Below, piece by piece: positions 1 through 10,816 of a stretch of 10,816 bases of DNA. Each line of letters begins with the position of its first letter. Within the stretch, counting starts at the first letter, position 1. Under the pieces are notes generated by a model, which did no database searches, had not been told where the DNA came from, and worked only from the letters and a program-made list of their open reading frames with translations. The DNA is from Candidatus Nanohalobium sp. (lineage in GTDB: Archaea > Nanohalarchaeota > Nanosalinia > Nanosalinales > Nanosalinaceae), in contig JBDGSM010000030.1 in NCBI GenBank assembly GCA_042217545.1, positions 1-10,816 of the forward strand, read 5' to 3'. Made by a program: the position numbers and the translations under genes.

Positions 1-211
1 ACTTGCAAGACGAAACCATTCGTCCCACAGAGGTTTCCAGTGTCCACAAGCGTAATTTCAGCCCTGCCCGTGCTTACAAAAACCATTATAGCTCGGAAAT
101 TTTTTATTTCTGGCGATTCATCACACTACCTTATCCTTCGGATGAGGAAGGCGACTTCTCGCCAAGGAGTTAAAATGAAGATGGAGAAATGAGGGTGTTG
201 TGAGGCCTTTT

Positions 212-943
212 TTACTGTACTCCGAGTGCTTTTCTGAATAGGTAGGATAGTGGCATCATGAGTATCAGGTAGAATCCCAGCCAGTTGACTGCGTTTCCGA
301 CTAAGGGATAGTTTCCTGGTAACGGTATGAATACTGCGTTGATGCTGAGCTTGGCGTCCGAGTTGCTTCCGCTAGGGGATTTCATGAAGTTCATGACTTC
401 CCAGGTTATTCCGTGTGTCTTGAAGTTCTGGTGGAGCTTGGCCTGCTGTCCGTCGAACTTGATAACTGGTTCGGATTTGTTCACCACCTGTATCTGTGAT
501 ACCTGGCCTGCGTAGCTTATGTTTCCTGTGAATGTGTGGTTGCCTGTGCTGTGGAGGCCTACGGTAGGTGAGTAGGTGGATCCGAGCCATGGGAAGATGA
601 ATGCGACGAATATCATTGTGGCTATCATCGGTTTGAAGTTCAGCATCATGAACTTCTGGTTTAGTTTCAGGGTCTTCGACATGTGTTTCGAGGCCTTGTC
701 ACTTTCGTCGTTCTGCCTTGCTTCCTTCATCTTGTCCTGGTGGTGTTCCAGTTTCTCCTTGATTTCGTCTGCTCTGTCTGTGTCCAGCAGCCACCAGTAG
801 ATCAGGGAAAATATTCCTGCGAGGGCTGCGGAGAAGAATCCGAGCGATACGTATGGCCCCATTGCGAGCAGCGGCTGGAAAAACGAGTCGTAAAAAGTGT
901 ACAGCGGGGTTAGTAGTGCTGCGAACTGTATGCCGAATACCAT
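212..943 (-). CDS. DUF106 / EMC3-TMCO1-like (Oxa1 superfamily) membrane protein insertase
   Basis: 243 aa: N-terminal TM, coiled coil (DRADEIKEKLEHHQDKMKEARQ), second TM after NFKPMIATM, C-terminal WLGFYLIL...RKALG. This family typically lies downstream of secY in archaea. Confidence 0.88.
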   Translation of the reverse strand: MVFGIQFAALLTPLYTFYDSFFQPLLAMGPYVSLGFFSAALAGIFSLIYWWLLDTDRADEIKEKLEHHQDKMKEARQNDESDKASKHMSKTLKLNQKFMMLNFKPMIATMIFVAFIFPWLGSTYSPTVGLHSTGNHTFTGNISYAGQVSQIQVVNKSEPVIKFDGQQAKLHQNFKTHGITWEVMNFMKSPSGSNSDAKLSINAVFIPLPGNYPLVGNAVNWLGFYLILMMPLSYLFRKALGVQ

Positions 944-967
944 ATAGAAGGAACTGCTTTACGAATA

Positions 968-975
968 CTTTTAAA
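968..975 (-). promoter_or_regulatory. TATA box (TTTAAAAG) for a probably leaderless DUF106 transcript
   Basis: Minus-strand TTTAAAAG ends 24 nt before the ATG at 943, and there is no SD upstream of that ATG. This spacing is typical of haloarchaeal leaderless mRNAs. Confidence 0.65.
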
Positions 976-1007
976 CTGAGGCCTTCACCGTGGATTTTTT
1001 GTGACTT

Positions 1008-1037
1008 AGAGGTAAAGAGAGGGGGAGGGGATATGTG
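1008..1037 (-). terminator. Putative pyrimidine-rich terminator downstream of secY
   Basis: The mRNA strand reads CACATATCCCCTCCCCCTCTCTTTACCTCT starting 16 nt after the secY stop and ends before the DUF106 promoter. Confidence 0.4.
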
Positions 1038-1053
1038 TTGCTGGCACGTTTAT

Positions 1054-2463
1054 TTACTGGATGAAGTCCTTGAGAGCTGGGTGGAGTTCCTCCATGTGTT
1101 TCTGTGCCAGTTCCTCGTATAGCTGGTAGAGGATCATGACTGTGAGCAGGATTCCTGTTCCCCCTCCTGCTGCCTGTGTCATGTTGGCGAGTGATGCGAG
1201 GAGGCCGATTGTGAGGCCTGATAGGACTGTTAGGCCTGGGATGTATCGGTTGAGGACCTTCTTGATTATTCTCTTGTCTTTTCTGAATCCTGGTACTTTC
1301 ATTCCTGTGTTCTGTATCTGTTGTGCGACGCTGTCGGCGTCCTGTCCGCTGGTTTTTACCCAGAAGATTGAGAACATGACTGATCCGAAGGCGTATACTG
1401 ATAGGTAGAACAGTACGTGGAACAGGCTTCCTGTTCCGAAGAGCTGGATATTTCCGAAACCTGATGTTAGGAGTGTTGTTACGAATCCTGTTGGTGCTGT
1501 GAGCCATGCTACGAGTCCTGTGCTTGCTCTTCCCTGGCTCATGCATCCGAGGATTGTGCATCCGTTCTTTCCTGCGAGGACTGTTGCCACGATCTGTAGG
1601 TTGGATATGAGTGCTGCTACGAGGATGACCGGCATGTTGCTTGTGTATAGGAATTTGAGAGGCCATTTTTGTCCGAATCCTCGGGCGTTTCCGAAGGTCA
1701 GCGGTATTTCGACTTTCATGGATTGCAGGTATACTACTGCTGCGAAGACTGCGATTGTTGAGATTATTGGTAGAATTGCTACTAGTTCGTAGCTCTGGAT
1801 GAATCTGAAGATTGCTCCTGCTGGTTTTCCTCCCTGGATCATCCAGTAGAGTTTTGGATGAGCTGTTGTTGTGAGTGGGGAGATGGCTCTTACGAATATT
1901 GCTTTTGATACTCCTGATGCGATGAATAGGCCTGTTCCTGATCCGAATCCCCATTTCTGGACTAGGTCGTCCATGAGTATGACCATTATTCCTCCCAGTG
2001 CGATCTGTGCTACGAGGATGCCGAATATGAATGGATCTCCGATTACGTTTCCGAATGTTCCGGATGCTACGTATCCGAAGGCTTCTACTACGGATAGTGT
2101 CCATGCTAGTATTTTCTGTGCGGACTGGAATTTCTGTTTTCCTTCCTGGGTGTTGGTGTCCCATGGAAGTAGTTCTGATCCTACCATCATCTGAAGGACG
2201 ATGGATGCTGTTACTATTGGTCCGATTCCGAGCGTGATTATGGATCCGATCTGTGCTCCTAGAAGTGTCTGGAATGTCCTTAGTTGCTGGAGGGCGTTTT
2301 GAACTGACTGTGCGCTTCCTCCGTACAGATCTATGGATCCGAGTGTGAAGTAAAGTACGAGAACAATACCGGTCCATGTGAGCATCTCTTTTAGTGACTG
2401 TTCTTTTTCCGGTTCTTCTATACCGGGAAGATAGGATGCTATCTGGACCAGTGTCGAAGCCAT
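1054..2463 (-). CDS. secY: Preprotein translocase subunit SecY
   Basis: 469 aa multi-TM protein with GSIITLGIGPIVTASIVLQ, KWGFGSGTGLFIA, PLKFLYTSNMPVIL, PGFR, RYIP and GTGILLTV motifs; follows rpl15. Confidence 0.99.
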   Translation of the reverse strand: MASTLVQIASYLPGIEEPEKEQSLKEMLTWTGIVLVLYFTLGSIDLYGGSAQSVQNALQQLRTFQTLLGAQIGSIITLGIGPIVTASIVLQMMVGSELLPWDTNTQEGKQKFQSAQKILAWTLSVVEAFGYVASGTFGNVIGDPFIFGILVAQIALGGIMVILMDDLVQKWGFGSGTGLFIASGVSKAIFVRAISPLTTTAHPKLYWMIQGGKPAGAIFRFIQSYELVAILPIISTIAVFAAVVYLQSMKVEIPLTFGNARGFGQKWPLKFLYTSNMPVILVAALISNLQIVATVLAGKNGCTILGCMSQGRASTGLVAWLTAPTGFVTTLLTSGFGNIQLFGTGSLFHVLFYLSVYAFGSVMFSIFWVKTSGQDADSVAQQIQNTGMKVPGFRKDKRIIKKVLNRYIPGLTVLSGLTIGLLASLANMTQAAGGGTGILLTVMILYQLYEELAQKHMEELHPALKDFIQ

Positions 2464-2466
2464 TGA

Positions 2467-2898
2467 TTATTCTTCCTCTACTACTGCTTCTCCGTCTGAT
2501 TCTTCTATTTTCCTTTGCGCAGAGTCGGAGAAACTTTCCGCGTGGATCTCGATCTCTTTGGTGAGTTTTCCTGTACCCAGTACTTTTTCGTATCCAAGGT
2601 CGCTGAGGTCGACGATGAAACGTCCGTCTTTTTCCTCTGCAAGGCCTGCTTCGACCAGTTCTTCGATTCTCTGGTCGATGTCGCGTAGGTTGAGGCCATT
2701 CTGCTCGTTTTCTTCGAAGGGTGTGAACCCGTGTTCTCCCATTTCTTTGAGGCCTTCCTTTGTCATCCTGTTGTGGCTTGCTTTCTTTCCCGAGCCTGCT
2801 TTTCCTCTGCCACCGCGGCTTCCTGCTCCTCTGTTCTTCTTGGAGCTTCCGTATCCGTGGCTTCCTGACTTGTTCTTCTTGGATCTTCTCTTGGTCAT
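2467..2898 (-). CDS. rpl15: 50S ribosomal protein uL15
   Basis: HGYG..KKNRGAGSRGGRGKAG, KVLGTG and FSDSAQRKIE motifs. Start moved from the GTG at 2907 to the ATG at 2898 because AGGTGA (SD) precedes it. Confidence 0.97.
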   Translation of the reverse strand: MTKRRSKKNKSGSHGYGSSKKNRGAGSRGGRGKAGSGKKASHNRMTKEGLKEMGEHGFTPFEENEQNGLNLRDIDQRIEELVEAGLAEEKDGRFIVDLSDLGYEKVLGTGKLTKEIEIHAESFSDSAQRKIEESDGEAVVEEE

Positions 2899-2910
2899 GA
2901 AACTCACCTG

Positions 2911-3258
2911 TTATACCATTCTTTTGATCAGGTCGTTCATTTCGTCTCTTTCTCCGAGGCTTCCGCCCTGTCCGACCTGTTGACGTGTGTTTTTGTATCC
3001 TCTGGTTGGAGGACTGAGTTTTACTGTGTCTCCTGTATCAAGGTTTCTACCCGAGGCTTCTTCAAGCTTTTCTACAGTTTCATCGCTTATTTCTCCGAAT
3101 GTTATGTAGTCTTTTGCGACGGATAGCTGTCCTCTGATAGCATCGTTGTCTTCAAGGAGTACAAGCTGGTTTCTCTTGTTGAGTCCGAGGTGCTGGAGGG
3201 AGTGTTTCGCCTTTTTTCTTGCGTCTACTGTTCCTCTGATCTGTACTGCGGCGATCAT
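2911..3258 (-). CDS. rpl30: 50S ribosomal protein uL30 (shortened archaeal form)
   Basis: AAVQIRG, DYITFGE, LSPPTRGY, GGSLGER and LIKRM motifs; lies between rps5 and rpl15. Confidence 0.95.
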   Translation of the reverse strand: MIAAVQIRGTVDARKKAKHSLQHLGLNKRNQLVLLEDNDAIRGQLSVAKDYITFGEISDETVEKLEEASGRNLDTGDTVKLSPPTRGYKNTRQQVGQGGSLGERDEMNDLIKRMV

Positions 3259-3926
3259 TATTCGATGTCACCTCTCTTGTATTCGTTGATTTTCTTCAGG
3301 GCGTTGAATGTTGCTCTGATCAGGTTTTCTCTTGTACGTGTTTTTCCTCTTGCCTGTACCCATACGTCCTGGATTCCTCCTAGTTCGAGGATCTTTTTGA
3401 CTTCGTCGCTTGCTGCGAGGCCTGTTCCTTTAGGTGCTGGCTTGAGTGTTACTGTTACCGAACCTGATTTACCGGTTACTTCGAGTGGGACTGTGTGGTC
3501 TGTTCCGCATCCGCATTCCCAGCTTCCGCATCCTTTGCTGATTTCTATCAGGTTGAGCTTTGCTTTCCTGTTTGCGTCGTCGATCGCTGCACGGGTGTCA
3601 TCTGATTCTCCCATGCCGAGGCCTATGACGTTCCTGCGGTTTCCGAGGACGGTCATGGCTTTGCTGTTGTATCTTGCCCCTGATTTATGCATTCTTGCTG
3701 TTCTCTTGGAGACTGTTCTTCTCTTGCCTCCTCCTTTTCCTGGTGTTCCTCCGATGAGGATTACTTCTTCGTCCAGGTCTGTGAGCTGGTCGACGATCTC
3801 CGGCTCCATGATTTTTTTCTGTGAGTTAAGTGCTTCTTCGATGCTGGAGATCTGTCCCTGTGCTACTTTTCTTCCTAGTTCTGTCTTTGGTTTCCAGATC
3901 TCTTCTTCCTGTTCCTGTTCGCTCAC
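3258..3926 (-). CDS. rps5: 30S ribosomal protein uS5
   Basis: WKPKTELGRKV, GCGSWECGCG, HTVP..VTGKSGSV, PAPKGTGL and TFNAL motifs. GTG start overlaps the rpl18 stop. Confidence 0.98.
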   Translation of the reverse strand: MSEQEQEEEIWKPKTELGRKVAQGQISSIEEALNSQKKIMEPEIVDQLTDLDEEVILIGGTPGKGGGKRRTVSKRTARMHKSGARYNSKAMTVLGNRRNVIGLGMGESDDTRAAIDDANRKAKLNLIEISKGCGSWECGCGTDHTVPLEVTGKSGSVTVTLKPAPKGTGLAASDEVKKILELGGIQDVWVQARGKTRTRENLIRATFNALKKINEYKRGDIE

Positions 3927-4429
3927 TTGAAATCACCGATTTCTTCTTTTGTTTCTTCAAAGTTTTCTACTATGTCTGTGTCTTTCATTTCTGCGATGTG
4001 TTCTCCTTTGATTCTTTCTTCCTGTGGGAAGACTTCTTCTCCTGCTGGAACGTTGAGGCCTGCATCGTTCATTCCTTTGACTGCTGCGAAGACTCTGCCT
4101 CCTGCTTTCTTTTCTCTGAGGCCTAGGTCCAGGATTGCTTCTTCTTCGTCTGCGCGTTTGCCTGTTAGGTATCCTGTTAGGTATGCGGCAGGGAGGTTTC
4201 CTGTGTTGTGTTCCCATCCGTATTCTTCGAGGTCTTTGCTGCTTGTCTGTGCCTTGTTCTCGTCGCCTTCAGGCTTGAACTGTGAGATGTGGGCCTTAGT
4301 ATGTTTGTTGCTTGTTCTGATTACTACTCGTGGCTTTCCTGATTTGACAAGTTTCTCTCTCTGCTGGTAATCAGTTTTCTGTTCTCTTCTTCTCCTGTGC
4401 GGTACTTTGTAGTTTGATGTGTCTGCCAT
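3923..4429 (-). CDS. rpl18: 50S ribosomal protein uL18
   Basis: RRRREQKTDY, KPRVVIRTSNKH, GNLPAAYLTGYL, ILDLGL and GLNVP motifs. Confidence 0.98.
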   Translation of the reverse strand: MADTSNYKVPHRRRREQKTDYQQREKLVKSGKPRVVIRTSNKHTKAHISQFKPEGDENKAQTSSKDLEEYGWEHNTGNLPAAYLTGYLTGKRADEEEAILDLGLREKKAGGRVFAAVKGMNDAGLNVPAGEEVFPQEERIKGEHIAEMKDTDIVENFEETKEEIGDFK

Positions 4430-4435
4430 TGGTGA

Positions 4436-4879
4436 TCACTCGAGTTTGTTCTCGACGTGGTTTTCGAGGTGTTTTGTGTCTCTGAAGAATCCTCCTTTGG
4501 ACATGTCGTAGAGCTTGCGGTACTGTTCCTGTGTGATTTCTTCGTTGTCTCGCATCTCTTTGAGTCTTTTCCTGATCGCTCTGATCTTTTCCATCCATTG
4601 CTGTTTGGAGGATTTTCTTGCGGTTTTTCTTCCTTCCCTGCTTCCCTGGCCTTTCTGACGGCCTTTCTGTTTCTGTTTTTTGTTCTTCCTGCTTCTGCCT
4701 TTGGAGGTTCCTTTCTGTTTCTGTTTCTGGATGGCTCCGGATTCTACAAGGTTTCTGATGTCCTGCCTGGTGATTGCTTCTTCTACTCTTTCCATCTGTT
4801 CTGGGTCGATCCAGACACGGTTCTTTCCGATGTTCATTACTTCTGCTGCCATCCTCTTCTGACTCTTAAGATCCGTCAT
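4436..4879 (-). CDS. rpl19e: 50S ribosomal protein eL19
   Basis: LKSQKRMAAEV, RVWIDP, AITRQDIRNL, WMEKIRAIR and YRKLYDMSKGGFF motifs. Confidence 0.98.
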   Translation of the reverse strand: MTDLKSQKRMAAEVMNIGKNRVWIDPEQMERVEEAITRQDIRNLVESGAIQKQKQKGTSKGRSRKNKKQKQKGRQKGQGSREGRKTARKSSKQQWMEKIRAIRKRLKEMRDNEEITQEQYRKLYDMSKGGFFRDTKHLENHVENKLE

Positions 4880-5226
4880 TCTTCGTCACCTCTGTTCAGT
4901 ACGTGAATATCGTTTTCATCTGCTTCTTCGATAATATCTGCTCGCTTTCTTCCGCCGACTGTTGATCCGATCCTTGCTGCTTCTGTCTCGGGATCGATCT
5001 CTTCCAGATCGTTGGTGTTGTGTACAAGCACTTCTTCGTATCCTGAAGGGTGGAGGCCTCTGATCTGTTTCGGCGTCCTGTCTCCTACGGTAGGCATAGG
5101 CTTTGCTGATTTCAGCTTCAGTCTTACCTTGCTGTGTCCTCCGACAGGCTTTCTCCATGACGTGTTCTTCAGCTTGCTGTGCTTGTGCTTCTGCTGTCTC
5201 TTGAACTCTCTTTTCTTCTTATTCAT
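4876..5226 (-). CDS. rpl32e: 50S ribosomal protein eL32
   Basis: FKRQ, SWRKPVGGHSKVR, RGLHPSGYEEVLVHN and RIGSTVGGRKR motifs. Confidence 0.98.
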   Translation of the reverse strand: MNKKKREFKRQQKHKHSKLKNTSWRKPVGGHSKVRLKLKSAKPMPTVGDRTPKQIRGLHPSGYEEVLVHNTNDLEEIDPETEAARIGSTVGGRKRADIIEEADENDIHVLNRGDEE

Positions 5227-5752
5227 TTGTATCTACCTCTGTGATGTAGACGCCGTCCTGGAATGTTCTTGGGTCTCTGTCGCCTTTCTTGCAGAGCTGT
5301 TCGATCCTTGCTGCGGTCTGGCTTACTTTGTCCTTGTCCGCTCCTGTCAGTGTTAGATCTTCGCCGTCTACTTTGACCGTTACTCCTTCAAGGATGTCTG
5401 CGGTTCGTGGGTTTCTTTCGCCCATGAAGTTTTCGATGACTATCTGGTTGTTTTCCTGTTTGATTGTCATCGGGAAGTGTGCGTATACTCCCTTCATCTT
5501 GTATACGTGCGGTTCCTGAAGGCCTTCGACCAGGTTTCTTACGTGGCTCTGGTACGTGCCCAGGATGCTTGTAATATTTCTCTTTGTGGATCTTGTGGAG
5601 AATGTTACTCCGTCGTCCTCTACTTCTACGTCGATCATTGCGTGCTCCAGTTTCTTCGAGACTTCCTCTCCGTTGCCCTCGACTGTGAGAACTCCGTCTT
5701 CGTATGAGGCCTCGAAGTCTTCTGGGATTTCTGCTGTGATTTCTTCTGTCAT
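5219..5752 (-). CDS. rpl6: 50S ribosomal protein uL6
   Basis: VYAHFPM, IENFMGER, VSQTAARIEQ and RDPRTFQDGVYI motifs. Confidence 0.98.
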   Translation of the reverse strand: MTEEITAEIPEDFEASYEDGVLTVEGNGEEVSKKLEHAMIDVEVEDDGVTFSTRSTKRNITSILGTYQSHVRNLVEGLQEPHVYKMKGVYAHFPMTIKQENNQIVIENFMGERNPRTADILEGVTVKVDGEDLTLTGADKDKVSQTAARIEQLCKKGDRDPRTFQDGVYITEVDTNE

Positions 5753-5764
5753 TTTTTGATCACT

Positions 5765-6154
5765 TCAGTAGACGTATCCGAGGAGTTTTCCTCCGACGTC
5801 TTCTTCTCTTGCTTTTGAATGGGTCATTACTCCTTTGCTGGTTGTTACCAGGATTTCTCCGAATCCCTGTGCTGGGAGGTATCTCTTTGCCCATTTCTCG
5901 TACTCATCGTTCTGGACCGAGAAGTTTGGCTTTACAGGCTGGCATTCGTTGATCTGTGGCTTGACTTCTACCTTGAACTTGTCTCCCTGTCCGTCTTCTA
6001 CGAGTTCGAATACTCCTATGTATCCGAGCTGCTGTAGCTCGATCAGTACGTTCTTGACAAGGTTGCTCGTAGGCGAGATCATCGCGTGAGTCTTTCCCTG
6101 TCTTGCTGCATTGTTGATTGAACTTAGTGCGTCGCTCAGTGTATCATGTTGCAT
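5765..6154 (-). CDS. rps8: 30S ribosomal protein uS8
   Basis: DTLSDALSSINNA, RYLPAQGFG, VTTSKGVMTH and GGKLLGYVY motifs. Confidence 0.98.
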   Translation of the reverse strand: MQHDTLSDALSSINNAARQGKTHAMISPTSNLVKNVLIELQQLGYIGVFELVEDGQGDKFKVEVKPQINECQPVKPNFSVQNDEYEKWAKRYLPAQGFGEILVTTSKGVMTHSKAREEDVGGKLLGYVY

Positions 6155-6168
6155 TTACTTTGTCACCT

Positions 6169-6393
6169 CTATTTCAGTTGCTCGAAGCCTAGTTCTTCTG
6201 CGATTTCTCGGAAGCACTGCCTGCAGTAGTCAAGGCCGTACTTGGAGATTACTCCTCTGCCTGTTCTGCCGCATCTTCTGCACTCTTTCTTTTCCTTGCC
6301 GAAGTCTCTTTCCTTTGGTGCGTTGTGCTTTTCGAATTTCTCTCTTTTTCCTTTTTTGTGCTTGATCTGGTCAAGTACTGCTTCGTATGACAT
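6169..6393 (-). CDS. rps14: 30S ribosomal protein uS14 (zinc-binding, N-terminally extended)
   Basis: CRRCG...[13 protein letters not shown]...GF motif; lies between rpl5 and rps8. Confidence 0.97.
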
Positions 6394-6396
6394 TTT

Positions 6397-6906
6397 TTAC
6401 TTCACCTCTGCTCCGAGCTCGTTTTCGACGAACTCCTTTGCCTCTTCATCGGAGACCTTGTGATCTTTTCCGATCTTTGAAGGCTTGTGGTCCCTCTTCT
6501 TGACCCTGTAGCCAGGTCTTTCAAGGACGACTGTGACTTCGAAACCTTTCATGCCGATGTCTGCGTCGTAGTCAACACCGGGAACATCGATGTATTCGGA
6601 GATTCCGAAGGAAAAGTTTCCGTTGCTATCGAATGCGTCAGCGCTGATCTGGTTGTCTGCCGCGGGCAGGACTTTTTCCAGAAGGTCTCTGGCTTTTTCG
6701 CCTCTGAGGGTTACTGAAGCTCCTACGTTGAGGCCTTCTCTTAGTCCGAAGCTTTTTGCTTCTTCTTTGGACTGTACTCTGATAGGTTCCTGGCCTGTAA
6801 GTTTCTCTACCAGTTTGAAGGCCTTTTCTACGTCGTCTCCTACCTGTCCTGATGAGATGTTGACTGATACCTTGCTGATCTCGATCTGTTTCATTTCCTG
6901 GCTCAT
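6397..6906 (-). CDS. rpl5: 50S ribosomal protein uL5
   Basis: LTGQEP, FGLREG, VTLRG, FDSNGNFSFGISEYID, YDADIG and RPGYRV motifs. Confidence 0.98.
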   Translation of the reverse strand: MSQEMKQIEISKVSVNISSGQVGDDVEKAFKLVEKLTGQEPIRVQSKEEAKSFGLREGLNVGASVTLRGEKARDLLEKVLPAADNQISADAFDSNGNFSFGISEYIDVPGVDYDADIGMKGFEVTVVLERPGYRVKKRDHKPSKIGKDHKVSDEEAKEFVENELGAEVK

Positions 6907-6908
6907 TC

Positions 6909-6954
6909 GAAAACACCTCTGGTGTTTCCTGGATCACGAAAATCTTCGATTTTC
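6909..6954. repeat. Intergenic double-hairpin element (rps4e-rpl5 spacer)
   Basis: AAACACC-TCT-GGTGTTT (6911-6927, contains the rpl5 SD GAGGTG on the minus strand) and GAAAATC-TTC-GATTTTC (6938-6954, overlaps the rps4e stop). Confidence 0.85.
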
Positions 6955-7615
6955 ATTGTTCGTCACCTAGTTCGATGTCTTTTACTGCTACAAGGTTTTC
7001 GAGCTGTGTTTCGAACTCGTATTCGCTTTCGACGTCTCCTGTGTCCTGGTCGAGGTTTCTTCTGTGGACTTCTTTGAGTTCTGCGACTTCTCCTGCGTGC
7101 TGTCCGGAGATTACAAGGACCTGTGCTCCTTCCTCTCTCTTGACTTCTTCTGCGTCGCCGTTGAGTAGAAGGCTGCTTCCTGTTTCGAAGCTTTCCTCTG
7201 TCCTGTAGTTGTCTCCGTTGTGAAGGTGGTAGACGAACTCTTCTCCTTCTGTTGCTTTCTCTTCGATCCTTGCGATCGTTTTTTCGGAGTCGTCTATTTC
7301 GACGAATCTGAGGTCGTCTCCTTCGATTATTACTCTGTAGGCCTCGTCTACTTCTTCGAGTGTTACTACGTCGAGTACGCCGATTCCTTCCTTGACGTCC
7401 CTGACTCTTTCGCCGTTTCTGAGTAGCTGGCCGTTTCTGATTATCTGTTTTGCTTCTTTTTCGCTTTCCGCGTATCCGGTTACGTCTCTCAGGAAGAGAA
7501 CTGCCGGGATAGCTGTTTCGCTGCTCCTGCTGCCTTTGATGCCTGAGACATAGCTGTAATGCTTTCTCTGGATCGGGTAGTGCTTTGGAGCAGAAAGTCT
7601 TTTCTGATGTGTCAT
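6953..7615 (-). CDS. rps4e: 30S ribosomal protein eS4
   Basis: HQKRLSAP, LFLRD..GYA, GIGVLDVV, LHNGDN and ISGQHAG motifs; lies between rpl24 and rpl5. Confidence 0.96.
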   Translation of the reverse strand: MTHQKRLSAPKHYPIQRKHYSYVSGIKGSRSSETAIPAVLFLRDVTGYAESEKEAKQIIRNGQLLRNGERVRDVKEGIGVLDVVTLEEVDEAYRVIIEGDDLRFVEIDDSEKTIARIEEKATEGEEFVYHLHNGDNYRTEESFETGSSLLLNGDAEEVKREEGAQVLVISGQHAGEVAELKEVHRRNLDQDTGDVESEYEFETQLENLVAVKDIELGDEQ

Positions 7616-8353
7616 CTAGTTGTCACCTTTCTCTTCTTCGTCTTCGGTTTTCTCGTCCGATTCGTCTTCTTCAGTTTCCTCTTCTTCTGATTCTTCAGAG
7701 TCGGATTCGTCTTCACTTTCTTCCTCTTCTTCAACTTCTTCGGAATCTGTTTCCTCTTCGGATCCTTCGAATTCTTCCTCGACTTCTTCTGTCTCTTCTT
7801 CAAGCTCTTCCATTTCTTCTTCCATCTCTTCAAGCTCTTCTTCGTCGATGTCCATGTCTTCCATGGACTGTCCTCCGCCCTGCATCTTCTGCATCATCTC
7901 GTTTGCTTCGTCTTCTTCTAGGGCTTCCTCGACTTCCTCGGAGTCGACCCGGATGTCGCTTGACTCGTCGATCTCGTATTTCTCTATCCTATCGTTTTTC
8001 TCAAGGTTCAAGGCCTGTGCCTGTAGGTTGGAAGGCCTGAAAGGTATTTCGCTTGTGGATCCATCCTGGCGTGTTACTTCGATGCCGTTGATGTAGACTT
8101 TTTCCTTCTGTCTGTCTATGTTTGAGACGATTCCTTCTGCGCCTTTCCTGTCTCCTCTCATTACTTTTACCCTATCTCCAAGGTTGAGGCTGATCGAACG
8201 TGCTCCGAGCTCTTCTCTTAGTGTCTCGGAAAGATTTACTGAGATAAGAGTATCTTTTACGTGCTGTGGAGCGTTTTCCCTGTATTTCCTCTGCTTCTGT
8301 GGGTTGGTGCTTGAGTTCCAGTCGTTGCTCCAGTTTTCAGTTGTATTTGACAT
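7616..8353 (-). CDS. rpl24: 50S ribosomal protein uL24 with ~120-aa acidic C-terminal extension
   Basis: SSTNPQKQRKY..NAP.H, KOW motif GDRVKVMRGDRKG and PFRPSNL, followed by an E/D/S-rich tail. Confidence 0.96.
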   Translation of the reverse strand: MSNTTENWSNDWNSSTNPQKQRKYRENAPQHVKDTLISVNLSETLREELGARSISLNLGDRVKVMRGDRKGAEGIVSNIDRQKEKVYINGIEVTRQDGSTSEIPFRPSNLQAQALNLEKNDRIEKYEIDESSDIRVDSEEVEEALEEDEANEMMQKMQGGGQSMEDMDIDEEELEEMEEEMEELEEETEEVEEEFEGSEEETDSEEVEEEEESEDESDSEESEEEETEEDESDEKTEDEEEKGDN

Positions 8354-8358
8354 TAGTT

Positions 8359-8452
8359 GAAAACACCTGCATGTTTTCGGCTATTCGAAACCCGTGGAGT
8401 TTCTCCTACCAAGAAAACTCCGTTTTCGCTATTCCGAAAATCTGCGATTTTC
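8359..8452. repeat. Intergenic multi-hairpin element (rpl14-rpl24 spacer)
   Basis: GAAAACA-CCTGCA-TGTTTTC (8359-8378, contains the rpl24 SD), imperfect GGAGTTTCT...AGAAAACTCC (8396-8421) and GAAAATC-TGC-GATTTTC (8436-8452). Confidence 0.85.
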
Positions 8453-8456
8453 ATCT

Positions 8457-8858
8457 TTAGACCACCTGTGATGCGATTTTTCCGATTGGGCTGAAGCGCT
8501 GGACTACTTCCTTTGCGATAGGCCCACGGGTTACTGATCCTTTTGGTAGAAGGTTGTCTTCTTCGACGAGGACTGCTGCGTTGTCCTCGAACTTTACTCT
8601 GAGGCCTTCAGGCCTCTGGTATTCTTTTGCCTGTCTTACGACAACTGCGTCGAAGACCTGGTGTTTGACTTCCTGGTCTCCCTTCAGTACTTTTACTTTG
8701 ACGATGTCTCCGACTCCTGCGGAGTTTCTCCTGCTTCTTCGTCCTTTCTGGATTCTTACTCCGATGATCTTCAGCTTCTTTGCTCCGGAATTGTCTGCGC
8801 ATGTAAGTTCTGCGCCGATGTCCAGGGTCCTTGTAATATTTGCTCCCAGTGGCTTCAT
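8457..8858 (-). CDS. rpl14: 50S ribosomal protein uL14
   Basis: CADNSGAK, AGVGD, AVVVRQ, VKFEDNAAVLV and GPIAKEV motifs. Confidence 0.99.
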   Translation of the reverse strand: MKPLGANITRTLDIGAELTCADNSGAKKLKIIGVRIQKGRRSRRNSAGVGDIVKVKVLKGDQEVKHQVFDAVVVRQAKEYQRPEGLRVKFEDNAAVLVEEDNLLPKGSVTRGPIAKEVVQRFSPIGKIASQVV

Positions 8859-8859
8859 C

Positions 8860-9198
8860 TTACTCTTCCTCCTCTTGTCCGTTGTTTCTGATCTGTACGA
8901 TTACAGCGGATTTTGTCTTGGAGATAGGTCTTGACTCGACTATGCCTACTTTGTCGCCTTCTTCGACTTCAAGGCATTCAGGTACGTGCGCCGTGATCTT
9001 TGTGTTCCTCCTCTCCTTTCTCTCGTATTTAGGGACGCTTTCTGCTGTTTCCCATCTTACTGTTGCGGATTTCTGCATCTTGGTGGACTGCACTTCTCCC
9101 GTGAAAGTACTTCCTCTAACGGAGAGATCTCCGTGGAACGGGCAGTGCTTATCCTCGCATTCTTGTTCTGGTTCTTTTACGTCAAGTCCGATTCCCAC
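8860..9198 (-). CDS. rps17: 30S ribosomal protein uS17
   Basis: CEDKHCPFHGDLSVRG, KMQKSATV, PKYERKE and RPISKTKS motifs. Likely start is the GTG at 9198, preceded by SD AGGTGA, rather than the TTG at 9216. Confidence 0.97.
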   Translation of the reverse strand: MGIGLDVKEPEQECEDKHCPFHGDLSVRGSTFTGEVQSTKMQKSATVRWETAESVPKYERKERRNTKITAHVPECLEVEEGDKVGIVESRPISKTKSAVIVQIRNNGQEEEE

Positions 9199-9224
9199 TG
9201 ATTGTTCACCTTTCAAACTGTCGT

Positions 9225-9404
9225 AAACCTGAAAGATCTGTGAACTTTTTAAACCGTCTTACTTCAGGCAAAAAGAGAGCAATACGCTATAAGCGATTTT
9301 CTCATGCTCCTCCTGAAGTATCGCCTCCGACCTGAAACCCGGACAACAGGTTTCAAGGCCTTCACCGACTTCAAGTGGTCGAAAGGCTCACGCCTTTCAG
9401 GCTT
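9225..9404. other. Palindrome-dense intergenic element (structured RNA leader or IS200/IS605-derived miniature element)
   Basis: Inverted repeats TACTTCAGG/CCTGAAGTA (9260-9320), TGAAACC/GGTTTCA (9333-9355), GCCTCCGACC/GGTCGAAAGGC (9323-9387) and GAAAGGC-TCAC-GCCTTTC (9381-9398), plus an outer 10/11 inverted repeat at 9225-9235 and 9394-9404. Confidence 0.55.
9246..9253 (-). promoter_or_regulatory. TATA box (TTTAAAAA) for the rps17-secY transcript
   Basis: Minus strand reads AAGACGGTTTAAAAAG about 47 nt upstream of the rps17 GTG. A promoter is plausible here because an opposite-strand gene interrupts the operon upstream. Confidence 0.6.
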
Positions 9405-9428
9405 GTAGTCATGAACGAGAAGCTAAAC

Positions 9429-9436
9429 TTTAAAAG
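9429..9436 (+). promoter_or_regulatory. TATA box (TTTAAAAG) upstream of the plus-strand gene
   Basis: GAAGCTAAAC-TTTAAAAG about 57 nt upstream of the ATG at 9494, which has SD-like AGGTGG before it. Confidence 0.5.
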
Positions 9437-9493
9437 GGTGGTTAAGTTCGGGAGGCTTTTTTTGAGTTTTGAGTGGGAAGGTGGTTTCCACTG

Positions 9494-9954
9494 ATGTTAG
9501 AGGGGACAGGCCTGGCGGTGCATGGTTATGGGAGGTATGTGGATGAGGAGGCTTTCAGGGATGCAGGTGTCGAGCTTTCGGGTGAGATGGCTGTTTATGG
9601 TGTAAAGGCCTCGAACTTCTCGGATGATTTGATTGGTGGTTTTTACGAGGATACTTTTTCAGATATTCCGGGAGGGAGGAACGGGCTGTGGGTTCCCGTT
9701 TTCTTGAGGATCTGGAGGGGCCTTTCTACGTTTTTGGTGGTCTTGTTAGCGAGTGTGTGCCTGGTGCGGTCTACTCCGTCCTGAGTTCGGGTGAGGAGGC
9801 CTATGTCGTAGAAGATGCTTCGTTTGAGAAGCTCGGTGAGGATGAGTTCTTGAGTTACAGTGAGATGAGGGGTTCTGATGAGGATTATTCTGACGTGTTT
9901 CAGGATCTGTACATGCTTGGTGTTGATACTGTGAAGCTGGAAGATATCTTCTAG
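9494..9954 (+). pseudogene. Frameshifted gene, divergent isochorismatase/cysteine-hydrolase-like protein (~153 aa if rejoined)
   Basis: ORF 9494-9784 is acidic up to EDTFSDIPG. The overlapping frame (open 9628-9954) is acidic from REERAVGSRFLEDLEG and contains FGGLVSECVPGAVYSVLSSGEEAYVVEDAS, resembling the G..t..CV......G..v.vv.DA motif. The one-base shift falls near CCGGGAGGGAGG (9668-9679). Confidence 0.55.
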
Positions 9955-9959
9955 AAATT

Positions 9960-9986
9960 GTAAAGTAAGAGAAAAGTGGATATGTG
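9960..9986 (-). terminator. Putative pyrimidine-rich terminator downstream of SUI1
   Basis: The mRNA strand reads CACATATCCACTTTTCTCTTACTTTAC in the gap between convergent genes. Confidence 0.45.
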
Positions 9987-10009
9987 AGGGAATTTACGGA
10001 TTAAAGGCC

Positions 10010-10321
10010 CTAGGCTTCTACTTCGATGTTGCTGCGTTCGAAGCCTTCGTCGACCAGGATGTCTACGATTCTCCGGGTGTGGTCTCCCTGGAGTTCGATG
10101 TGGCCGTCTTTGGCGGTTCCGCCACACGCTAACTTGGATTTGAGTGTGGAGGCCAGGTCGTCGAGGTCTACTGAGTCTTCGAGGCCTTCGACGACGGTCA
10201 TCTCTTTGTTGTAGCTCCTTGTGTCGATTTTGACTGTGATTTTCTGATCCTCGCGTGCGATGCTGTCGCAGACGCAGAGGTCTTCAGGCATTCCGCATTT
10301 CGGACATGTAGCTTCTGGCAT
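10010..10321 (-). CDS. sui1: Translation initiation factor SUI1 / aIF1
   Basis: CPKCGMPEDLCVC zinc knuckle and LKSKLACGGTAK.G.IELQGDH motif. Confidence 0.97.
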   Translation of the reverse strand: MPEATCPKCGMPEDLCVCDSIAREDQKITVKIDTRSYNKEMTVVEGLEDSVDLDDLASTLKSKLACGGTAKDGHIELQGDHTRRIVDILVDEGFERSNIEVEA

Positions 10322-10323
10322 TC

Positions 10324-10375
10324 AAAGATCACCTTTGCTGTGATCTTTTGTGTGTCCAGAAATTCTTCGAATTTC
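10324..10375. repeat. Intergenic double-hairpin element (rpl29-SUI1 spacer)
   Basis: AAAGATCAC-CTTTGCT-GTGATCTTT (10324-10348, contains the SUI1 SD AGGTGATC) and GAAATTC-TTC-GAATTTC (10359-10375). Confidence 0.85.
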
Positions 10376-10388
10376 GTTCATTGATTAT

Positions 10389-10592
10389 CTAATCGGAGTT
10401 TTGTTCGTTGAGAACTGTTTTGATCCTTGCGATGGTTTTCTTCATCTCTTTGATCCGTCCTGGGTTGTCGGTAAATCCTCCGACTTCGATCTGTCCTCTT
10501 TCCTGGACCAGTTCCTTCTGAAGGTCGGTCATTCGTTCCTTGAGTTCGGATCTGTCCATGTTTCGGATCTCGTCGGCGGTTAGAATAGCCAC
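10389..10592 (-). CDS. rpl29: 50S ribosomal protein uL29
   Basis: MAILTADEIRNM...NPGRIKEMKKTIARIKTV; GTG start. Confidence 0.97.
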   Translation of the reverse strand: MAILTADEIRNMDRSELKERMTDLQKELVQERGQIEVGGFTDNPGRIKEMKKTIARIKTVLNEQNSD

Positions 10593-10618
10593 TGTTTAAT
10601 CACTCTCGTTGGAAATTT

Positions 10619-10816
10619 TTATTCTTTCTGGCGCTCTAGCCAGTCAGTGAATGTTGTCCGGTTTTTATTGTCTTCTTCTGCTTCCAGGAGTTCATCGAAG
10701 TCAGGATTCTCAAGATCAGCGATCATATCCTTCGCATCGCTGATAGTTCCCGAAACGATATCGTCATAATCGACTTCGTCGTCAGAATCTTCGGCTGAGG
10801 CCTCTTCAGTTTCTTC
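10619..10816 (-). CDS. 3' end of upstream gene, probably uS3 (acidic tail plus small helical domain); partial
   Basis: Open frame from the window edge: EETEEASAEDSDDEVDYDDIVSGTISDAKDMIADLENPDFDELLEAEEDNKNRTTFTDWLERQKE*. The uS3 assignment rests only on its position upstream of rpl29. Confidence 0.65.
   Translation of the reverse strand, partial: EETEEASAEDSDDEVDYDDIVSGTISDAKDMIADLENPDFDELLEAEEDNKNRTTFTDWLERQKE

Follow-up and report, generated by a model that had tools for sequence, protein, structure and literature searches.

AGGCCT is a highly iterated palindrome in a Candidatus Nanohalobium genome and may be the site of a DNA-binding protein

AGGCCT sites and genes in the window

The window, a 10,816-nt stretch of contig JBDGSM010000030.1, carries 29 AGGCCT sites in genes and spacers. 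The first (203-208) lies in a spacer directly beyond the stop of ORF 212-943(-), which itself holds sites at 555-560, in the codon phase nnA-GGC-CTn, and at 691-696, in the phase nAG-GCC-Tnn; the site at 979-984 is again in a spacer. The phase nnA-GGC-CTn is found at all sites of the gene at 1054-2463(-), which we take to be SecY-like from recognition of its sequence rather than a scan (1214-1219, 1232-1237 and 1928-1933), and of the genes at 2467-2898(-) (2642-2647 and 2750-2755), 3258-3926(-) (3418-3423 and 3619-3624), 3923-4429(-) (4056-4061 and 4119-4124), 4876-5226(-) (5054-5059) and 10010-10291(-) (10182-10187). Genes 5219-5752(-) and 6397-6906(-) each combine an nnA-GGC-CTn site (5520-5525 and 6731-6736) with an nAG-GCC-Tnn site (5707-5712 and 6819-6824). 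The latter phase is also seen in gene 6953-7615(-) (7339-7344), in the weakly called ORF 9757-9954(+) (9797-9802), in the contig gene 10619-11776(-) (10798-10803) and in gene 7616-8353(-) (8011-8016), where a second site (8033-8038) is read as AGG-CCT (Arg-Pro). Gene 8457-8858(-) has sites at 8602-8607 (nnA-GGC-CTn) and 8610-8615 (AGG-CCT), which start 8 bp apart, a spacing rare genome-wide. The site at 9356-9361 is in a spacer, with the TTCA...TTCA-type flanks preferred in this genome, and those at 9508-9513 and 9606-9611 are either outside called genes or within a doubtful ORF, 9473-9784(+).

A previous sequence-only reading had given the same 29 coordinates, all of them exact, had placed the DNA correctly among nanohaloarchaea, and had called AGGCCT a HIP1-like highly iterated palindrome, which is correct as a description. 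Its estimate of about 10-fold over-representation becomes 11-fold on its own expectation of 2.6 sites, and about 15-fold against dinucleotide-preserving shuffles of the window (n = 200; mean 1.99, s.d. 1.28, maximum 6). As it had also counted, AGGCCT makes up 29 of the 46 GGCC tetramers and most of the remainder (14 of 17) are one mismatch away. The gene caller gives 15/7/2 sites in the phases nnA-GGC-CTn, nAG-GCC-Tnn and AGG-CCT, with five outside called genes; the earlier tally of 16/8/2 with three intergenic sites holds if the uncalled ORF 9473-9784(+) is a gene, with the sites at 9508 and 9606 inside it.

Genome-wide excess and occurrence among relatives

The whole genome (1.03 Mb) contains 3,699 copies of AGGCCT in genes and spacers, about one per 280 bp or 3.6 per kb, and the motif ranks first among hexamers. 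The excess holds under the genome-wide Markov nulls suggested earlier, with observed/expected ratios of 15.1 (base composition), 13.0 (order 1) and 5.1 (order 2), and is found in every contig (82 of 82, 1.3-5.9 per kb). Ten synonymous-codon shuffles gave 547-625 sites against 3,143 observed, an excess of about 5-fold overall and 4- to 6-fold per frame, and spacers, where the excess is highest (16- to 22-fold), hold 505 sites against 22 expected, supporting the previous view that amino-acid composition is an unlikely cause. The excess thus survives preservation of codon usage, extends beyond the window and is present in spacers, three points on which the earlier claim had been left to stand or fall.

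Coding positions that could accommodate AGGCCT without protein change are 69-73% filled (69% in this genome), against 3.6% and 6.4% in poor relatives. The weight of AGGCCT relative to states at least two mismatches away is 32-fold here and 56-fold in genome G058, compared with 0.6- to 0.8-fold in two poor genomes. Relative to a baseline of one poor genome, compatible dipeptides are enriched (RP, 264/276 against 163; GL, 971/948 against 731), and on the same single-genome baseline compatible peptides rise from 1.31- to 1.94-fold across conservation classes, with the peak in the least conserved proteins. In G058, few sites occur in stretches that are low in GC and island-like.

The trait is bimodal in the phylum: 12 of 70 genomes are rich in AGGCCT, one is intermediate and 57 are not rich, and none of 101 Nanoarchaeota genomes is rich. 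It switches on and off within single genera, with many close relatives lacking the excess, and a quick EF-2 tree, drawn without a clade test, nests poor lineages among rich ones, so that decay of the trait appears to be quick. This genome and SG9 share 35 of 44 aligned sites at 82% identity, a figure without matched control motifs, and co-filling between genera has an odds ratio of 3.3, likewise without control motifs and unstratified by peptide class. No alternate HIP was found in G046, G050 or 140 kb of G055. A viral scan covering at least 120 loci returned tandem repeats and non-halophilic-looking phage genes, with nothing relevant among the matches listed.

Site grammar and what may maintain the sites

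Among nine one-mismatch classes in spacers, one is clearly raised, AGGCCC/GGGCCT (2.2- and 3.5-fold), while the others range from 0.84 to 1.55 and none is drained as a precursor. The raised variant is an outer-base change, indicating that the outer base is partly tolerated; in genus g17 all AGGCCN are tolerated (1.9- to 3.3-fold, in 28 kb only). GGCC is under-represented unless an A...T or half-A/T context surrounds it, so that of a signal said to be centred on AGGCCT/GGCC the hexamer stands and the bare tetramer does not. Spacers show no depletion of the deamination product AGACCT/AGGTCT and no clear rise in it (1.31 and 0.95); an AGGTCT excess in one codon phase was dropped, being absent from spacers. 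Flank preferences of spacer sites are symmetric, reach position +4 and are lineage-specific: A is avoided at +1 (0.10 and 0.09 against 0.21-0.22) and favoured at +3/+4, and the favoured base at +1 is T in this genome and C in G058.

Sites also affect their neighbours at short range. When two possible sites lie 10-29 bp apart, both are filled in 97 cases in this genome against 157 ± 9 expected, and in 135 cases in G058 against 180 ± 8 (in each case none of 1,000 permutations was that low). Pairs 30-49 bp apart are depressed in this genome (150 against 186) but not in G058, and at 50-199 bp filling is independent. The neighbour effect is partial (0.6-0.8). No similar short-range avoidance was seen in other inverted or direct 6-mer pairs, no 10.5-bp helical phasing was detected, and no long period is clear, Fourier power in G058 being 8.5 at 52 kb and 9.3 at 349 kb against an expected maximum of about 6.3, by a method unlike that of the HIP paper.

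The symmetric, lineage-specific flanks and the shortage of neighbouring sites within 25-50 bp point to a dimeric DNA-binding protein, and the graded one-mismatch profile in spacers is likewise that of a binding site. We put at about 0.5 the probability that AGGCCT is the recognition site of a candidate DNA-binding protein that is probably dimeric and works independently of DNA methylation. Such a protein would read AGGCCT with a footprint of perhaps 25-50 bp, each new site would be favoured singly by selection for binding, with an advantage of roughly ln(32-56) = 3.5-4 scaled units, and the trait would decay after loss of the protein or of its use; TTCAAGGCCTTGAA is a site-type duplex considered for such binding. 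The most likely role would be chromosome coating or organisation, or the marking of self DNA, and of the explanations offered by the sequence-only reading a putative chromosome-binding or uptake signal agrees better with the data than a methylation ratchet. Binding is favoured by the 32- and 56-fold weights, the graded one-mismatch profile, the flank preferences, the deficit of pairs 10-29 bp apart, the failure of any methylase or Vsr to track the trait, and the NgoPII-family endonuclease next to a C5 methylase in two of the poorest genomes. Against it, none of 14 candidate genes tracks the trait; filling is independent beyond 50 bp and unphased, as a blind conversion drive would equally predict; the neighbour effect falls short of the near-total loss expected of a useless second site; and a function that would need some 3,700 sites, each selected singly, and that close relatives nevertheless do without is hard to name. 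In the fuller picture, some nanohaloarchaea have a system, free of methylation, whose single sequence-specific protein recognises a 6-bp palindrome at some 4,000 chromosomal sites, strongly enough to change both synonymous codons and amino acids; sister species gain and lose the system, and it cannot coexist with GGCC restriction. This picture is held tentatively, at slightly under an even chance.

The candidates came from 81 genes common to two rich genomes and missing in the poor ones compared; 12 of these were profiled together with SWIM and NucS, eight of the 14 in just five genomes each. The subtraction was incomplete because G050 and G053 were covered in part (600 of 948 kb and 20 of 916 kb), and G046 makes a flawed negative, having a GGCC-family restriction system. 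The trait was not tracked by the small gene of the PolB2 operon (35 of 70 genomes), the DtxR-like gene (22 of 70), SWIM (18 of 50), the phosphoesterase (34 of 50), the HD hydrolase, the 253-aa and 134-aa unknown proteins, the ribbon-helix-helix and HTH genes, DnaG, YgjP or the class I methyltransferase. An Mre11/SbcD-like nuclease (8 of 70) is present in the two rich g18 genomes and in two g1 genomes, yet also in two poor ones, and in none of five from g3.

A drive needing no function at the sites would be methylase-free conversion, in which mismatch repair or gene conversion is tilted by a site-specific factor so that the AGGCCT strand wins each heteroduplex. Filling that is independent site by site beyond 50 bp, near-saturation of possible positions, the steeper peptide rise in the least conserved proteins and the seemingly fast loss from nested poor lineages all agree with this, and a bound factor could shield a neighbouring site too. 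We nevertheless regard it as unlikely: precursors are undrained, the mismatch nuclease NucS occurs in 48 of 50 genomes with no alignment column separating 11 rich from 12 poor, and a regular-expression search of four genomes found no MutS/MutL motif.

Preferential uptake or recombination of AGGCCT-bearing DNA, with the motif accruing by molecular drive, appears improbable. Known uptake sequences are 9-10-mers and are not known as palindromes; the interference seen here acts at 25-50 bp rather than at the scale of fragments, and no DprA motif was found by regular expression in four genomes. In its favour are the site-poor island-like stretches of G058. According to the accessible part of PMC2817400, uptake sequences about double the peptides they encode, prefer poorly conserved genes and are absent from genes that have no homologs, and the first two properties are matched in the AGGCCT data; HIP1 itself has been proposed as an uptake signal (PMC13756078, in the part available).

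A methyl-directed ratchet as proposed for cyanobacterial HIPs, its methylase being beyond recognition, lost not long ago or obtained from the haloarchaeal host by way of cell contact, is likewise improbable, and the methylation-directed or Vsr-type repair put forward earlier is not supported, because no DNA methylase is shared by two rich genomes, no Vsr was found and one-mismatch precursors are undrained. Cognate methylases accompany alternate HIPs (PMC4390886), AGGCCT methylases are on record (PMC12128166) and a nanohaloarchaeon and its host have been suggested to exchange methylases (PMC11001535), each in the portion of the source at hand, and this genome is 92% complete. However, no C5 methylase (PF00145) was found in it, and among the 12 rich genomes the family occurs in one, the four that are single contigs all lacking it. 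A full-length PF01555 match occurs in one of 12; the match in this genome, adjoining an RNase Z-like gene, was rejected as a DNA methylase and looks like a Trm11-type tRNA methylase. No amino-methylase common to the two rich genomes compared whole was found by motif search (D12 and MT-A70 by motif only), and G058 has type I and type IIG-like methylases to which nothing in this genome corresponds. Vsr is absent from all 50 family genomes, and the deamination product is not depleted; thus neither a GGCC/AGGCCT methyltransferase nor a Vsr-like nuclease, the enzymes to be sought on the earlier reading, tracks the trait. Two of the poorest genomes, G046 and G063, carry an NgoPII-family endonuclease adjoining a C5 methylase, and where such a GGCC-family restriction system is present AGGCCT is avoided rather than enriched.

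That the excess arises from assembly or merely follows codon or amino-acid usage is next to impossible: AGG (Arg), CCT (Pro) and GGC (Gly) are frequently used codons in this genome, but spacers show the excess, synonymous shuffles fall about 5-fold short in all three frames and compatible positions are scarcely filled in poor relatives, while contigs of two sequencing runs, a possible source of the assembly, agree with the window (0-1 differences per listed piece) and 12 assemblies share the excess, which therefore is no artefact of assembly. Of the sequencing data, X3 and X4 are small shares of related organisms.

Comparison with known systems

Literature searches, whose scope excluded the supplements of nanohaloarchaeal methylome papers, found no paper on AGGCCT iteration in archaea, in agreement with the earlier statement that none was known; a cyanobacterial precedent does exist in CAGGCCTG. 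In the accessible part of PMC5861425, this octamer of Synechococcus sp. PCC 6312 has the same AGGCCT core and an observed/expected ratio of 14.7 in a HIP1-poor genome; it differs in being known from one cyanobacterium, at 0.37 per kb and with C/G flanks, whereas AGGCCT here is followed by T or C. No kinship between the two is established, and that part of the paper gives no cause for CAGGCCTG.

Dcm/Vsr and GGCC/AGGCCT restriction-modification (NgoPII family; StuI-type) share the target chemistry of AGGCCT; rich genomes, in contrast, have no Vsr or common methylase. The uptake sequences of Haemophilus and Neisseria are longer and are not known as palindromes. They resemble AGGCCT in their thousands of copies, a reshaped proteome, greatest strength in poorly conserved genes and scarcity in foreign DNA (PMC2817400, as far as available).

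HIP1 (GCGATCGC) and the alternate HIPs of cyanobacteria, as described in the available parts of PMC4390886 and PMC5861425, are like AGGCCT in being short palindromes with an extreme, frame-independent excess, patchy among relatives and tolerant of outer-base deviations. AGGCCT differs in its archaeal setting and sequence (CGATCG, the HIP1 core, has an observed/expected ratio of 0.8-1.0 in this genome), in its density (3.6 per kb against about 0.5-2.5 per kb for HIPs in the accessible part of PMC4390886), in lacking any cognate methylase found, and in showing short-range exclusion with no clear 10-90 kb period. The purpose of HIP1 in cyanobacteria is a long-standing question, and the leading model of its origin requires a methylase; AGGCCT is an equally extreme palindrome in an archaeal symbiont genome of 1 Mb with no common methylase found, a DNA-level signal that measurably reshapes the proteome, and its switching within genera provides matched rich and poor relatives for a gene hunt and for distinguishing selection from drive. 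If our reading is true, AGGCCT would be the first archaeal HIP, uncoupled from methylases, and its naturally occurring on and off states would serve to address the question of HIP1, now 30 years old.

AGGCCT in the window and the genome

All 29 AGGCCT sites that a sequence-only reading had claimed for the window were exact, compared with 1.99 ± 1.28 in shuffles (n = 200), and its GGCC and codon-phase counts matched, provided that the ORF at 9473-9784 is counted as a gene. This ORF overlaps another at 9688-9954, and together these plus-strand ORFs (9473-9954), possibly a broken or spurious gene, break up a minus-strand operon. The gene content, as recognised from sequence, is presumably a ribosomal-protein operon with a SecY-like gene at its end. 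Nanohaloarchaea are the nearest named relatives of one window protein (SG9 at 84%), and the window agrees with contigs from two runs that may have given rise to the assembly.

The whole genome (G000; 1.03 Mb, 82 contigs, 92% complete), of which the window is C24:1-10816, contains 3,699 AGGCCT sites, or 3.6 per kb, with observed/expected ratios of 15.1, 13.0 and 5.1 under models of order 0, 1 and 2. AGGCCT is its top hexamer and is present on 82/82 contigs at 1.3-5.9 per kb. With 1,185 genes from our own gene caller, coding sequence held 3,143 sites where 10 synonymous shuffles gave 547-625 (4- to 6-fold per frame), and spacers held 505 versus 22 (16-fold with an order-2 spacer model). The excess proposed from the window persisted genome-wide against synonymous-codon shuffles in every frame, in spacers and on all contigs. 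CTAG is strongly avoided across G000 (observed/expected 0.24), and C9:32557-57501 is an open frame of 8,315 codons encoding a giant surface-type protein.

AGGCCT fills 3,116/4,547 (69%) of synonymously possible positions in G000 and 3,529/4,803 (73%) in a second AGGCCT-rich genome, G058, versus 87/2,442 in G046 and 109/1,695 in 600 kb of G050, both AGGCCT-poor. Its weight under a codon model was 32-fold in G000 and 56-fold in G058, against 0.6- and 0.8-fold in the poor pair. Among 526 orthologue triplets, with one poor genome (G046) as the baseline for peptides and possible sites, AGGCCT-compatible dipeptides were up in both rich genomes (RP 264/276 vs 163; GL 971/948 vs 731; AS 615/721 vs 499). 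Control dipeptides, PR, LG, GI and GV among them, were flat. The surplus of possible sites rose from 1.31-fold in the most conserved proteins to 1.94-fold in the least conserved.

Distribution among relatives

The AGGCCT excess is real, strong and patchy among lineages. Within the phylum, 12 of 70 genomes carry about 2-4.8 sites per kb, G023 about 0.95 and 57 fewer than 0.7 (genome sizes rounded); the rich genomes belong to genera g1 (3/3), g3 (4/5), g17 (3/3) and g18 (2/6). A Nanoarchaeota locus served to choose 101 genomes of its phylum, none of which exceeded about 0.6 per kb. In a quick single-gene EF-2 tree of 31 genomes (3/30 queried genomes gave no match), three poor g18 genomes (support 99) nested among two rich ones (90), G023 was sister to rich G024 (99), and rich g1 and g17 were unresolved with poor g15/g20 (99). 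Losses of the excess would be the simpler reading of this patchiness. Few sites occur in low-GC, island-like stretches of G058. Viral contigs encoding non-acidic proteins (L146, L194, L216, L205, L192) carry dispersed AGGCCT at roughly 10-18x in 4-6 kb, an enrichment biased upward because the search pattern selected them.

Site anatomy and candidate genes

Among nine one-mismatch classes in spacers, AGGCCC/GGGCCT alone were clearly raised (2.2- and 3.5-fold), the remainder lying at 0.84-1.55, similar to poor genomes. Flanking bias around spacer sites extends to +4, with position +1 lineage-dependent; the most frequent contexts are TTSA-AGGCCT-TSAA-like in G000 and AG-AGGCCT-CT in G058. Possible sites 10-29 bp apart were both filled far more rarely than in 1,000 permutations within peptide class (G000, 97 observed versus 157 permuted; G058, 135 versus 180). 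This depression extends to 49 bp in G000 but not in G058 and is gone at 50-199 bp; no comparable gap was seen for other 6-mer repeats, and neither 10.5-bp phasing nor a clear long period appeared in the spacing. The core and the lineage-specific flanks are symmetric, tolerance at the outer base is graded, and sites interfere over 25-50 bp; together these features suggest a dimeric DNA-binding protein. Such a protein would recognise AGGCCT, and selection for binding would keep the sites; we put the probability that the sites are under such selection at about one in two.

Subtraction left 81 genes that G000 and G058 share and that G046 and part of G050 either lack or match weakly. Twelve of these, with SWIM and NucS, were profiled across genomes, and none tracks the trait. 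The nearest candidate, an Mre11/Rad50-like pair, occurs in four rich and two poor genomes and is absent from g3 (0/5) and G052. This pair (G000:C12:128-3116; L037:3727-6712 in G058), an Mre11/SbcD-like nuclease with an additional, short Rad50-like ATPase of 655 aa, is patchy (8/70 genomes). NucS of G055, G059 and G060 (L305-L307) and G023 (L303) is 70-77% identical to that of G058, more diverged than in many other genera; several lineages with diverged NucS have a weakened motif or none, and no diagnostic NucS residue was found. G000:C37:1863-5787 and L036:6224-9333 we take to be a PolB2-like operon (family B polymerase, ~90-aa gene, ~245-aa gene), whose small gene occurs in 35/70 genomes. Up to six short histone-fold-like proteins, picked out by eye and regular expression in G000 (C21:26787, C21:8179, C56:3104, C23:39931, C52:23434, C17:17312), each have a counterpart in G058 and G046. 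A RadA-like protein (G000:C21:6090-7040) is 85% identical between the rich pair but only 66-69% to G046, a difference that is large for conserved proteins.

Methylases and known palindromes

A methylation-linked ratchet, also proposed from the window, was not borne out: C5 methylases were found in neither G000 nor more than one of the 12 rich genomes, versus 16/57 poor ones (two of the 16 below cut-off), and the Vsr-like nuclease was found in 0/50 genomes. A six-frame motif search found no DNA methylase common to G000 and G058, and PF01555 gave one full-length match in the rich genomes. In G046 and G063, among the AGGCCT-poorest, a C5 methylase adjoins an NgoPII-family (GGCC) endonuclease (L106:491-2386; G063:C1:267321-269175; 1/5 further genomes tested); GGCC is avoided in G046. 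The sequence data would suit selection for binding and a conversion drive acting without a methylase alike; we consider the drive unlikely. Less probable again is an uptake or exchange signal in DNA; an uptake hypothesis is described in PMC13756078, and proteomes reshaped by uptake sequences in PMC2817400. A methylase that is hidden or provided by the host is about as improbable. PMC10266531 and PMC11001535 give GDGCHC only for one nanohaloarchaeal methylome, and 'GGCC' occurs in neither main text. PMC12128166 describes a bacterium with AGGCCT methylation.

No description of AGGCCT excess in archaea was found in the literature covered, which took in few subscription papers. PMC5861425 describes HIP1 of cyanobacteria as conserved and periodic and CAGGCCTG as over-represented in Synechococcus PCC 6312, without the string 'archae', and PMC4390886 pairs alternate HIPs with cognate methylases in a ratchet model. 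AGGCCT behaves like these highly iterated palindromes but departs from them on the methylase criterion, and is therefore better regarded as a variant of HIP than as a member.

Follow-up and report, generated by a model that had tools for sequence, protein, structure and literature searches.

Long spacers in a nanohaloarchaeal ribosomal-protein operon as probable copies of a hairpin repeat that relays a short frame onto a new start codon

Mycobacterial interspersed repetitive units (MIRU) were reportedly described by Supply et al. in 1997. In the parts of the later literature drawn on here, they appear as intercistronic repeats of 40-100 bp, present in about 40-50 copies and with both empty and filled sites, and insertion at a start codon couples an internal ORF to the gene that follows, an arrangement presumed to render the insertion harmless (PMC12548453, PMC3184786). 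For Haloquadratum walsbyi, SMR-A elements and terminal-only PATEs are described as gene-less palindromic repeats of 50-110 bp that leave no target duplication, and SMR-A elements insert into the near-terminal palindromes of IS605 (PMC3119063). Our literature search returned no description of a hairpin-relay repeat family. Coupling by means of a leader ORF goes by the name of bicistronic design in synthetic constructs. Natural cases are the termination-reinitiation of Haloferax volcanii, with its short stop-start overlap (PMC10666635), and short leader ORFs that deliver ribosomes to a gene (PMC12548453); in both, according to the available parts of these reports, the SD lies within the upstream ORF and translation relieves the structure around the RBS. 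The r-leaders, as partly seen in PMC7247131, are structured RNAs that occlude an RBS in a ribosomal-protein operon.

Here, we analysed a window of 10,816 nt from Candidatus Nanohalobium sp. (contig JBDGSM010000030.1), in which a ribosomal-protein operon is read from the minus strand. A sequence-only reading of this DNA had claimed that most junctions of the cluster are short, which is indeed the case (-8 to +25 nt, with the exception of an 811-nt gap between SUI1 and uS17), and that three are longer, namely uL29-SUI1 (10322-10388, 67 nt), uL14-uL24 (8354-8456, 103 nt) and eS4-uL5 (6907-6952, 46 nt). Copy 1 lies between uL29 (10389-10592) and SUI1/aIF1 (10010-10321, Pfam PF01253), copy 2 between uL14 (8457-8858) and uL24, which has a long acidic tail (7616-8353), and copy 3 between eS4 (6953-7615) and uL5 (6397-6906), all on the minus strand; the names uL29, uL14, uL24, eS4 and uL5 are those we presume from translation and gene order. 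All three spacers contain the first hairpin and the SD hairpin that had been read from the letters. Hairpin 1, of 7 bp and with a GAA loop in copy 1 (GAAATTC-GAA-GAATTTC, 10375-10359), reads GAAAATC-GCA-GATTTTC in copy 2 (8452-8436) and GAAAATC-GAA-GATTTTC in copy 3 (6954-6938), where it starts within the eS4 stop codon. The SD hairpins at 10348-10324 (9 bp), 8378-8359 and 6927-6911 overlap AGGTG at 10334-10330, 8368-8364 and 6918-6914, respectively. The proposed two-hairpin layout describes the folding of two of the copies, which form two local hairpins, but has to be amended for the 103-nt spacer: its so-called linker holds a third, middle hairpin at about 8419-8395, and the predicted minimum-energy fold is a single nested rod with paired ends, in which the 5' arm and the SD region form the outer stem. 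The folding z-scores of the three spacers are -3.5, -3.1 and -3.1. The first-hairpin pattern is not a product of chance, occurring 18 times in the genome and not once in any of 10 order-4 Markov simulations. ARAGORN found no tRNA within the window, and a search of 4227 Rfam families at E up to 5 found no related family, its 6 weak matches being unrelated and all outside the spacers.

Each of the three spacers forms a mini-ORF (19, 33 and 17 codons, all on the minus strand), which begins at the relatives' own gene start and stops on the new start. Relay mini-ORF 1 (10322-10381; MNEIRRISGHTKDHSKGDL) begins 7 nt past the uL29 stop, at the position of the SUI1 start in the same-genus genome G001, and its TGA abuts the SUI1 ATG. 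Relay mini-ORF 2 (8353-8454) begins 2 nt past the uL14 stop, runs through hairpin 1, the middle hairpin and the SD hairpin, and ends in a TAA that overlaps the uL24 ATG (TAATG), whereas relay mini-ORF 3 (6903-6956; MKIEDFRDPGNTRGVFE), which holds hairpin 1 and the SD hairpin, has ATGA overlaps with both the eS4 stop and the uL5 start. The copies of the source genome read hairpin 1 in any of the three frames; the idea of a conserved peptide was rejected on this ground, and the relay peptide is therefore likely irrelevant.

The same frame closure is found well beyond the window. In 33 of 38 copies from the operon set, with inserts of 33-113 nt, the relay frame ends within -8 to +5 of the downstream start, as opposed to 5 of 74 shifted frames, and in a profile-defined set it ends within -8 to +4 in 25 of 26 copies (shifted frames: 1 of 52). 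These sequence comparisons argue for the link to translational coupling that had been proposed for the spacers. The exits of the 38 copies include 11 overlaps of -4, 11 overlaps of -1 and 8 abutting codons. When the launch ATG is in frame with the gene, the stop stands directly before the start in 8/8 copies, compared with 3/29 otherwise (Fisher p 4e-6, calculated over kin that are not independent). The position of the launch ATG follows that of the start in the nearest empty relative (rho 0.82), with 23 of 34 copies lying within 3 nt where permutation gives 10.5. A strict relay rule misses 6 of the 21 start copies found genome-wide in the source genome; in all six, post hoc inspection showed either a frame that closes or two mini-ORFs in a chain. 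A spliced, intron-like insert had been considered as well, as tRNA introns hold similar hairpins, but frame closure makes splicing unnecessary.

Occlusion of the SD, as claimed by the sequence-only reading, is likewise predicted across copies. SD hairpins are found at 35 of 77 junctions of 30-160 nt and at 3 of 631 compact junctions, and an SD core of at least 5 nt is present at 37/38 cassette junctions versus 387/631 compact ones. The predicted cost of opening the RBS has a median of 10.8 kcal/mol at the 38 cassette junctions and of 5.0 kcal/mol at 250 of the 631 compact junctions, a comparison that is partly circular, as 35 of the 38 were picked because of their SD hairpin. The arms of hairpin 2 pair with each other over 7.1 nt (4.9 nt when shuffled) in 24 copies for which pairing had not been a criterion of selection. 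The stems covary, with 34 A-U and 9 U-A at the variable pair and none broken.

The cassette, which had been described from three junctions, is not confined to these. With an nhmmer profile built from 15 copies of the source genome, which misses degenerate copies such as those at uL22-uS3 in this genome and in G001, we obtained 42 matches of 10 bits or more in the source genome. Of these, 21 are at gene starts, all in sense and none in antisense orientation, and the remainder are elsewhere. About 17 places with these hairpins lie away from gene starts, in part within or next to tRNA genes, and similar hairpins are contained in tRNA introns. The start copies precede ribosomal-protein genes in 11 of 21 cases and other genes, including AtpA, AtpB, SUI1 and Spt4, in 10. 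At the level of the phylum, the exact first hairpin is found in 49 of 70 genomes (reversed control 0/70). Across 39 genomes, 20 of 23 operon junctions carry the cassette somewhere, never in more than three genomes per junction (19-39 genomes scored each, one junction of the source genome that reads N being left out), and at least 34 gains or losses are required on the tree. Even within the genus, G002 is empty at uL14-uL24 and eS4-uL5 and G001 at uL29-SUI1, so the spacers are not conserved in close relatives. Such a lack of conservation, together with random orientation at arbitrary sites, had been named as what would overturn the regulatory reading in favour of a selfish repeat; the unconserved spacers and the non-start sites go most of the way towards this, but the orientation at starts is not random. 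One junction each is shared across genera, uL24 by the source genome and G007 and SUI1 by the source genome and G006; this retention and the share of ribosomal-protein genes among the start copies are consistent with a degree of functional selection. Two copies from different genomes and different junctions can be as alike (top score 0.82) as orthologous copies (median 0.52). The stems are AT-rich and the mean column identity among copies is 66%. Because the copies have diverged and no identical pair was seen at unrelated sites, a very recent jump is not shown.

The copies, their patchy occurrence, the orthologous sites without them, the geometry of old and new start, the closing frames and the covarying stems are observed. 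From these we propose, with a probability of roughly 70%, that each of the three spacers is a copy of a hairpin repeat of 45-110 nt, present at many gene starts of this lineage and likely gene-less and mobile, which would be tolerated in essential operons because each copy sits behind the old start and carries a short frame onto the new one. A copy would insert just 3' of a gene's AUG, bringing its own SD and a stop/start overlap. A ribosome arriving from the upstream gene might then reinitiate at the old AUG, read 16-35 codons while melting the SD hairpin, terminate and reinitiate on the new AUG, by termination-reinitiation and/or RNA unfolding. An insert out of frame would break the coupling of the gene and be purged, and the SD hairpin would keep the gene dependent on upstream translation. 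As reported for H. volcanii in the available part of the study, a spacing of about 20 nt nearly abolishes reinitiation (PMC10666635); an insert of 46-103 nt without a relay would therefore be expected to uncouple the gene.

Compared by description, the cassette resembles MIRU in insert length and copy number, in its position at start codons, the corresponding sites of relatives being empty, and in the geometry of the internal ORF, including the -4 overlap. MIRU have tetranucleotide direct repeats at both ends, and most cassettes share 2-5 nt there, the start codon included (5 nt or more in 12/37 copies, against a null of 22%). MIRU are, however, mycobacterial, GC-rich inverted repeats with a -4 overlap, whereas the archaeal cassette consists of AT-rich 7-9-bp hairpins with NNA triloops, uses three exit geometries and all three frames, buries its own SD in a hairpin and is also found in or beside tRNA genes. 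With the SMR-A elements, likewise compared by description, it has in common the hypersaline archaeal hosts, the absence of genes and the lack of target duplication, as 33 of 37 cassettes share less than 7 nt at their ends. SMR-A elements of one type are more than 95% identical and have prominent terminal inverted repeats, in contrast to the diverged cassettes with their two local hairpins, the rod-folding 103-nt copy excepted. The cassettes also target start codons, a term that is absent from the main text of PMC3119063. Unlike in the natural and synthetic coupling systems, the leader ORF is here carried by a dispersed repeat, which is present at some junctions inside operons and absent from others as it comes and goes.

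Only 4 of 37 copies have direct repeats of at least 7 nt (null 2.7%), which are 7-15 nt long and span the start region, and a long target-site duplication was rejected as the rule on this ground; the element ends vary between copies, and some other junction inserts duplicate the 3' end of a gene. A cassette of this length has no room for an enzyme gene. In the source genome (92% complete), neither a Y1 transposase nor a reverse transcriptase nor Cas1 was found, and Y1 is present in only 4 of 70 genomes of the phylum; the one integrase-family match and the one tnpB of the source genome have no cassette beside them. In contrast to what a PATE or IS605 derivative would show, none of 9 tnpA, tnpB and integrase loci matches the cassette profile with an E below 0.05. 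A 57-nt look-alike lies inside the IS605 left-end palindrome in L194 and is missing from the near-identical end in L196, a single case among 4 tnpA left ends examined, with a weak profile score (8.5 bits, E 0.08). As a tentative guess, the mover might be a hairpin-recognising HUH/Y1 transposase that is occasionally supplied in trans; host repair or template switching would be about as likely a mover. A bolder version, which we consider rather doubtful, is a selfish element that homes to start codons: an unrecognised copying enzyme would target the AUG in coupled operons and bury the only SD of an essential gene in the element's own hairpin, leaving expression to the relay ORF. If true, operon relays, tRNA-intron hairpins and IS-end passengers across the Nanohaloarchaeota would be one family, and nature would have tested the geometry of archaeal termination-reinitiation dozens of times independently.

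It seems unlikely that the cassette is instead a selected, portable regulatory module, perhaps a domesticated repeat, acting as a natural bicistronic valve that keeps the downstream RBS silent when the gene before it is not translated, or as a regulator site tuning highly expressed genes. Nearly all start copies have an occluded SD, and this, the covarying stems, the copies kept across genera and the genes served, from ribosomal-protein genes to AtpA, AtpB, SUI1 and Spt4, point in this direction. However, most genomes lack the cassette at every junction, those of the same genus included, no consistent gene set emerges and the same hairpins stand in tRNA introns and at other non-start sites; covariation, moreover, need not mean selection at the RNA level, since palindromes can self-correct by mutation. 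It is improbable, too, that no autonomous or parasitic element is involved and that microhomology-driven template switching or gene conversion at shared SD-AUG sites copies and removes cassettes, with hairpins arising and becoming perfect by quasi-palindrome mutation: most genomes lack a transposase, the ends vary, four copies have direct repeats and some inserts duplicate gene 3' ends, but nearly all copies share too little between their two ends, and the stereotyped first hairpin recurs phylum-wide, also at sites without an SD-AUG (tRNA genes, an IS end). The conserved cis-regulatory module or autoregulation site proposed by the sequence-only reading, in the form of an S8-, L24- or S4e-binding leader or an operon-specific mRNA processing site, fits the S10-spc position, the SD occlusion and the precedent of the E. 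coli S8 site, a structured RNA occluding the RBS near the L5 cistron of the spc operon, but is very improbable for spacers that, unlike r-leaders, have no fixed position, no Rfam match and no restriction to ribosomal-protein genes.

If the spacers are copies of a tolerated hairpin repeat, genomes of about 1 Mb that are regarded as streamlined harbour an apparently mobile repeat in the very operons they can least do without, gained or lost at least 34 times in one operon across 39 genomes. The near-invariant frame closure would then be comparative evidence for the importance of stop-start coupling in DPANN archaea, which lack genetics, and would list the geometries accepted in nature (-4, -1, abutting). 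The cassette would be a convergence with MIRU in a second domain of life, with SD occlusion added. For annotation, such spacers would be neither promoters nor r-leaders, and their peptides likely by-products. Small cassettes are directly testable in the existing Haloferax reinitiation reporter.

A genome scan outside the lineage gave at least 118 loci. Among those listed, 2 of about 89 from outside the nanohaloarchaea and look-alike archaea show relay geometry under our rule (L090, L158), and of 29 of nanohaloarchaeal type, some of which may duplicate genomes already in our set, 22 close within -8 to +5, 4 at -9 or -10 and 3 are without a scored downstream start. Viral contigs gave 6 pattern matches, none with relay geometry. 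Four DNA runs were compared through their contigs at 80% likeness: the two candidate source runs match the eS4-uL5 spacer without differences, and joints lacking the spacers, most likely derived from other species, were not used.

The window, C24:1-10816 of a 1.03-Mb genome (G000) that is 92% complete, carries the S10-spc ribosomal-protein cluster on its minus strand. The identity of SUI1 is supported by Pfam; the other ribosomal genes bear the names we take from their translations and gene order. The uL29-SUI1 (67 nt), uL14-uL24 (103 nt) and eS4-uL5 (46 nt) spacers hold, at the same positions, what the sequence-only reading had reported, namely a first hairpin with a 7-bp GAAAWUC-type stem and a second hairpin that buries the AGGTG ahead of the downstream AUG. 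The spacers fold more stably than shuffled sequences (z about -3.1 to -3.5). Across the genome, 18 matches to the first-hairpin pattern are found, versus 0 in each of ten Markov simulations. This cassette is a real feature. Its supposed two-hairpin layout needs amendment for the 103-nt spacer, where a third hairpin is present and the predicted fold is one nested rod that would still cover the SD. Overlooked until now was that the spacers are open frames of 19, 33 and 17 codons, launched 7, 2 and -4 nt from the upstream stop, respectively, and all ending so that they abut or overlap the downstream AUG.

A map of 755 junctions of the operon in 39 genomes (including 38 relatives with a uL5 match) shows that, among junctions of 30-160 nt, 35/77 have an SD-covering stem of at least six Watson-Crick pairs, versus 3/631 compact junctions and 0/47 long ones. 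Such a stem, or a match to a sequence profile, picked out 38 junctions; in 33 of these, the frame opened by the earliest start codon past the upstream stop closes within -8 to +5 of the downstream start, versus 5/74 for the two shifted frames. Of the five misses, one has a launch codon picked by the rule that differs from that in the profile-only analysis, one stops at +10, overlapping a second in-frame ATG of uL5, one stops at -13, one lacks a launch codon, and one is a probable false member of the set. When junctions are chosen by profile only, 25/26 close within -8 to +4 and the last at +5 (shifted frames 1/52). As a counterpoint, 23 of 51 expanded junctions under the profile threshold close likewise; many of these look like degenerate copies. 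A stop just before the start is found in 8/8 cases with the launch codon in frame with the gene and in 3/29 otherwise. The cassette 3' end thus differs from frame to frame, which would be expected from purging of wrong frames or from subtypes with matched ends.

Judged from sequence comparison, the cassette is an insertion immediately after the old start codon. The launch codon position corresponds to the real gene start in the nearest empty relative (rho 0.82), and the two lie at most 3 nt apart in 23/34 cases (10.5 in permutations). Conservation of the spacers in close relatives, at issue in the sequence-only reading, was not borne out within the genus: at uL29-SUI1, SUI1 of G001 starts right after the same 7-nt gap, and at eS4-uL5, G002 has a plain ATGA overlap; at the latter junction the cassette is present in G001, where a 3-nt indel leaves the frame intact. 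In a phylogeny of 12 concatenated operon proteins, cassettes occur at 20 of 23 junctions, in at most three genomes per junction, which amounts to at least 34 changes; histories with loss only require 4-12 losses per junction. Some copies are inherited (G000/G001 at uL5 and G000/G007 at uL24); other copies at the same junction are unrelated, and near-matching copies sit at different junctions of different genomes. Target duplications of at least 7 nt are exceptional (4/37 copies).

In H. volcanii, reinitiation is reported to require an overlap or a very short gap, and about 20 nt almost abolishes it (PMC10666635), so an insert of 46-103 nt should uncouple the downstream gene. The cassette SD is also predicted not to open readily on its own, with median RBS-opening costs of 10.8 kcal/mol at cassette junctions versus 5.0 at compact ones in a partly circular comparison. 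We propose that the old start would retain coupling to the upstream gene, and that a ribosome on this relay frame would melt the hairpins and then terminate on the new start. From its geometry, the relay frame would solve both uncoupling and SD occlusion.

The profile gives 42 matches of at least 10 bits in G000. Of these, 21 lie at gene starts, every one sense; two further matches duplicate a start already counted, and 19 were classed as lying elsewhere, of which two proved to be relays also. The genes that follow the start copies are 11 ribosomal-protein genes (seven identified by Pfam; uL4, uL23, uL24 and uL5 by gene order) and those for SUI1, AtpA, AtpB, an RNase PH exosome subunit, SerRS, topoisomerase VI A, Spt4, a NifU-like protein, a MazG-like protein and prephenate dehydrogenase. 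A fixed rule detects the relay in 15/21; post hoc inspection of the other six showed either closure of the frame or two mini-ORFs in a chain. Two successive relay mini-ORFs precede atpA (C52:6826-6962) and the NifU-like gene (C39:10340-10493). Among 18 non-start matches inspected, four are inside tRNA genes or no more than about 30 nt from one, and some are intergenic in antisense orientation. The stems covary in 43 aligned copies, as the sequence-only reading had suggested checking, and also in 24 copies not picked for the second stem; possible causes are selection on the structure of the RNA or DNA, and self-correction of palindromes. The exact first hairpin is present in 49 of 70 genomes of the phylum (reversed control 0), and named nanohaloarchaeal records carry the same cassette ahead of the same kinds of genes; together with the acidic proteins, this points to a place for G000 in the Nanohaloarchaeota. 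An all-prokaryote scan (at least 118 loci) found the first hairpin also in other archaea and bacteria, and among the matches listed the relay geometry is almost confined to nanohaloarchaeal-type records. In nine loci from Nanoarchaeota, Methanosarcinales, Methanobacteriota and Thermoplasmatales (L096, L108, L122, L145, L149, L171, L175, L071, L119), the first hairpin stands in hairpin arrays off start codons, suggesting a wider archaeal repeat family.

The proposed ribosomal-protein autoregulation site is unlikely; the cassette fails the r-leader tests of conserved position and of restriction to ribosomal-protein genes. Closer parallels are mobile repeats. Mycobacterial MIRU are described as start-codon insertions whose internal ORF is coupled at -4, which is believed to render them harmless (PMC12548453, PMC3184786); the cassette would work alike, and falls partly outside the MIRU definition. 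It also resembles, again short of the full definition, the SMR-A repeats of Haloquadratum, described as gene-less repeats that lack target duplications, enter IS605 palindromes and are without a known mover (PMC3119063). The 92%-complete G000 sequence yielded no Y1 transposase, reverse transcriptase or Cas1, and Y1 was found in 4/70 genomes of the phylum. One Y1-bearing locus, L194, has a similar-looking 57-nt double hairpin within its IS605 left-end palindrome, from which the near-identical left end of L196 is free; it scores weakly against the cassette profile. This IS200/IS605 element (tnpA-tnpB, genome G055) has added hairpin units inside both end palindromes (L194:1335-1430 and about 2905-2995). 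No nanohaloarchaeal description of the cassette was found in the openly accessible literature searched, PMC10266531 included. The window contributes a phylogenetic map of the operon resolved by junction, a test of the ancestral start and the association between the frame and the 3' end.

Several long tRNA introns in G000 (contigs C17, C29, C37 and C58) have a common 13-nt motif on the 5' side, with hairpin arrays after it, and short hairpin inserts at C14:60-200, C17:20431-20557 and near C42:1054 are bordered by a duplicated tRNA 3' end. The uL6-eL32 insert of L060 (genome G030) opens with the same 13-nt motif and duplicates the uL6 3' end; G034 has a similar duplication. At eL32-eL19, families f3 and f4 (e.g. 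L056, L058, L062, L067) have a 170-210-nt spacer, absent from the window's family, with what looks like a small CxxC zinc-finger ORF.

Within the SUI1-uS17 gap, positions 9260-9409 (minus strand) are strongly structured and non-coding (z -4.1), with TTTAAA upstream at about 9432 and blastn-similar sequence in the same place in four relatives (G001, G002, G017, G018); Rfam gave no match for this candidate small RNA. Two overlapping ORFs of 103 and 88 aa at 9473-9954 (plus strand) have no Pfam match and, because contigs of two possible source runs have a 1-base insertion at 9682, may be a single gene split by a frameshift or by an assembly error. Contigs of the same two runs also have a 27-nt insertion at 7783 in uL24 (7616-8353, minus strand), whose extremely acidic C-terminal tail is about 125 residues long. 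The start of uS17 (8860-9216, minus strand) is more likely GTG at 9198 than the listed TTG at 9216; AGGTG lies at 9211-9207, ahead of this GTG, and a second TATA-like box at about 9253. After secY, an EMC3/TMCO1-like (DUF106) membrane protein is encoded at 212-943 on the minus strand (PF01956).
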